The notes beneath the pieces were generated by a model, which saw nothing but the letters and a program-made list of their open reading frames with translations, did not search any database and was not told the origin of the DNA. Position numbers and translations under genes: made by a program. From an uncultured Pseudomonadota bacterium (GTDB lineage: Bacteria > Oederibacteriota > Muellerivitia > Muellerivitales > Muellerivitaceae), in contig CAVYRH010000004.1 of NCBI GenBank assembly GCA_963770835.1, positions 640,001 to 704,000 of the forward strand: a DNA stretch of 64,000 nt, read 5' to 3'. Positions 1-64,000 of this stretch are shown piece after piece; positions within the stretch are counted from its first letter, which is position 1; every line of letters starts with the position of its first letter.

Positions 1-750
1 TTGATCGACTCGAGCAACATTACCAAGGGACAGGCCGTCGAGAGCTATACCCAGGCCATCCTGAACCAGGTCATGGGGGAGGCATTCCCCGAGAAAAACC
101 AGGGCCCGCCGGTGCACTTCGCGGTACGCTACCTCTATAACCCGGAGATGAAGACCGCGGTCTTCATGGTGCCCAGCGTGCTTTGCATGATTCTCCTGAT
201 GGTCACCTTCATTTTGGCTTCTTCCTCGATTGCCCGGGAAAAGGAGGCGGGCACCATGGAAACGCTCCTTTCCTCACCCGCCACTACCACCGAGATCATG
301 TTGGGCAAGTCCCTCCCCTATGTGGCCCTGGGGATGGCCGACTTCCCGCTGGTCATCGCGGTGGCCGTCTTCGGGTTCGGCGTGCCCATGCGGGGATCCC
401 TGATTTTGCTGCTTTTTTGCGCCTTTATTTTCATGTGCAATACGGTGGCCTTGGGGGTCCTGTTTTCCACCTTCGTCAAGAACCTCCAGCAGTCCTCGAT
501 GGGGGGGTTCCTGTTCATCTTCCCGGCCATTCAGCTCTCCGGCGTGCTCTACCCGGTGGAGAACATGCCCTGGCTCCTCAAATACTGCGCCTACCTGGAC
601 CCGATCATGTATTTCGTCAACCTCATGCGCAACATCATGCTCAAGGGCGGGGATTTCCAGGTAGTGGCCTTCAACGCGGGCGCCCTGATCGTCATGGGCA
701 TTTTCGCCATCACCATCGCGGCCAAGCGATTCCACCAAACCTTAAACTAA
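1..750 (+). CDS. ABC-2 type transporter permease (5' truncated by window edge)
   Basis: YLYNPE...SSIAREKEAGTMETLLSSP motif, LSG..YPVENMP motif and several TM helices, typical of YbhR/YbhS-like permeases. Confidence 0.9.
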   Translation: MIDSSNITKGQAVESYTQAILNQVMGEAFPEKNQGPPVHFAVRYLYNPEMKTAVFMVPSVLCMILLMVTFILASSSIAREKEAGTMETLLSSPATTTEIMLGKSLPYVALGMADFPLVIAVAVFGFGVPMRGSLILLLFCAFIFMCNTVALGVLFSTFVKNLQQSSMGGFLFIFPAIQLSGVLYPVENMPWLLKYCAYLDPIMYFVNLMRNIMLKGGDFQVVAFNAGALIVMGIFAITIAAKRFHQTLN

Positions 751-775
751 TTTGCCGAAGGCAAATAAGAATTGC

Positions 776-826
776 TGTCACTGCGAGGAATGTGCCGCGG
801 TGGCATGCTAACGACGAAGCAACCCC
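776..826 (+). repeat. REP-like palindromic element fragment (TGTCACTGCGAGG...GACGAAGCAACCCC)
   Basis: Ends resemble the widespread GTCATTGCGAG...GAAGCAATCC intergenic repeat family; single copy in the window. Confidence 0.4.
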
Positions 827-1031
827 AGTCAAAAAAAATCAGGGATTCCCTTTTTTATTTTTACAACCATGTTAAAAGCTGAGTAGAAAAGGAATTTGGG
901 TAAAAATGACCCGCCTGCCTTTTCAGATTTCCCAAAAACACCCAAATTCCCTTAGGTGTTTCGAACCAGGATAGCTGGCCTGGATTTTGCAATCTTTTAG
1001 GCCATTCATTTCAATCCCAGGAGAGGCTTTC

Positions 1032-2441
1032 ATGAAGAAACTTCATTTTTCCGACATGCCGTTGAGAAAAAAGATAACCCTCATCACCGTTGTTTCGACC
1101 TCGCTTTCCCTCTTGATCGCCTGCGCCGCCTTCATCCTGGTGGACCGGTTCTGTTTCATGGGGGCCCTGGAGAAAGAACTATCCGGGCTGGCGTCCCGCT
1201 ATGAGCAGAGGCTGTCCGTCACCCTCCAAGCGGGCTTTTCCTTAAGCTCCTTGAACCAGCTTCAATCCCTGGGGGACAACCCCGCCATTGTCCGGGCTTT
1301 CCTTTTCGACGCCGACGGCATGGTCCGCCAGCAATACCATTCGGAACGGGACGATGTTTCCCGGACCTTGCCGGCCCTCCGGCCGGAAGGGGTGGAATTC
1401 AACCAGGGCGGCATGGGCTTTTTCCACAGCTACTTCGCCGGCGGCAAAAGGATTGGAACCCTGTATTTGGAAGCCAACCTGACTGAAATCCGGACCGACG
1501 AAAGGCTGTTCATCTTGTTGACCTTCCTCATCTGGACCGCCTCCCTCATGGCGGCCTTTTTTATCGCCGCCCGGCTTCAAAAAGGGGTGACCGTGCCCTT
1601 AAAACAAGTGGTGGATCGCATGGAACATATCGCCAAGGGCGACGCGAACCTGAAAAGCCGGTTGGAGGTCACGGGAAAGGACGAGATCGGGAAGATGGCC
1701 GAAGCCTTCAATACCTTCGTGGGCAAGCTTCAAGACGTGGAAGAAATGAAGCTGGACATCATTTCGGTGGTCTCCCACCAGCTCAAGACGCCGGTGGCGG
1801 AGATCAACGGCTTTATCGAGAACATGCTGGACGGTGTCACCGGCGAGTTGAATCCCAAACAAAAACGGTACCTGGAGGAAATGCGGATCATCGGGTGGGA
1901 AAATTATAAACTCATTTCCGACCTCCTGAGCGCCAGCAAGATCGAAAGGGGCGTCGTTTCGGTGGCCTTGGAGCCCGTGTCCACCCATGAAGTGGTGACC
2001 CTGGCTATCCGGGATTACGAGAAATACGCCGGGCAAAAGGGATTGAGGATGCGCCTGGAAGGCATCGAGGGGGCCGCCATGCTTTACGCCGACCGCGAAA
2101 AGATGGTGGAAGCCCTGCGCAACCTGATCAACAACGCCATCAAGTGCACCGACCAGGGGTCGGTGACCATCCGGGCCACCACCGAGGGGGACCTGGGCGC
2201 CATCGAGGTATCTGACACCGGCATCGGGATGGACGGGGAAACCATGGGGCGCCTTTTCACCAAGGCCCGGGTTTTGGGGCGGGAAGCCGGCCGTTCGGGG
2301 GCCGGGCTCGGCCTTTACATCTCCAAGAGCTTCATGAAGCTGCAAAACGGCGACATCACGGTGGAATCGGAGCCGGGCAAGGGAAGCCGCTTCAAACTGC
2401 TGGTGCCGCAGTTCAAGGGGCCGGTAGGGGCAGCCCTATGA
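1032..2441 (+). CDS. Membrane sensor histidine kinase (periplasmic sensor, HAMP, HisKA, HATPase)
   Basis: Two TMs, HAMP (GKDEIGKMAEAFN), H-box SHQLKTP, N-box NLINNAIK, DTGIG, GAGLGL; ATG at 1032 follows GGAGAGG. Confidence 0.92.
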   Translation: MKKLHFSDMPLRKKITLITVVSTSLSLLIACAAFILVDRFCFMGALEKELSGLASRYEQRLSVTLQAGFSLSSLNQLQSLGDNPAIVRAFLFDADGMVRQQYHSERDDVSRTLPALRPEGVEFNQGGMGFFHSYFAGGKRIGTLYLEANLTEIRTDERLFILLTFLIWTASLMAAFFIAARLQKGVTVPLKQVVDRMEHIAKGDANLKSRLEVTGKDEIGKMAEAFNTFVGKLQDVEEMKLDIISVVSHQLKTPVAEINGFIENMLDGVTGELNPKQKRYLEEMRIIGWENYKLISDLLSASKIERGVVSVALEPVSTHEVVTLAIRDYEKYAGQKGLRMRLEGIEGAAMLYADREKMVEALRNLINNAIKCTDQGSVTIRATTEGDLGAIEVSDTGIGMDGETMGRLFTKARVLGREAGRSGAGLGLYISKSFMKLQNGDITVESEPGKGSRFKLLVPQFKGPVGAAL

Positions 2442-2812
2442 GCGCCAGGACCCGTATCCTCATCATCGAGGACAAGGCAGGTTTCCGCATGATGTACGGG
2501 GACATGCTGGCCGGCGCGGGTTATGAGGTCCTGACCGCGGAGGACGGTTTGAAAGGCTGGGAAATTTCCAAGGCGCGCAAGCCCGACCTGGTCCTGCTGG
2601 ACCTGGGCCTGCCCAAGATGGACGGTTTTGCCGTGCTCAGCCGTATCCGGGGCGACGTTGAAACCCGGTCCATCCCCGTCATCATCAACTCGATCGTGAG
2701 CGAGGAAAAGGAAGTCCGGAAAGCCATCCAATTGGGGGCCAATGATTACACGGTAAAGGGGCTTTTCACGCCCGTCCAAATCCTGGAAAAGATAAAAGCC
2801 CAACTGGCCTGA
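2438..2812 (+). CDS. Single-domain response regulator
   Basis: IIED, LVLLDLGLPKMDG, conserved K; ATGA overlap with the kinase. Confidence 0.93.
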   Translation: MSARTRILIIEDKAGFRMMYGDMLAGAGYEVLTAEDGLKGWEISKARKPDLVLLDLGLPKMDGFAVLSRIRGDVETRSIPVIINSIVSEEKEVRKAIQLGANDYTVKGLFTPVQILEKIKAQLA

Positions 2813-3081
2813 CCCGGGCCCCTTCTTACCGGCTGCCAAGGCCCCGGTCTTGCCGGGGGGGCTTGTCACCCTGGCACCTGCCGGGCACCTCCTTGTCCAG
2901 AGTCTAGACAGTTAGAAGAGACGGCCCTCACCGTGAGGCTGATTGAAATGACTCATTTCAAACCCCTCCCTCTGTGACCCACGTGTATGCACAGTGCATA
3001 AAAATTGGAAGAAAGCATGGGGTCAATTGTTCCGATTCGGAACAATCATCAAAAAACCCTTATTTTTAGTGTCCAGAGTCA

Positions 3082-4067
3082 CATGCCTATCCGCAAAGCG
3101 CATGTTGAAATAAAGGAATACAAGCGTATTCTATCCACTGAAGGAGGTGTTTCATGAACTACCAGCGGATGAAAACGGTTGAGATTTTCAGGGAAATTGA
3201 TACTGAGAAGAAAGCCCTTGAGTGGATCTGGAAGAGTCGTTTTGGGGGAAAAGCTTTTATTTGCCCCCACTGTGAGAACGAAAGCTATTGGCAGCATCAA
3301 AGTCGCCCGGAAATAAAGCAATGTGACTCTTGCTCAAAACAAATCCGGGTGCGGGCAGGAACCATTTTCCAGCATTCCAAGCTTCCCTTGTTCGTTTGGG
3401 TGAGGGCTATCGGTTTTGTCATGCAAGGTAAAAGAGGCATGGCGGCCGAGGAACTTAAACGGCATCTGGGGAGACGTTACGAAACAGTCTGGGGGATGCT
3501 GCAAAAGATGCGGGAAGCTTTGGAACAACGGGAAAAACCCTATCAGCTCAAGGATTTGATCGAATTGGATGGGGCTTTTTTAGGGCGTCGTCGTTATTAC
3601 AATCAAGTCGCATTACTTATTGGGGTTGAAAGTAAGGAATGGGTGGACGAGAAAGGTCGAAAAAAGCCAAAAGCTGGATTTGCCAAAGTGAAAGTGGCCT
3701 CTGAAACCCTCTGGCATGCCAACGAATTCGTCAATCAAGCCATCCAAAAGGACTCGCGGATACGCATGGACGCTAGTTCCCGTTTAAGGAAGCTGGAAAA
3801 CGTAACGGTGGAATACGAGAAAATGGACAGAAACCGTCAAGCTTGTGACCGCTGGTTGCCGTGGGTTCATAAGTTCATTTCCAATGCCAAGACATGGATT
3901 CTTGGAACCCATCATGGGGTAGGAGTCAGATATGTTGGCCGTTACTTGGCCGAATACACCTATCGCTTCAACCGACGGCATGACCCGGATTCCTTATTCC
4001 ACAGAGCTTTAACCGCCTGTGCACTCGCTAAACCCATAACTTTACATGCGCTTTGCGGATAGGCATG
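3082..4067 (+). mobile_element. IS1595-family insertion sequence, 986 bp
   Basis: Perfect 24-bp TIRs CATGCCTATCCGCAAAGCGCATGT (3082-3105 / 4044-4067) and 8-bp target duplication CAGAGTCA (3074-3081 / 4068-4075). Confidence 0.95.
3154..4062 (+). CDS. IS1595-family (ISXO2-like) transposase
   Basis: N-terminal Zn ribbon CPHC...CDSC, AGTIF, IELDG, GTHHGV and YLAEYTYRFNRR motifs; stop codon lies inside the right TIR. Confidence 0.95.
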   Translation: MNYQRMKTVEIFREIDTEKKALEWIWKSRFGGKAFICPHCENESYWQHQSRPEIKQCDSCSKQIRVRAGTIFQHSKLPLFVWVRAIGFVMQGKRGMAAEELKRHLGRRYETVWGMLQKMREALEQREKPYQLKDLIELDGAFLGRRRYYNQVALLIGVESKEWVDEKGRKKPKAGFAKVKVASETLWHANEFVNQAIQKDSRIRMDASSRLRKLENVTVEYEKMDRNRQACDRWLPWVHKFISNAKTWILGTHHGVGVRYVGRYLAEYTYRFNRRHDPDSLFHRALTACALAKPITLHALCG

Positions 4068-4268
4068 CAGAGTCAGGACGCTAAAAATAAGGGTTTTTTG
4101 ATAACCCGGGTCTCTTTTGAGGAATCCTCAAAATAATTGGAAGAATACCGGCCGGGTGGCCAGCGGCTGGCCACCCTTTGGTCGGAGTCCGAACAAAATT
4201 GGAAGAATAGGGGGTCTGTCGGGAGCCAGACGCCCAGAGTCTGAACACTTCTCCCCCGCCGAGGCTTG

Positions 4269-4291
4269 AATTGTTAGCGACGCTAACAATT
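4269..4291. promoter_or_regulatory. Perfect 11-1-11 palindrome AATTGTTAGCG-A-CGCTAACAATT, candidate MarR operator
   Basis: Perfect inverted repeat about 130 bp upstream of the MarR gene. Confidence 0.5.
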
Positions 4292-4418
4292 AAAATAATG
4301 GAATTTGGCCCTTTTGTACTGACTCGGGACAAAACTTACCTTTCCGGGACCTCGATCGTTGAAAATGCCTATATTTACCGGGAAGATGAAGACCCCAATT
4401 GGGAACGAGGAGTGGAAA

Positions 4419-4892
4419 ATGAAAAAGCCCGCAAGGGAAAAACTGCCGGAATTCGCCGTTTCCAGCGTGGTTTTGGAAGAATTTGGCTTATTGGTGGAGA
4501 AGGGTTTCCGAAGATTGAGTGAGTTCCAAAAAGAAACGCTGAGGCCCCTGGGGCTCACGGGAAAACACCTGGAGATTCTTTTGATTCTTGAGCCTAAAGG
4601 CTCGATCCGCCAGCAAGTGATCGGCCGCCGCCTGCGGATGGACCGGACAACCCTGGCCGGCTTGATGGACGGCCTGGAAAAAGTGGGCATGGTGGAGCGC
4701 CCCAAGGATGCCGCAGGACGTCCTTCCGGCAGGGTTATCCTGACCCAAGAAGGAAGGGGAATCATCGCCCAACGAACGTCCCGGAAGTCCCAACTTAAAA
4801 TTTTATCCGGGCTCAATCCCAAGGAACAAAAAACCCTGATTCATTTGCTCCGGAAACTTGTCCTCGCCCGCTTCGACGCCCAAAAAGAATAA
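4419..4892 (+). CDS. MarR-family transcriptional regulator
   Basis: LGLT...IRQQVIGRRLRMDRTTLAGLMDGLEKVGMVER...LTQEG winged-helix pattern; GAGGAG SD before ATG 4419. Confidence 0.88.
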   Translation: MKKPAREKLPEFAVSSVVLEEFGLLVEKGFRRLSEFQKETLRPLGLTGKHLEILLILEPKGSIRQQVIGRRLRMDRTTLAGLMDGLEKVGMVERPKDAAGRPSGRVILTQEGRGIIAQRTSRKSQLKILSGLNPKEQKTLIHLLRKLVLARFDAQKE

Positions 4893-5107
4893 TACCTTTT
4901 GAGAGGGCGGGATCCCCGCAAGGAGGCCCATGCGGGGATTCGCTTTGACAGGTTGATGAAAAAGTCCAAACGACGGACTTTTTCATATTTGCGTCGCGAA
5001 TCACCCCTTGAAAAAGAAGGGGTTTAAGACGATTCGCTCCTAGCCCATGGCTGCAGACAGGGTGTAAAAATAATTTTTCAGCACCCTGTTAGAGGGAAAT
5101 TTTGGGG

Positions 5108-5341
5108 CTATTTCGCTGCGGGGGTCGTTGAAGCAACGGGCGTCGTGGAAGCCGCCATCGCCTTCCTTTCCACCTTGGCCTTTACGGCCTTTTTCTTCCC
5201 GGCTTTCTTCACCGGCGTAACGACGGGGGTAACGGCGGCGGTAACCGTGGGGGTCCCGCTCACTTTCGCTGTATCCGCCCCGGCCAATCCGATTCCTCCC
5301 AAAAATGAAACGGCCAACACCGCGACAATGAAACGCTTCAT
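5108..5341 (-). CDS. Small secreted Lys/Ala/Thr-rich protein
   Basis: Signal peptide MKRFIVAVLAVSFLGG..A, low-complexity basic body, GGAGG SD. Confidence 0.7.
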   Translation of the reverse strand: MKRFIVAVLAVSFLGGIGLAGADTAKVSGTPTVTAAVTPVVTPVKKAGKKKAVKAKVERKAMAASTTPVASTTPAAK

Positions 5342-5628
5342 GAAATCCTCCCAAGTAAATTTTTAAAAACCGGCGCCCAAAACCAAATTCCGGTCTTTGG
5401 GCCGCATAGCCCGTTGAATTTAGGGGGGAAAGAATAATTGCGGTATGACCGCCCGCATAATGGACCGTCCCGCCGCAAGAAACGATTTCAGAAAAGATTG
5501 TGATTTAGCTTTAAATAGGCCTGTAATTCATTTTTCAAAAATATTTTTTTGCGGGAAGTTTTTCGGGAAATATTGGCTAGGGTGACTCCACCCAAGGCGG
5601 ACGCCGCACTCCACCGCGCGGGCTGGAA

Positions 5629-6204
5629 TTATTGAATGTTGATGTTGATCGTACTGAAAATGTATTGGGTGATCTTGTCGTATTTTTGCTTGGATGAATC
5701 AATAATCAGGACCATCCACATGATGTTCCGTTTGATGAAGATTTCCGTTTGGAATGTCGCTTTTTGGTTGTCAGCCATGAAATCACCCCACAACATCACC
5801 CCGTCCATGTTGAACCGTTGTATCTTTTTTTGGGCGACCCTGAAATTGGTCACCCCGGTTTGGCCCTTCATGTTATCGATCGCGCCCTGCGCGGCCCCGT
5901 CCAAGTCCCCCATGATCCCCTTGTTGTAAATTACGTTGGTCACCAGGCATTGGTACTCATCTGAGTTGGTGTTATCGAGGACGTAGGATTCCATCACGTC
6001 GATTTTCTTGCGGATTTCCTCTGAAAGATCGACGCTGGAAACCATGAACTTGCCGGGAATGGTGACCGTCATGTAGTCGCCCACCTGGGCTTTTTGCCAG
6101 GGCCCGAAAACCGGCTTGGCTGCGTCATCCGCGCAGAGACTACCGGGGGAAAGGATCAAAGTTCCTAGGAAGAGGGCTGGAAGCAGGGATTTCATAACTC
6201 GCAT
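5629..6204 (-). CDS. Secreted hypothetical protein
   Basis: Signal peptide from MRVMKSLLPALFLG; AAGGAA SD; coding-like codon usage. Confidence 0.7.
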   Translation of the reverse strand: MRVMKSLLPALFLGTLILSPGSLCADDAAKPVFGPWQKAQVGDYMTVTIPGKFMVSSVDLSEEIRKKIDVMESYVLDNTNSDEYQCLVTNVIYNKGIMGDLDGAAQGAIDNMKGQTGVTNFRVAQKKIQRFNMDGVMLWGDFMADNQKATFQTEIFIKRNIMWMVLIIDSSKQKYDKITQYIFSTININIQ

Positions 6205-6575
6205 AGAAGGTTCCTTTAAAATAATTTCATTTAACAGAAAAACCACCGTGGATTCGCGGATCATTATAGGAGCCGATCTCGGACCTTCAAAATAAATTTT
6301 CTTAGACTGGAAGTTTCCAGAAATACAAGTAAAGTTTTGGTAACCACCGAATGGACAAGGGATGAAAATCGCCATTCCGTTAAAGCCCAAGATTTGAAAG
6401 CCACCAAACTTAAAATCCTCTGACCACTTTCATACGTTTAATCGTCCGTTGAAGATAAAAAACAGGCCGATTGGGAATTCCTTCCCCCTTTTATTTCGGG
6501 TTGCAGTACCTTTTATTTAAAGCGGGTAAATCCAACGGGAAAATTGGATAATTGCGGCAAAAGGCGGTTCCGCGA

Positions 6576-7184
6576 ATGATTCGAAAAAAGATCATCATTG
6601 TCCTTTTAGCTTCCCTCTTCCTGGCGCGGCCCTTGTTGGCCGATGAAGCGCCCGATCCCAAGGCAAAACCGAAAACCGACCCACCTCCAGCGGCCATGTC
6701 CTTGGAGGATTTGGGCTTCTCATCGGATGACCTGAAAAGCGACCCCCAATTCCAAAAGGACCTCCAAACAAGGTCCGACATGCTGCAAATCCACCAGACC
6801 TTGGGGCTGATTACGGCGGTCCCGATGACCACCGAGTTTGTCCTGGGCATCGTGACCGCCGGGAACGTTGCCAACGGAAGCACGAACACGGGCCTCCACG
6901 AAGGCCTGGGGCTCGCCACCGCCGGGTTATACGTCACCACCGCCATGTTCGCGATTTTGGCCCCGAAGCCCAAGGGCTTGAAACCCAGCGGCAACACGAA
7001 AACCCACGTGGATTTGGTTTGGGTCCATGCGCCTTTGATGGTCGCCGTGCCCATTTTGGGGGAAATCGTCGACGACCGGGTGCAGAACCACCAACCCTTA
7101 GGGGACCTGGGGACGATTCACGGCATCCTGGCGACGGCCCTAGTGGTTTCCTATTTGACATCCTTAACGGTCATTACTTTTTAG
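6576..7184 (+). CDS. Membrane protein with His-bearing TM helices (possibly cytochrome b561-like)
   Basis: Signal-like N-terminus, then about 4 hydrophobic helices each with His (IHQ, LHE, THV/VHA, IHG). Confidence 0.6.
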   Translation: MIRKKIIIVLLASLFLARPLLADEAPDPKAKPKTDPPPAAMSLEDLGFSSDDLKSDPQFQKDLQTRSDMLQIHQTLGLITAVPMTTEFVLGIVTAGNVANGSTNTGLHEGLGLATAGLYVTTAMFAILAPKPKGLKPSGNTKTHVDLVWVHAPLMVAVPILGEIVDDRVQNHQPLGDLGTIHGILATALVVSYLTSLTVITF

Positions 7185-7192
7185 GGGGGGAC

Positions 7193-7759
7193 ATGAAAAA
7201 AACCTTAGCCTACTCCTTTCTTTTCCTGCTTCCGGCCTTGGCGTTTTCGGCGGATTCCAAAGTGAATTGGAAGCTTGAGAAGTCCGAATTGACCTATACG
7301 GTGACCCATCCCCTCCACGTGGTCCATGGGACCAGCATGGCGGCGCGGGGGGAGGGACTCCGTAACCCGGACGGCACCTGGCAGTTTTTGGTGGCGGTTC
7401 CGGTCCAATCCTTCGACTCCGGGGACAGCAACCGCGACCTCCACATGCAGGAAGTGACCCGGTCCGGCCTTTATCCCTTGATCAAAGTGACCGCGGTCGT
7501 CGCCAAGCTGGCCGAGGGGGAAGCCCCCCAGACCATCACCGCGGACGTTGACATTGAGTTCGCGGGTAAAAAGGCCCACGACCCCGGGCAGGTATTGGAA
7601 GTTTTGGAGTGGAAACCGGGAGAAGTCCACCTCCAAGGCATAATTATCCTGAGCTTGAAAGCCTTTAATATCACGCCGCCCAGCCTGTTGGCGATGCCGG
7701 TCCAGGACGCCGTTCCAGTAAAGCTGGACATGTTTTGGAAGATGGCCGATTTGAAGTGA
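7193..7759 (+). CDS. YceI-family lipid/polyisoprenoid-binding protein
   Basis: Signal peptide; VPVQSFDSGDSNRDLHM and FNITPP motifs. Confidence 0.85.
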   Translation: MKKTLAYSFLFLLPALAFSADSKVNWKLEKSELTYTVTHPLHVVHGTSMAARGEGLRNPDGTWQFLVAVPVQSFDSGDSNRDLHMQEVTRSGLYPLIKVTAVVAKLAEGEAPQTITADVDIEFAGKKAHDPGQVLEVLEWKPGEVHLQGIIILSLKAFNITPPSLLAMPVQDAVPVKLDMFWKMADLK

Positions 7760-7808
7760 AATTTTAGGATTGTTCGGTATACGCAGTTGACCGCCAAAGG
7801 GGCTTCAT

Positions 7809-8708
7809 ATGAACGTGGGACTTTGGATTCAAAAACAGCCAAAAATTAATATATTTATCCTCGCCACATTCCTGTTCCTAGCGGATGAATTTATCGACTA
7901 CCGCACCGGGCCGGAACTGAACATGTCGTTCTTTCACCTTGTGCCCCTCTTTTTAATCGTTTGGAACGCGGGGTTCCTTCCCGGGCTCGCCTATTCCTTC
8001 TTTTGCGCCATCGTCATGCTCTTCGTGACGATCCACCCCTTGCTCACCCTCCCGACGGCCGTCCAGGCTTTCAACGTCCTCGCCAACCTCGTCTTCTACC
8101 TCGCCTTCATCGCCGTTTTGGCCCAGCTGAAAAAATACCTGGAAAAGGTGACCTTTATGGCCGAGGTTGACGGCCTCACGAACCTCCTCAACCCGCGCAC
8201 TTTTTTACAGCGCGCGGAGCGGGAAATCCGGGGAGCCGCCAAGGCCTGGGAGCCGGTCACGGTCCTCTTCATCGACGTGGACGACTTCAAAAGGCTGAAC
8301 GATACCTTCGGCCATGGGGCGGGGGACGAAGTCTTGAAATCCATTGGAAAAACCCTGAACGCCCATTTCCGGAAAAGGGACCTGCGCGCCAGGATGGGCG
8401 GGGATGAGTTCGCGGTCCTGTTGCCGGGCTTCCCGGTGGAAGCGGCGAAGGCGGAGATCCCAAGGTTCCACGAAAATTTGAACCGGTCGCTGGCGGGAAC
8501 TAAAGGGGCCCCGACTTGCAGCATCGGGGCGGTTTCATTCCTCAAAACCCCCGCCTCCGCCCAGGCGGCCCTAGCCGAGGCGGACAGCCTGATGTACCAA
8601 GTGAAGTTGAGCGGGAAAAACAGCTGGATCTGGAAGGCAACCCCTTCCCAAGGGTCCGGCCCCGGCGTCTTGTTGGAAAAACCAGTGGCAACCGGCGTCA
8701 CGAAGTAA
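7809..8708 (+). CDS. Membrane diguanylate cyclase
   Basis: N-terminal TMs; DGLTNLLN, IDVDDFKRLNDTFGH..GD, RMGGDEF. Confidence 0.93.
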   Translation: MNVGLWIQKQPKINIFILATFLFLADEFIDYRTGPELNMSFFHLVPLFLIVWNAGFLPGLAYSFFCAIVMLFVTIHPLLTLPTAVQAFNVLANLVFYLAFIAVLAQLKKYLEKVTFMAEVDGLTNLLNPRTFLQRAEREIRGAAKAWEPVTVLFIDVDDFKRLNDTFGHGAGDEVLKSIGKTLNAHFRKRDLRARMGGDEFAVLLPGFPVEAAKAEIPRFHENLNRSLAGTKGAPTCSIGAVSFLKTPASAQAALAEADSLMYQVKLSGKNSWIWKATPSQGSGPGVLLEKPVATGVTK

Positions 8709-8733
8709 ACCATTTAGAAGCGGTGGCCCACCT

Positions 8734-10365
8734 TTATTTCTTTCCCTGCTGGTACAGATAGTTCGCCAAGTCCTGGATTTGCGCGGGAGTCAGCTGGTCC
8801 GTGAAGCCCGACATGGCCGCGTCCTTGTTGAGCGAAAGCGGGTTCTTGATATAAGCCGCGATGTAATCCGCGTCACGGCCCTGCCCGATGTGGGACAGGT
8901 CGGGGCCGATATCCTCGCCTACGCCGTGGAACTTGTGGCAGGAGGCGCAATTGTCCTCATAAAGTTTGGGCGCCTGGGCTGAGAAAGCCCCTCCCCCCAA
9001 ACTGCTCATATAAGCCACCAGGGCCTCCACTTCTCCGTCCAATAGGTTGAAATTGGGCATCTTGGTGCTGGGTGTGACCTTTTTGGGGTCGCGGAAATGG
9101 GCGGCCAACCAGTCCCGGTTGCGCCGCAAACCCACTTCGTCCAAGGCCGGGCCCACGGTTCCGCCGCGCCCGTTGAGGCTATGGCAATACTGGCAATGGA
9201 GGTCCGTGAAAAGCCTTTTCCCTTCCATGATGAGCGGATCTTTCTGGGTAATAGGGTTGGTCAAGGGCGTGCGGGCGCCCTGGACGGTCAAAATGATGAC
9301 CCCCAGGACCGCCATCCATCCCGCGGCCACTAGCCATTTGCGGTCCGCCGGGTGGCGCTTGGGTCCCTTGTCCAAGAAGGGCAGGGCCAGGAGGGCCAGG
9401 ATTACCAGGGTGGGGAGCAGGACGATGGCGAAAGCCTCGGATTTCCCCGGGAAATATTTCAGAAGCTGAAATACGGAAAGGAAATACCATTCGGGCCGGG
9501 GGTTATAGGTGGTATCGGTGGGATTGGCCAAATCCTCAAGTTCGGCGCCCCTCCACAATGCCACAGCCACCACAATGGCGAAGACGATGAAGACGGCAGT
9601 GGTGTCCTTGAAAATGATGTAGGGCCAGAAGGATTTTCCCTGGGCCTTCAGCTCGGCGTAACGGGCCTTGTAGCGGGCCTTCCAATCGGGTTCCTTGCCG
9701 GTCGAGGAAGGATCCCTTTCAGGAGGAGCGGAGATGCCGTGCCAAACCACCAAGAAAAGATGGACGCCGATGAAAAGGATAGCCAGGATCGGAAGAACCA
9801 GCACGTGAATGGCGTAAAACCGGGCCAGGGTGATGGCGCCCAGGTCCTGGCCGCCTTTCATGATCTTGGAAAGGGCGTCCCCAAGAAACGGAACCTGCTC
9901 CACCATGTGGGCCCCCACGGTGGTGGCCCAGTAGGCCTTTTGGTCCCAGGGCAAAAGATAACCGGTGAAACCGAAGCCGATCACCAGGAAGAAAAGGAAC
10001 ACGCCCGTGAACCAGGTGACCTCGCGGGGGTATTTATAGGCGCCCATCATGAAGACGCGTAAAAGGTGCAGGAAGGCGGCCACCACCATGCCGGTGGCGC
10101 CCCATTTATGGAGGCTCCTTAAAAAAGACCCCATGGGGACTTCGTTGGTAATGTACCGGACCGAATCATAGGCGTGGTCGGGCGAGGGGGAGTAATGCAT
10201 GGCTAAGAGCATGCCCGTGACCACCTGGAGGATGAAAAAGAAAAGGGTGATGCTGCCCAGGGTGTAACGCCAGCCGACGCCCTTGGGGATGTGGCGGTCG
10301 AAGATGACTTCCTTGATCTTGCGCCAGCCGGTGCGCTCATCCAGCCAGTCGAGGATTTTTTTCAT
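8734..10365 (-). CDS. Cytochrome b of a Rieske/cyt b complex, fused to a subunit-IV-like part and two c-type haem domains
   Basis: SLHKWGA, LHLLRVF, FTGYLLPWDQKAYWA, RFYAIHV, RPEWY; C-terminal CQYCH and CASCH; start MKKILDWLDER at 10365 overlaps the Rieske stop. Confidence 0.93.
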   Translation of the reverse strand: MKKILDWLDERTGWRKIKEVIFDRHIPKGVGWRYTLGSITLFFFILQVVTGMLLAMHYSPSPDHAYDSVRYITNEVPMGSFLRSLHKWGATGMVVAAFLHLLRVFMMGAYKYPREVTWFTGVFLFFLVIGFGFTGYLLPWDQKAYWATTVGAHMVEQVPFLGDALSKIMKGGQDLGAITLARFYAIHVLVLPILAILFIGVHLFLVVWHGISAPPERDPSSTGKEPDWKARYKARYAELKAQGKSFWPYIIFKDTTAVFIVFAIVVAVALWRGAELEDLANPTDTTYNPRPEWYFLSVFQLLKYFPGKSEAFAIVLLPTLVILALLALPFLDKGPKRHPADRKWLVAAGWMAVLGVIILTVQGARTPLTNPITQKDPLIMEGKRLFTDLHCQYCHSLNGRGGTVGPALDEVGLRRNRDWLAAHFRDPKKVTPSTKMPNFNLLDGEVEALVAYMSSLGGGAFSAQAPKLYEDNCASCHKFHGVGEDIGPDLSHIGQGRDADYIAAYIKNPLSLNKDAAMSGFTDQLTPAQIQDLANYLYQQGKK

Positions 10366-10868
10366 CACGCTTCCCCCTGTGGCAGGATAAACAGGTTGCC
10401 GTTTTCTATTTTCACCTGGTAGCGGTTCAGCGGTTTCGGCGGCGGGCCCGAGATGACATGCCCGTCCTTGGCGAAGGTGCCGCCGTGGCAGGGGCAAAGG
10501 AAAGCCTTCTTGGTGGCATCCCAGCGGTAGGGGCAGCCCAGGTGGGTGCAATGGGGGTCATAGGCTACCCAGTCCTCCCCCTGTTTGACCACCCAGACGG
10601 AGCTGCCGCTCTCGATGACCTCCCAGCCGTCCTCCTTGCGGTTGACGTAGTCCACCTTCACCGGGTCCCCGGCCTGCAGGCCGGCCACAGGGCCCACATT
10701 CACCCAGCCTTCCTTTTTGCGGCGCCAAGCGGGGGAAAGAAAATAGGAAACACCCGAACCGCCGAGGACGAAGGCGATCATCGCCCCCATCAACGTGATC
10801 ATGCCGATGAGGAAATTCCGGCGTTTGGGGTTTTCCGGGTCCGGGCGCGGGGCGGGGGATTCTGACAT
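10365..10868 (-). CDS. Rieske 2Fe-2S protein
   Basis: Tat-like RRNFL plus TM; CTHLGC and CPCHGG boxes; GPPPKPL. Confidence 0.95.
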   Translation of the reverse strand: MSESPAPRPDPENPKRRNFLIGMITLMGAMIAFVLGGSGVSYFLSPAWRRKKEGWVNVGPVAGLQAGDPVKVDYVNRKEDGWEVIESGSSVWVVKQGEDWVAYDPHCTHLGCPYRWDATKKAFLCPCHGGTFAKDGHVISGPPPKPLNRYQVKIENGNLFILPQGEA

Positions 10869-10914
10869 AATTCTCTCCTGAGCGAATTGGGGGCTCTAAT
10901 TAAAAGTCGGGTTT

Positions 10915-10946
10915 AAAAAAAGGCCGGGTCCAAAGGGCCCGGCCTT
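10915..10946 (-). terminator. Intrinsic terminator-like hairpin between the cyc2-like gene and the Rieske gene
   Basis: Minus strand reads AAGGCCGGGCCC-TTT-GGACCCGGCCTTTTTTT. Confidence 0.7.
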
Positions 10947-10968
10947 CGCTACGTTAACTGAGGTTTGG

Positions 10969-12387
10969 TTAAAAAGCGAGCCAGGCCATGGCCATCAAAG
11001 TGTTGTTATCCGAGGCTTTCCGTGCGGTGGCCCCGTCATAACCCAGCTCGGTGGTCGGATCCACATTGTCCCCGCCGCCGTTGAACTTCCAATAGGCGGT
11101 GTACTGCAGGGTGAGCTTGGTGTTAAGCCAGGGCAGGTAATTGATCTCGTAAATCATGCCGTTGGACGTGGGATCACCCGTGGCGCTGCCGCTATAGGGT
11201 GTCGGGGTGTAAATCACGTCATCCGTAGTCCCACCCAGGCCAAAATAAGCCACGGTGAAACCGATGGACCTTTGGTAATAAAAGGTCCCGTTGATCCGGA
11301 AAAGCTCCAACTGGTCGTCCAGGTTGGCTGACCCGGGGGCGGCTTCGTTGAAAGTGGAATTCAGCGTCTGGTATTCCCGGATCCAGGAAACCTGGAGGGA
11401 AGGCTGGATTTCCTTGGTGATGTACTGGGCTTGGGCATCGATGCCGAAATCCGTGAAGTTGTCCGCGGTGAACCCGGCCGGAATGCCGGCCGCCGGGGCC
11501 ACATCCTCGGAAAACACGAAGCCCCCTAATTCGAAGGAGCTGTCGCCCACTTCCTGGTTGAAAGCCACGCGGGCGTAAGGCGCATAGCCCTGAATGGAGG
11601 CCGAACCCACGGCGGCCGGCGCCTGGGGCGCGCTGCGGTAGGCGCTGGCTTCCACGTAAACCAGCTTGTCCAGGTTGAGGTAAGCGCCCAAGCCGCCCAC
11701 GCTACCTCCCAGAGTCGTTATTTGGGGGGCGGCGGTGGGCTGGGGGATGTTGGCGGAGGTGGCGTAGGGGAAGCCCCAGGCCGGAACCGTATTCCAGACG
11801 TCCTGGACGGTCGGGTTGTTGTTGAGGGTCAGGCCGAAGATTGCGTCACGCCCGTCCAGTTGGAAATGGGTGGCGTAGCGCACGTCGGTGTTGTCGGAGT
11901 GGAATACCCCCGAGCCGAAATCATAGGTGGCCTGTATAAAAGCCCCGATATTGGGCGAAATCTCCCCTGCGTAGAAAAGGCTCAATTGCTCGGGGAAAGC
12001 CACGTAGCCCTGCAAGTCGGTGTCGGGGCCTGGAACGGCGGTGGTGGGGTTCTTCACGAAGCTGTCTGAAATCTGCAGCATGGCCGAAAGGGGAGGAGCC
12101 TTGTCGATCTCCATCGACACGTCGCCGGTCTTGTCGTCCTTTTCCGTCACTTTGTCCGATTCACCCGAAACGTAACCGTTCAATTTGAACCAGCGGCCGT
12201 AGGGGGTTAATTCGGGGAAGGCCGTATGACAGGCCATACAAGACATTCCCGTCTGCCGCGAAAAGCTGGGGACGGCCTGGGCCGGGGCGGAAAAAGAACC
12301 CCAAAGGACCGCGGATAAAAGCAGGAAAGACCAGGCGAAGGGGACGCCCATCCCTTTTTTTCTCACGGCCAGGGAATTCTCGCTCAT
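10969..12387 (-). CDS. cyc2: Cyc2-like outer-membrane fused monohaem cytochrome c-porin
   Basis: After the signal peptide: AVPSFSRQTGMSCMACHTAFPELTPYGRWFKLNGY, matching the Cyc2 N-terminal signature; beta-strand-rich body; C-terminal AWLAF. Confidence 0.85.
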   Translation of the reverse strand: MSENSLAVRKKGMGVPFAWSFLLLSAVLWGSFSAPAQAVPSFSRQTGMSCMACHTAFPELTPYGRWFKLNGYVSGESDKVTEKDDKTGDVSMEIDKAPPLSAMLQISDSFVKNPTTAVPGPDTDLQGYVAFPEQLSLFYAGEISPNIGAFIQATYDFGSGVFHSDNTDVRYATHFQLDGRDAIFGLTLNNNPTVQDVWNTVPAWGFPYATSANIPQPTAAPQITTLGGSVGGLGAYLNLDKLVYVEASAYRSAPQAPAAVGSASIQGYAPYARVAFNQEVGDSSFELGGFVFSEDVAPAAGIPAGFTADNFTDFGIDAQAQYITKEIQPSLQVSWIREYQTLNSTFNEAAPGSANLDDQLELFRINGTFYYQRSIGFTVAYFGLGGTTDDVIYTPTPYSGSATGDPTSNGMIYEINYLPWLNTKLTLQYTAYWKFNGGGDNVDPTTELGYDGATARKASDNNTLMAMAWLAF

Positions 12388-12430
12388 ACAGCCTCCTCAA
12401 ATCAGTTTATTTTTGCGGCTCCGCCCGGTT

Positions 12431-12865
12431 TTATTTTCCGCCCAGGGTGCGGATGTAATTGACCACGTTCCAGCGTTCCTTGTCCGTCAGGTTCTTCGCG
12501 AAGGTGGGCATGGGCTTCTGCCCCTTGGTGATCTTCCAGAAAAGGGCTCCGTCGGTTTCGGCCTTCACTTGGGCGGAGGTCAGGTCGCCCGGTTTTTTCT
12601 TGAGCACCTTGCACATGGGGCCGTCGCCCTTGCCCAGGGTTCCGTGGCAGGAGAGGCACTTGCCGGTGAAGATTTTCTTTCCGGCATCGGTAGAGGTTTT
12701 GTCTGCGGCGATTGGGTTTTGGACCTGCGCGGCATCCGCCGGCACCTGCCAGCCCGTGGCGGCTTCATCGGCCATGGCGCAAGTCAGGGCTAGGCTGAAT
12801 ATCCCCACGGTGGCGAAGAAAGCCAGCAATAGGAAAAAATTTGGGGTGAATCCGATTCGCTTCAT
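12431..12865 (-). CDS. Periplasmic monohaem cytochrome c
   Basis: Signal peptide, CLSCHG.GKGDGP, distal Met in PMPTF; AAGGAGG SD before ATG 12865. Confidence 0.93.
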   Translation of the reverse strand: MKRIGFTPNFFLLLAFFATVGIFSLALTCAMADEAATGWQVPADAAQVQNPIAADKTSTDAGKKIFTGKCLSCHGTLGKGDGPMCKVLKKKPGDLTSAQVKAETDGALFWKITKGQKPMPTFAKNLTDKERWNVVNYIRTLGGK

Positions 12866-12951
12866 TTGATCCTCCTTGGTTATGACTGACGCGCTAAAGC
12901 TTAAGCACCTTAGCACGAAACCAATACTAGAAGGAGGAGGTGGAGTCATAT

Positions 12952-12965
12952 ATGAGCTTCGTCAT
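12952..12965 (-). promoter_or_regulatory. Crp/Fnr-type box ATGAG-CTTC-GTCAT upstream of the cyt c/cyc2 operon
   Basis: Matches the recurring ATGAC-N4-GTCAT; minus-strand TAGTAT 22 nt downstream. Confidence 0.7.
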
Positions 12966-13214
12966 AGAGGGCCAGACAGTATTTGGGCGATGGTTTTAGA
13001 AGTTTTTTAAAAGCTTGGGAAAAATTATCTGAGGATTGGGCTGATATGCCTTTTACCTATCATTTTGATAGGTGGTTCCAGTTCCGGTATTTGGTTTACC
13101 TAAACCAAGCGCTTTTAAAAAGAGTCGTGGAATTCGGCCAAACCTTTTTGGGTTTTCCTGGGACAACGGATAGGTTCCGTTAATGTTTTTCAAACGAAGT
13201 CAAGGGCCCGCATT

Positions 13215-13228
13215 ATGACGTTTCTCAT
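13215..13228 (+). promoter_or_regulatory. Crp/Fnr-type box ATGAC-GTTT-CTCAT
   Basis: Recurring motif, upstream of the 13290 gene. Confidence 0.65.
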
Positions 13229-13289
13229 ACCCTCCCCTTATAAATAGGATCATCCTAAAGGTGAAATCAGATTCGCAAGGAGGTCCGCC

Positions 13290-13796
13290 ATGGTGTCCGT
13301 TGAAGAAAGGCTTGCCAAGCATCCTTTTTTAAAAGGGATTTCGGGCCCGAATATCCTCATGCTGGCCGAAGACACGGTCCCCATGGTTTTCCAGCCGGGA
13401 GAAATGCTGTTCCACCAAGGGCAGAAGGCCCATTACCTTTTCCTGATTGAAAAGGGGATCGTGGAAGTCGGAATTTTGAAGGGCGACAAATGCGGACCGG
13501 TCACCATCACCCACGTGGGGAAGGGCGGAAGCCTGGGATGGTCCTGGGCCTTCGCGCCCTTCACGTGGAAGTTCGACGCCCGGGCCAAAGAACGGGTGGA
13601 GACCCTGGCCCTGGACGGAAAGCCCGTCATGGCCAAACTGGGGCGCTATCCCATGCTGGGTTACGAGTTCATGCGACAGATGTCCCATTCCCTGTCCGAG
13701 GCGCTGGATGCCACCCGCCACCAGCTGGTGAAGATCCACCACCACGCGCCGGAAATCGAAAGGGAAATCCTCTATTTCCCCTCGCCCATCGTTTAA
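13290..13796 (+). CDS. Cyclic-nucleotide-binding (cNMP) domain protein without HTH
   Basis: FQPGEMLFHQGQKA..LFLIEKG.V, LGWSW, FDARA motifs. Confidence 0.85.
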   Translation: MVSVEERLAKHPFLKGISGPNILMLAEDTVPMVFQPGEMLFHQGQKAHYLFLIEKGIVEVGILKGDKCGPVTITHVGKGGSLGWSWAFAPFTWKFDARAKERVETLALDGKPVMAKLGRYPMLGYEFMRQMSHSLSEALDATRHQLVKIHHHAPEIEREILYFPSPIV

Positions 13797-13816
13797 GCTT
13801 TCCCTGGGAGGCGGTC

Positions 13817-14446
13817 ATGGGGAAACTTATGGGGCTTAAAATGCGTACAGGTTTTTTGGTTGTCGTAGTTATCTTGCTCGTCGGAATTACCGCCGATTCC
13901 TCCTGGAAAGAATCGTCCGGTACGGGCCTTCAAGCGGCGGAAAATCCCCTCGTTATCCAAGGCCGCCGGCTTTACACCCAATTTCATTGCGAGTATTGCC
14001 ATCGGCTGAAAGGACGCGGCGGCACCGTGGGCCCGGCCCTGGACAATGTGGGCTTCCGAAGGACGACCGAATGGCTGTCGGACCATTTCCAGAACCCCCA
14101 AAAACTTTCGAAGGGTTCCCAAATGGCCCGCATTCCACTGAAGGACGACCAGGTGAAAGCCTTGACGGCCTTCATGAACAGCCTGGGCGGGCGGACCTTT
14201 ACGCCCGAAGCCCCCACACTCTTCGTGCAATATTGCAGTTCCTGCCACCGGATGAACGACATCGGCGTTCCCACCACGGTCGACCTTTCCAACGAAGGGC
14301 AATTCCGTGACATTGATTTCATACAGAACCGCATCAAGGACCCCCTGCAAATGAAACCTACCACCACCATGCCGAGTTTCGGCCGGGTGCTCACCGACGC
14401 CCAGATCAAGGACCTGGCGGTTTATATCTTCCGTGGGGGGCGTTGA
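13817..14446 (+). CDS. Membrane-anchored dihaem cytochrome c
   Basis: N-terminal TM; CEYCH and CSSCH; clearly paralogous to the C-terminal domain of the 8734-10365 cytochrome b fusion; GGGAGG SD. Confidence 0.88.
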   Translation: MGKLMGLKMRTGFLVVVVILLVGITADSSWKESSGTGLQAAENPLVIQGRRLYTQFHCEYCHRLKGRGGTVGPALDNVGFRRTTEWLSDHFQNPQKLSKGSQMARIPLKDDQVKALTAFMNSLGGRTFTPEAPTLFVQYCSSCHRMNDIGVPTTVDLSNEGQFRDIDFIQNRIKDPLQMKPTTTMPSFGRVLTDAQIKDLAVYIFRGGR

Positions 14447-14565
14447 TTCTCAATCTTCCCTCAAAGATAAAATGACCACTTGGTTTCGGATGGGGTCTTG
14501 GGTAAAGATGATTTAAAGCCGCTTCATCCAGTAAAAAAATCTAAAAAGCATCCAGGGAGTCTTTT

Positions 14566-15597
14566 ATGCATTACCGCCGCTTCGGCCGCACCGGCCTTTT
14601 CGTTTCCGAGCTTTGTTTCGGCGCCATGACCTTCGGCGGGAGGGGCTTCTGGACCGCTATCGGAAAATTGGACGCTTCCGAGGCCCAGGCCCTCATCGGC
14701 GCCTCGCTGGACGCAGGGATCAACCTTATCGACACCGCCGACGTTTATTCCGAGGGCGAATCCGAAAGGCTGGTGGGGGAAGCCCTGGCGGCCCTGAACC
14801 GGCCGCGCCACGAGATTTTGGTGGCCACCAAATGCCGGGGAAAGGTCGGGAACACTCCCAACGACATGGGCCTCTCCCGCGGCCACATCCTGCGTTCCAT
14901 CGATGGGAGCCTGAAGCGGCTGAAACTCGACTTCGTGGACCTCTACCAAATTCACGGCTTCGATCCCGAAACGCCGCTGGAGGAAACCATGCGGGCTCTG
15001 GACGACGTGGTGAAATCGGGCAAGGCGCGCTATGTGGGGTTCTGCAATCTTTCCGCCTGGCAGGCCATGAAGGCCCTGGCCTTCGCGGAGGCCAACGGCC
15101 TCAACCGCTTCGTCAGCGCGCAGATTTATTACTCCATCGGGGGCCGGGACATCGAGCGCGAACTGGCGCCCCTATGCCAGGACCAGGGGCTGGCCATCCT
15201 GCCCTGGAGCCCGCTGGCCGGGGGACTTTTCTCCGGCAAGTACGACCTCGAAAATCCGGGGCCCGAGGGCGCGCGCCGCACGACCTTCGACTTCCCGCCC
15301 GTGGACAAGGTCCGGGCCAAGGAAATCCTGAAGGTTTTGAGGGAAGTCTCCCAGACGGTTGGCGCGCCCGTTTCACGGGTGGCCTTGGCCTGGATGCTCA
15401 CCAAGCCCTTCGTCACCAGCATTATCCTGGGGGCCAAGACCCTGGAACAACTGAAGGACAACCTGCTCGCCACCGACCTGGCGCTTTCGCCGGAACAGAC
15501 CGCGAAGCTGGACGCCGTCAGCGCCATGCCCGCCGAATACCCGGGTTGGATGCTCTCCCGCCAGTCCGTGGAACGAGTGCCCAAAACGGCGAGATAA
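14566..15597 (+). CDS. Aldo/keto reductase
   Basis: G.TGL.VSELCFGAMTFG, IDTADVYS.G.SE, DLYQIH, PWSPLAGG. Confidence 0.95.
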   Translation: MHYRRFGRTGLFVSELCFGAMTFGGRGFWTAIGKLDASEAQALIGASLDAGINLIDTADVYSEGESERLVGEALAALNRPRHEILVATKCRGKVGNTPNDMGLSRGHILRSIDGSLKRLKLDFVDLYQIHGFDPETPLEETMRALDDVVKSGKARYVGFCNLSAWQAMKALAFAEANGLNRFVSAQIYYSIGGRDIERELAPLCQDQGLAILPWSPLAGGLFSGKYDLENPGPEGARRTTFDFPPVDKVRAKEILKVLREVSQTVGAPVSRVALAWMLTKPFVTSIILGAKTLEQLKDNLLATDLALSPEQTAKLDAVSAMPAEYPGWMLSRQSVERVPKTAR

Positions 15598-15665
15598 GAA
15601 TTTATGGAAATTTTATGAAATCAACTGAACGAACCAGAACTTTACTTTTGGTTGAAAGCTTCTTT

Positions 15666-16199
15666 TTAAACTTCGACCGGGCCCGGGTCGCGGCTCGTCT
15701 CAGCGACTAGGTCTTTCGGCAGGGAATGGGCACAAAGGTCCGTGGCGCCGCAAAGCTCGTTCACGAAGAGGTGCTTGGAAACCTGCGCCGTTAGTTCGCG
15801 AAGGAGCATTTTGCTACGGGCCGCCGCGCCGGGGACCCGCCACAAAACCTGTTGGACCAGTTCACGCGCGAAGTCGCTGGCGCCGCGGCACAGCACCTGG
15901 TAGCGCTCGACCGGAACCAAACCCTCGCCTTCCTGGAACCTTTCGGGATTGTGATTGCGCTCCACCGGCTCGCAGGCCTCGTCGCACTGGGCTTGGGCCC
16001 CGCAGAACTCAAAAGCCTTCAAGCGGTTCAAGGCCCCCTGCCGCAAAGCCTTGGAAAGGATAAGGATCCGAACGCCCTTGCTGGGATAAACGACGGGCCA
16101 GTCGTGGTCGGGGATTTGGGGTTCCAATTCCAACGCCAGCTTCCGGATCCAGTCTTTCAGGTTCAGCCCATTCGATAAACGAAGTTGGTATACGGCCAT
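15666..16199 (-). CDS. Hypothetical protein
   Basis: ATG 16199 preceded by AGGAGG; open 177-aa frame. Confidence 0.6.
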   Translation of the reverse strand: MAVYQLRLSNGLNLKDWIRKLALELEPQIPDHDWPVVYPSKGVRILILSKALRQGALNRLKAFEFCGAQAQCDEACEPVERNHNPERFQEGEGLVPVERYQVLCRGASDFARELVQQVLWRVPGAAARSKMLLRELTAQVSKHLFVNELCGATDLCAHSLPKDLVAETSRDPGPVEV

Positions 16200-16553
16200 G
16201 ATGGTCCTCCTAACGCTTCCCGCCGTGGGTTTCAAACGGCGGTTTGGGGCCTTGGGTGTTTCCGACCCCCCGCAACCCATTCAACCCCCGGATGGAGCGG
16301 GCGTCTATGACCGACGTCATCAAGGGGGAGGCCTACCAACCCGGAAAAAGGGCCGGGCCGACCGATGGGACCATGTCCGGTTGGTTTAGGGCTTTTCCTA
16401 AAAAAAAGGGCCAAAATCTTCATTCGCCCTATTGCGTTGCGCAGGTAAGTAGAATTAAGTTTTTCATAAGGATTTTAAAGGGATGACCTTTGGAAGTCCG
16501 GAAAGGGGAAAGCGCTGATACTTTCCACCAAACTCCGCCGAAAATTCGAGATA

Positions 16554-16982
16554 TTGCTTGTGGAGGACAATCCGGCCGACGCAAGGCTTGTTTCCCTCGC
16601 CTTGAAAGGGTTCATGATCGACCACGAACTGAGAGTCGTGTCCGATGGGATGGCCGCCATGGATTTCCTCACGAAAAGGAACGCCTACTCGGACGCCCCC
16701 CGGCCGGATGTTGTCTTCCTGGACTGGATGCTGCCCCACAAAAGCGGTGACGAGGTTTTGAGGGAGATGCGGTTTGACCCGAACCTGAAGGACATCCCGG
16801 TGGTGGTGGTGAGCGGGTGCGAATCGACCGAAATGATCCGGGAGGCTTATAACGCCGGAAGCAATTTGTGCATCGTGAAGCCCATCACCTTAGACCGCTT
16901 CCCCTTTATCCTTCGGTTCATGCAGGAAATTTTACAGGAGGAGGGGGATTCCCCGCCGCCTCCCTTCACCTCGATCAATTAA
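16554..16982 (+). CDS. Single-domain response regulator (true start probably slightly upstream)
   Basis: LLVEDNPADARL, PRPDVVFLDWMLP, IPVVV, IVKP. Confidence 0.9.
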   Translation: MLVEDNPADARLVSLALKGFMIDHELRVVSDGMAAMDFLTKRNAYSDAPRPDVVFLDWMLPHKSGDEVLREMRFDPNLKDIPVVVVSGCESTEMIREAYNAGSNLCIVKPITLDRFPFILRFMQEILQEEGDSPPPPFTSIN

Positions 16983-17047
16983 CCTTTCCGCCTTCGCGGC
17001 CCATTCCGGTTGTCAATTCAAAAAAGAAGACTGCTTCTGGAGATGAC

Positions 17048-18670
17048 TTACTGCCTTTCGCTTGTTTCCTGCAGGAGCGACAGGCGGTGCTGGGACAAAA
17101 CGGAGCGGAACTTCCGGAGGCTTTCGGCCAGGGATTTTTCCGTATTGATCCCCACGGCCTCCCAAGTGGCGGGCGGTTCCTGCCAGCGCTCCGCCATTTG
17201 CTGGTACACGGTGTAGTCGGCGTCCGAGGCGTAACGCTCGGTTTTTTGGAGGCGCTCCCGCACAATCCCCTCGTCCGCCTGGCAAGTGAAGAATAAAAAA
17301 GGCAGGCGTAGTTTTTGTGCCAAGCGGTAAAAGGGCTCCCGCCGGGCCTGTTCCCAAAGGCTGGCGTCGATCAAAACCCTTTGTCCCTTCAGGAGTCCTT
17401 CCTCCGCTTTTTCCAGCAAATAGGAATAAGTCTTGTCGGTCCATTCGGGGGTGTAAAGGCCCTGGTTCCAGCCACTGGAGGGCTGGGAGGAAGGCAGGAA
17501 ACCGGCCAGCTCCTTGCGCACCACATCCGAGGATAAAACCAAAAAGTCCTCGTTCTTTTCCAACGCCCGGGAAAGACTGCTCTTGCCCGTACCAGGAAGG
17601 CCCGACAAAAGCACCAGGCAGGGCCGGCCCTGGGGCAGGGCCAGCTTCGAAAGCGCCATGCGGAAGTGGAGGCGGGCCTTCTCCCGGGCTTTCGCCCTTT
17701 CCTCCGGGGACATGTCGGCTTCTTGGGCCTGCAGGCCGCGCACCAGGCCGCGGACCAGGTGGCGGTAGGCGGTGTAAAAAGAAAGCAAGTCGGCGTCCTC
17801 ATCCCCGCTTTGGGAAACCCACGAATAAGCCAGGAGGTTGGCCTCGTTGGAGAGTCCTTGGGCCTCCAGGTCCATCACCAGGAAGGCGACGTCGGACATG
17901 GGGTCGCCGCAGCGGTAACGGGGGTCGAATTCCACGCAATCGATAAGGAGGATGTCCTGGGGCGGCGCCGCATTAGGGAAGCAATACACGTGTTCCATCC
18001 TCAAATCGCCGTGGCCCTCCCGGGCCCGCCCTATTCGGCCCTCGATCCAAGGCTGGTGCCGGTTCCACTCGTCCTGGAAACTGGATTCCAGTTTCTCCCA
18101 CAATTCGGGCGCGAGGATCTCCGCCGGGAAGTTCCGGGTCTGGCTGAGGATCTGGCTCCAATCCTCCTCCACGGATTCGGGTTCGGCCCAGCGGGAAACC
18201 TCGGGGCCTTGGGCGGCCTGTCCATAAAACCGGACCAGCTTCTCCACCAGGCGGGACCAGAACCCCTCCGGCAGGCGGCCCGATTCCAGGAGCTTGTTCA
18301 GCCGGTTCTCGTCGGGAAGCCGCCGCATCTTGACGGCGTATTCCACGGGATCGCCTTCCCCCTCGAAGGACAGCACATCCCCTTTGCGGAAGACCGGCAC
18401 CACCCCCAGGTAAACGTCCGGAGCCAGGCGGCGGTTCAACTCGATTTCCCGCTCGCAGAAATTCCTGCGCTTTTCCAAGGTGGAATAGTCCACGAAGAGG
18501 AACCGGACGGGTTTTTTGATCTTGTAGGCAAAGTCGCCAGCCAGGAACACGATGGAGATGTGGGTTTGGACGGTCTTGAGTTCGGCCACCGGGTAGGGAA
18601 AAGCGATGTTTTCGGCGGCCAAGTGGGGGGGAAGCATTCCTGGTGCCGGGTTCTTCAGGATTTGTTCCAA
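17048..18670 (-). CDS. Aminoglycoside-phosphotransferase-like domain plus P-loop kinase (COG2187/COG0645-type)
   Basis: QTHIS...YKIKKPV, ELNRRLAP.VY, EGHGDLR, IDCVEF; C-terminal GLPGTGKS and SDVVRKEL. Confidence 0.9.
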   Translation of the reverse strand: MEQILKNPAPGMLPPHLAAENIAFPYPVAELKTVQTHISIVFLAGDFAYKIKKPVRFLFVDYSTLEKRRNFCEREIELNRRLAPDVYLGVVPVFRKGDVLSFEGEGDPVEYAVKMRRLPDENRLNKLLESGRLPEGFWSRLVEKLVRFYGQAAQGPEVSRWAEPESVEEDWSQILSQTRNFPAEILAPELWEKLESSFQDEWNRHQPWIEGRIGRAREGHGDLRMEHVYCFPNAAPPQDILLIDCVEFDPRYRCGDPMSDVAFLVMDLEAQGLSNEANLLAYSWVSQSGDEDADLLSFYTAYRHLVRGLVRGLQAQEADMSPEERAKAREKARLHFRMALSKLALPQGRPCLVLLSGLPGTGKSSLSRALEKNEDFLVLSSDVVRKELAGFLPSSQPSSGWNQGLYTPEWTDKTYSYLLEKAEEGLLKGQRVLIDASLWEQARREPFYRLAQKLRLPFLFFTCQADEGIVRERLQKTERYASDADYTVYQQMAERWQEPPATWEAVGINTEKSLAESLRKFRSVLSQHRLSLLQETSERQ

Positions 18671-18730
18671 GGTTCCGCCTCTTTGGGACGGCTTTTCACC
18701 GTTATTTTAAGCGGCAAGGTTGAGAAACCT

Positions 18731-18744
18731 ATGACTCCAGTCAT
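18731..18744. promoter_or_regulatory. Crp/Fnr-type box ATGAC-TCCA-GTCAT between divergent genes
   Basis: Perfect consensus; TATAGT 23 nt downstream on +, TAAAAT 21 nt away on -. Confidence 0.75.
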
Positions 18745-18808
18745 AGTCTGGAAGCTGCTGAGGTTCCTATAGTTAAAGAAAAGGCGAAGCGCCTTCCCGG
18801 AGTTCCAA

Positions 18809-19912
18809 ATGAAAAACTCCACTACCATCTTGACCGTTTCGGGCATCCAAATCAAAGTCCATTTCACCTTTCTCCTCCTCCTTCTATATGTGGCCGTCGA
18901 AGGCTGGATGGAGAATGGGGCGTCAGGCGCGGTTTTTGGGTTGGTCTTCACCCTCGCCCTTTTCGCCTGCGTGGTACTGCACGAGTTGGGACACAGCTTT
19001 ACCGCCCAGGGTTTCGGCATCCCGGTTGGCCAGATCCTGCTTTTGCCCATCGGCGGCGTGTCATCCCTTTCCAAAAAACCGAAAAATCCCTTGCAGGAAA
19101 TCCTGATCGCCCTAGCCGGGCCCCTGGTCAGCGTGGCTTTGGCAGTTCTCTTTTACCAGGCGTCCGGCTCGCCAGCCCTGACGGCTAATAGTTTCGCAGG
19201 GGTAGGGGAGAAGATGGATTTCACCCTGCCCACGATCCTGTTCTGGCTCTTCCGGACCAACCTTATCCTGGCGGTCTTCAACCTGATCCCGGCCTTTCCC
19301 ATGGACGGCGGGCGGGTGTTCCGGGCGGTGCTGCGCCTTTTCTTGAGGGAACCCCGGGCCACCGCTTTGGCGGCTTCGGTGGGCAAGGTTTTCGCCGTCA
19401 TCTTTGGCTTGGTGGGGCTCTTGATCGGCAACATGATCCTGGCCCTGGTGGCCTTTTTCCTCTACTTCGCGGGGGCGGGCGAGGTGGCGGGTGAGGCCAC
19501 GGAGGAAATCCTCAGCCACATCCGGGCCGGTGCCGTCTGCGCCCATTTTGGGGCGAGCCTGGAATCCACCGATACCCTGCGCCGGGTGATGGAACTGGTC
19601 TTGGGAAGCGAGCAAAAGAACTTCCCGGTCCTGGAGGGAGATAACTTGGCAGGAGTCTTGGAAAGCCGCGCCTTGAGGGACAGGCATGGGGACCTTCGTC
19701 CGGATACCCCCGTCACGGACCTGATGCGGCGGAATGTCCCGCGGATCCAGGCGGATGAGAACCTGGGACAAGCGTTGGGGGAATTGCGTGAGGCCGGGGC
19801 CCACAGTTGCGCGGTTTTCGAGGGCAGCCGGTTTTTGGGGCTTTTGGACGAGGACCGGATCCGATTGGCCCTGGCCCTTTCGCCGTTTTTGGTAGCCACT
19901 AACCGTAGTTAA
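18809..19912 (+). CDS. Site-2 (M50) metalloprotease with CBS domains
   Basis: HELGH, FNLIPAFPMDGGR, C-terminal CBS pair. Confidence 0.93.
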   Translation: MKNSTTILTVSGIQIKVHFTFLLLLLYVAVEGWMENGASGAVFGLVFTLALFACVVLHELGHSFTAQGFGIPVGQILLLPIGGVSSLSKKPKNPLQEILIALAGPLVSVALAVLFYQASGSPALTANSFAGVGEKMDFTLPTILFWLFRTNLILAVFNLIPAFPMDGGRVFRAVLRLFLREPRATALAASVGKVFAVIFGLVGLLIGNMILALVAFFLYFAGAGEVAGEATEEILSHIRAGAVCAHFGASLESTDTLRRVMELVLGSEQKNFPVLEGDNLAGVLESRALRDRHGDLRPDTPVTDLMRRNVPRIQADENLGQALGELREAGAHSCAVFEGSRFLGLLDEDRIRLALALSPFLVATNRS

Positions 19913-19922
19913 AGGGGGAAGC

Positions 19923-20117
19923 ATGGTTAAGGAAAAGAAAAGATCAATTCCAAAAATCAAGGCGATGACAGGCGGCCAAAAGAAAAACACCATCGAGGAA
20001 GCGGCTTATTTCCGCTGGCTGGCCCGCGACCAGGAGCACGGGAAGGACCTGAACGACTGGCTGGGCGCCGAACAGGAACTGATGGAAAACATCTTTGAGC
20101 GCGACGCGGAGGGTTGA
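19923..20117 (+). CDS. DUF2934-family small protein
   Basis: IEEAAYFRW...G.DL.DWL.AE.EL motif. Confidence 0.8.
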   Translation: MVKEKKRSIPKIKAMTGGQKKNTIEEAAYFRWLARDQEHGKDLNDWLGAEQELMENIFERDAEG

Positions 20118-20221
20118 TTTCAAGCCCAGGGGAAGCTAGTCCTGAGCGCCAACCACTTTTTTGTCACGCTTGGCCCGCCCTATCCCGGCATTGACAAACC
20201 TGATGTCGTCCTAATAAAGTT

Positions 20222-20976
20222 ATGAAATTCCCTATGAAAATAACTCGAAACCGGAATTGGATCATTCTACTTGCTTTCCTATGCCTTGAGGGGCAGGCAT
20301 GGGCCGGGAACCCTTTTATGACCGACGACCCGGAGCCCGTGAACCTGGGCCACGGGGAAGTTTTCGTGGCCGGAAGTTATTTCCAAAATTCAGGTGGAAC
20401 CAACGGCACGGGCCAGTTCGAAGTGAATTATGGAGCTTTTCCCGAAACCCAGCTCCATCTCATTATCACCGGTGCTTTCAACGCCCCCAACGGCCAGCCC
20501 GCCTCCTCCGGCGTGGGCGACACGGTGTTGGGTGTTAAGTACCGCTTCTTAAGGGAAAGCCCCGGAGTCCCCCAAATGGGGGTTTATCCCTGGGTCGTAC
20601 TTCCCACCGGCAATGCTTCCCAGGGCCTGGGCACCGGCCAAACGCATGTTTTCCTCCCACTTTGGATCCAAAAAAGCTGGGGGCCCTGGACCACTTACGG
20701 CGGGGGAGGATATTGGATTAATCCTGGGACAGGAAACCAAAACTGGGTTTACTTGGGATGGGAAGCGCAACGGGACCTTTCACCGGTGGTCACCTTGGGG
20801 GGGAACTTTTCTACCAAACCCCGGCCACCGTGGAAGGCCTGGAAACCCTCTCGGGCGATCTCGGCTTGATTGTCAACTTGAATGATCAAAACCATCCCAT
20901 GATCTCGATCGGCCGGGACCTGGTGAACCCTGTCAACACCCTCTTCGGTTACGCCGCTTACTTGTGGACATACTAA
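20222..20976 (+). pseudogene. Outer-membrane beta-barrel (COG4313/phenol-MetA-like), frameshifted at a G7 tract
   Basis: Signal peptide, PFMTDDP, G.GD...GVKYRF, VLPTG; the frame shifts at GGGGGGG 20797-20803 and continues as GGELFYQT...YAAYLWTY in the 20758-20976 frame. Confidence 0.75.
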
Positions 20977-20983
20977 ACCCCGC

Positions 20984-21880
20984 TCACCGGCCCGCGACGG
21001 CCCTATCGTAAAAGACGGCCTGGACGGTGCGGTTGGGGCCCTCTGATCTGGACTTGCGTAGCATTTCTTGGAGGTCACGGACGGCTTTTTGATATTCCTT
21101 CCAGGTTTTTCGTCTGCGGTTTTTCAACTCTCTTATCCAAGACTGGGTTTCGGGGAACAAACCGTTACCGGCTTTGCCTAAAAGGGCTAAGGCGTTGTCC
21201 AGGTCCCGCCAATCCCCCAAAACGGTTTGGGCTTTCTTGCATAGCGTCGCCAGCTCCCGGCCCCCACGGGACAGGAGGAACCCGAACTCCTCCAGGCTGT
21301 AACGCATTCGCTTGGCCTGCACCCGGAGCTTATGAAGAAGAGACCGGCTGGTTTTAGCGGTCTTCGTTTTCTTGAGGAGGTTCTCTAGACGCCGTTTTTC
21401 GTGTTCAAAGGCCTCCATCGCTTCCGAGGTGATTTTTTGGCGGTTGGCCCTTAAGACTAATTTCTTTCCAAGTCTGGAAAATCCGCGGACAAACGGGGGT
21501 GAAACCAAATGATTCCGGATTTCCTTTTCGCGCATTTGCCGAACTTCCTCCTGGATTTTTAACCATGCTTGCAAGCCTGGGGATGGGGAGGGAATGGGAG
21601 GTAGGGATTTTAAAAGGGAGTCGAAAACCTCCTTGTCCCTTAGGACATTGGTTTCCTGGCCGATGCCCTTGAGGAAGCCGAAGACGGCTACGAGGGTCCG
21701 GGGTAAGTAGCAACCCTTCAATAATCGCAGGCAAGTGCGAAGGCGGCGAAGGGAGACTCGGAAATCATGGAGGGCCTCCGGATCCCTCCCTTTCAGGACC
21801 CGAAAACGGTTGCGTTCCAGCCGGGACAGGATCAGGTTCAGGCGCTTGGAAAAAAATTCCTTCTTGGGAAGAGGTTTCAT
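20984..21880 (-). CDS. CHAD-domain (polyphosphate-binding) protein
   Basis: EALHDFRVSLRRLR, RD.EV, LHKLRVQAKRMRY, Q..LGDWRD. Confidence 0.9.
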   Translation of the reverse strand: MKPLPKKEFFSKRLNLILSRLERNRFRVLKGRDPEALHDFRVSLRRLRTCLRLLKGCYLPRTLVAVFGFLKGIGQETNVLRDKEVFDSLLKSLPPIPSPSPGLQAWLKIQEEVRQMREKEIRNHLVSPPFVRGFSRLGKKLVLRANRQKITSEAMEAFEHEKRRLENLLKKTKTAKTSRSLLHKLRVQAKRMRYSLEEFGFLLSRGGRELATLCKKAQTVLGDWRDLDNALALLGKAGNGLFPETQSWIRELKNRRRKTWKEYQKAVRDLQEMLRKSRSEGPNRTVQAVFYDRAVAGR

Positions 21881-21897
21881 TGGATACGCCCTTGGAA

Positions 21898-22713
21898 CTA
21901 TTTTTTCCGTTCGGATTCCATTTGTTTGAGGGATTTTTCCAGTTCCGCCGCTTCCCGGTGGAGGGCTTTTTCCTCCATCCAATCCGAGTGGTGTTTTAGG
22001 CCCGAGGCGACGATTTCCAGAGCGCGGCGCCGGGCATAATGCTTATGGTCTGCCGGGATGAGGTGCCAGGGAGCGGCCTTCGTATGGGTCTTTTCCAGCA
22101 TTTCCTCCGCCGCATCCACGTAGTCGTCCCAGCGCGCGCGGGCCTGGATGTCCTCCGGCGTGATCTTCCACTGCTTATAGGGATCCTTGATCCTGGCCTC
22201 AAACCTTTTCAACTGCTCCTGCGGCGAGATGGCCAGGAAAATCTTGATGAGGTCGATCCCGTCGTCCACCAACATTTTTTCAACCTGGTTGATTTCGTCG
22301 TAGGCCTGGGCCAGGCGGTCCTTGGGCGCGAGTTTTTCCACCTTTTCCACCAGCACTCGGCCGTACCAGGACCGGTCGAAGACGGCCCATTCACCGGGCG
22401 GGGGGAAAGCTTCCCAAAAGCGGTGGAGGTAATGCCGGCCTTGCTCTTCCACCGAGGGAGGGCCGAAGGAATGGACCTTCACGCCCCGGGGGTCCAGCCG
22501 CTCGGTCAAGCGGCGGATGGTGCCGCCCTTCCCGGAGGCGTCGAATCCTTCGAATAGAACCAGCGCCCTCCGCTTGCCGTGCCAAATGCCCTGTTGGATG
22601 CGCACCATCTGGAGTTGTAATTTTTTAACGACCTCGTCGTAATCTTTTGAATCCTCGGAGGGGAAGTCCCCTTCCTTCAGGAGTTTCCTCAAACTCAGCC
22701 GGTCGGATGACAT
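21898..22713 (-). CDS. ppk2: Polyphosphate kinase 2 family
   Basis: FEGFDASGKGGTIRR, LDPRG, FDRSWYGRVLVE. Confidence 0.93.
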   Translation of the reverse strand: MSSDRLSLRKLLKEGDFPSEDSKDYDEVVKKLQLQMVRIQQGIWHGKRRALVLFEGFDASGKGGTIRRLTERLDPRGVKVHSFGPPSVEEQGRHYLHRFWEAFPPPGEWAVFDRSWYGRVLVEKVEKLAPKDRLAQAYDEINQVEKMLVDDGIDLIKIFLAISPQEQLKRFEARIKDPYKQWKITPEDIQARARWDDYVDAAEEMLEKTHTKAAPWHLIPADHKHYARRRALEIVASGLKHHSDWMEEKALHREAAELEKSLKQMESERKK

Positions 22714-22840
22714 GGCAGCACCTCCTTACACCATTCTAAAGCCCTGTCCCCCCAGTGGGGACCATGGGATTGAAATTTCTGAAAAACGAAAGGCGAAATA
22801 GGTGCCCCCCAGCTTTCGTTTTTGTTAGGAAAGGTGAAAC

Positions 22841-22854
22841 CTGAGCCGGGTCAT
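22841..22854 (+). promoter_or_regulatory. Degenerate Crp/Fnr-type box CTGAG-CCGG-GTCAT
   Basis: TACATT 22 nt downstream; precedes the 22916 small gene. Confidence 0.5.
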
Positions 22855-22915
22855 ATGCATCCGGAAAAATTGGAAATACATTAAATTAAAGCCAAAGTTC
22901 AAGGAGGAAAGAACC

Positions 22916-23095
22916 ATGGTGAAGACAATCGCCAAGCCAAAAACGGCTAAGGCCAAAGAAGCGGTTTCAAGGGAAGAACTGGAAGTGGCCGCTTATTACC
23001 ACTGGCTGAATAGGGGTTGCCCCAACGACGATCCGCTGACCGATTGGGTTGAAGCGGAGGAAAAGTTAAACAAGGACGGTTCGCCGAGAAAATAA
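22916..23095 (+). CDS. DUF2934-family small protein (59 aa, absent from the ORF track)
   Basis: AAGGAGG SD; MVKTIAKPKTAKAKEAVSREELEVAAYYHWLNRGCPNDDPLTDWVEAEEKLNKDGSPRK. Confidence 0.8.
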   Translation: MVKTIAKPKTAKAKEAVSREELEVAAYYHWLNRGCPNDDPLTDWVEAEEKLNKDGSPRK

Positions 23096-23153
23096 GCGGC
23101 CTGGCGAAGAAAAACAAGGAGGCCGCGAAGCCAAGAAGCGAAGGAGGCGGACC

Positions 23154-23474
23154 ATGGAGACGACTCTCGACGGGTTCGCGCGGCGCATGGCGGGGTGGCT
23201 TTGGGCCCCCCCGCAGGGCATGCCGCTGGAAGAGTTGGAATACGCCGAGTGGATCAAGCCGGAAGGCAGGCCCGTCAAGCATAAGGGATGGAAGCAACCC
23301 CTTGAGGGACGGGGCTCCCGGTCGCCGATTCCCAAGCATATTGAGGAGTTCTACCACCGGGGCGCTTATGAACAACACGAAATTCACACGCGTTCCCCTA
23401 AAAAAGCAGTCCTTCGCTTCCAAGGCAAGGGCTCCAAGATCGAAAGGCGCGAAGGGAAAAGAGTCAAAAAATAA
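23154..23474 (+). CDS. Hypothetical protein
   Basis: AAGGAGG SD; 106-aa ORF. Confidence 0.55.
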   Translation: METTLDGFARRMAGWLWAPPQGMPLEELEYAEWIKPEGRPVKHKGWKQPLEGRGSRSPIPKHIEEFYHRGAYEQHEIHTRSPKKAVLRFQGKGSKIERREGKRVKK

Positions 23475-23562
23475 AACCTAAGCGGATCTGACGTCCCGCG
23501 AAAAGTCTCTGGCAGTTGAAACCTTTGAAGAATCTGGAAATTGTATTAAGAGGTGGCGATAG

Positions 23563-23598
23563 GCCCCGGGGAATTTCATCTCCGGGGCTTTTTATTTT
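23563..23598 (+). terminator. Intrinsic terminator
   Basis: GCCCCGGGGA...TCTCCGGGGC followed by a T-run. Confidence 0.65.
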
Positions 23599-24691
23599 AG
23601 GAAGACGCTGGCTGGTAAATGCAATAAGGATCGGCAGCCATGACGTTGCCGGCCATGGCGTAGGCCCGGGCGCGGGAACCGCCGCAGTAATAGCGATAAT
23701 CGCAACGGCCGCACTTGCCCTGCAGGGAGTCGGCGTCCCGAAGGCGCTGGAACAGCGGGCTGGTTTGGTAGATATCCGCCAAGGGAAGATCCTTAATATT
23801 GCCCCCGGAGACGGGTAGGAAGCCGCTGGGGCAGACTTCGCCGGTGTTGGAGATGAACACGAAGCCCCGGGCGTCGGATACTCCCCGGGCCACCCGGAGA
23901 AGAACCGGGTTGGGGTGGGAGGCCACCACTCCCGGCAATTGATCGGGAGTTACGCCGTAACGCTGCAGGATGATCCTCCGGAAATGGTGGGCCTCGGTCG
24001 TCTTGATGTCAAACCAGCCCAGCTCCAGGAGCTCGAACAACTGGTTCAAAATCTCCTCTGTTTCCACGGCGGTCAGGGCCTGGTCTTGGTGGGCCCGCCC
24101 GGTGGGCACCAGGAAGAAAACCGACCAAAGGTCCACGGAGAAGGATTTGATCAGCCGGGCCATATCCCAAACCTGGTCCCGGTTATGCCGGCCCATGGTG
24201 GTGTTGATCTGAAGGTGGATTCCCAATTGGCGGATCCGCTCCGCGGCCTGGATCAGGCGCTCAAAAGTGCCGGGAACTCCCCGGAAGCTGTCGTGGGTGT
24301 AAGGGTCGGCGCCGTCCAGGGAAAGGGAAATACGGTGGACGCCCGCGTCTCGCAGTTTTTTAAGATTTTCCACCGTCAGCAAGGGTGTGACCGAAGGGGC
24401 TAAGGCGAAATTGAGGCCCTTGCGGGAACACTCCCGGACCAGGGCCATCAAGTCCGCCCGCTTCAAAGGATCCCCCCCCGTCATGACAAAAAGAGGGACC
24501 TTCCAGTCGGCGATCTGGTGGATGAGCCGAAGGGCCTGCTCGGTGTCCAATTCCCCCGGGTTTTGCCCGGCTTGGGCGTCGGCACGGCAATGTACGCAGG
24601 CCAAATCACAGGCGCGGGTGACTTCCCAAATGGCGATATAAGGGCGGTCGGCGTAAAGATTTTTCGGCAGGAGTGGGGAAGCGGAATCCAT
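23597..24691 (-). CDS. Radical SAM/SPASM protein, NirJ/Ahb-like (TIGR04053-type)
   Basis: IWEVTRACDLACVHCRA, TGGDPL, TTEAHHFRR, GKCGRC...CGGSRARAY...DP.C. Confidence 0.88.
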   Translation of the reverse strand: MDSASPLLPKNLYADRPYIAIWEVTRACDLACVHCRADAQAGQNPGELDTEQALRLIHQIADWKVPLFVMTGGDPLKRADLMALVRECSRKGLNFALAPSVTPLLTVENLKKLRDAGVHRISLSLDGADPYTHDSFRGVPGTFERLIQAAERIRQLGIHLQINTTMGRHNRDQVWDMARLIKSFSVDLWSVFFLVPTGRAHQDQALTAVETEEILNQLFELLELGWFDIKTTEAHHFRRIILQRYGVTPDQLPGVVASHPNPVLLRVARGVSDARGFVFISNTGEVCPSGFLPVSGGNIKDLPLADIYQTSPLFQRLRDADSLQGKCGRCDYRYYCGGSRARAYAMAGNVMAADPYCIYQPASS

Positions 24692-24750
24692 GGTCACACC
24701 TCGCTGGAATTTGTACGAGTCCAACTTACGATGCGGTGCGGGACTCATTT

Positions 24751-24764
24751 ATGACTTAAATCAT
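24751..24764 (-). promoter_or_regulatory. Crp/Fnr-type box ATGAC-TTAA-ATCAT
   Basis: Minus-strand TAAGTT 22 nt downstream, towards the radical SAM gene. Confidence 0.7.
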
Positions 24765-24955
24765 TAAATTATAATGAGGAAATTCCAGCCGGTTGAAGCG
24801 GCCCTATGGCTGTGGCGCCATGGCTTCACTGCCAGAATTTCCTAAACGCTCCAGGATGACGCGCTAAGACCCTCCCTAAATCCCTTCGATTTCTTCCATC
24901 CATGCCGGGCATGCCAATTGCCTTAACTCTCAGTGAAGGCGGATCTTTAACTGAT

Positions 24956-24969
24956 ATGACCAATGTCAT
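24956..24969 (+). promoter_or_regulatory. Crp/Fnr-type box ATGAC-CAAT-GTCAT
   Basis: Perfect consensus; TAAAGT 21 nt downstream; precedes the erythrin pair. Confidence 0.75.
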
Positions 24970-25035
24970 ATTGAATTTGTGGAATTTTAATAAAGTGTCG
25001 CCAAGTTCTGCTCCAGAGGCCTAAAGGAAAAAAAC

Positions 25036-25542
25036 GTGACCCGCAAAATCAGTGAACTTTCACCCAAAGAGGTTCTCGCCTTGGCCATCAGCATTGAACA
25101 GGCCAATGGCCGTTTCCTAAGACAGTTTGCCGATGCCTTTGAGGGCAAGGACCCCCAAGTTTCCCGGCGGTTCCGGGAACTGGCGGAAGAAGAAGCCGTC
25201 CATGAGGAATGGCTGACGGAAAAATTTAAGCGGCGTTTTGAGGGACCGGTCCCGGCCGTCCCCTGGGTGAATGTGCAGGGCTTGGAGGACGCCGTGGAAT
25301 GGGCCCACCCCGGAATCCCGGTTTCCGAAGACCTGGAGGAGGAAGAAGTGTTCATCCTGGCTTTGGCGGCTGAAAAGAGGGCTAGTGAATTCTACCGGCG
25401 CGCGGGGTTGGCAACGATGGATAAGTCCCTCTTCCTACTTTTTCGCCAGCTCGTCGCGATGGAAAAAGGCCACGCGGACTGGCTCAAGGAACAGATTCAA
25501 GGCATGGGCGCGAAAAACGAAGCGGTGGGGGGCAAGTCATGA
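25036..25542 (+). CDS. Ferritin-like erythrin/rubrerythrin-domain protein (MbfA N-domain-like)
   Basis: EVLALAISIE, EEEAVH, ALAAE, MEKGH di-iron ligand pattern. Confidence 0.85.
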   Translation: MTRKISELSPKEVLALAISIEQANGRFLRQFADAFEGKDPQVSRRFRELAEEEAVHEEWLTEKFKRRFEGPVPAVPWVNVQGLEDAVEWAHPGIPVSEDLEEEEVFILALAAEKRASEFYRRAGLATMDKSLFLLFRQLVAMEKGHADWLKEQIQGMGAKNEAVGGKS

Positions 25543-26012
25543 CCCGCAAAATCAGCGAACTTTCACCCAAAGAAGTCCTTGCGCTCGCCGTCCGAATTGA
25601 ACAGGCCAACGGCAAACTCATGCGGAATTTCGCCGGAGCCTTCCTAAGTTACGATAAAAACGCGGCCGAGAAATTTCTGGAACTGGCGGAGGAAGAAGAC
25701 CTGCATGAGGCATGGCTGACGGAGAAATTCAAAAGAAGGTTCAAAGGGCTTATCCCCCCGATCAATGAGTTTGACGTCGAGGGCGTGAAGGAAGTCATCG
25801 AATGGGATGAGCCCAAAAGCCTCATCGTCGACGGCGTCGAGGCCGATAAAGTCTACCAATTGGCCTTGGAAGCCGAGAACCGGGCAAGATTGTTCTATCA
25901 GGAAGCGGGCACCGTCGCGGCGGACAAGTCCTTGATGCTGCTTTTCCGGCAGCTCGCCAAGATGGAGAACGACCATGCGGGCTGGCTGGAAGAAAAGATC
26001 CAAACGGCCTAG
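25539..26012 (+). CDS. Second tandem erythrin-domain protein
   Basis: Identical N-terminus MTRKISELSPKEVLALA; EEEDLH, ALEAE, MENDH. Confidence 0.85.
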   Translation: MTRKISELSPKEVLALAVRIEQANGKLMRNFAGAFLSYDKNAAEKFLELAEEEDLHEAWLTEKFKRRFKGLIPPINEFDVEGVKEVIEWDEPKSLIVDGVEADKVYQLALEAENRARLFYQEAGTVAADKSLMLLFRQLAKMENDHAGWLEEKIQTA

Positions 26013-26368
26013 TGGGTGTAATCCTAAAAACTAAATGGATGGAGCTGGCGGCTCCATGGTCCTCACCACTGGCTGTAAAACGCCCGGCTAAAGCCCCCTC
26101 CAAGTTTGTTTAAAAATTGTAAATTGTGCCTTCCGCCAGCCCCTACCCCCAAGAATGCTTAAAAACTTCCTTACAATTGTGTTGTTTCCGCAAGGTTAGG
26201 AAGCCCCTAATGCCATTTTTTTCCTGCACAATCTTTAACTTACGAATAAAGATTGAAGTGAGAAACGGGAAAAATGTAAGATCGTGACAAGTTTTGAGGG
26301 TTCATCCACGCCAACCCAGGAACATTTTTACGCTCTAACTTTTAAGTTTTTTTAAGGAGGCAATACCC

Positions 26369-26602
26369 ATGTCTAAAAAATCGTTTACCGCTGTGGTGGG
26401 GGCTCTCGTAATGGCCCTTCTCCCACTCGCTTCGCACGCCCAATCCACCGGCGGCAACGCTCCCCTGGGAAGCAAACAAAACCCCATCAAACCAACGTCG
26501 ATCAATCCTGCGCCTGCCAACGGGAATTCCTCGGCCAAGGGAAAGCGCGGTTCCAAAACCAATCCCATCGCCGGAAGCGTTCATCCCAGGACAACGAATT
26601 AA
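26369..26602 (+). CDS. Small secreted protein with two GSKxNPI repeats
   Basis: AAGGAGG SD; signal peptide ending ASHA; GSKQNPI and GSKTNPI. Confidence 0.7.
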   Translation: MSKKSFTAVVGALVMALLPLASHAQSTGGNAPLGSKQNPIKPTSINPAPANGNSSAKGKRGSKTNPIAGSVHPRTTN

Positions 26603-26721
26603 ATCTTCGGCCTCCTATCCAAATAAGGAATAAGAGGCTTCGTCGAAAAGAAAATTTATTTCCGCCTTTGATTTTTTAAAACTCAACCTCGCCTCTTCAA
26701 ATGAAATAAACGTTTGAATCC

Positions 26722-27711
26722 GTGAAGGATGTATCGCAAGTGACCCTAAAATTCGGAGCCCTTCTTTTACTTTTTATATCCACCCTGGGGTGGGTGTCGC
26801 CCGGATGGGGGGACGCGAAAAACCCTGAATCGCATTTTTCCCTTGTCCAGGGTTCAGTGAAGGTGGTCAGCGGCGGCGGTACGGTCCGTAAGGTCGCGGT
26901 CGGCGACACGGTTTATCCCGGGGAGACTGTCCAGGTTGGGAGCAAGTCCCAAGCCCAAGTCACCCTGTTCGACAGCTCCACCCTTGATTTGTCGGCCGAC
27001 ACCAAAATCACCCTTAGCAAACTCCAACAGCCTTCCTCGAACGACAAAGTAATCTCCATGAAACTCGCCTTGGGAAGGGTCTTCGCTCAGGTCAAAAAAC
27101 TGTTTTCCGCCAAGTCCACCTTCGAGATCGAGGCCGGAGGCGTGGTCTGTGGCGTCAGGGGCACGGCCTTTTCCATGGACTTCGATCCGAAGTCGAACAA
27201 GCTGGACCTGAATGTCTTCAATGGAAAAGTGTCCGCCACGAACGGGGGGAATACCCTGTTTTTCGGCGCCGGACAGCACTGCCATTTCTTGAACGGCCAG
27301 GCGACGGGGACCGGCGGCGGATCCAACAACAATGGCACGAAGAACAGCGGGAAGGGTGGAACCAACGGAGGGAATTCCAACGGGACTGGGGGAAATAATT
27401 CTGGATCAAATTCCAACGGTGGCACTTCGAGCTCCAATTCCAACGGCGGGAACGGTACGGGCTCCAATGAAAACAACGGCGGGACAAACGGAAACGGGAA
27501 CAACACCCAGGAAGGGAGCAACTCCGCGGCGGGGAACAATCCTCCCAATCCCGGCAATCCATCTCCCGGTTTGGACACCAACACCTGCCTGGGCGATCTC
27601 AACAACCAGTTCACCCAGGGCATCCTGATCAACGGGGATAACAACCTAAGTTCTGCCCAGCAAACCGTGAACATCCACTTGGTGGTTCCGGCCCGGGAGG
27701 CTGTTCCATGA
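26722..27711 (+). CDS. FecR-domain protein with Gly/Asn-rich linker
   Basis: Signal peptide; G.V.V...GD.V..G..V..G..S...L.D.S, GVRGT.F; about 80-aa G/N/S low-complexity tract. Confidence 0.82.
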   Translation: MKDVSQVTLKFGALLLLFISTLGWVSPGWGDAKNPESHFSLVQGSVKVVSGGGTVRKVAVGDTVYPGETVQVGSKSQAQVTLFDSSTLDLSADTKITLSKLQQPSSNDKVISMKLALGRVFAQVKKLFSAKSTFEIEAGGVVCGVRGTAFSMDFDPKSNKLDLNVFNGKVSATNGGNTLFFGAGQHCHFLNGQATGTGGGSNNNGTKNSGKGGTNGGNSNGTGGNNSGSNSNGGTSSSNSNGGNGTGSNENNGGTNGNGNNTQEGSNSAAGNNPPNPGNPSPGLDTNTCLGDLNNQFTQGILINGDNNLSSAQQTVNIHLVVPAREAVP

Positions 27712-28835
27712 ACCGGGAGCAAAGACCCCTATGTTTCATCGTCATCTTTTTGTCAGCTGTTTCGATGGCTTCGGCCCAAAGTTCCGCACCCACCCCCGTC
27801 GGAAAAATCGACGTAGGAGCCGAATACGTGGGGTGGGGAACGAATAACACCGGTTCCACAGGATCGGAAATCCTGGTGCCCCTGACCCTTTCGGCAATCC
27901 CTTGGGGCGGCGCCAAGATCTACGCCCAAACCGAATTCGCCAACGGTAGTTATAGCGATTCGGTCGTTGCCCCGGAAACCATAAACCTAAGCAACCTTTC
28001 AGATACTGTCCTTGGATTTGAAACCAACTTTAACAGCTTTTCTGTCCCTTCCATTCTGAACGTGGGTCTCAACATTCCCACGGGGGACCCGACTTGGGAA
28101 TTCAAACAGACAAACTCGATCGTTCCCACTTATTTCATCGATAGCGATTACCGGGGAAGGGGATTGGGTTTGAGCTGCCTTTATGGAATTTCCATGTCCG
28201 CTGGCAGCGAGCAGTACGGCCTAGCCGCCGGCTATCTTTACTCGGGAGCCTTCAATCCAGGCTACAGCTCGGCGGAGGCCGAGCAACTGAAACTGGGTGA
28301 TTCGGCCTTTCTTTCCATGAACCGGGTTGCCGACCGCGGCAACGGACAGACGGATGTCATCCGCCTCTCCGTTTTCTATTTCCTGGACACCCAAATTAAC
28401 GGCTCCAACCTGCTGCAAATGGGGCCCAACCTCAACGCCTCCTATGGCTGGCAGAACCCCAAGGCCCTGTCGTTTGAGGTGGGGGGGCAGTATTTCTTTC
28501 CGGCCCAACAGGCCGGCCAGTCGGTGAACCTGCTGGGAAGCCGTTTCTACGCCACCCCCAGTTACGCCTTTGGGGATTTCACCATTACCGGACAGTTTAA
28601 ATACGTCCTGTCCAACGGTTATTCCTCCAGCGATATCGGCCAGTACGTCGGCGGAGGCTGGCTGGCGGGGCTGGAACCTTCCTACAAATTCCAGCTGGAT
28701 AAATCCTCCTCGTTGCGGGTTTCGGCCTCATATGATTACGTCCACGCCACCGGCGGCGGCCTTTTTGACGGGAGCGTAGTGGACGTCGATTACGGGCACT
28801 GGACTTTCGGCACGCATTACGAGGTGAACCTATGA
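27708..28835 (+). CDS. Putative outer-membrane beta-barrel protein
   Basis: Signal peptide; alternating aromatic strands; LSD...LNIPTG; C-terminal FGTHYEVNL. Confidence 0.7.
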   Translation: MNREQRPLCFIVIFLSAVSMASAQSSAPTPVGKIDVGAEYVGWGTNNTGSTGSEILVPLTLSAIPWGGAKIYAQTEFANGSYSDSVVAPETINLSNLSDTVLGFETNFNSFSVPSILNVGLNIPTGDPTWEFKQTNSIVPTYFIDSDYRGRGLGLSCLYGISMSAGSEQYGLAAGYLYSGAFNPGYSSAEAEQLKLGDSAFLSMNRVADRGNGQTDVIRLSVFYFLDTQINGSNLLQMGPNLNASYGWQNPKALSFEVGGQYFFPAQQAGQSVNLLGSRFYATPSYAFGDFTITGQFKYVLSNGYSSSDIGQYVGGGWLAGLEPSYKFQLDKSSSLRVSASYDYVHATGGGLFDGSVVDVDYGHWTFGTHYEVNL

Positions 28836-31800
28836 CATCTCGAAAGGCAGCCGTCAGCCGTCAGTCCTCAGTCCTCATCAAGAACTTAAAACGAAAACTG
28901 CGGACATGGCTGGGACTTATCCCCACGGGGATTGTGTTGGCTGCCGGCACCTTGGCCCTCCTGGCCCACTGGGGATGCCATGGACCCGCCTCCAACCCCA
29001 CCTCACCCGGGGTAACGCCGCTAAGGGGATTTACTCTTAACTTCTCCGTGCCCCTGACCAATGAAATCAAGGCCAGCCTGCTCAACGTCTCCAGCAACGA
29101 GGTCCTCTACAACGTTACCGGCCCCAACATGTCGCCGGTCACGGGCGTGGCCGGTCCCTTTGGCACGAGTTCCAGTGTCGGCGCGGGGGAACTGGATTTT
29201 CCTATTGCTGTTCCCCAAGGTTCCGCCCGCCTGATCGCTTTTGAACTCACCAACGCCGCCAACGGCCAGCCTCTAGCCCTGGGCGCAGTCCAGACCGACA
29301 TCAGCGCCGGAGGCGTTAGCGATATCTGGGTGACAATGGGTTCGGTCATCCGCAACTGCTACGCGGTGGATACTTCGGCTTTCTTCCCCCCGGGGCCCGA
29401 TTCCGGAGCCGTCAGCAATGTTTATTTCACATTCAATAGCGACACCTTGTCCACAACGCCGACGGGAGATATGGCGGTGACCACCGTCCCTGGCGGCTTC
29501 AGCTTCGTGGCCCAATCCCCCAACCAGATCGCCTACATGGGGAACGGCCCCCTGGTCAATTTCACCTCAGCCCCCGGGACCTTCACCGGTTCCGGTCCCA
29601 CCCAGCTTCTCAAGACAGGGGACGTTTATTGTGTCAGCTTGGGGGCGGGTGCGGCAAACGGGTACGCCTGGGTGCAAGTCACAAACGCCAACGAAATCTT
29701 TAATATCAACAACATCACTTCGGTTTATTCCGCGGGACCGAAGTTCCTTTACCGGATCAACCACAGCCTGCCCTATTTCGCCTACGACGAGACTTCGGCG
29801 GACCAGAACTCCACCTGCTCCACGCCGGTTCCTACTTATACTTACATTCCCACCAATACCTTCACACCCACCCCCAGCCCAACCGTTACCAACACGCCCA
29901 CGATCACCGCCACCCCCACCGACACCGCGACGGCCACCATCACCGACACCCCCAGCTCACCCACCGCCACCTTCACCTACACTGTTTCCGACACCCCCAC
30001 CAACACCTCCTCGCCCACCAACTCCCCCGCTGTGGGGTCCCCGACCGCAACCTTTACTCCTTCCCCCACCGTTACCTCAACCTTCACTTTCACGCCCAGC
30101 CCCACCTTTGTGGCGGGCTATTTCGTCACGAGTTCCGCCACACCCCTGATAACGGACCCCAACAACGGGGCTTGGGAGAGTTTTGTTTTGACCATCAACG
30201 CCACTTCCAACGGAAACCCGGCCGTCAGTTACGCCTTGGTGACGGATTCGGCAAACAGCGAATACGCCTGGGTGGGTCCCTGGACCTACACAGGGAGCGG
30301 GACCAACTTCTCGGTGACCCTTACCGGAGGGGATTTCAACCTTTCCAATCCCGTGTCCACCTCCTTCTCGGTGGCCCTTTACAACGCCGCCCAGAACCAG
30401 CTTTTGGCTTCCTGTGTTCCAACGGGCGTCCCCGCCACCCTGGAGGCGCCGGAAGAGTATTTCTATTATGACTACGAGTACGAAAACGGCTATTACAACG
30501 TCATGGGCTGCGCGGCCACAGCGGAGGACGGGAACTGCCAGGGAGTAAGCTTCTATTCCTACCTGGAAGTCCACGGTTCGAACCCGGTGACGAGCTTGAT
30601 CGAGCTCATCGACACCTCCAGCAGCGTGACCGCTTTCCTGGGCCCGGTCACGGCTAGCAGTTACTTTAACGGTAACTGGTATCTTTCCCCGGCGCAGTTC
30701 GGAGTGACGGAAGTGGGGCAGCAGGCCCTGGCCCAGACGATCGTGGCCCAGCTGGTAGACGCTAATACGGACGCGGTTTTGGACGAGAAATCCTTAGGGA
30801 CTTTCAGCCTGGAATCTTCCTCCTCAGCCTATATCGCTTCCAGCGGCATTTCCATCCTGCAAACGGACCCGAACAACGGGGCCTGCCAGAGGTTTGTGTT
30901 GACCATCAACGCCGACGCGCCCACGGGCGTGTTGGAGACCAGCTACGCGGCCGTGACGGACATGGCCAACGGCCAGTACGCCTGGGTGGGCCCTTGGACC
31001 TACACGGGGAACGGCAACAGCTTCACGGTGACGATGACGGGCGGGGATTGGGACATCACCACCCCGACCCTGTCCTCGCTGAAGGTGCTCCTTTACGCCG
31101 ATAACCAGACCCAGTTCCTGGACAGCAATACCCCCGCGGGATCGCCCCTGACGCTGGAGTCACCGGAGGAGTATTTCTACAGTGACGACAGCTACTACGA
31201 GTACAACGCCCTGGGATGTGCGGTTACGGCGGAGGATGGGAACTGCCAGGGAGTCAGTTTTTATTCCTATCTGACAACCCCCAACGACGTACCCGTGACG
31301 AGCCTAATCGAGCTCATTGATACTTCTAACAGCGTGACGGCCTTCCTGGGCCCGGTGACGGGAACAGGCAGCGGCGATACCTGGTACCTTTCGCCGGCCC
31401 AGTTTGGTGTAACAGTAGTGGGGCAGCAGGCCCTGGGCCAGACGATCCTGGCACAGCTGGTGGACGCCAATACCCAGGCGGTCCTGGATGAGAAGCCCCT
31501 GGGAAGCCTGAACCTGGAATATCCTTCCTCGGCCTATATTGCCTCCAGTGCCATTTCCGTCCTGCAGACGGACCCGAACAACGGGGACTGCCAAAGGTTC
31601 GTGCTGACCATCGATGCCGACGCGCCCACAGGCGTGTCGGAGACCAGTTACGCGGCTGTGACAAATACGGCCAGCGGCCAGTACGTATGGGTGGGCCCCT
31701 GGACCTATACGGGGAACGGCAACAGTTTCACAGTGACGATGTCGGGTGGAGATTTGGACATCACCTCCCCGACCGACGTTTCGCTGAAGGTGCTCCTCTA

Positions 31801-34800
31801 CTCCGACAACCAGACCCAGCTCCTGGACAGCAATACGCCCGCGGGATCGCCCCTGACCCTGGAGGCGCCGGAGGAATATTTCTATAACGACGACGAGTAC
31901 GAAAACGGCTATTACAACGTCATGGGCTGCGCGGCCACCGCGGAGGATGGGAACTGCCAGGGGGTGAGTTTCTATTCCTACGTGCTTACCCCCAACGATG
32001 TCCCCGTGACGAGCCTGATCGAGCTTATCGATACTTCCAACAGCGTGACGGCCTTCCTGGGCCCGGTGACGGGAACGGGCCAGGAAAACACCTGGTACCT
32101 CTCGTCGGCGCAGTTCGGTGTAACGGAGGTGGGGCAGCAAGCCCTGGGACAGACGATCCTGGCGCAGCTGGTGGACGCCAATACCCAGGCGGTCCTGGAC
32201 GAGAAGCCCATGGGAAGCCTGAACCTGGAATACCCCTCGCGGGCCTATATCGCCTCTAGCTCTCTTTCCTGCCTGCAATCCAACGCCAACGGCTGCCAGA
32301 GTTTCGTGGTGACTATCACGGCTAATGCTCCCACGAGCGTGACGGAGACCAACTACGCCATCCTGACCGACATGGCGAATAACGAGCTCGTGACCGTAGG
32401 CCCCTGGAACTCCGTGGGGGGCACGGGCACTACCTCGGTGACTTTGTCGGCCGGGGCTTTCGAGGCAACCTCCCCCGCTTATACATCCTTCCGTGTGGCA
32501 TTGCTCAATTCCGCCAATGCAATACAGGACGTTGCCACACCCACCGGGTCGCCCCTGACGCTGGCCACCGCCCAGGAATACATGTATTCAAGCTCCCTTT
32601 CCTGCCTGACGCAGTCGGAAGACGGCAATTGCGTGACCTTTGTTTATAACGCCTACCTGGAAGACCCCTCTGCCTCCCCGGTGACGGGCTATATCAAGCT
32701 GGTGGATGAGACCAATGGCAATTCCATAACGCTGGGGCCGGTGACCAACACCGGTACGTACACGAACTACCCGGCTACCCTCACGGGCGCCAATTTTGGC
32801 CTGGCTGCAAACCAGGGAGCCGTCAGCCAAGTCTTCCAGGCCCAGTTGTACGATTCCACCCAAACCCAGCTTTGGGACATCCGGGGGGCCGGAACCCTCA
32901 GCATCGAAAACAGCGGCGGAGCTTCCATCATCCTGGCTGGGGCGTCGGTTTCCGCCGGGGTGACGGACGCCAGCGGGAACTGGGAGAGTTTCGTTTTGAC
33001 CATCGATGCGAATACCTCCGGCGGGCCGGCGGAAAGTTACGCAAAGGTGGCGGATACGACGAACGGCTATTTCGTGTGGGTGGGCCCTTGGAGCTATACG
33101 GGGAGCGGAACCAGCTTCTCGGTGACCTTGACGGGTGGGGATTTTAACCTGTCCTCCAGCCCGGTATCCGCCTCTTTGGCGGTCACCCTTTACGATCCGA
33201 CCCAAACCCAGGCTTATGGCAACATCGTTCCCACGGGATCCCCCGTGTCGCTGGAGGCACCGAAAGAGTATTTTTACAGTGATGACGGTTACTACGGCTA
33301 CAACGACCTGGGTTGCGCAACCACAGCGGAGGACGGAAACTGCCAGGGGGTGAGCTTCTATTCCTACCTGCAAACCTCTTCCGGTTCGGGCCCGGTGACG
33401 AGCCTGATCCAGCTCATCAACCTCTCCAGCAGCGTGACCGCCTTCCTAGGCCCGGTCACGACCAGCAGTTACGCCTATGGAACCTGGTATCTCACGCCGG
33501 CGCAGTTCGGGGTGACGGAAGTGGGGCAACAGGCCATGGGCCAGACGATAATGGCCCAATTGGTGGACGCCAATACGGACGCGGTTTTGGATGAGAAATC
33601 CGTGGGGAGCCTGAACCTGGAATCTCCCTCCTCGGCCTATATTTCCTCCAGCTCGGTCTCGGCGGCGGTCACCAATGCCACTGGTTGCGAGCAATTCGTG
33701 CTGACCATCGACGCCGACGCGCCCCCAGGCGTGTCGGAAACCAGCTACGCGGCCGTGACTGACATGGCCAACGGCTATTACGCCTGGGTGGGCCCCTGGA
33801 CCTACACGGGGAGCGGGAGCAGCTTCTCGGTGACCTTGGTGGGAGGGGATTTGGGCATCACAAACCCGACGGTGTCCTCACTTAAAGTGCTTCTCTATGC
33901 CGACAACCAGACCCAGATCCTGGACAACAATACGCCCGCGGGATCGCCCCTGACGCTGGAGTCGCCGGAGGAGTATTTCTATTATGACGACGGGTACGAC
34001 AACGGCTATTACAACAACCTGAGTTGCGCGACCACGGCGACGGATGGGAATTGCAAGTCGGTGAGTTTCTATTCCTACCTGGAAACCCCCAACGACGTCC
34101 CCGTGACGAGCCTGATCGAGCTGATCAATCTTTCCAACAGCGTGACGGCCTTCCTGGGCCCGGTAACGGGTACGGGCGGTAGTGATGTTTGGTACCTTTC
34201 ACCGGCGCAGTTTGGGGTGACGGAAGTGGGGCAGCAGGCCTTGGGGCAGACGATCCTGGCGCAGCTGGTGGACGCCAATACCCAGGCGGTCCTGGACGAG
34301 AAGCCCCAGGGAACTTTAAACCTGGAATATCCTTCCTCAGCCTACATCGCCTCCAGCTCGGTCTCGGCGGCGGTCACCACTGCCACCGGTTGCGAACAAT
34401 TCGTGCTGACCGTCGACGCCAATGCGCCGGCGGGGGTGGAACAGACCAGTTACGCGGCTGTGACGGACACGGCCAGCGGCTATTACGCCTGGGTGGGCCC
34501 CTGGACCTACACGGGGAGCGGGAGCAGTTTCTCGGTGACCCTGACGGGTGGGGATTTGGGCATTACCACCCCGACGGCGGCCTCATTGAAGGTGCTGCTC
34601 TATGGTGACAGCCAGGGTGGGACAGTTTTGGACAGCGCTACGCCGGCGGGATCGCCCCTGACGCTGGAGGTCCCGAAGGAGTATTTCTACTATGACGACG
34701 GTTATTACGGCTACAACGACCTGGGTTGCGCGGCCACGGCGGAGAACGGGAACTGCCAGTCGGTGAGCTTCTACTCCTACCTGCAAACCTCCGGTTCGGG

Positions 34801-35737
34801 CCCGGTGACCAGCCTGATCGAGCTCATCGACACTTCCAGCGGTGTGACAGCGTTCCTGGGCCCGGTCACGACAAGTAGTTACGCCTACGAAACCTGGTAC
34901 CTTTCCCCGGCGCAATTCGGGGTGACGATAGTGGGAGAACAGGCCCCGGCCCAGACGATCCTGGCACAGCTGGTGGACGCCAATACCCAGGCGGTCCTGG
35001 ACCAGAAACCCCTGGGGAGCCTGAACCTGGAATATCCTTCGCAGGCCTATATCGCTTCCAGCGCCGTCTCCGTCCTGCAGACGGACCCGAACAACCAGGC
35101 CTGCCAGCAATTCGAACTGACCATCAACGCGAACTCGCCGGCGGGGGTGAATGAAACGAGTTACGCCGTCTTGGCCAACATGGCCAACAGCCAACTCGTG
35201 ACCCTGGGCCCCTGGAATTACGAAGGGAATGGAGGCAGCTTCTCGGCAACCCTCACGGGAGGGGATTTGGGACTAACCTCGGCCGTTACCACCTCCCTGA
35301 AGGTAATGCTATATAACAAGACGATGAGCCAAATCCTGGACAGCTCCACGCCCGCAGGGTCGCCCCTGGCGTTGGAACCGACAGCGGTATCCTTCTATTC
35401 CGGTTATCCTTTCATTGAATGCCAGACCACAGGGGAAGACGGTAACTGCGAGACGTTCGAACTTTATACCTATCTTTACAATTCCCAGTCGGCCCCGGAA
35501 ACCGTCTACGTGGAAGTCACCAATGCTTCCAACAGCGTTTCGCAAATCATGGGTCCGGTCACCTTGACTGGCCAGGGATACGTCTCGGCCCAATATCCCC
35601 TGTCGGCCTCGGAATTTGGGGTCAACGCCGGACAAGCGGCCTCCAACCAGGTATTCCAGGCCAAGATCCTTAACTTGAGCCAAACCGTGATTTACGATAC
35701 AAAACAGGCGGGAATCTTGAACCTGGAATCGCCTTAA
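28832..35737 (+). CDS. Giant (2301 aa) putative surface lipoprotein with Pro/Thr linker and 8 tandem repeats of about 235 aa
   Basis: Hydrophobic stretch ending LAHWGC (lipobox-like); PT-rich linker; repeats containing YAWVGPWTYTG and C..TAEDGNC. Confidence 0.85.
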   Translation: MTSRKAAVSRQSSVLIKNLKRKLRTWLGLIPTGIVLAAGTLALLAHWGCHGPASNPTSPGVTPLRGFTLNFSVPLTNEIKASLLNVSSNEVLYNVTGPNMSPVTGVAGPFGTSSSVGAGELDFPIAVPQGSARLIAFELTNAANGQPLALGAVQTDISAGGVSDIWVTMGSVIRNCYAVDTSAFFPPGPDSGAVSNVYFTFNSDTLSTTPTGDMAVTTVPGGFSFVAQSPNQIAYMGNGPLVNFTSAPGTFTGSGPTQLLKTGDVYCVSLGAGAANGYAWVQVTNANEIFNINNITSVYSAGPKFLYRINHSLPYFAYDETSADQNSTCSTPVPTYTYIPTNTFTPTPSPTVTNTPTITATPTDTATATITDTPSSPTATFTYTVSDTPTNTSSPTNSPAVGSPTATFTPSPTVTSTFTFTPSPTFVAGYFVTSSATPLITDPNNGAWESFVLTINATSNGNPAVSYALVTDSANSEYAWVGPWTYTGSGTNFSVTLTGGDFNLSNPVSTSFSVALYNAAQNQLLASCVPTGVPATLEAPEEYFYYDYEYENGYYNVMGCAATAEDGNCQGVSFYSYLEVHGSNPVTSLIELIDTSSSVTAFLGPVTASSYFNGNWYLSPAQFGVTEVGQQALAQTIVAQLVDANTDAVLDEKSLGTFSLESSSSAYIASSGISILQTDPNNGACQRFVLTINADAPTGVLETSYAAVTDMANGQYAWVGPWTYTGNGNSFTVTMTGGDWDITTPTLSSLKVLLYADNQTQFLDSNTPAGSPLTLESPEEYFYSDDSYYEYNALGCAVTAEDGNCQGVSFYSYLTTPNDVPVTSLIELIDTSNSVTAFLGPVTGTGSGDTWYLSPAQFGVTVVGQQALGQTILAQLVDANTQAVLDEKPLGSLNLEYPSSAYIASSAISVLQTDPNNGDCQRFVLTIDADAPTGVSETSYAAVTNTASGQYVWVGPWTYTGNGNSFTVTMSGGDLDITSPTDVSLKVLLYSDNQTQLLDSNTPAGSPLTLEAPEEYFYNDDEYENGYYNVMGCAATAEDGNCQGVSFYSYVLTPNDVPVTSLIELIDTSNSVTAFLGPVTGTGQENTWYLSSAQFGVTEVGQQALGQTILAQLVDANTQAVLDEKPMGSLNLEYPSRAYIASSSLSCLQSNANGCQSFVVTITANAPTSVTETNYAILTDMANNELVTVGPWNSVGGTGTTSVTLSAGAFEATSPAYTSFRVALLNSANAIQDVATPTGSPLTLATAQEYMYSSSLSCLTQSEDGNCVTFVYNAYLEDPSASPVTGYIKLVDETNGNSITLGPVTNTGTYTNYPATLTGANFGLAANQGAVSQVFQAQLYDSTQTQLWDIRGAGTLSIENSGGASIILAGASVSAGVTDASGNWESFVLTIDANTSGGPAESYAKVADTTNGYFVWVGPWSYTGSGTSFSVTLTGGDFNLSSSPVSASLAVTLYDPTQTQAYGNIVPTGSPVSLEAPKEYFYSDDGYYGYNDLGCATTAEDGNCQGVSFYSYLQTSSGSGPVTSLIQLINLSSSVTAFLGPVTTSSYAYGTWYLTPAQFGVTEVGQQAMGQTIMAQLVDANTDAVLDEKSVGSLNLESPSSAYISSSSVSAAVTNATGCEQFVLTIDADAPPGVSETSYAAVTDMANGYYAWVGPWTYTGSGSSFSVTLVGGDLGITNPTVSSLKVLLYADNQTQILDNNTPAGSPLTLESPEEYFYYDDGYDNGYYNNLSCATTATDGNCKSVSFYSYLETPNDVPVTSLIELINLSNSVTAFLGPVTGTGGSDVWYLSPAQFGVTEVGQQALGQTILAQLVDANTQAVLDEKPQGTLNLEYPSSAYIASSSVSAAVTTATGCEQFVLTVDANAPAGVEQTSYAAVTDTASGYYAWVGPWTYTGSGSSFSVTLTGGDLGITTPTAASLKVLLYGDSQGGTVLDSATPAGSPLTLEVPKEYFYYDDGYYGYNDLGCAATAENGNCQSVSFYSYLQTSGSGPVTSLIELIDTSSGVTAFLGPVTTSSYAYETWYLSPAQFGVTIVGEQAPAQTILAQLVDANTQAVLDQKPLGSLNLEYPSQAYIASSAVSVLQTDPNNQACQQFELTINANSPAGVNETSYAVLANMANSQLVTLGPWNYEGNGGSFSATLTGGDLGLTSAVTTSLKVMLYNKTMSQILDSSTPAGSPLALEPTAVSFYSGYPFIECQTTGEDGNCETFELYTYLYNSQSAPETVYVEVTNASNSVSQIMGPVTLTGQGYVSAQYPLSASEFGVNAGQAASNQVFQAKILNLSQTVIYDTKQAGILNLESP
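30118..35734 (+). repeat. Eight intragenic tandem repeats (about 700 bp each)
   Basis: Recurring DNA and protein blocks such as FVLTI.A.AP, VGPWTYTG, PVTSLIELID, AQLVDANT. Confidence 0.9.
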
Positions 35738-35777
35738 AAAGCCCCCTTTAAAGGCCCTTTTTCCAGTCTCGCCCTGA

Positions 35778-35791
35778 ATGATTTAGGTCAT
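35778..35791 (+). promoter_or_regulatory. Crp/Fnr-type box ATGAT-TTAG-GTCAT
   Basis: Recurring motif, upstream of the RIC-like gene. Confidence 0.7.
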
Positions 35792-35855
35792 AATTGCGCC
35801 CACCCTTTTCACTTATACCCAATTAGAAGAATATCCCTTTATCGAGGAGGGCTTC

Positions 35856-36596
35856 ATGGTTCCACTGACCCCTGAAAAAACCATCGATCAACTGGTCCTC
35901 GAAAACCCCGGTTTCGGCCCTCTCTTCGACCGGTTACAGCTCAACTACGAAATCGAAAGGGACCTCACCCTGGGGGAAGTGTGTTTCGTCCACGGCTGGA
36001 ATTACCGTGACGTCCTCCACCAGCTGGAAATTTGCTCGCGGGAAGGGAAGATGAAGAACGAGGCCGAACTCGCGGCCTACGACATACCCCAACTGATCGG
36101 CTATATCCTTTTCAACCACCATGACTACGCGGAAAAAGAGTTTCCCCGGCTGGAGAAGCTCCTGGCGGAGGCTATCCAGGAGGGGAGCGGCCATCCGGAC
36201 CTATTGGATCTCCAGGAAGACTTCCGCCGTTTCCAGGCGCTTTTCCAGATCCATATGCGGGAGGAAGAAAGGCATTTCTTCCCCTTTTTCCTGATGCTGG
36301 CCACCGACCGGAACCCGCCTTCCTTGAGCGGCGAGAGCATCGAGCGCCTTGTCCAAATCATGGAATCAGAGGACACCCAAACGGCCCGGGGCTTGGGCCG
36401 CTTGCGGGAAAGAACGAGGGGGTACCACGCGCCGGCGGAAGCCGGGCCTTGTTACCACCGGATGATGGAGCGCCTGAAATTCCTCGACGCCGAACTGGAA
36501 CGGCATTCCCGCGTGGAGAGCCGCATCCTTTTTCCCAAAGTGGTGGCGCTGGAGGCGGAACGGGTGAACCGCGAAGGGAAAGATACCTCCGGCTGA
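35856..36596 (+). CDS. RIC/YtfE-like hemerythrin-domain di-iron protein (divergent)
   Basis: ScdA-like N-domain; NHHDY, HMREEE, HSRVESRILFP. Confidence 0.8.
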   Translation: MVPLTPEKTIDQLVLENPGFGPLFDRLQLNYEIERDLTLGEVCFVHGWNYRDVLHQLEICSREGKMKNEAELAAYDIPQLIGYILFNHHDYAEKEFPRLEKLLAEAIQEGSGHPDLLDLQEDFRRFQALFQIHMREEERHFFPFFLMLATDRNPPSLSGESIERLVQIMESEDTQTARGLGRLRERTRGYHAPAEAGPCYHRMMERLKFLDAELERHSRVESRILFPKVVALEAERVNREGKDTSG

Positions 36597-36630
36597 AGGA
36601 CCCATCCCGCCCCCACGAAACTGGGCCACT

Positions 36631-36644
36631 ATGACTTAAGTCAT
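36631..36644 (+). promoter_or_regulatory. Crp/Fnr-type box ATGAC-TTAA-GTCAT (within the perfect palindrome ACTATGACTTAAGTCATAGT)
   Basis: Perfect consensus; TAAAAT 23 nt downstream. Confidence 0.8.
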
Positions 36645-36820
36645 AGTTCCTCCACCCCCCCCGGGGTTAAAATCAGGAAATTTTAGATTCTGAAGGTGGC
36701 ATCGCGCCGGACAAGCCCCATCTAATGGCCATCGGCAGCGGGTCCTCGCGTCCCTGGAAACCCCAGGGGCCCAGGAGGGATGAAAGTGACTTTACCCCTT
36801 TCCTTTAAAAGGAGTTTTTC

Positions 36821-38272
36821 ATGTCTGAACCGGTCGTTATACAGGGTGGCATGGGCACCGCAGTTTCCAATTGGAAGCTGGCCCAGGCTGTCGCCAAGAC
36901 GGGCCAGTTGGGTGTTGTTTCGGGGACCGCGCTTGACAACGTGATGGCAAGGCGCCTCCAGGAGGGGGACCCGGACGGCTCCATGCGCAGGGCCTTGCGC
37001 TATTTTCCCGATCCCGTTATCGCCCAAAGGGTGCTGGACCGTTACTACATACCGGGCGGAAAAAAGGACGACGCGCTTTTCAAAGCCGTGCCCATGTTCT
37101 CCATGAACCCGCCCCGTGAGCTGGTGGAACTGACGGTGGCGGCCAACTTCGCCGAGGTCTTCCTGGCCAAGGAAGGGCACCACGGACGGGTGGGCATCAA
37201 TTTCCTGGAAAAAATCCAAATGCCGACTTTGCCCTCCATTTACGGGGCCATGTTGGCGGGGGTGGATTACATCCTCATGGGCGCCGGGATACCCCGCGCC
37301 ATTCCGGCCATCCTGGACAAGCTGGCCTCCCACGAGGAAGTGTCGCTGAAGCTCAACGTGGAGGGAGCCGCAGCCGGGGACGATTACCGGATGGTTTTCA
37401 ACCCCCGGGAGCTGATGGGGCCGCGCCTGAAACCCATTCAACGGCCCAAATTCATAGCCATCGTCGCCTCCGCCGTCTTAGCCGCCACGCTGGCCAAAAA
37501 GTCAACCGGCCGGGTGGACGGGTTCGTCGTCGAAGGGCCCACCGCGGGCGGCCATAACGCGCCCCCGCGGGGACCGCTCCAACTCAACGCCAAGGGCGAG
37601 CCGCTCTACGGCCCTCGGGATGAGGTGGACCCGGCGGAGCTGAAAAAGCTGGGACTCCCCTTTTGGCTGGCGGGGTCCTATGCCGCCCCTGAAAAATTGA
37701 AACAAGCGCTGGGAGTGGGAGCCGCAGGCATCCAGGTGGGAACGGTCTTCGCCTATTGCGAGGAATCAGGACTGGCGGAGAAGATCAAAGAGTGGGTAAT
37801 CCTCAAGGTTTTAGGGGGGCGGGGCGAGATTTTCACCGATGCCGTGGCCTCCCCGACGGGTTTTCCCTTCAAGGTCGTTCAGTTGGAAGGCACCCTCTCC
37901 GATCCCGCGGAATACGCTGTGCGCCCCCGCATCTGCGATTTGGGGTACCTGCGCAGCCTCTTCAAACGCAAGGATGGATCGGTTGGCTACCGCTGTCCCG
38001 GCGAACCGGTGGAAACCTACCGCCAAAAAGAGGGCCAGGAGGAGGACACCCGGGGCCGAAAATGCCTCTGCAACGGGCTCATGGCCAATATCGGGCTGGG
38101 GCAATCCCAAAAAAGCGGCTACGAGGAAAAGCCCCTTGTGACTTCGGGGGATGACCTGGCCAGGATCGCCCATTTCCTCGGGGCCTCCAAACTTTCTTAT
38201 ACTGCGGCGGAGGTCGTTTATTACCTGGTTGGAAAAATGATGCCGGCCGTCCCCATGGCGTCGGGGAGTTAA
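36821..38272 (+). CDS. Nitronate monooxygenase-family flavoprotein
   Basis: IQGGMG..VS, MGAGIP, VVEGPTAGGH, GIQVGT; C-terminal Cys motifs. Confidence 0.88.
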   Translation: MSEPVVIQGGMGTAVSNWKLAQAVAKTGQLGVVSGTALDNVMARRLQEGDPDGSMRRALRYFPDPVIAQRVLDRYYIPGGKKDDALFKAVPMFSMNPPRELVELTVAANFAEVFLAKEGHHGRVGINFLEKIQMPTLPSIYGAMLAGVDYILMGAGIPRAIPAILDKLASHEEVSLKLNVEGAAAGDDYRMVFNPRELMGPRLKPIQRPKFIAIVASAVLAATLAKKSTGRVDGFVVEGPTAGGHNAPPRGPLQLNAKGEPLYGPRDEVDPAELKKLGLPFWLAGSYAAPEKLKQALGVGAAGIQVGTVFAYCEESGLAEKIKEWVILKVLGGRGEIFTDAVASPTGFPFKVVQLEGTLSDPAEYAVRPRICDLGYLRSLFKRKDGSVGYRCPGEPVETYRQKEGQEEDTRGRKCLCNGLMANIGLGQSQKSGYEEKPLVTSGDDLARIAHFLGASKLSYTAAEVVYYLVGKMMPAVPMASGS

Positions 38273-38320
38273 AGAGTCCTTCCACCGCAGTTTCGACGAT
38301 TTCCCTATAAAAGCTCTTTT

Positions 38321-38334
38321 ATGACCACAGTCAT
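38321..38334 (+). promoter_or_regulatory. Crp/Fnr-type box ATGAC-CACA-GTCAT
   Basis: Perfect consensus; CATAAT 22 nt downstream. Confidence 0.75.
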
Positions 38335-38524
38335 GTGGCCCTACCGGAATTCTTTTCATAATGTTTATGGAAGTCGAAATGCGGTTGGTGTCTGAAGTGT
38401 GCTTGCGCTCCCGTAAATGAAGATGCGGAGGAGGACACCATGTCCCAATGGTCCATAAAAATAGCCTCCTAGGACATTGGGACAATACCAATCACATTGT
38501 GAATATATAAAAAGGGGGATTGGC

Positions 38525-39304
38525 ATGAAATTACATTCCTCCCAGACCGTGGGGCAAATCGCGGTCATCCTCAAAGAGTCCGTACCGGTCTTTAACAAAT
38601 ACAAGATCGACTACTATTCGGAGGGCGGCCGAAGCCTCGAAAACGCATGCTACCTGGCGGGCGCGCCCCTGGAACAGGTGACGCGGGAACTGGAAGAAGC
38701 GCCGCCGGCGTCGGAAGAGTGGTACGCCGGGGAACCGGACTGGCCCAACGCGCCCATGTGCGAACTGGCGGATCACATCGTCAAAACCCACCATGTTTAC
38801 ACCCGGCAGCAAATGGACCGAATAGAAAAGATGCTGGAGGACCTGGCCGGAGTGGACGGCAACCGTAGCCAGGCGCTGGAAATGGTCCGGGAGATTTTCC
38901 TTAAGATGTCCAAGGATCTCCGGGACCACATGGTTGAGGAAGAGGAAGTGGTCTTTCCTTACCTCGTCGAGGGGGAAAGGAATATTCAACGGGGGCGCCC
39001 CATCCGCCGTCTCTTCGAGGGATACACCTCCTACACCCACCCGTTGAGGATCCTCCAGAGCGAGCACGGGATGATGGGCCGGGAGTGGAAGACCATCCTG
39101 GAATTGACCCAAGACCTCCAACCCCCGCACGGCGCGAGCCAAGCCTTGACGGATCTTTACAAGGCTTTTGAGGAACTCCTGAAAGACAATAAAAAACACA
39201 TCCACCTGGAAAATAACATTCTTTTCCACCGCGCCGAACAATTGGGGCTTTTGAATGATGAAGGAACCAAGGAACTACACGGGCCCCAAGCCCATCTTCT
39301 TTAG
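38525..39304 (+). CDS. ric: Iron-sulfur cluster repair di-iron protein (RIC/YtfE family)
   Basis: TVGQIA...VF.KY.ID, HIVKTHH.Y, HMVEEE..FP, EH, HIHLENNILF. Confidence 0.88.
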   Translation: MKLHSSQTVGQIAVILKESVPVFNKYKIDYYSEGGRSLENACYLAGAPLEQVTRELEEAPPASEEWYAGEPDWPNAPMCELADHIVKTHHVYTRQQMDRIEKMLEDLAGVDGNRSQALEMVREIFLKMSKDLRDHMVEEEEVVFPYLVEGERNIQRGRPIRRLFEGYTSYTHPLRILQSEHGMMGREWKTILELTQDLQPPHGASQALTDLYKAFEELLKDNKKHIHLENNILFHRAEQLGLLNDEGTKELHGPQAHLL

Positions 39305-39459
39305 CGGGACCGGGAAAAACCGTCGATGGAGTTATTTCTTCCACGACTTCAGGAAAGAACCACTACCATGTTCAAGGACGCAGGTTGAATTGTTGGATTA
39401 CTGAATTGAAAGAAAGTTTTTCCAAAAACCCAACCTGCCGCAATCTTGACGGTTGAAAA

Positions 39460-39972
39460 CTAGGAACTGGCGATGGAACTTTTGCGCCAGCCTTCCACCC
39501 GGGCCTCCGGCATCTTCTTATAAAGATTGTTGAGGTGGGTTTTCAACGTGGCCTTGGAAATGAAGAGCTCCTTCGCGATGCCCGCGTTGGTGAAGCCCTG
39601 GATGCAAAGGTTCGCGATTTCCATCTCCCGGCGGCTCAAACTGCGCTCCTGGAAGCGCTTGACCCAGGCCTCGTATTTCTGCCGCAAGGGATAAAGCACG
39701 ATCATCCGCCGGGCATTCTCAGTGAAAAAAAGAACGTCGTAATGCTGTTTGCCAACCTTCCGGTTGGACAAAAACTGGAACCCCTCCGGGGGGATGGTCC
39801 GTCCCAAGTATTTTTCGCAGTCCGAAACGCAAGTCCGGGGGCACTCCGCCCCCACGTAATCGCCGCAGGACTTGCGACAGGCGGGGTTCTGGTAAAAAAC
39901 TTCCCCCCCTTCTTTTTGCATGCAAATCACCGCCCGGCTTCCATCCAAAGATTCCGCAAATTCCGTGATCAT
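39460..39972 (-). CDS. LuxR-type HTH regulator with Cys-rich N-terminal domain
   Basis: LSRREMEIA..C.QG.TN..IA.ELFIS..T.KTHL.NLYKK. Confidence 0.85.
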   Translation of the reverse strand: MITEFAESLDGSRAVICMQKEGGEVFYQNPACRKSCGDYVGAECPRTCVSDCEKYLGRTIPPEGFQFLSNRKVGKQHYDVLFFTENARRMIVLYPLRQKYEAWVKRFQERSLSRREMEIANLCIQGFTNAGIAKELFISKATLKTHLNNLYKKMPEARVEGWRKSSIASS

Positions 39973-40061
39973 TTTTTCCACCCTCCCCGTCGATTGTCGG
40001 CTTGGTGTCGACAAAGGACAATGATGCCCATTCATTAAACGAAATTTGTCCGGGAGGGAGT

Positions 40062-41339
40062 ATGACCCAGATCAGCGAAAACACGGTTCTTGACCCCCAA
40101 AAGTACTACCGCATGCCATGGTCCTTATCGGACAACGGCATTTTCTGGCTGGAAGTGACTTCCCAGTGCAACCTGACCTGCGAGGGCTGCTACCACGAGA
40201 ACATCCTGGGCGGGCACAAGAGCCTGGCCGACATCGAGGAAGAGTTCAAGGTCATCAAGCGCTTGCGCAAGGTGGACAGCGTCTCCATCGCCGGGGGGGA
40301 CCCGCTTCTCCACCCCCAGATCCTGGACATCGTGAAGATGGTCCGCCGGTACGGCTGGAAACCCATCATGAACACCAACGGCCTGGCCCTGACGCCGGAG
40401 CTGTTGAAAGACCTCAAGAAAGCGGGCGTGTTTGGCTTCACCTTCCATATAGATACCACCCAAAAGCGGAGGGATTCCCAGGCCGGCAACGAGCTGGAGC
40501 ATATCGCCCTGCGCCAAAGCCTGGCCGAGTTGGTGGCCAAGGAGGGGGGCATGGTCTGCGGATTCAACCAGACCGTCTCCGAACAAACATTGGACCAAAT
40601 CCCCGCCATCGTGCGCTGGGCCGAGAAATACCCGGACCTCATCAACACCATGGTGTTTATCCTCTTCCGCACCCCCGGCATGAGCGCCAATTACGACTTT
40701 TACGCCTTCGGCAAGAAAGTGAATTTATATGAGACCTATATCAAGACCTCCTGGGGCGGGGAGAAGAACCTCAAGGCGGGCGACATCGTGGCCAAGATCC
40801 GGGAGGCGGACCCACAATACGAGCCCGCGGGCTACTTGAGCGGGACGATCGAGGCGGGCGAAATGAAGTGGACGCTGGCCACGCGCATCGCCAGTGGAAG
40901 CAAGACCTTCGGCTACACCAGCCCCAAGTTCATGGAATTCGTCCAAAATTTCCACCACCGTTTCTACGGAACCTGGCTGAGCTACGCCTCGAAGGCCCTG
41001 CAGGGCGCCGGGCGGTCCACCCTGCTGTTCCTGGGATGGGGGGACAAGCAGATGCGCAAGGCCTTGTTCCGGTTCCTGTTTTCTCCCTTATCCTGGCTCA
41101 AGCGGGTTCACCTGCAGAATTTCGCCATCATCCAGCCTGTGGACCTCTTGGCCGACGGCCGCATGAGCATGTGCGACGGCTGCCCCGACATCACCGTGCA
41201 CGAGGGCAAGCTTTACTGGAGCTGCCGCCTGGAGGAAATCAAGAAGTTTGGCACATTCGTGACAGCCGTTCCCAAAGCCGGTGCGCAGGTAGAAAAGAAA
41301 CAAGAGGCCAAGGCCATGGCCCATTCGGGGAAGGCGTGA
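40062..41339 (+). CDS. Radical SAM protein
   Basis: CNLTCEGC, GGDPLLHP, NTNG; C-terminal CDGCPD...SC. Confidence 0.88.
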   Translation: MTQISENTVLDPQKYYRMPWSLSDNGIFWLEVTSQCNLTCEGCYHENILGGHKSLADIEEEFKVIKRLRKVDSVSIAGGDPLLHPQILDIVKMVRRYGWKPIMNTNGLALTPELLKDLKKAGVFGFTFHIDTTQKRRDSQAGNELEHIALRQSLAELVAKEGGMVCGFNQTVSEQTLDQIPAIVRWAEKYPDLINTMVFILFRTPGMSANYDFYAFGKKVNLYETYIKTSWGGEKNLKAGDIVAKIREADPQYEPAGYLSGTIEAGEMKWTLATRIASGSKTFGYTSPKFMEFVQNFHHRFYGTWLSYASKALQGAGRSTLLFLGWGDKQMRKALFRFLFSPLSWLKRVHLQNFAIIQPVDLLADGRMSMCDGCPDITVHEGKLYWSCRLEEIKKFGTFVTAVPKAGAQVEKKQEAKAMAHSGKA

Positions 41340-41370
41340 AAAAGGCGCATTCCAGGAAGGGGGGTAACCA

Positions 41371-42036
41371 ATGCATTCAACGGCGACTCTTGCTTTAAAA
41401 CACTACACCCGCGAACAAGAAATGGCCAACGGCATGACCGCCGGCACCGGCGCGGTGCTGGCCGCCGCCGGGACGGCCCTCTTGGTCACGATGGCCTGCC
41501 TTAAAGGCAACGCCTGGCACATCGTGAGCTTTAGCGTCTACGGCGGGACGCTTTGCCTGCTCCATCTCATCTCCACCCTTTACCACAGCCTTCCGCTGTC
41601 GAAAGCCAAGCGGGTTTTCGAGGTTTTCGACCATTCCTCCATTTTTCTCCTCATTGCCGGAACCTATACGCCTTTCATGCTGGTGACGCTGCATGGGGCC
41701 TGGGGCTGGTCCCTGTTCGGCGTTGTTTGGGGGCTGGGGGTCGCCGGCATTCTATACAAGATTTTTTTTACCGGGCGGCACCAGCTTTTTTCCACAGCCC
41801 TCTATATAGGATTGGGTTGGATGGCGGTGGTGGCCTTCAAGCCCCTGTTGGCGGCCCTGCCGGTGGGCGGCGTTGTTTTGCTCGTGTTGGGCGGGGTCAG
41901 CTATAGCTTCGGGACTTTTTTTTACCACGCGAAAAAGCCTTATTACAGCCACGCTATTTGGCACGTGTTCGTGCTGGCGGGAAGCCTTTTTCACTACTTC
42001 GCCATATTGATTTATGTGTTGCCCGAGAAGCCTTGA
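41371..42036 (+). CDS. Hemolysin III / PAQR-family membrane protein
   Basis: STLYH, DHSSIFLLIAGTYTP, HAIWHVFVL. Confidence 0.92.
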   Translation: MHSTATLALKHYTREQEMANGMTAGTGAVLAAAGTALLVTMACLKGNAWHIVSFSVYGGTLCLLHLISTLYHSLPLSKAKRVFEVFDHSSIFLLIAGTYTPFMLVTLHGAWGWSLFGVVWGLGVAGILYKIFFTGRHQLFSTALYIGLGWMAVVAFKPLLAALPVGGVVLLVLGGVSYSFGTFFYHAKKPYYSHAIWHVFVLAGSLFHYFAILIYVLPEKP

Positions 42037-42075
42037 GACAACTCCTCCTGTCCGTCTTTTAAGGTTTAGGCTTCT

Positions 42076-42089
42076 ATGAGCCAGGTCAT
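42076..42089 (+). promoter_or_regulatory. Crp/Fnr-type box ATGAG-CCAG-GTCAT
   Basis: Recurring motif, upstream of the B12 radical SAM gene. Confidence 0.6.
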
Positions 42090-42358
42090 GCTGACTCCAC
42101 CCCCCCATGCCATAAGGTGGGGTGCGGTCAAGCATCGCCGGGGAAGATTTTTCCGGCTGCAGGGGCCCCGGGCTTTGCCCAGGGGCCTGCTTTTTACCCG
42201 GTCAGGGTTGCCACCCTGCCGCTGAAATGAAAGTCCGCTGAAGGTTCGCGGTGTTTGCCCGTTTCCTCCGGCCCATCCTTGAAGGGATTTGGGACGACTT
42301 TCCCGCCGAAGAAAATGCTTCCACCGTATCCGTGTCCATGATTTGAAAGGAAAGCTTC

Positions 42359-43987
42359 GTGCAAAATGCGCGCCTCCGTTGTTTGTTCGTTTATCCCCAC
42401 TTTACATCCCAATCCTTCTGGAATTACCGGGCCACCTGCGAGGTGGTGGGCGCCAAGTACCCTGCCGCGCCCTTGGGGCTCATCACGGTGGCCGCCATGC
42501 TTCCCCCCGGCTGGGAGGTGAGGCTCGCCGATTTGAACGCCGAGGAATTGGATAGCCGGGACGTGGAATGGGCGGACATGGTTTTCCTGGGCGGCATGAT
42601 CGCCCAACAGCCCGACCACCTGCACCTCATCGATTATTTCCGGTCCCTGGGAAAGACGGTGGTTGTCGGCGGCCCGGACGCCACTTCCAGCCCCCATCTT
42701 TACGACAAGGCGGATTACCTGGTGTTGGGCGAGGCGGAGATCACCATGTCCCAGTTCCTGGCCGATTATGAAAGGGGAACGGCCCGCCACCGTTACGACG
42801 CCGGGGAAGTGAAAGCCGCGATGGCCGACAGCCCCACGCCGCGGTTCGACCTTCTCAAATTCGAAAACTACCTCCATGTGGGCATCCAGTGGAACCGTGG
42901 CTGTCCCTTCATGTGCGAGTTCTGCGACATCATCGAACTGTTCGGCCGGGTTCCCCGCGGCAAAAGCGTCGAGCAGGTCCTCAATGAACTCCAGGCGCTT
43001 TACGACCTGGGGTACCGGGGCCACATCGACATCGTGGACGATAACTTTATCGGGAACAAAAAAGCGGTCAAGTTATTGCTGCCCCACCTCATCCAGTGGC
43101 TGAAGGACCACCGTTGGCCGTTTGAGTTCAGCACCGAAGCCTCCATGAACCTGGCCGACGACGAGGAGCTGATGGGGATGATGCAGGAAGCGGGGTTCAA
43201 CTGGCTCTTCGTGGGCATCGAGAACCCCGACGAGGACACCCTGAAAGCCACCCAGAAGCGGCAGAACACCCACCGCTCCATCGCCGACAGCATCCACAAG
43301 ATCATGAAGCACGGCATGATCGTGAACGCCGGCTACATCATGGGTTTCGACGGGGAAAAGGAGAATGTGGCCCAGTCCATCCTGGATAACATCGAGGCCA
43401 CGGCCATCCCGGTCAACATGATCGGCCTTCTTTTCGCGCTGCCCAACACCCAGTTGACCCGGCGCCTGGAAAAGGAAGGGCGCCTGGACGCGAATTTCGA
43501 GGTCCCGCCGGACAAGACCGCCTGCCAGTGCGTGGCCGGGTTGAATTTCGCCACCATGCGTCCGCGGTTCAATATCCTCAAGGATTTCCGCCGCGTGGTC
43601 GAGGAAGCCTTCCGGCCCGAGAAATATTTCGGCAGGACCCTCCGGCTGGCCCTGATGCAGGATTGCTCCCTCAAGCGGCTCAAGATTCCATTGAGGAACC
43701 AATTGCGGGATATCCGGTCCTTGTTCCGCCTGACCGGGCGGCTGGGGTTCAAGAAAAACATCCGCCTTCACTATTGGAAGGTCCTGCTAGTTTGCCTGTT
43801 CCGGAATCCCCGGGCGCTCCGTAACGCCGTGTCCTTGATCGCCCTCTACCTGCACTTCGAGACTTTCCGGGACTTCGTGCTGGGTCGACTGGACGATGAG
43901 ATGATCATATTAGAAAAAGAAGGGGATCCTCGCCGGTGGAAGCCAATTATTCAGGGATTTCCCGCGTTGGGGCCTCCCCCGATTTAA
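42359..43987 (+). CDS. B12-binding radical SAM protein (DUF4070-type)
   Basis: PLGLITVAAMLP, VVGGP, RGCPFMCEFC, VDDNFIGN, FVGIE. Confidence 0.92.
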   Translation: MQNARLRCLFVYPHFTSQSFWNYRATCEVVGAKYPAAPLGLITVAAMLPPGWEVRLADLNAEELDSRDVEWADMVFLGGMIAQQPDHLHLIDYFRSLGKTVVVGGPDATSSPHLYDKADYLVLGEAEITMSQFLADYERGTARHRYDAGEVKAAMADSPTPRFDLLKFENYLHVGIQWNRGCPFMCEFCDIIELFGRVPRGKSVEQVLNELQALYDLGYRGHIDIVDDNFIGNKKAVKLLLPHLIQWLKDHRWPFEFSTEASMNLADDEELMGMMQEAGFNWLFVGIENPDEDTLKATQKRQNTHRSIADSIHKIMKHGMIVNAGYIMGFDGEKENVAQSILDNIEATAIPVNMIGLLFALPNTQLTRRLEKEGRLDANFEVPPDKTACQCVAGLNFATMRPRFNILKDFRRVVEEAFRPEKYFGRTLRLALMQDCSLKRLKIPLRNQLRDIRSLFRLTGRLGFKKNIRLHYWKVLLVCLFRNPRALRNAVSLIALYLHFETFRDFVLGRLDDEMIILEKEGDPRRWKPIIQGFPALGPPPI

Positions 43988-44029
43988 GAAGTCCACTTCA
44001 GACCGGTGGATTGACCAAGGAGAACCGGA

Positions 44030-44224
44030 ATGTCCAGTTGGTCTTGTCCTCATCAAACCGGCGATTATTACTGCCAAAGGGTGAAAAGGGATTGCGAACC
44101 CGGCATGAAGGGCTGTGTCCTGCGCGGCAAGGTGCGGTTCGCTAAAGACGAGGACCTTTTTTCGGATGGCAAAAGAATGGAATCGGAAGTAAAAAACACC
44201 CGAAAAAGAAGCAAAGCTTCCTAA
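44030..44224 (+). CDS. Small four-Cys protein
   Basis: AAGGAG SD; WSCPH...C.....C.PGMKGCVL.G. Confidence 0.65.
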   Translation: MSSWSCPHQTGDYYCQRVKRDCEPGMKGCVLRGKVRFAKDEDLFSDGKRMESEVKNTRKRSKAS

Positions 44225-44225
44225 A

Positions 44226-44942
44226 ATGTCGTTTGTGAAAAGCACCCAAAACCAAGAATATCAAAAACTCGCGGCTGCGGCGGTCTTCGCGGCGGCCATG
44301 GGCTTCCTCGAAAGCGCCGTGGTGGTCTACCTGCGGCGGTTGTATTACCCGGGCGGTTTCGCCTTTCCGTTGAACCCGCTCATGGACCCCAAGATCATGG
44401 CCGTTGAGGGCGCGAGGGAAATTTCGACCCTCATCATGCTCCTGGCCGTGGCTTATTTGGCCGGCGTCAACTGGAAGGACCGTTTCGCCTATTTCCTGCT
44501 GACTTTCGCGGTCTGGGACATCTTCTACTATATCGGGCTGAAAGCCGTATTGAATTGGCCGGATTCCTTCCAAACCTTCGACATCCTGTTCCTGATTCCT
44601 TGGCCCTGGGTGAGCCCGGTACTGGCTCCCGTTATGGCGTCCCTGACGATGATCCTCCTCGCGCTCTGCCTCCTTAATTCCAAAAGCAATCCCAATTCCA
44701 CCGAATGGACTTTATGGATCGCGGGCAGTTTTGTGATATTGGCGACGTTCCTCTCCGATTACGGGCGGCTGATCGCGGAAGGGCATTACCTCAAGGATTT
44801 TCTCAACCTGGCCGCCAACCCGGAATTCCAAAAGGCGCTTTCCAACCATGTACCGGGGAATTACAACTGGATCTTGTTTATCGTTGGAGAAACCGTGATT
44901 TTGGCTGGCATTTACGTATTCCACCGAAGGACAAGAGAATAA
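44226..44942 (+). CDS. Hypothetical membrane protein
   Basis: AMGFLESAVVVYLR, REISTLIML, WDIFYY, FLIPWPW; several TMs. Confidence 0.8.
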   Translation: MSFVKSTQNQEYQKLAAAAVFAAAMGFLESAVVVYLRRLYYPGGFAFPLNPLMDPKIMAVEGAREISTLIMLLAVAYLAGVNWKDRFAYFLLTFAVWDIFYYIGLKAVLNWPDSFQTFDILFLIPWPWVSPVLAPVMASLTMILLALCLLNSKSNPNSTEWTLWIAGSFVILATFLSDYGRLIAEGHYLKDFLNLAANPEFQKALSNHVPGNYNWILFIVGETVILAGIYVFHRRTRE

Positions 44943-45156
44943 ACTTTTGTCGTTCAGCAAGTTTTTCACGCTCTTTCATTTCCTTTTTTAAAAATTCGAG
45001 TAATTGTCCGTTCATTCGAAAGCTTTTGTTTGTCTTGATGGTTGGGAATGGGCGGATGAATTCGTACTTGAAAAGGTTCCCTTCCTTTTATACGCTACCT
45101 TGGTTGCCTTCCCCCAGCCTGGGGGGTGGAGAACCCGTTTTTTTGAAAGGATTTTT

Positions 45157-45840
45157 ATGTTTGATAACATGCCCGAGGCCATTTCCTCTTTCGCGCCGGA
45201 CATCGACTATCTTCTTAAGTTAATCTATGTCTTGACCGGCATCTTTTTTGTCGGCCTGGAAGGCTATCTGGTCTACCTCGTTTTCAGGTACCGCTACAAA
45301 AAAGGGCAGGCGGCAAAATACGAGCATGGCAGCCGGGCGCAGATCCAATGGATACTGGCCTTCACGCTGATCATCATTGTCCTGGATTTTTTCATCGACT
45401 ACAAAGGAGCACATGTTTGGGCGACGGTGAAGGAGGAACTGCCCGCCTGCGATTTGACGGTCAAGGTCCAAGCCAAGCAGTTCGACTGGACCTTTTTCTA
45501 CCCCGATAAGGACGGGACTTTCGGGCCCAACGCCATTTCCTCCTACCGGGAGTTCCACGTGCCCGTCGGGAAGAAGATCCACGTGATCCTGACCTCCCTG
45601 GACGTCATCCACGATTTTTTCCTGCCGGAAGTCCGCCTGAAGCAGGATGTGATGCCCCAGCGGTTCATCAATGAATGGTTCGACACCCAGAAGGTAGGGA
45701 CTTACAACATCGTTTGCGATGAGCTGTGCGGTTACGGTCATACCCGCATGACGGCGGTGCTGCACGTGGATGACCAGCAAACCTTCGACGATTGGTTGGC
45801 CGCGAAACAAAAAGAACAGCAGGGAGGGACAGCCCAATGA
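45157..45840 (+). CDS. coxB: Cytochrome c oxidase subunit II
   Basis: Two TMs, AKQFDW, DVIH, CuA motif CDELCGYGHTRM. Confidence 0.93.
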   Translation: MFDNMPEAISSFAPDIDYLLKLIYVLTGIFFVGLEGYLVYLVFRYRYKKGQAAKYEHGSRAQIQWILAFTLIIIVLDFFIDYKGAHVWATVKEELPACDLTVKVQAKQFDWTFFYPDKDGTFGPNAISSYREFHVPVGKKIHVILTSLDVIHDFFLPEVRLKQDVMPQRFINEWFDTQKVGTYNIVCDELCGYGHTRMTAVLHVDDQQTFDDWLAAKQKEQQGGTAQ

Positions 45841-47552
45841 GCCAGGAAGAGCACGCGCAAGGGGAACACGGATATGAGGAGCACGCACACGGGCACCAGC
45901 AAAGCTTCCTAAGCCATTACATTTTCTCGACGGACCATAAGATGATCGGGAAGCAGTTCCTCCTGCTTGCCGCCTTCATGGCCTGTTTCGGCGGGTTCAT
46001 GGCCTATCTCATCCGCTGGGAAGTGGCTTTCCCCAACACCCCGGCCCCCTTCTTCGGGCTGGTGACCCCCGACAAGTTCAACGCCATCATCACCCTGCAC
46101 GGGACCATCATGATCTTCTTCGTGGGAATGCCCTTCCTTTCGGCCTTTCCCTCCAATTTCCTGGTGCCGCTCATGCTGGGGGCGAGGGACATGGCTTTCC
46201 CCAAACTGAACATGGCTTCCTTCTGGCTGACCTTTACGGGAGCCGTCCTTATCATTTCTTCCATATTTGTTCCCGGGGGCCCTGTGGCAGGCGGTTGGGT
46301 GGGTTATCCCCCCCTCTCGGCCAGTTCGGAATTCACCGGCGTCAAAGACGGGGCGATCCTCTGGATCCTGGCCCTCGCCTGCGCCTTGATCTCCTCCAGC
46401 ATCGGGGGCTTGAACTACCTGGTGACGGCCGCCACCTTGAGGGCGCCGGGTATGACGGTAGACCGGATTCCCATGACCGTCTGGTTCCTTTTGGCCTCGG
46501 CCATCACCTTTTTCTTCTCCGCAGGGCCCATCATCGCGGGCGCCTTCATGATGTTCATGGACAACGCCTTCGGCACGGGTTTTTTCCTTCCGCAGAAGGG
46601 CGGGGAACCCATGCTGTGGGAGCACTTGTTCTGGTTTTTCGGGCACCCTGAGGTTTACGTGCTCTTTTTCCCGGCCCTGGGGTTTGGATTGGACATCATG
46701 GCCACCTTCACCCGGAAGCCCGTCTTCGGCTACAAGCTCATCCTTTGGTGCACGGGCATCGCGGTGGCCTTGAGCTACATCGTTTGGGCCCACCATATGT
46801 TCATGTCGGGGTTGAACCCTTTCCTGGCCACGCCTTTTTCCATCACCACGATCCTCATTTCAGTGCCTTTCGCCATCATCATCTTCTGCATGTTCGCGAC
46901 CCTGCGGCACGGGTCCATCCGGCTGGAACTTCCCATGCTGTGGATTTTGGGCTTCCTGGCGACATTCCTCGTCGGCGGTTTGACGGGCATCTTTTTGGGT
47001 TCGGCCACGGCGGACATTTACCTCCATGGGACTTATTTCGTCATCGCCCATTTCCATTACACCCTTTTTCCCTCGGTGTTCTTCGGGGGGTTCGGGGCCG
47101 TTTATTACTGGTTCCCCAAGATCTACGGCCGCAAAATGAACGAAAAGCTGGGCTTCCTGCACCTGGCCCTGACTTTCATCTTTTTCAACGGGACTTTCTG
47201 GCCCTTATTCAGGGTCGGGATGGGAGGGATGATCCGCCGCATCGCGGACCCGTCCTTTTATCCCCAATACCACCAGTTCCAGGGCCTGAACGCCTTCTCA
47301 ACCGTTTCCGCCATTTGCCTGATCATGAGCCAGGTGATTTTCCTTTGGAACATGGTCTTGAGCCTGGCCCATGGGCCGAAAGCCGAGAAAAACCCCTACC
47401 AATCCAACACCCTGGAATGGATAGCCGATTCACCCCCGCCCCACGGCAATTGGGGGGACACCCTGCCGGTGGTGACCTGTGGGCCCTATGAGTACAGCAA
47501 GCCCGGGGAAGCGGATGATTGGCACCCCCAGGCCACCAATCTTCCCGTTTAA
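45837..47552 (+). CDS. coxA: Haem-copper oxidase subunit I (A1 type)
   Basis: TDHKMIG, LHGTIMIF, WFFGHPEVY, WAHHMF, AHFHY. Confidence 0.96.
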   Translation: MSQEEHAQGEHGYEEHAHGHQQSFLSHYIFSTDHKMIGKQFLLLAAFMACFGGFMAYLIRWEVAFPNTPAPFFGLVTPDKFNAIITLHGTIMIFFVGMPFLSAFPSNFLVPLMLGARDMAFPKLNMASFWLTFTGAVLIISSIFVPGGPVAGGWVGYPPLSASSEFTGVKDGAILWILALACALISSSIGGLNYLVTAATLRAPGMTVDRIPMTVWFLLASAITFFFSAGPIIAGAFMMFMDNAFGTGFFLPQKGGEPMLWEHLFWFFGHPEVYVLFFPALGFGLDIMATFTRKPVFGYKLILWCTGIAVALSYIVWAHHMFMSGLNPFLATPFSITTILISVPFAIIIFCMFATLRHGSIRLELPMLWILGFLATFLVGGLTGIFLGSATADIYLHGTYFVIAHFHYTLFPSVFFGGFGAVYYWFPKIYGRKMNEKLGFLHLALTFIFFNGTFWPLFRVGMGGMIRRIADPSFYPQYHQFQGLNAFSTVSAICLIMSQVIFLWNMVLSLAHGPKAEKNPYQSNTLEWIADSPPPHGNWGDTLPVVTCGPYEYSKPGEADDWHPQATNLPV

Positions 47553-47561
47553 GGAGCCCTT

Positions 47562-48188
47562 ATGGAAAAGAACGCCGCTGTGCCGGTCGTTGGTTTTCAA
47601 CCCGGTGACCAATTGCCCACGGGCAATTATTCCGGCCCTGTGGGGCTGACCCCCGGGCGCTTGGGCATCTGGGTCCTGATCGCTTCCGAAATCGTGCTCT
47701 TCGCGGGGCTGCTGGGTTCCTTCATCCTCATGCGGCTGATCAACCCTGCCTGGGCGGAAGAGGCCCGACATTTGAACCTTTACGCCGGGACGCTCAACTC
47801 GCTGGTCCTCATCACCAGCAATTTTTTCATGATGAAATCTTCCAAATCTGTCGCTGAGGAAAGAACGGACGATGCCAAGAAATTCATGGTGTTCACCATG
47901 GTTTTAGGAATTGTCTTTTTGGGGATAAAAGCTTTCGAGTATTCGGGCGAGTTCGCCCATGGGGAGTTCCCCACGAGCGGGGGGTTTTGGTCCTTTTATT
48001 TCTTAATGACGGGAATCCATGCGCTTCATATCATCGGAGGGCTCATCGCCATCCTCCTGCTGTGGTTTAAAACCCGGCACGAGCCCCTTCTTTCCTTGAG
48101 CAGCCGGGCCAATATTACGGGTATCTATTGGTCTTTCGTGGAAGTGGTCTGGATTTTCCTATTCCCCCTGCTTTATTTACTGGCTTAA
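47562..48188 (+). CDS. coxC: Oxidase subunit III-like
   Basis: IWVLIASE, TGIHALH, YWSFVEVVW. Confidence 0.9.
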   Translation: MEKNAAVPVVGFQPGDQLPTGNYSGPVGLTPGRLGIWVLIASEIVLFAGLLGSFILMRLINPAWAEEARHLNLYAGTLNSLVLITSNFFMMKSSKSVAEERTDDAKKFMVFTMVLGIVFLGIKAFEYSGEFAHGEFPTSGGFWSFYFLMTGIHALHIIGGLIAILLLWFKTRHEPLLSLSSRANITGIYWSFVEVVWIFLFPLLYLLA

Positions 48189-48198
48189 GGAGGCCGAC

Positions 48199-48495
48199 AT
48201 GAGTTCCAAGGCATCGACGAATCACGCCGCTATTTTTTCCAGTTTGTTGGTTCTTTCCCTCTGCGCGGTGGGGATCACCTTCCTGCACCTTTCGATCATG
48301 GCCAATAACCTCGCCATTTTCGGCGTGGCGGCGGTGATGGCGGGCTTGGTCCTGTTCCAATACATGAACCTTAAAGGGGAGGGGGGATTGATTTATTGGG
48401 TCCTCATCGTCCCCTTGGCGCTATTCGCCATCCTCCTATTTTTGCTCATGCCTGATGTTTGCCATTTCTCCGTTGATTTCTTGCGGGGCCTTTGA
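48199..48495 (+). CDS. Oxidase subunit IV-like
   Basis: Three TMs, LVLFQYMNLK.E (CoxIV-like FMHL variant); operon context. Confidence 0.75.
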   Translation: MSSKASTNHAAIFSSLLVLSLCAVGITFLHLSIMANNLAIFGVAAVMAGLVLFQYMNLKGEGGLIYWVLIVPLALFAILLFLLMPDVCHFSVDFLRGL

Positions 48496-48540
48496 TTTCC
48501 TTAGGGGATCAATCAGCTTTATTTTTAAAAGGCTGGTGAA

Positions 48541-49119
48541 ATGACGGTTACCACCATGGATTCCAACCAACGAAATTTGATTTCCGCCAAACTGGGGATT
48601 TTGCTTTTCATTACCGCCGAAGTCATGTTTTTCTCCGGCCTGATCAGCGCCTTTGTCGTGTTCCGCTTCAGCCCCGTTTCGTGGCCCCCGCCGGGCCAGC
48701 CCCGGCTTCCCCTTGGGGTCACAGCCTTTAATACCCTGGTGCTTCTCTTAAGCGGGGTGACCTTTCAACTGGCTTTCCGGGCCCTGAAATCCGTACGGTA
48801 TCAGGCATTTAAAAAGCTCCTGACCTGGACGGGAGCCCTGGGGGCACTTTTTCTTTGCGTTCAAGGATTTGAGTGGATTCGATTACTTCATTATGGGTTG
48901 ACCTTGCACTCCAGCATTTTTGGAGGGTTTTTCTATTGCCTCGTTGGGACCCATGGCCTTCACGTCTTGGGGGGGCTTATCGCCTTGCTATGGGTCTTGA
49001 AGCGGGCATGGGCGGATGCTTATGATTCTACCCAGGCCCTCGGCGTGGAAATCTGCAGGATCTACTGGTTTTTCGTCGTGGGTCTTTGGCCCATTATCTT
49101 CTTCCTGGTTTATTTATAA
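48541..49119 (+). CDS. Second oxidase subunit III-like protein
   Basis: FITAEVMFFSGL, WPPPG, GTHGLHVLGG, YWFFV..LW. Confidence 0.88.
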   Translation: MTVTTMDSNQRNLISAKLGILLFITAEVMFFSGLISAFVVFRFSPVSWPPPGQPRLPLGVTAFNTLVLLLSGVTFQLAFRALKSVRYQAFKKLLTWTGALGALFLCVQGFEWIRLLHYGLTLHSSIFGGFFYCLVGTHGLHVLGGLIALLWVLKRAWADAYDSTQALGVEICRIYWFFVVGLWPIIFFLVYL

Positions 49120-49359
49120 ATGGACGCCCTGATGACTAAAAAGAGTAATTTTTTTATTTTGACTTTGATCCGCCGATGGATGCCCGTGGTTTTATGGGGC
49201 ATGCCTTGGTTCGCACGAGCTTGTCCCCGATGCGTGGATGCAACCCCCTACCGTTCAGGCCTTCAACTGGCCGTTGCCGTCCTTCTTCCATTGCCTTTTG
49301 CCTTAGGATTTTTTCTATACCGGTTCCTTCGCCGCGCCTTGGCTTCGGAACCGAAATAA
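49120..49359 (+). CDS. Small membrane protein with ACPRC motif
   Basis: Directly follows the cox genes; signal-like segment, CxxC, one TM; start uncertain. Confidence 0.55.
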   Translation: MDALMTKKSNFFILTLIRRWMPVVLWGMPWFARACPRCVDATPYRSGLQLAVAVLLPLPFALGFFLYRFLRRALASEPK

Positions 49360-49572
49360 ACCTTCATATTTTTTGGTCCCCCCGGCTCATTTCCAGTAAA
49401 CCCTTATTCCGCATGCCTTGGCAAATCCGCCGCGTTACAGGCCTTGTTTTTCCTCCCGAATAAAACCTAGCTTTAAAATTAGTTCATATTGGGCCTGATT
49501 TCACCCGAATCAACAAATTTTCACACCCGCGGTCCGGGGGTGGGAGGGCCCAAGATGAGGAGGGAGGAGGCC

Positions 49573-49863
49573 ATGGCCCCTAAAAATAGTCCCAGTTCCC
49601 ATGAAATAACCTTCGGCTTGCTGTTCCTATTGGTGTTTTGTTCGGTGGGGGCAAGGTTGATCGATTTTCCGCCACTGACGAATAACCTAATTATCTTTGC
49701 TTCGGCGTTTTCGATGGCGGTCTTGGTTATTACCCAGTATATGGGCCTCAAGATCGAGGGAATGGTGGTGAGATTGACGGTGGCGGTACCTTTAATTCTT
49801 TTCGCCGTCCTAGTGGGAATCTTATTAATGGATATCGCCCATGTGCCACTGCCCCATCTTTGA
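49573..49863 (+). CDS. Second subunit IV-like paralogue
   Basis: GGAGG SD; NNLIIF...LVITQYMGLK.EG parallels the 48199 protein. Confidence 0.7.
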   Translation: MAPKNSPSSHEITFGLLFLLVFCSVGARLIDFPPLTNNLIIFASAFSMAVLVITQYMGLKIEGMVVRLTVAVPLILFAVLVGILLMDIAHVPLPHL

Positions 49864-49961
49864 TCCACCCGTACTCCGGGTAAGACCTTTCTCGAGCTTC
49901 GTGGAGTCCCCGGGCAAGGCCGGGGGTGAAAGGCGGCGTCTTTAAAGCCTCCGTCATCAAT

Positions 49962-49975
49962 ATGACCCGGATCAT
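49962..49975 (+). promoter_or_regulatory. Crp/Fnr-type box ATGAC-CCGG-ATCAT
   Basis: Extended CAATATGA...TCATATTG symmetry; TAAACT 22 nt downstream. Confidence 0.75.
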
Positions 49976-50040
49976 ATTGGGCCCTGTTTTGTCCTCTTAA
50001 ACTAGGACGCTACCTCCAACACGGGGGTGGAGGAGGCTTT

Positions 50041-50862
50041 ATGATCGCTGTCCAGTCAAAACCCGAGGAGACCACCCCGGAAACGTTCGAGAAATTTGAC
50101 AAGCCAAACGCCAAGAATTGGGATGGCCTTTCCCGCATGGCCTTCGCGGCCAATTGGGACCCGGAGTCCGCCATCAACTGGGACCTGCCGATTGAATTGG
50201 GCCAGGTGAGGGAAGGATGGATCAATATCCTGCATTACTTCTATGAGGGGGAATGGCAGGGGCTGGAAATCATCCAACGGCTGATGAACAAGGCATCGCA
50301 CTTATTCAAAAATCCGGAGATGGTGACTTACTATTCCACCCAATGCAGTGATGAGGCAAAACACCTGTTCGTCTTCCGCCGGTACCTCCAAAAACTTAAT
50401 TCGCCTCCCTCCAAGCAAAAGGCCTTCGACCTCCTGGTCTGGTTGGCGACTTCCGGGCCCATGGCAGTGGAACGCTGGATTCTCGGGACTTTCTTCACTG
50501 AAACCATGGCGGGAGCCATATTCCAGAAAACCCTGGAACTCCCGGCGATCGACCCCACGGGCAAGGAAATGATCCGCTGGCAGTTGAAGGACGAATCCCG
50601 GCATATCGCGGGCACCAAATTAGGGGTTCAAACCCTCATGAATCATTGTGGGCCCGTGAAAACCCGGATCCTGAAACTTTGGTGGAAGCTATTCGTGAAG
50701 CTGGCGATTAAGGAAGTGCGGGCTTTAAAGCCTTATGGCGACCAAGTTGGCATGGATCCGGAGTACATATTGAGGCGGTCCTTCGCCAAAATGGCGGAGC
50801 TCAAGGAATTCCAAGAAAAGTTCCTCGATAATCCCCAAGCCCGGTTTTTTCTGAGGGGTTGA
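50041..50862 (+). CDS. Ferritin-like di-iron carboxylate protein (AurF/desaturase-like fold)
   Basis: W....AINW, EGE, DEAKH, E, DESRH ligand set. Confidence 0.8.
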   Translation: MIAVQSKPEETTPETFEKFDKPNAKNWDGLSRMAFAANWDPESAINWDLPIELGQVREGWINILHYFYEGEWQGLEIIQRLMNKASHLFKNPEMVTYYSTQCSDEAKHLFVFRRYLQKLNSPPSKQKAFDLLVWLATSGPMAVERWILGTFFTETMAGAIFQKTLELPAIDPTGKEMIRWQLKDESRHIAGTKLGVQTLMNHCGPVKTRILKLWWKLFVKLAIKEVRALKPYGDQVGMDPEYILRRSFAKMAELKEFQEKFLDNPQARFFLRG

Positions 50863-52139
50863 TGATGGAATCCAACTCGTTTCAGGGTTCTTTTTTCCGG
50901 TTCACTAGCCGGTTTACCCAATGGTTCCCCCATGGGGGGGCGAAACTCTTGGACGGCCTTTTTTTCCCAATTTTGAGCAACGGATTCCTATTGCGCCATT
51001 TTCAAGGCAGGAATTTGAAAATGTTGAAGGGCATTCGTTCCTTTCGCCGCCTGCTCGTCATTGCGGACATCCATATCGGCGACGCCGTCCTGGCCCAGAC
51101 GGCCGTGCCGGCCTTAAAGGATTTTTTCCCCGAAGCCCAAGTGGATTTCGCGGTCAAGAAGTCCGTGGGGAGCCTTGTGGGGGGCCATCCCGACCTCTCA
51201 CAGGTCTGGCCCATCTTCACAGGCGGGCAATTTCCCAATGCGGGGGATATCCTTGGCATCCAGGAACTATCGGCGGAGTACGACGCCGTTTTCAATTTTT
51301 GCCCCTTCTTCGGGGAGAATCATTTCCCCAAGGAAAGCAGGGTTTTCCACGTTACGAGCCATGTCTCCGTTTTTGCCCGCAATGAACGGAGGCCGGACCC
51401 GCCGAACCATATCACTTACCAAGTCCATCGGTTTATTTATGACCTGTTATCATCCTTGTTTCCGATCCGCCGGGCCCGCCTTTTCGAGAGCCCGCAAGTT
51501 TCCCTGTCGCCGGAAGCGATACGGGAAGCGAACGATTTCATGCAATCCTTCACCCCGCCGGATGGGGACGCCGTTGTGTTCCTCAACCCCGATACCGCCT
51601 CGCCCTTTACCCAGATTCCTTTCCGGTTCCAAGCGGAGATTCTGAAAGGCCTCGCCGACTTACCCTGCCGAATTCTTTTGGGCGAGGGGCACACCGACAG
51701 GGGAATCGGCGAAAAATTATTATGGACCCTCCCGCTCCTAAAACGCGGCCGGGTTCAACTGGTTCCCGCCAGGCTTTCCCTGGAAACCTACACGGCTTTA
51801 ATCGACCACAGCGATTTATTTCTTTCGGGCGATACGGGGCCCCTCCACCTGGCGGCTGCCCGCAAAACGGACAAGAGTGGAAAAAGTCAACTGCACAACC
51901 GCACGACGGTTTTCAGCGTATTCGGGGCCACCCCTCCCCGTTTTTCGGGATATGACTCCGGCCCGGGGTTCTTGGAGAGTGGACAGGATGCACCCGCCAA
52001 AGCCTACCAATCGGAAAGCGCTTGTCGGAACATCACTTGCATTCACAAGATGGGAAAGGTTTGTGACGCGAAGGGTTGCTTTGAGGATCTTGACTCAAAA
52101 AAAATACTAGCCGATATCCGAACCCGGATAGGGGGTTGA
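50859..52139 (+). CDS. Glycosyltransferase family 9 (heptosyltransferase-like)
   Basis: HIGDAVL...ALK..FP.A, SGDTGPLHLAAA, VFGAT. Confidence 0.85.
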   Translation: MMMESNSFQGSFFRFTSRFTQWFPHGGAKLLDGLFFPILSNGFLLRHFQGRNLKMLKGIRSFRRLLVIADIHIGDAVLAQTAVPALKDFFPEAQVDFAVKKSVGSLVGGHPDLSQVWPIFTGGQFPNAGDILGIQELSAEYDAVFNFCPFFGENHFPKESRVFHVTSHVSVFARNERRPDPPNHITYQVHRFIYDLLSSLFPIRRARLFESPQVSLSPEAIREANDFMQSFTPPDGDAVVFLNPDTASPFTQIPFRFQAEILKGLADLPCRILLGEGHTDRGIGEKLLWTLPLLKRGRVQLVPARLSLETYTALIDHSDLFLSGDTGPLHLAAARKTDKSGKSQLHNRTTVFSVFGATPPRFSGYDSGPGFLESGQDAPAKAYQSESACRNITCIHKMGKVCDAKGCFEDLDSKKILADIRTRIGG

Positions 52140-52164
52140 AGGCTTTCTGCACTGGAAGCGGTTC

Positions 52165-52353
52165 TTAACAACTGGGCTTTTTGCCCGCCCGATGCCGCGC
52201 CGCTCCCTCCGTATTCCTTCGCCTGAGCCATTCACCATAGTCGGAAGTGTGGGGGCAACTTTGGCAGGTGGAGTGGATGAAGGTATAAGCCCTTCGCTTC
52301 CACCGGCGATGCTGTTCCTCAAAAAACAACTCCAAAATCCTGGAATCCTTCAT
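52165..52353 (-). CDS. Small hypothetical protein with CxxC
   Basis: AAGGAG SD; preceded by the box at 52421 and a TATGAT -10. Confidence 0.5.
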   Translation of the reverse strand: MKDSRILELFFEEQHRRWKRRAYTFIHSTCQSCPHTSDYGEWLRRRNTEGAARHRAGKKPSC

Positions 52354-52420
52354 GATGGACTCCTTTTTTAAAGGACTTTCTTGCCATGATTATCATAAGG
52401 GATTGAAGATTTCGGCCTTT

Positions 52421-52434
52421 ATGACTCTCGTCAT
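52421..52434 (-). promoter_or_regulatory. Crp/Fnr-type box ATGAC-TCTC-GTCAT
   Basis: Perfect consensus; minus-strand TATGAT 23 nt downstream. Confidence 0.7.
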
Positions 52435-52507
52435 TCTGCGTTGGCTCAAAATTGGAAATATTTCCTCATGAAAAGGCCATAAAAACGAACTTCCACAAAA
52501 AAGAGGT

Positions 52508-52536
52508 ATGACTTGGATCATTATGACCAAGGTCAT
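52508..52536 (+). promoter_or_regulatory. Tandem Crp/Fnr-type boxes ATGAC-TTGG-ATCAT and ATGAC-CAAG-GTCAT upstream of the Crp/Fnr gene
   Basis: Two adjacent copies; TACCAT 22 nt after the second. Confidence 0.8.
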
Positions 52537-52642
52537 ACTGCGGGCAAGGGTACCCTCCTACCATGAGTTGGACAGGTTCGAACCGCTCCAAAGGAGCCGC
52601 ACCATGTTTCATATACAACCCGCCGCCGGCAGGAGGCCTTTT

Positions 52643-53302
52643 ATGCCAGCCAAGTCTTTTATCTCCAATCTTGATATCTTCAAAAAGATACCCGCTCCCC
52701 AATTGGCCGAGATTGAAAAAAAGATGGTGGAGAAAAAATACGCCAAGGGCGAATCGCTGTTCCTGGAAGGGGACCCGGCTGAAAACGTTTGGTTCGTCAA
52801 GGAAGGCCACGTGAAGGCCGTCATCCATACCACCGGGGGGAAAGATTTGACCCTGTGCATGGTCGGCGCCAACAGCCTGTTCGGCACCTGTTGTTGTTTT
52901 GGAGGCGGACAATATCCCTGCCATACCGTTGCGGAGACGGAAGTGACGGTGGTTTCCTATCCCATGCAGGAATTTTTGGCCCTCATTGAAAAGTACCCCG
53001 AAATGTCCAAGGTGGTTATCCTCCAGCTTTCCAACCGGCTGCGCCAGTCCAAGGACATGCAGACTTTCGACAAAGAAAGCGTTGAGAAAAGAATCCTGCA
53101 CGTCCTGGTCAATCTCGTATCCGAATTTGGAAACACCATTCCCCTCACCCGCCGGGAGATTTCCGAAATGACTGGCACTACCGTGGAGACCTGTATCCGG
53201 ACTTTTTCAATCCTTGAGAAGGACGGATTGGTTTCCAGCGCAAGGGGGAAGATCACAGTGAAGAACATCCAGGACCTGACAACGCGCCTGGAAGAACTCT
53301 GA
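52643..53302 (+). CDS. Crp/Fnr-family transcriptional regulator
   Basis: cNMP-type domain (LFLEGDPA..VWFVKEG.VK) plus HTH LTRREISEMTGTTVETCIR; AGGAGG SD before ATG 52643. Confidence 0.93.
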   Translation: MPAKSFISNLDIFKKIPAPQLAEIEKKMVEKKYAKGESLFLEGDPAENVWFVKEGHVKAVIHTTGGKDLTLCMVGANSLFGTCCCFGGGQYPCHTVAETEVTVVSYPMQEFLALIEKYPEMSKVVILQLSNRLRQSKDMQTFDKESVEKRILHVLVNLVSEFGNTIPLTRREISEMTGTTVETCIRTFSILEKDGLVSSARGKITVKNIQDLTTRLEEL

Positions 53303-53385
53303 CAACCCCGGAATCACTTCGGCGCTAACAAACTAAAATCCCTCAGTAAAACGGAATCCGTCGGTGTTTCAGGAAGGGTTAGGTC

Positions 53386-53604
53386 TTAAAGGATGCCGCG
53401 GAAAACCTCAGAGGGTTTGCAAGCAAGAGCCCGCACGATGTTGAAAATTTTGGTGATGGAGGGGTTCCGAGAGCCTTTTTCAATGTAACTAACATAGACA
53501 GGATGGATTTCGGCATACCCTGCCAATTTCTCTTGGGTCCAACCGCGTCTCTTACGAATAGCCCTGACGTTTTTTCCTAACTTCTTCAAATTAATTTGAT
53601 CCAT
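53386..53604 (-). CDS. XRE-family HTH regulator
   Basis: LGKNVRAIRKRRGWTQEKLA....H..YVS.IEKG.RNPS. Confidence 0.88.
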   Translation of the reverse strand: MDQINLKKLGKNVRAIRKRRGWTQEKLAGYAEIHPVYVSYIEKGSRNPSITKIFNIVRALACKPSEVFRGIL

Positions 53605-53717
53605 TAGTTCTCTCCAAATTTGAGAACCGTTTCAGGATTTATCCTTTAACGATCCGTTAATTAGCCGTCCGTCAAGTTTGGCTAACTCAAAGTTAAGACA
53701 AGTTGAGGAAAGTCCTT

Positions 53718-53731
53718 ATGATTTGGGTCAT
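53718..53731 (-). promoter_or_regulatory. Crp/Fnr-type box ATGAT-TTGG-GTCAT
   Basis: Minus-strand TAACTT 22 nt downstream, towards the XRE gene. Confidence 0.65.
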
Positions 53732-53849
53732 AGTGGCGCCGCGGAAGAATTAATTTAGAAGGAAAGAAAAAGGGAAACCATTCCGGCTGGAACGAAATTT
53801 TATTCCTAAACAAGTCCCAGATTAAAATTTAAGATGGATCAGAGTAATT

Positions 53850-54077
53850 TCAGCTTAATCGACCGGTTTGATAATCGGAAAAGGCTTGTTTCAGTTCGCC
53901 AAGCGTATTCATGACAAAAGGGCCGCCCCGGACAACGGGCTCATTCAATTTTGGGCCGACGCGAAAAGAAGATGGACTGGTTTTTCGCCCCCGGGCTGCA
54001 AACGAACGGAGTCGCCATCCCCAAAAACACCAAGGTGGCCCCCGGCAACGTCAGTTGGGAGGGGTCGGAATCCTCCT
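53850..54077 (-). pseudogene. Pirin C-terminal remnant (truncated, frameshifted)
   Basis: Minus strand gives HLGVFGDGDSVRLQ...HLLFASA, then after a frameshift LNEPVVRGGPFVMNTLGELKQAFSDYQTGRLS*. Confidence 0.75.
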
Positions 54078-54507
54078 TAATTTAATTCGGAATTTCCATA
54101 GAAAATCAACAAAGTGATCGCGCCAATGGCGCTTGCAATAAGAGCGAGATTATTTTGGAATTTAGGACAGAAAAACAACAGAAAATTATTTTTTGATAAA
54201 AAATAAAATTAATTAGAATTTTGGCAACAATAATCTATTTAACTGGGGGTTTAACAGCCCTAAAGGCCTATTTCGTCATTGTTTTACCCTTTAATTGTTT
54301 CTAAATTATTAAAGCAAAACTGATTTTAGTCATCTTTCGTTTGTTGTCTTCGGTTTAAGGTTAATCAGTTAACAAAATCGGGGCCGACATGTTCATTTCA
54401 ATAGATGAAGATATATTCTTTGTGCACGGAAAAAGCCAGGACGTTAAATTCTCTATCATCATTTTTTGCCCAAATTGTTGCAGAATCGATTCCAAGGGGT
54501 GGTTGCC

Positions 54508-55728
54508 ATGAGAAGAGTGGCTGTTACAGGCTTGGGAGTCATCTCCCCACTTGGAGGGGACGTTGAAACGACCTGGAAAGCCATGGTGGAGGGAAAAATC
54601 GGGGTGGAAAAACTCCGACTCATCGATCCAACCCCTTACCGGGTGAAAGTCGGGGGGGAAATCAAGGATCGCAGCCGGATCGAGGTTTTTGAAAGAGAGC
54701 ATGCCGGCAAGTATGAACGGTCGGCTGTTCTCTCCATCCTGGCGACGCAAGAAGCACTGGCTAAGGGAGGTTTGGCGCCCGCCGACCTGGAAAGCCAACG
54801 GTTAGGCAGCTTTTTTGGAACCACCATGGGGGAAGTCCAACTAGCCGAACGATTGTCCGCCGGCCAGGTTCAAAGCCCACCCGCGAAAATCGATCCCGGT
54901 AGTTTCCACAAAGTCCAGGGATCCCACATCGCTTTCTCCGTTTTGGATTACTTGGGCCTCGCGGGTCAAACCATGGTTTTCTGCAACGCCTGTGCCTCAG
55001 GCAATTACGCCATCGGGTGGGGTTTCGATCAGATCCGGCAAGGCTATTTGGACGTCGCTATTTGCGGCGGGGTCGATGCCTTCTCACGAGTGGCCTTCAC
55101 GGGTTTTAACCGGCTGCTTTCCTTGACACCGGACAAATGTAAGCCTTTTTCCGCCAACCGAAAGGGGCTGGCAGTTAGCGAGGGCGTGGGTGTCCTTTTA
55201 TTGGAGGATTTTGAAAAGGCCGAGGCGCGGGGCGTCCATGTTTACTGCGAGATCGCCGGTTACGGCCTTGGAATGGACGCTTTCCACATGACTTCTCCCC
55301 ATCCAGAGGGCATGGGTGCCTTTGAAAGCATCCAACGGGCCATGGCCCAGGCCAATATCAATCCCCAGGAAGTGGATTTCATTTCCGCCCACGGCACGGG
55401 AACCCCCGCCAACGATAAAACCGAATCCATCGCCATCAAAAAAATTTTCGGCCCAGACTGCCGGATCCCTGTTGATTCTATTAAGTCCATGATCGGCCAT
55501 ACCATGGGAGCCGCCAGCGCCATTGAGGCGGCCATGACCTCTCTTACCCTCGACCGCGGAATCCTTCTGCCAACCATGAACTGGGAGGTCGCCGATGAAA
55601 ATTGCATCGCTGATTGCGTGCCGAACCAGTCCCGGCCGTTCAAAGGGCATTTGGCCCTGTCCAATTCATTTGCTTTCGGCGGAAACACGTCCTGCCTGGT
55701 AATGACCAAGAAGGAAGAAACCCCATGA
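54508..55728 (+). CDS. Beta-ketoacyl-ACP synthase (FabF-like KS)
   Basis: RRVAVTGLG, catalytic NACASG, AHGTGT..ND, GHTMGAA, NSFAFGGN. Confidence 0.94.
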   Translation: MRRVAVTGLGVISPLGGDVETTWKAMVEGKIGVEKLRLIDPTPYRVKVGGEIKDRSRIEVFEREHAGKYERSAVLSILATQEALAKGGLAPADLESQRLGSFFGTTMGEVQLAERLSAGQVQSPPAKIDPGSFHKVQGSHIAFSVLDYLGLAGQTMVFCNACASGNYAIGWGFDQIRQGYLDVAICGGVDAFSRVAFTGFNRLLSLTPDKCKPFSANRKGLAVSEGVGVLLLEDFEKAEARGVHVYCEIAGYGLGMDAFHMTSPHPEGMGAFESIQRAMAQANINPQEVDFISAHGTGTPANDKTESIAIKKIFGPDCRIPVDSIKSMIGHTMGAASAIEAAMTSLTLDRGILLPTMNWEVADENCIADCVPNQSRPFKGHLALSNSFAFGGNTSCLVMTKKEETP

Positions 55729-56624
55729 GGCCCCTATTCCTCCTGCGAAAGGGAGAAGCCCTTCTGGGCCGGGACGGATTGACCCTGGATGTGCTGTCGG
55801 CGGAATTCAAAAAAACCTTCCCGCAGGAAGACCCACGGTACATCGACAACGTTTCCAAACTAGCCGGGATCGCGGCGAGCCGGGCTTGGGAAGGTGGGGA
55901 CGAAGGGCTTAGCGGTGAATTCCGGAAGGATTTCGCAGTTATCGTGGGAAGCGCTTTTGGGGCTATCGACAGCACGGTGGATTTCGACGCTCTGGCCCTC
56001 CAAAAAGGCCCCAATGCGGTGAATCCCATGGATTTTCCCAATACGGTCGCGAACGCAGCGGGAAGCCGGATCGGGATATGGATGCAGCTCAAAGGGCCCA
56101 ACGTGACCCTGACCAATGGAAGCACATCGTTCCTGGACGCAATCGGGTTCGGGCTCCAAGGATACAACAACGGACTTTTCCAGTATTGTTTAGTGGGAGC
56201 TGTAGATAAAATGCCGACTTTTCTCAAGCCTTTGGCGATTCGGGATTCCAAACTTCCCGAATTCTTGGAAGGGTCCTGTTTTTTCCTAGCCTCGGGTTCG
56301 GCGGAAGGGGAGACCCTGGGCCAAGTCACCGACTATTTCACACTCCAATTGAAGGCCGACCTCAGTCTTCCGCCAGCTTTTCTCCATCATTTTGAGGAAC
56401 TCGGGGAAGGGGTAGAATGGCTAGGTTGTCCGGAGGGAACTCCGCTGGAATCCCATTTTCCTCAAAGAGTTATTCGTCACTTTCTGCCTTCGTCGTTCAT
56501 GGAATTGGGATTGGGGGGCATGCAGTCCTTGAATACTTTTCTTAAATCCTCTTCTTCCTGTGGGGTGATTGCTGCTTTTTCAAAACCAGAAAGAAAAATG
56601 TCTTTCGTTAAAATTAAAAAATAA
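55725..56624 (+). CDS. Truncated KS-like protein without catalytic Cys (chain-length-factor-like)
   Basis: GP.AVNPMDFPNTVANA, GPNVTLTNGSTS (no Cys); ATGA-coupled to the KS. Confidence 0.8.
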   Translation: MRPLFLLRKGEALLGRDGLTLDVLSAEFKKTFPQEDPRYIDNVSKLAGIAASRAWEGGDEGLSGEFRKDFAVIVGSAFGAIDSTVDFDALALQKGPNAVNPMDFPNTVANAAGSRIGIWMQLKGPNVTLTNGSTSFLDAIGFGLQGYNNGLFQYCLVGAVDKMPTFLKPLAIRDSKLPEFLEGSCFFLASGSAEGETLGQVTDYFTLQLKADLSLPPAFLHHFEELGEGVEWLGCPEGTPLESHFPQRVIRHFLPSSFMELGLGGMQSLNTFLKSSSSCGVIAAFSKPERKMSFVKIKK

Positions 56625-56640
56625 AAAGGAGTCTTTGAAA

Positions 56641-56886
56641 ATGGAAACCATCGAAATCAAATCAAAAATCAAGGAAATCATTGGAGAAATGTTCGAGGTC
56701 AAGCCGGTGGATATTCGAGATGACAATCCTTTCAACCAAATGGCCAATTACAATTCCATGCGAGCCTTGGAATTCTTAGCGAAACTGGAAACAGAATTCA
56801 ACATCCTCATTGACCCGGATATGTTACCGAAGATGGTGTCGGTGGGAAAATCTACTCAGGTCGTCGAGGAACTTCTACGTGGCTAG
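56641..56886 (+). CDS. Acyl carrier protein
   Basis: Acidic 81 aa; NYNSMRALEFLAKLETEFNI with Ser at the phosphopantetheine position; AAGGAG SD. Confidence 0.85.
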   Translation: METIEIKSKIKEIIGEMFEVKPVDIRDDNPFNQMANYNSMRALEFLAKLETEFNILIDPDMLPKMVSVGKSTQVVEELLRG

Positions 56887-57328
56887 TTCTTCTCCCGCGC
56901 CCGAAGTCCCGGTTTTAGACTTCTTAAAACAGCGGTTCCCCATCCTCATGGTGGATCGAGTCTTGTCCTATGAGAAGGGCCGGAAGATTCAGACCTTGAA
57001 AAACATTTCGGCAGATGAAATCCATTTCCAGGGGCATTTTCCAGGCTATCCTGTGTTTCCAGGAGTTTTAACCATCGAATGTTTTGCTCAAACGGCGGCT
57101 ATTTTAATCCGTATGATTGACGGAGAATCACCCGGCGTGTTCGACGTGATCGGCTCGGTGATGGATTTCCGGTTTCTTCGACCACTTTTTCCCGGGGACC
57201 GGCTGGAAGTCTGGATGGAAATCACCAAGGCCGCCGGGACCAACCGTATCATCGAAGGAAAAGGTTTTGTGGGTGAAGAGATGGTGGCCTCCGGTAAATT
57301 CACATTTGGAAAGTTGGCGTTGCCATGA
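56879..57328 (+). CDS. FabZ-like 3-hydroxyacyl-ACP dehydratase
   Basis: QRFPILMVDRV, FQGHFPGYPVFPGVL.IE..AQ. Confidence 0.9.
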   Translation: MASSSPAPEVPVLDFLKQRFPILMVDRVLSYEKGRKIQTLKNISADEIHFQGHFPGYPVFPGVLTIECFAQTAAILIRMIDGESPGVFDVIGSVMDFRFLRPLFPGDRLEVWMEITKAAGTNRIIEGKGFVGEEMVASGKFTFGKLALP

Positions 57329-58044
57329 AAAAAGTCGTCGTCTCCGGGGGCTCTTCTGGAATCGGCAAAAGTCTGGTGACAATCTTCGCGGAGGCCGGGT
57401 GGAAGGTCCATTTTACCTTCCATTCCAACGAATCCGCGGCGCGGGAGATCGAAAAGAGTTTTGAGGGAAAGGCTAAGGCCCACCAGCTGGACGTCGGCGA
57501 TCGGGAGGCTTGCGACGTATTCTGCAAGGAAGTTCTGGGCGAGGAAAAAAGCATCGACGTTCTTATAAATAATGCCGGCATTACCAGGGACAAGCCGCTG
57601 TTTTCCATGCAAGATTCAGACTGGTCCGACGTGCTCCAAACGAATCTTTCGGGGGTTTTCCATCTCACCCGGCGGTTCGCCCTGGATATGTTGAAAAAGA
57701 AGAAAGGGCGCATTATCAATATCTCCTCCATCTCCGGTATCCATGGACTCCCGGGTCAAACCAATTACTCCGCCTCCAAAGCCGGAATCATTGGTTTTAC
57801 CAAAGCCCTCGCTAAGGAAACGGGGCCCTTCGGCGTAACAGCCAACGTTGTTGCGCCTGGCGGGGTTATGACGCCCATGATTGAGATACTGGCACCGCAA
57901 GCCAGGGAAGTCCTCCTGCGAACCGTTCCCGTGCACCGCTTTTGCGAACCTCGCGAAGTGGCTCAGGTTGTTTTTTTTCTAGCTGAGGGGGCCCCGGATT
58001 ATTTAAACGGAAGTGTTATTGTCCTCGACGGTGGGGCAGGTTGA
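57325..58044 (+). CDS. FabG-like 3-oxoacyl-ACP reductase
   Basis: SGGSSGIG, NNAGITRD, GQTNYSASKAG. Confidence 0.93.
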   Translation: MKKVVVSGGSSGIGKSLVTIFAEAGWKVHFTFHSNESAAREIEKSFEGKAKAHQLDVGDREACDVFCKEVLGEEKSIDVLINNAGITRDKPLFSMQDSDWSDVLQTNLSGVFHLTRRFALDMLKKKKGRIINISSISGIHGLPGQTNYSASKAGIIGFTKALAKETGPFGVTANVVAPGGVMTPMIEILAPQAREVLLRTVPVHRFCEPREVAQVVFFLAEGAPDYLNGSVIVLDGGAG

Positions 58045-58859
58045 GGATGGGAAAAAACAGAAAGACTTGGCCATGGAAAGCGGGAGAAGGATTTGGACGG
58101 TTGGAACCGGATGAAATCCACATCCACCTTCTTCGAGCCGGATGCGGGAATTCGCGGTCTTTAGTTAAGGCCCTCCTTTCTTTTTTGCCGGCCGCGGAAC
58201 GATGGCGTTACGCGCAGTTTGACTTTGAAGACCAACGGCGGCAGTTTTTGTGGTCCCGGTTATTGGCGCGCCTTGTTTTGTCTTCTTCTTTGGACAAGGA
58301 TATGCGGGATATAACCTTTAGCCATTTGGACAACGGGAAGCCCTTCCTGGAAGATTCGGAAGTCCAATTCAACCTTTCCCATACGGAAGGTCTTATCGCC
58401 TGTTCCGTGGCCCGGCGGAGATTGGGGATCGACGTCGAAAAGATGGCAGGAGGGGAGAAAGAAGAAAAGCGTTGGAACCTTTTGGCCGAACGTTATTTTT
58501 CAGAGGCCGAAAGGGAATTCCTCTTTTCGCGGGATCAAGCTTCGCAATCAGACGCTTTTTTCCGGATTTTTACAATGAAGGAGGCCAGGGTCAAGGCAAG
58601 TGGGGAGGGTTTATCCCTTCTCCGCGCGGATCTTTCAGTCCCTTTACCAACACGGGAAAAATCGGCTGTTGACTCTTGGGAATACCTCACGAAACGCCTA
58701 GAACCGGGCGACATCTTTTTGGCCCATGCCGTGGAAAACCCGAACCTGACGCCGTTGGACTATCGGTTTTGGGAATGGGACGAAGTTTCCCTGGGAAACT
58801 TTTTAAACAATCGAATTTCGGGTCCATTTGAAGGAATTCATGGCAATCTCTACAGGTAA
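58041..58859 (+). CDS. 4'-phosphopantetheinyl transferase (Sfp type)
   Basis: NGKPFL, FNLSHT, LGIDVE, F...FTMKEA..KA.G.GL. Confidence 0.9.
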   Translation: MRMGKNRKTWPWKAGEGFGRLEPDEIHIHLLRAGCGNSRSLVKALLSFLPAAERWRYAQFDFEDQRRQFLWSRLLARLVLSSSLDKDMRDITFSHLDNGKPFLEDSEVQFNLSHTEGLIACSVARRRLGIDVEKMAGGEKEEKRWNLLAERYFSEAEREFLFSRDQASQSDAFFRIFTMKEARVKASGEGLSLLRADLSVPLPTREKSAVDSWEYLTKRLEPGDIFLAHAVENPNLTPLDYRFWEWDEVSLGNFLNNRISGPFEGIHGNLYR

Positions 58860-60255
58860 AGATACTTTTATCCTCTGTCGTAACAGCCAAGGCACGGAGT
58901 TCCGCGCCACGCTTCTTCGATTGACGCGGTACACGGTAGTTTTCGAGGTTTACAACCCCTACAGCATTCTCCAGCTGTCCGAGGTTTTAACCGACTTCCG
59001 CATGATTATGAACGACCGCATGGTTTATTCCGGACGGGCTGTCGTCAGTAACCTCGTTAACACCGGTATATTATTGGTTTGCGAATGCACTTTGGAGGAC
59101 AGCTGGCTGGACGTAGATTTATTTACTTCCATCCACCAAAAAGACAAACTTAAGAACGAATTCGTAGAATTTTTAAAGGAATGGGATAAGATCCATTTCG
59201 TGACCGACAAGTTCAAGGTGGTTACGGCGGATATGCAAACCTTCCTCATGGACATGCGGCGCTGGCTGGAACAAGTGGAACTCAGTATCCGATCCGAACC
59301 CTCGGGCGACCGGAATGAAATCGAACGAGACGCCATTCAGGAATTGAAAAATCCCGTTACGCCGGCTGTGAGTTCCTTGTTCGAGCGGTTCGAGGAAATA
59401 TCCATCCATGTGCCAGACGATTTGCAATCAATCCATCGCAACTACAGCCGGCGGCAGATACATCCCATTATTCTTTGTTCGCCATTCGTTTACCGTAGTT
59501 TCCAAAAGCCATTGGGATACGCCGGGGATTATGAAATGGTGAACATGATGCTGGGGGACCCATTGCAGGGAGGCTCCCTCTTCGCCAAGATTGTCAATTT
59601 TTGGTTTGTCAACGCCCCGCCTTGCGAGGCTCACCGTAACCGCATTAAGCACTTGGTAGGAAGGCTGGTGGAGGAAACCGAAAGAGTGGCCAGGGATAAA
59701 AAAATTGCCCGCGTTTTAGACATGGCCTGTGGGCCAGCCCGGGAAGTTCAGGAATTCCTGACCCACGAGGAGATTTGCAACAAAGCCCAATTTGAATTAT
59801 TGGATTTCAACGATGAAACGCTGGAATTCACCGGAAAGACGCTGGAAGATTTAAAAAAACGACACCACCGGATTACTCCGATCTTCATGAACAAAAAATC
59901 AGTTAATCACATCCTCAAGGAAACATTTAAGCCATCGAACCCCTTGCCGGAAGACGCTTATGATTTTATTTACTGTGCTGGCCTGTTTGACTACTTGGAA
60001 GACCGTATTTGCAAGAAACTCATGGATTATTTTTACGAGCGTTTGGCGCCGGGAGGGCTTTTGCTGGCCACCAACGTGACCCCTTCCAACCCTTTCAAGA
60101 ATGTCATGGAAAGCTTCATGGAATGGCATTTGATCTACCGGAATGAACAGCAGATGACAGTTATTCAGCCCCAAGCTGCGCCGGAGGAGGCCTGTACAAT
60201 TCGGACCGAAGTCACAGGCATTAATGTTTTTCTTGAGGTGCGGAAACCCAAATGA
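58840..60255 (+). CDS. PhcB-like SAM-dependent methyltransferase (fatty-acid methyl ester signal synthase family)
   Basis: N-terminal RNSQG...FEVYNPYSILQLSEVL...AVV..L.NTG recalls Ralstonia PhcB; KPLGYAGDYEMVN; SAM motif LDMACGPARE; YCAGLFDYL. Confidence 0.8.
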   Translation: MAISTGKDTFILCRNSQGTEFRATLLRLTRYTVVFEVYNPYSILQLSEVLTDFRMIMNDRMVYSGRAVVSNLVNTGILLVCECTLEDSWLDVDLFTSIHQKDKLKNEFVEFLKEWDKIHFVTDKFKVVTADMQTFLMDMRRWLEQVELSIRSEPSGDRNEIERDAIQELKNPVTPAVSSLFERFEEISIHVPDDLQSIHRNYSRRQIHPIILCSPFVYRSFQKPLGYAGDYEMVNMMLGDPLQGGSLFAKIVNFWFVNAPPCEAHRNRIKHLVGRLVEETERVARDKKIARVLDMACGPAREVQEFLTHEEICNKAQFELLDFNDETLEFTGKTLEDLKKRHHRITPIFMNKKSVNHILKETFKPSNPLPEDAYDFIYCAGLFDYLEDRICKKLMDYFYERLAPGGLLLATNVTPSNPFKNVMESFMEWHLIYRNEQQMTVIQPQAAPEEACTIRTEVTGINVFLEVRKPK

Positions 60256-62924
60256 GCCTAGATCTTTTAAAGAGTCAACTCGACATTAAAACGGCCTTCC
60301 AGAAATACGATAAAGAGCAAAAATTGCGTCTTTACAAGCTGGCCTGTTGGTTCACGGCCTTCGGAATGCCAGGGGGGATGTCCCTGGACATGAATATTTA
60401 TCCCGCTGACGTCCCCCACTTTTTAAAACTTCGCCTTCTTTCTTCAGTGTTGGCGCTTATTCTCCTGGGATTTTTTTATACTTCACTGGGATTGAGGTAT
60501 TACCGGATTCTTTGTTTTATCCTTCCCCTGATCCCCCAGGGTTTTATCAGCTGGATGATTTACACCACAGAAGGGTCGGTTTCACCTTATTACGCGGGTT
60601 TAAGCCTGATACTTCTGGCTTTTTGCCTGTTGTTACCCTGGAGTTTCCAAGAGACCCTTTTCTTGTCCCTTGCCACAATCGGTTTTTACCTGGCCGCCTG
60701 CTTGGCTCATGGAAACATCTCTTTCCACGGTATCTTTTTCAGCAACCTATATTTCCTGAGCATGACCGCCCTTTTCGCCACTATTGGCAGTTATTTCACC
60801 AGCCGCCTACGCGTGCGGGAATTCATCGCGCGATTTGAATTGGATCAGAATAAAAGAATGCTCGAAGAGTCAAATCGTAAATTGGTAGAACTGGACAAAA
60901 TGAAAAGCCGGTTTTTCGCCAACATCAGCCATGAACTTCGTACTCCCCTCACCCTCCTCATTGCCCCCTTGGAAACGCTCCAAAGGGAAAAAGGCCATTT
61001 GTTCGACGAGGAAACAAGAAACACTTTCAAAATCATGCAGGACAATGCTATGCGGTTATTGAAGCTCATCAACGACCTTTTGGACTTGGTGAAACTGGAG
61101 TCAGGACGCATGGAGGTGCGGAAGGAACCATTAAAGGTGAGAGAATTCATCAAGGGGCTGACCCTAGCCGTGCAAGGCGCGGCGAAGGACAAGAAAGTCT
61201 TGCTTTCCACCCACGTGGACGAAAAGTTGGAGACCATCTTGGCCGATCGGGACAAGTTGGAGAAGATCATTTTGAACCTGCTTTTTAATTCCGTGAAATT
61301 CACTCCGTCAGGGGGAAGAATAGATATTTCGGCTAAAGGGGAGAATGGGTGGTTTTTCCTTCAGGTGAAGGATACGGGTATGGGCATTTCCGAGGAAAAC
61401 CTGCCCCACATTTTCGACCGATTCTGGCAGGCGGACTCTTCCGCCCAGCGCAAATACCAGGGAACGGGTATCGGTCTTTCCTTGGTCCGGGAACTGGTCG
61501 AAGTCCAGGGCGGGACGGTGATGGTCGAAAGCCAGTTGGGGAAGGGCACGACGATGACCGTGAAAATCCCGCTGGAGAGGGTTCTAGAAGTCCCTCGGGA
61601 GAAGGTGGATTCGACCGGCTCACCGGTGGTTGAAGAACCCGCCAAGGCGCAGGTGGCCGAATGGCTGGAAAAACTCTACCGGAGGGCCGAGCTTTTCCCG
61701 GCCATGACGCCAGTGGCCGCCACGTTGCACCAAGATCAGTTTGGAAGAGGCAAAAAACCAAAGGTTCTTGTTGCGGATGACGAGCCGGACATGCTGAAGT
61801 TCTTAAAGTCCCAATTGGAGAAATACTACGAGGTTGTGGAAGCCGTCGATGGAAACCAAGCGGTTGAAAAAGCCAAACAATTTCTCCCGGACCTCGTTTT
61901 ACTCGACATGATGATGCCAGGTAAGGACGGCATCCAGGCCTGCCGGGAATTGAAGGAACAGGTTTCCACAAAATCCATACCCGTCATTCTTTTGACGGCC
62001 CGGGCCGATGAGGATACCAAGTTTTCCGCCCTCGATGCAGGGGCAAGCGATTTCTTGACAAAACCCTTTTCCACCACCGAATTGCATGTCCGGATTAAAA
62101 ACTTGATGGAGTCCCACCAATTTCAACGGGATTTGGCCCGTCAAAAAAGTGCACTAGAATCGACACTCGAGCAGTTGAAGGAAACGGAAGGACAACTGGT
62201 TCAAAACGAAAAGATGGCTTCCCTTGGGCGGCTCAGTGCGGGTATCATCCACGAAATCAACAATCCCCTGAATTATGCGGCCCAGGCCCTCTATCTGCTC
62301 AAAACTAAAAAAGACCGTATACCGGAAGAGGACCGGGCCAAATACGTTGAAATCGTTTCGGATATCGAAGAGGGAGTGGGAAGGGTCCAACGGATCGTTT
62401 CCGACCTTCGAACATTCAGCCACCCGCACATGGGCGGGGGGACGGATCTCATCGAGTTGGAAGAGGTTGTTTCCACGGCCCTGCGTCTCTTGGGGCATGA
62501 GTTGAACGACGGAATTCAATTGGAAGTGAACGTGCCGAAAGAGGAACAGGTTCAAGCGGACCGGAACAAACTGATCCATGTTCTCGTGAACCTCCTCCAA
62601 AACTCGATGGATGCACTCAAAGAAAAAAAATTCGAGGACGGGGAAAAGCCCCTTTTGTCCATCCGAAGCCAAGCGGACGAAAGCAAGGTATGGGTGAGCA
62701 TCCAGGACAACGGCACTGGCATCGACCCGGAGAACATGAACAAGATTTTCGATCCCTTCTTTACCACCAAGGACGTGGGGCAAGGAATGGGGTTGGGCTT
62801 GAGCATCTGCTACCGAATCATGAACGAGCAAGGCGGCAACATCTCGGTCAAGAGTGAAAAAGGTAAATTCACCGAATTTACCTTGGAATTGCCGGTGAAG
62901 GATCCGCCACAAAAGCGTTTTTAA
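60252..62924 (+). CDS. Membrane hybrid histidine kinase (TMs-HK-REC-HK), PhcS-like
   Basis: About 6 TMs; SHELRTPLT with a full HATPase; receiver ADDE...LLDMMMP; second H-box IHEINNPLN with a HATPase. Confidence 0.88.
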   Translation: MSLDLLKSQLDIKTAFQKYDKEQKLRLYKLACWFTAFGMPGGMSLDMNIYPADVPHFLKLRLLSSVLALILLGFFYTSLGLRYYRILCFILPLIPQGFISWMIYTTEGSVSPYYAGLSLILLAFCLLLPWSFQETLFLSLATIGFYLAACLAHGNISFHGIFFSNLYFLSMTALFATIGSYFTSRLRVREFIARFELDQNKRMLEESNRKLVELDKMKSRFFANISHELRTPLTLLIAPLETLQREKGHLFDEETRNTFKIMQDNAMRLLKLINDLLDLVKLESGRMEVRKEPLKVREFIKGLTLAVQGAAKDKKVLLSTHVDEKLETILADRDKLEKIILNLLFNSVKFTPSGGRIDISAKGENGWFFLQVKDTGMGISEENLPHIFDRFWQADSSAQRKYQGTGIGLSLVRELVEVQGGTVMVESQLGKGTTMTVKIPLERVLEVPREKVDSTGSPVVEEPAKAQVAEWLEKLYRRAELFPAMTPVAATLHQDQFGRGKKPKVLVADDEPDMLKFLKSQLEKYYEVVEAVDGNQAVEKAKQFLPDLVLLDMMMPGKDGIQACRELKEQVSTKSIPVILLTARADEDTKFSALDAGASDFLTKPFSTTELHVRIKNLMESHQFQRDLARQKSALESTLEQLKETEGQLVQNEKMASLGRLSAGIIHEINNPLNYAAQALYLLKTKKDRIPEEDRAKYVEIVSDIEEGVGRVQRIVSDLRTFSHPHMGGGTDLIELEEVVSTALRLLGHELNDGIQLEVNVPKEEQVQADRNKLIHVLVNLLQNSMDALKEKKFEDGEKPLLSIRSQADESKVWVSIQDNGTGIDPENMNKIFDPFFTTKDVGQGMGLGLSICYRIMNEQGGNISVKSEKGKFTEFTLELPVKDPPQKRF

Positions 62925-62934
62925 GGAGACTGTC

Positions 62935-64000
62935 ATGGAATCTTTTTATGACTATAAAAAGTTTTATATCCTTTACGTGGATGACGAGGAAAAATCCCTT
63001 AAGTATTTCCGGGAGACCTTCGGGGAAAAATTCGCTATTTTAACGGCTTCCAACGCGGAGGAAGGGTTCCGGATTTTAAAGGAACATCAAGACAGGACTG
63101 CCGTTTTGCTCACAGACCAGCGCATGCCAGGAGAGAAGGGAATCCAACTCTTAGAAAAGGCAAGGCAATTGAAACCCCGGATCCTCAGGATTTTGGTAAC
63201 CGCTTATTCGGACCTGGACACCGCCATCGACTCCGTCAATACGGGTGCCATTTACAAATACGTGACCAAACCTTGGGACGTGCCCCAGTTGGAAGTTACC
63301 TTAAAAAGGGCCGTGGAGTTTTTTATTGTTCAATCCGAGAGGGACCATCTGCTGATGGAAAAAATGTCCGTTCTTTATAATGTCATGCTAACCGACCGTA
63401 TCTTGAGCTTGGGAATCTTGGCAATGGGCCTAAGCCACCATATCCGTAATTCCATGGTAGCGGTCAAAACTTTCCTCGACTTGACGCCTAAAAAAATGGA
63501 AGAAGAAAATCTTAATTTGGAGCAGCTCCGGAATCCTGATTTCTGGAAGGATTACTACCAAAAGGTTCAGGCCCAGATGGATAAGGTAGTTAACCTCTTG
63601 AGCGATTTATGGGGATCCTCAGAAAAACCTATGGTTGATCTTTCCGATAAGGTCCAATTGCGTCAAGTCGTTGAGGAAGCTCTCGGACAAGTGAGAGAGG
63701 ATTTGGAAAAAAAGGGAATTACCGCGGAAAATCTCATACCAGCGGCCCTTCCCGAATTAAAGGTCGAGCGAAAGAAATTCCAACGTTTATTCGAGATGTT
63801 GTTAAGGGATGAAGCGGCCACTCTTTCCAAGGGCGGAAAATTGAAGTTTACTGCGGCCACCATTGGGCCCAAGGAAGGGCCTGCCGAAATCCAAGTGGAA
63901 TTGGAGGACAATGGGCCTGAATTGCAACAAGACGCCTTGCGAGCCCTTTTTGACCCGTTTTTTACGCGGAGCGGAAGCCCTCAGGAATTCGGTATTTATT
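62935..64000 (+). CDS. Receiver plus histidine-kinase-like protein, PhcQ/PhcR-like (3' truncated by window edge; absent from the ORF track)
   Basis: AAGGAG SD; MESFYDYKKFYILYVDDEEKSLKYF...LTDQRMPGEKG...KPWD...LSHHIRNS; frame open to the window end. Confidence 0.85.
   Translation, partial: MESFYDYKKFYILYVDDEEKSLKYFRETFGEKFAILTASNAEEGFRILKEHQDRTAVLLTDQRMPGEKGIQLLEKARQLKPRILRILVTAYSDLDTAIDSVNTGAIYKYVTKPWDVPQLEVTLKRAVEFFIVQSERDHLLMEKMSVLYNVMLTDRILSLGILAMGLSHHIRNSMVAVKTFLDLTPKKMEEENLNLEQLRNPDFWKDYYQKVQAQMDKVVNLLSDLWGSSEKPMVDLSDKVQLRQVVEEALGQVREDLEKKGITAENLIPAALPELKVERKKFQRLFEMLLRDEAATLSKGGKLKFTAATIGPKEGPAEIQVELEDNGPELQQDALRALFDPFFTRSGSPQEFGIY

Follow-up and report, generated by a model that had tools for sequence, protein, structure and literature searches.

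The 64,000-nt stretch of DNA analyzed here (the window) carries a nine-gene operon in which a dedicated assembly line probably builds an acyl chain that a PhcB-family methyltransferase would turn into a lineage-specific methyl ester, read by a co-inherited sensor. Since the synthase and sensor clades travel with the line, this family of uncultured bacteria likely makes custom lipid-ester signals in exchangeable "dialects." A fuller version of this reading, on which we are evenly divided, holds that 1) a type II polyketide synthase (PKS) of the operon's own, related to the anammox ladderane KS/CLF, and plug-in tailoring enzymes build the autoinducer skeleton, 2) genera swap line, synthase, and sensor domain as one specificity cassette that breaks inside the kinase gene, and 3) new unsaturated acyl methyl-ester signals result. 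Phc signaling has been characterized in Ralstonia and its neighbors, which use two simple 3-hydroxy esters as signals. If our reading is true, Phc chemistry would be widened to purpose-built polyketide esters, and new lipid dialects would arise through the joint swap of a biosynthetic cassette and the kinase end that senses its product.

Gene content and distribution of the operon

All nine open reading frames (ORFs) lie on the + strand, in the order ketosynthase (KS), chain-length-factor-like subunit (CLF), acyl carrier protein (ACP), dehydratase (DH), ketoreductase (KR), phosphopantetheinyl transferase (PPTase), methyltransferase, hybrid kinase, and REC-HK protein. This is the gene set and order that an earlier note on this DNA had proposed, and both hold, since the ORFs lie where it had placed them and Pfam/NCBIfam profile matches back each assignment. 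Six of the eight gene junctions overlap (−4 to −20 nt), while the other two are gaps of 16 and 10 nt. The arrangement is not due to chance because the same order recurs across family genomes: 11 other genomes of the host family have KS-CLF-ACP-DH-(KR)-PPT-phcB on one contig, and in one more the series spans a contig break. Two further signaling genes follow downstream, past the end of the window. The GC3 of the operon is that of housekeeping genes, and there is thus no sign of recent foreign origin. Promoter and terminator scans of the operon gave hits at chance level (10 vs. 7.8 and 26 vs. 17.5, respectively). The upstream XRE, CRP, AurF-like, and GT9 genes were considered as operon parts and rejected because their linkage is unconserved in 106 loci (one distant XRE match). 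We found no description of this gene combination in the open-licence literature.

The line, scored by its CLF orthologue, is present in 13 of 31 host-family genomes, all 13 of which have phcB (on the same contig in 12 and across a contig break in one). Twelve further family genomes have phcB and no line (12 of 25 family loci); one of them, G066, was scored line-less although its genome is only 84% complete and its contig reaches just 480 nt past the 5' end of phcB. No CLF orthologue was detected in the other 68 genomes of the phylum that were searched, and none of the 48 loci outside the host family with at least 6 kb upstream has the line beside phcB. Co-conservation of line and phcB is confined to one family. 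The 13 line-bearing genomes are kin and not independent events, with RpoB needing at least three changes (best tree six).

Assembly line, methyltransferase, and signaling proteins

The genes for the KS (54508..55728, 406 aa) and the truncated CLF (55725..56624, 299 aa) overlap by 4 nt. The catalytic triad of the KS (C162/H295/H331) is intact, as in 12/12 complete KS sequences, while the CLF has a Ser in place of the catalytic Cys, which is absent from 15/15 CLF sequences; the earlier note had already described the subunit as Cys-less. The best PDB match of the KS is 9S5H_B with 355 bits (271 for the best FabF and 256 for Iga11), and that of the CLF is 9S5H_C with 75 bits (37.5 for the next). 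Judging from residue numbering, these chains would be the KS/CLF heterodimer of anammox Cluster I, described as a fatty-acid-type pair that prefers C8 and has a C12/C16 tunnel (10.64898/2026.05.19.726425). The CLF retains the tunnel residues F135/T138/V139 of the 9S5H pair and shares its tunnel motif (NPMDFPNTV). Anammox Cluster I (amxFabF2/amxFabFmut, amxACP, amxFabZ, a phytoene-dehydrogenase homologue, and a radical SAM enzyme), to which the best solved relatives of our KS and CLF would belong, also resembles our operons in that 6 of 13 have a phytoene-desaturase-like gene. It differs in its longer CLF (412 vs. 299 aa) and its radical SAM enzyme, absent here among operon genes and inserts, and in that our operon adds KR, PPTase, and PhcB and is coupled to signaling genes instead of membrane lipid synthesis. 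The operon offers a small and tractable relative of the anammox pair.

The dedicated ACP (56641..56886; Ser39), whose best PDB match is 6KXF_C, is followed by 1) a FabZ-type 3-hydroxyacyl-ACP dehydratase (56879..57328; His/Glu) scoring above the NF000582 cut-off, in a frame begun 18 nt earlier, 2) a FabG-type KR (57325..58044) with a profile match and a YxxxK motif, and 3) an Sfp-type PPTase (58041..58859), recognized by Pfam/NCBIfam. A cispentacin-type AmcF/AmcE identity was rejected since these scores fall below those of the FabF/FabZ models. No acyltransferase is encoded in the operon, and none of the 13 line-bearing operons encodes an enoyl reductase. The housekeeping plsX-fabH-fabD-fabG-fabF and acpS genes lie elsewhere in the host genome, where no FabK was found; there was no FabI/FabL above cut-off among the 6 of 12 host SDR matches scanned with NCBIfam.

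KS-CLF, KR, DH, and ACP without an enoyl reductase define highly reducing type II PKS (PMC10698177, PMC9006962). The operon shares this set with the ishigamide system Iga11-Iga12-ACP, and the best PDB match of our ACP is that of 6KXF. The earlier suggestion of a possible polyene product fits this gene set, but the acidic KS residue is missing: 12/12 complete KS sequences have Met107, at the back-gate position, where the ishigamide KS Iga11 has D113 (the residue as given in a review), and 9S5H_B has Ala. This weakens the case for a polyene. Our operon also differs from that of ishigamide in having no starter-loading or amide-forming enzyme, with release predicted to occur via PhcB. Since the KS lacks the acidic D113 and the operon of G064 lacks a KR, in place of which it has a type II thioesterase, these genes constrain the chemistry only loosely. 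Photorhabdus also uses dedicated ketosynthases to make signals, namely dialkylresorcinols (DarABC, with a dedicated ACP) and photopyrones (PpyS) (PMC7154725). These systems join two acyl precursors and use LuxR solos as readers, whereas here an iterative KS-CLF line is combined with a methyltransferase and a membrane kinase.

The methyltransferase (58840..60255, 471 aa) consists of an N-terminal beta-barrel (a PilZ-like lead), a helical part, and a SAM-dependent domain with a class I MT fold. It is 38 to 39% identical over 467 aa, i.e., full length, to Cupriavidus PhcB (C. necator N-1 PhcB and a C. taiwanensis cluster-mate), and R22 is conserved. In our tree, it and beta-proteobacterial PhcB fall together (97/97), apart from three homologues that are shorter and on long branches. 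The protein thus belongs to the PhcB family, in agreement with the earlier assignment. An MT domain 28% identical to that of the window's PhcB sits last in a KS-ACP-MT polyketide module of locus L187, apparently in a chain-release position, which by analogy favors release of the line's chain by PhcB. A FadL-type lipid channel gene adjoins phcB in 33 of 73 loci outside the host family, and the PPT-phcB junction holds inserted genes in the loci of eight relatives.

Directly 3' of phcB lies the gene for a PhcS-type polytopic sensor kinase (60252..62924, 890 aa), with the architecture TM sensor-HK1(H227)-REC(D552)-HK2(H667), i.e., with two kinase cores. Its membrane sensor domain (60252..60821, about residues 1 to 190) is entirely intramembrane. 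Residues 42 to 435, membrane part included, align with a protein named PhcS at 26% identity (36% for HK2), which bears out the PhcS-like hybrid kinase of the earlier note and adds the second core. H227, D552, and H667 are present in 80/80 full-length homologues among 98 loci. The last gene (62935..64000), whose end lies 197 nt past the window, encodes a 420-aa protein with a receiver (D61) and a degenerate kinase core. Across 206 aa it is 38% identical to the product of the final phc gene in a Paraburkholderia locus (L138), a gene identified by its position. D61, K112, and R155 are kept in 74/74 PhcQ-like homologues, while the N-box Asn is found in only 5/74. The protein is like PhcQ, in keeping with the earlier note, and not like PhcR. 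No separate soluble PhcR (kinase plus receiver) is encoded between the sensor kinase and phcQ, and the HK1-REC part of the hybrid kinase may replace it. The operon thus has in common with the phcBSRQ loci of Ralstonia/Cupriavidus (3-OH PAME/3-OH MAME) a full-length PhcB homologue, a PhcS-type sensor, a PhcQ-like last gene, and their order. It differs in 1) its own KS-CLF/ACP/KR/DH/PPTase line with optional tailoring enzymes, 2) a sensor fused to HK-REC-HK (890 vs. about 445 aa) with no separate PhcR, and 3) a longer PhcQ (420 vs. 336 to 337 aa) with a recognizable degenerate kinase core.

Co-inheritance of line, synthase, and sensor

The PhcBs of line-bearing genomes form one clade (13/13 sequences, 100/100), as do their sensor domains (11/11, 100/97). 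The predicted co-conservation of line and phcB thus holds within the family, and it involves a single clade of PhcB and a single clade of sensors. Approximately unbiased (AU) tests rejected a line-bearing clade for HK1 (p 5e-40), HK2 (2e-42), the PhcQ C terminus (5e-4), and RpoB (4e-31), while for PhcB and the sensor 6/6 tests rejected trees that pair members of the same genus (p ≤ 2e-4). Identity switches from following the line to following the genus near kinase residue 180, and PhcB has 12 line-diagnostic columns, the kinase has 7 (6 of them within residues 20 to 176), and PhcQ has none. Since PhcB and sensor clades follow the line while the cytoplasmic kinase domains, PhcQ, and RpoB reject it, line, synthase, and sensor act like a single cassette that is exchanged as a whole and whose boundary falls within the kinase gene.

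In staphylococcal agr specificity groups, signal genes co-vary with the sensor end of the receptor, whose kinase core tracks the species instead; the likeness lies in this sensor-end co-variation, the agr signal being a peptide and the proteins unrelated. In Ralstonia, the PhcB and PhcS trees follow signal type and those of PhcR/PhcQ follow phylotype (PMC8578825, PMC7694676), so that there, as here, synthase and sensor vary jointly and depart from the species tree.

Proposed signal, alternatives, and natural variants

The genes present, their intact active sites and family assignments, their co-inheritance, and the switch point are observed; from these we infer the chemical steps and signaling role as follows. 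The PPTase would prime the ACP and, since the operon has no acyltransferase, malonyl units would come from host FabD. KS-CLF would elongate the chain and KR and DH process it. The chain probably keeps at least one double bond because the operon has no enoyl reductase, is probably of medium length given the Met at the back gate, and possibly ends as a 3-hydroxy acid. PhcB would methylate its carboxyl end, on either the ACP-bound chain or the free acid. The ester would then diffuse out and bind the membrane sensor, shifting phosphate flow through HK1-REC-HK2 to the PhcQ-like receiver. In relatives, the optional CrtI-like, SDR, or thioesterase genes would alter the signal.

The line might instead feed PhcB merely with an ordinary saturated 3-hydroxy chain of set length, insulated from other supply, with a host enoyl reductase acting in trans; the signal would then be a standard 3-OH fatty acid methyl ester like those of Ralstonia. 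The KS without the Asp of polyene KS, the FabZ/FabG-like DH and KR, and the fatty-acid-type nearest solved KS/CLF, with which the CLF shares its tunnel residues, speak for this. Yet no enoyl reductase accompanies the line in 13 operons, the optional CrtI-like/SDR enzymes and the 12 diagnostic PhcB changes suggest altered chemistry, and a private line would gain little for a chain that housekeeping synthesis already makes, which leaves us regarding this account as unlikely.

We give slightly less credence to the line being a passenger, co-transcribed and under density control, whose product is some other lipid or metabolite. PhcB would then use housekeeping 3-hydroxyacyl-ACP, and linkage alone would explain the shared trees. 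The exchanged tract includes the line, immediately 5' of phcB, and physical linkage alone could bring a passenger along in one recombination tract; moreover, line-less phc loci are the majority, and the KS-CLF-ACP-DH tree is mostly by genus and not by PhcB subclades. Against this, the line was never found without phcB and 0/13 PhcBs of this clade have lost it (KS identities 68 to 87%), the tailoring SDR tracks the sensor clade, and no export, ligase, or acyl-transfer gene offering the chain another exit was found among operon genes, inserts, or neighbors. The intramembrane sensor and a downstream wiring unlike that of Ralstonia (two kinase cores and no separate PhcR) would also suit a membrane-resident lipid read by the kinase in the same cell for envelope or metabolic sensing, instead of a diffusible density signal. 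This is quite improbable, since sensor and synthase are homologous to characterized quorum-sensing parts with the same co-variation by signal type, and FadL channels flank many relatives.

A co-inherited methyl-ester signal, our preferred reading, lends itself to direct study. The seven biosynthetic genes span 5.7 kb and would require nothing from the host but malonyl units, so that the molecule is testable directly in Escherichia coli, and the natural variants (plain, +CrtI-like, +SDR, and thioesterase), paired with their own sensors, are a set for mapping ligand specificity.

Relatives' operons add a CrtI-like oxidoreductase, a second SDR, or a thioesterase; SDR and CrtI assignments are at family level, below curated cut-offs. 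A second SDR is present in four loci of three genera, which have their own PhcB clade (96/97) and sensor clade (100/100), although the KS-CLF-ACP-DH core of one of them (G067) is sister to that of the window (100/100). Of 32 genomes of the order, 7 have a member of the CrtI-like family; all 7 are line-bearing, and in 6 the gene lies inside the operon. A distant CLF (31%) in G044 was set aside since this genome lacks phcB and the gene belongs to another cluster, which includes MMPL and LolA genes. Scanning metagenomes with the CLF returned two loci, one with phcB and one ending in a CrtI-like gene.

Operon layout and the Phc-type genes

The nine ORFs described in the earlier note, all on the + strand, were found in the location and order that it gave; six of the eight junctions overlap, and the remaining gaps are 16 and 10 nt. 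Pfam and NCBIfam identify the first ORF as a ketosynthase (KS), the CLF-like second ORF through a KS N-terminal domain alone, ORFs 3–6 as ACP, FabZ, a FabG-like SDR, and an Sfp-type PPTase, ORF 7 as a SAM methyltransferase, ORF 8 as a hybrid kinase with two HisKA/HATPase cores (HK1 and HK2) flanking a receiver, and ORF 9 as a receiver that also matches a kinase weakly. The last gene encodes 420 aa and ends 197 nt beyond the window. Since the same genome owns a housekeeping plsX-fabH-fabD-fabG-fabF cluster and acpS on a different contig, the genes from KS to PPTase (the line) are additional. Several named close relatives are labeled candidate division FCPU426. Upstream lie a divergent 72-aa XRE regulator (window 53386–53604; 900 nt from the KS across an AT-rich gap), which is not conserved in the relatives' loci, an AurF-like di-iron oxygenase coupled to a family 9 glycosyltransferase (window 50041–52139), and a run of small membrane proteins resembling, by eye, repeated oxidase subunit III/IV paralogues (window 47562–49863).

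Many homologues of the methyltransferase bear the JGI name PhcB, and it is 38–39% identical over 467 residues to the named PhcB of Cupriavidus necator N-1 and a C. taiwanensis cluster-mate. A 29-row tree joins it to beta-proteobacterial proteins (97/97), apart from three shorter long-branch homologues, which bears out its assignment to the PhcB type within a comparison set of Cupriavidus/beta-proteobacterial proteins that holds no Ralstonia sequence. In its predicted model (pLDDT 86), a beta-barrel and a helical part are followed by a class I methyltransferase domain; a search for a close structure found none, the best match being 3OCJ (Z 19.2, rmsd 3.6, 260 aligned). The N-terminal barrel (residues 6–100, window 58840–59140) is PilZ-like with an atlas score of 0.84, a lead only, and is devoid of what we take to be the c-di-GMP motifs of PilZ domains. 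R22 sits in this barrel region. In Ralstonia, a change of R22 alters quorum sensing, according to the available text of PMC6989110. An Enterobacter plasmid encodes a trans-AT-like polyketide synthase with a KS-ACP-MT module that also ends in a PhcB-like domain (28%; L187:6709–9846), where release as a methyl ester is possible.

The membrane part of the kinase (window 60252–62924) aligns to a protein named PhcS, and H227, D552, and H667 are present in 80/80 full-length homologues (98 loci). The PhcS-named protein matches the sensor N-terminally, but of the two kinase cores HK2 is the better fit (36%); the short PhcS of beta-proteobacteria may therefore have arisen from the hybrid kinase via internal loss. 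In the last gene, D61, K112, and R155 are kept in 74/74 homologues, while the H-box His is retained in only 47/74 and the N-box Asn in 5/74, which makes it a PhcQ-like receiver plus pseudo-kinase. The suggested PhcS/PhcQ-like module thus stands for the sensor and the last gene, but the operon holds no separate phcR.

Predicted chemistry of the biosynthetic line

The KS catalytic triad is intact in 12/12 complete rows, and the catalytic Cys is missing from the CLF in 15/15. Their closest solved relatives are chains B (KS) and C (CLF) of a single PDB entry, 9S5H; residue numbers in these alignments agree with those of Brocadia amxFabF2 and amxFabFmut in the accessible part of 10.64898/2026.05.19.726425, which suggests that the chains are this pair. 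The tunnel residues F135/T138/V139 of the anammox pair in that source are also kept in the operon CLF, whose near relatives are scarce, with 7 representatives in 1.84 billion reaching E<=1e-30. The best ACP match is the ACP of the ishigamide complex 6KXF. Polyene type II PKSs are defined, in the available portions of PMC10698177 and PMC9006962, by KS-CLF, KR, and DH without ER, and the line fits. The proposed polyene product is compatible with this gene set, but the KS has Met107 where the ishigamide KS Iga11 has D113, which counts against a plain polyene. Judging from a shared motif, Met107 seems to occupy the FabF I108 back-gate position; in the human mitochondrial KS, Met at this position confers a bimodal C8 and C14–16 profile. 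In G000, a genome whose operon has no tailoring insert, biotin-type genes lie beside a KS and an SDR (L176:4107–10135), possibly a dedicated precursor route.

Inheritance of the line with PhcB and the sensor

Full-length phcB occurs in 26/99 genomes of the phylum, 25 of them among the 31 of the host family and one in the sister family; five further genomes have short weak matches alone. A CLF orthologue (48–100%) is present in 13/31 family genomes and in 0/68 of the remaining phylum genomes. In all 13 the line is accompanied by phcB: twelve have it within 7 kb on one contig, and in G049 a contig break lies between. Twelve family genomes (80–99% complete) have phcB without the line, counting G066 with merely 480 nt visible upstream, and six have neither. 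A wider genome scan gave 80 loci, or 73 outside loci once seven duplicates of family loci were removed. Most keep the phcB-kinase-phcQ core, and none of the 48 with at least 6 kb upstream has the line. The line is thus an extra of this family on a Phc-type core that is widespread. A FadL/TodX channel lies beside phcB in 33/73, mostly Verrucomicrobiota (e.g., L064:8586–9836); at L050:15867–21157, the genes after the phc locus encode FadL, a divergent FabF-like KS, and a further sensor kinase. The nuclease and HEAT-repeat genes found on either side of the phc locus in many relatives stand next to each other in G000, with nothing between them (L178:3632–6968); the operon has moved.

In Ralstonia, signal type is followed by PhcB/PhcS trees and phylotype by PhcR/PhcQ (available text of PMC7694676 and PMC8578825). 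We drew the same comparison here, labeling genomes by whether they carry the line and covering presence/absence changes irrespective of direction. The line is co-conserved with PhcB: in a 26-row PhcB tree, all 13 line-bearing rows make up a single clade (100/100). For the sensor domain, 11 such rows among 24 likewise make up one clade (100/97), G049 and G050 being left out for short coverage. A line clade is rejected for HK1 (AU p = 5e-40, 23 rows), HK2 (2e-42, 20), the PhcQ C-terminus (5e-4, 17), and RpoB (4e-31, 23), rows being absent where contigs end. Same-genus groupings, picked once the first trees were known, are rejected by PhcB and the sensor in 6/6 tests. G068 (with the line) and G069 (without) are sisters in RpoB, HK2, and PhcQ and share flanking genes. 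G068 is nearer to the window's genome than to G069 in 8/8 PhcB and 3/3 sensor windows, and nearer to G069 in 11/12 kinase windows from residue 181 onward. PhcB has 12 line-diagnostic columns and the kinase 7, of which 6 fall in the sensor; PhcQ has none. Because line-bearing genomes are related, the events are few, at least three and six on the best tree.

Tailoring variants and the proposed signal route

Six genomes have a CrtI/phytoene-desaturase-like FAD enzyme inserted between PPTase and kinase, and in four a second SDR is inserted there (two genomes have both); G064 has a type II thioesterase in place of the KR. The CrtI-like family occurs in 7/32 genomes of the order, all line-bearing, and its sole non-operon copy there is a stand-alone gene of G000 (L174:8712–10295; 41–44% to operon copies). 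No sensor clade is defined by the CrtI-like gene. The four loci with the SDR, drawn from three genera, have clades of their own in PhcB (96/97) and sensor (100/100), whereas the KS-CLF-ACP-DH core of one, G067, is sister to the window's (100/100). If the SDR alters the ligand, this is the expected pattern: a tailoring gene that travels together with synthase and sensor onto a core already in place.

We consider it probable that the line builds an acyl chain on its own ACP for a PhcB methyl ester read by the co-inherited sensor. The chain would be medium-length, partly unsaturated, and possibly 3-hydroxylated; PhcB would esterify it either ACP-borne or free, since the L187 domain makes release from ACP plausible and the G064 thioesterase points to a free acid. 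Phosphate would run through HK1-REC-HK2 to the PhcQ-like receiver.

The same coupling of line and PhcB could instead give an ordinary saturated ester, which we judge fairly unlikely. That the line is a passenger cluster carried along by linkage is unlikely. Cell-autonomous lipid sensing is very unlikely.

Phc is a known kind of system, and signals made by dedicated ketosynthases are known from Photorhabdus (available text of PMC7154725); the part that seems new is PhcB coupled to a KS-CLF line, of which the accessible open-licence literature, including PMC13220807 and PMC6989110 and leaving subscription papers outside its scope, gave no description. Downstream of phcQ, beyond the window, come a soluble kinase and a 204-aa regulator (L001:2336–4145), candidates for the system's output; at least one of the two is found close to the phc locus, up- or downstream, in about seven family genomes.
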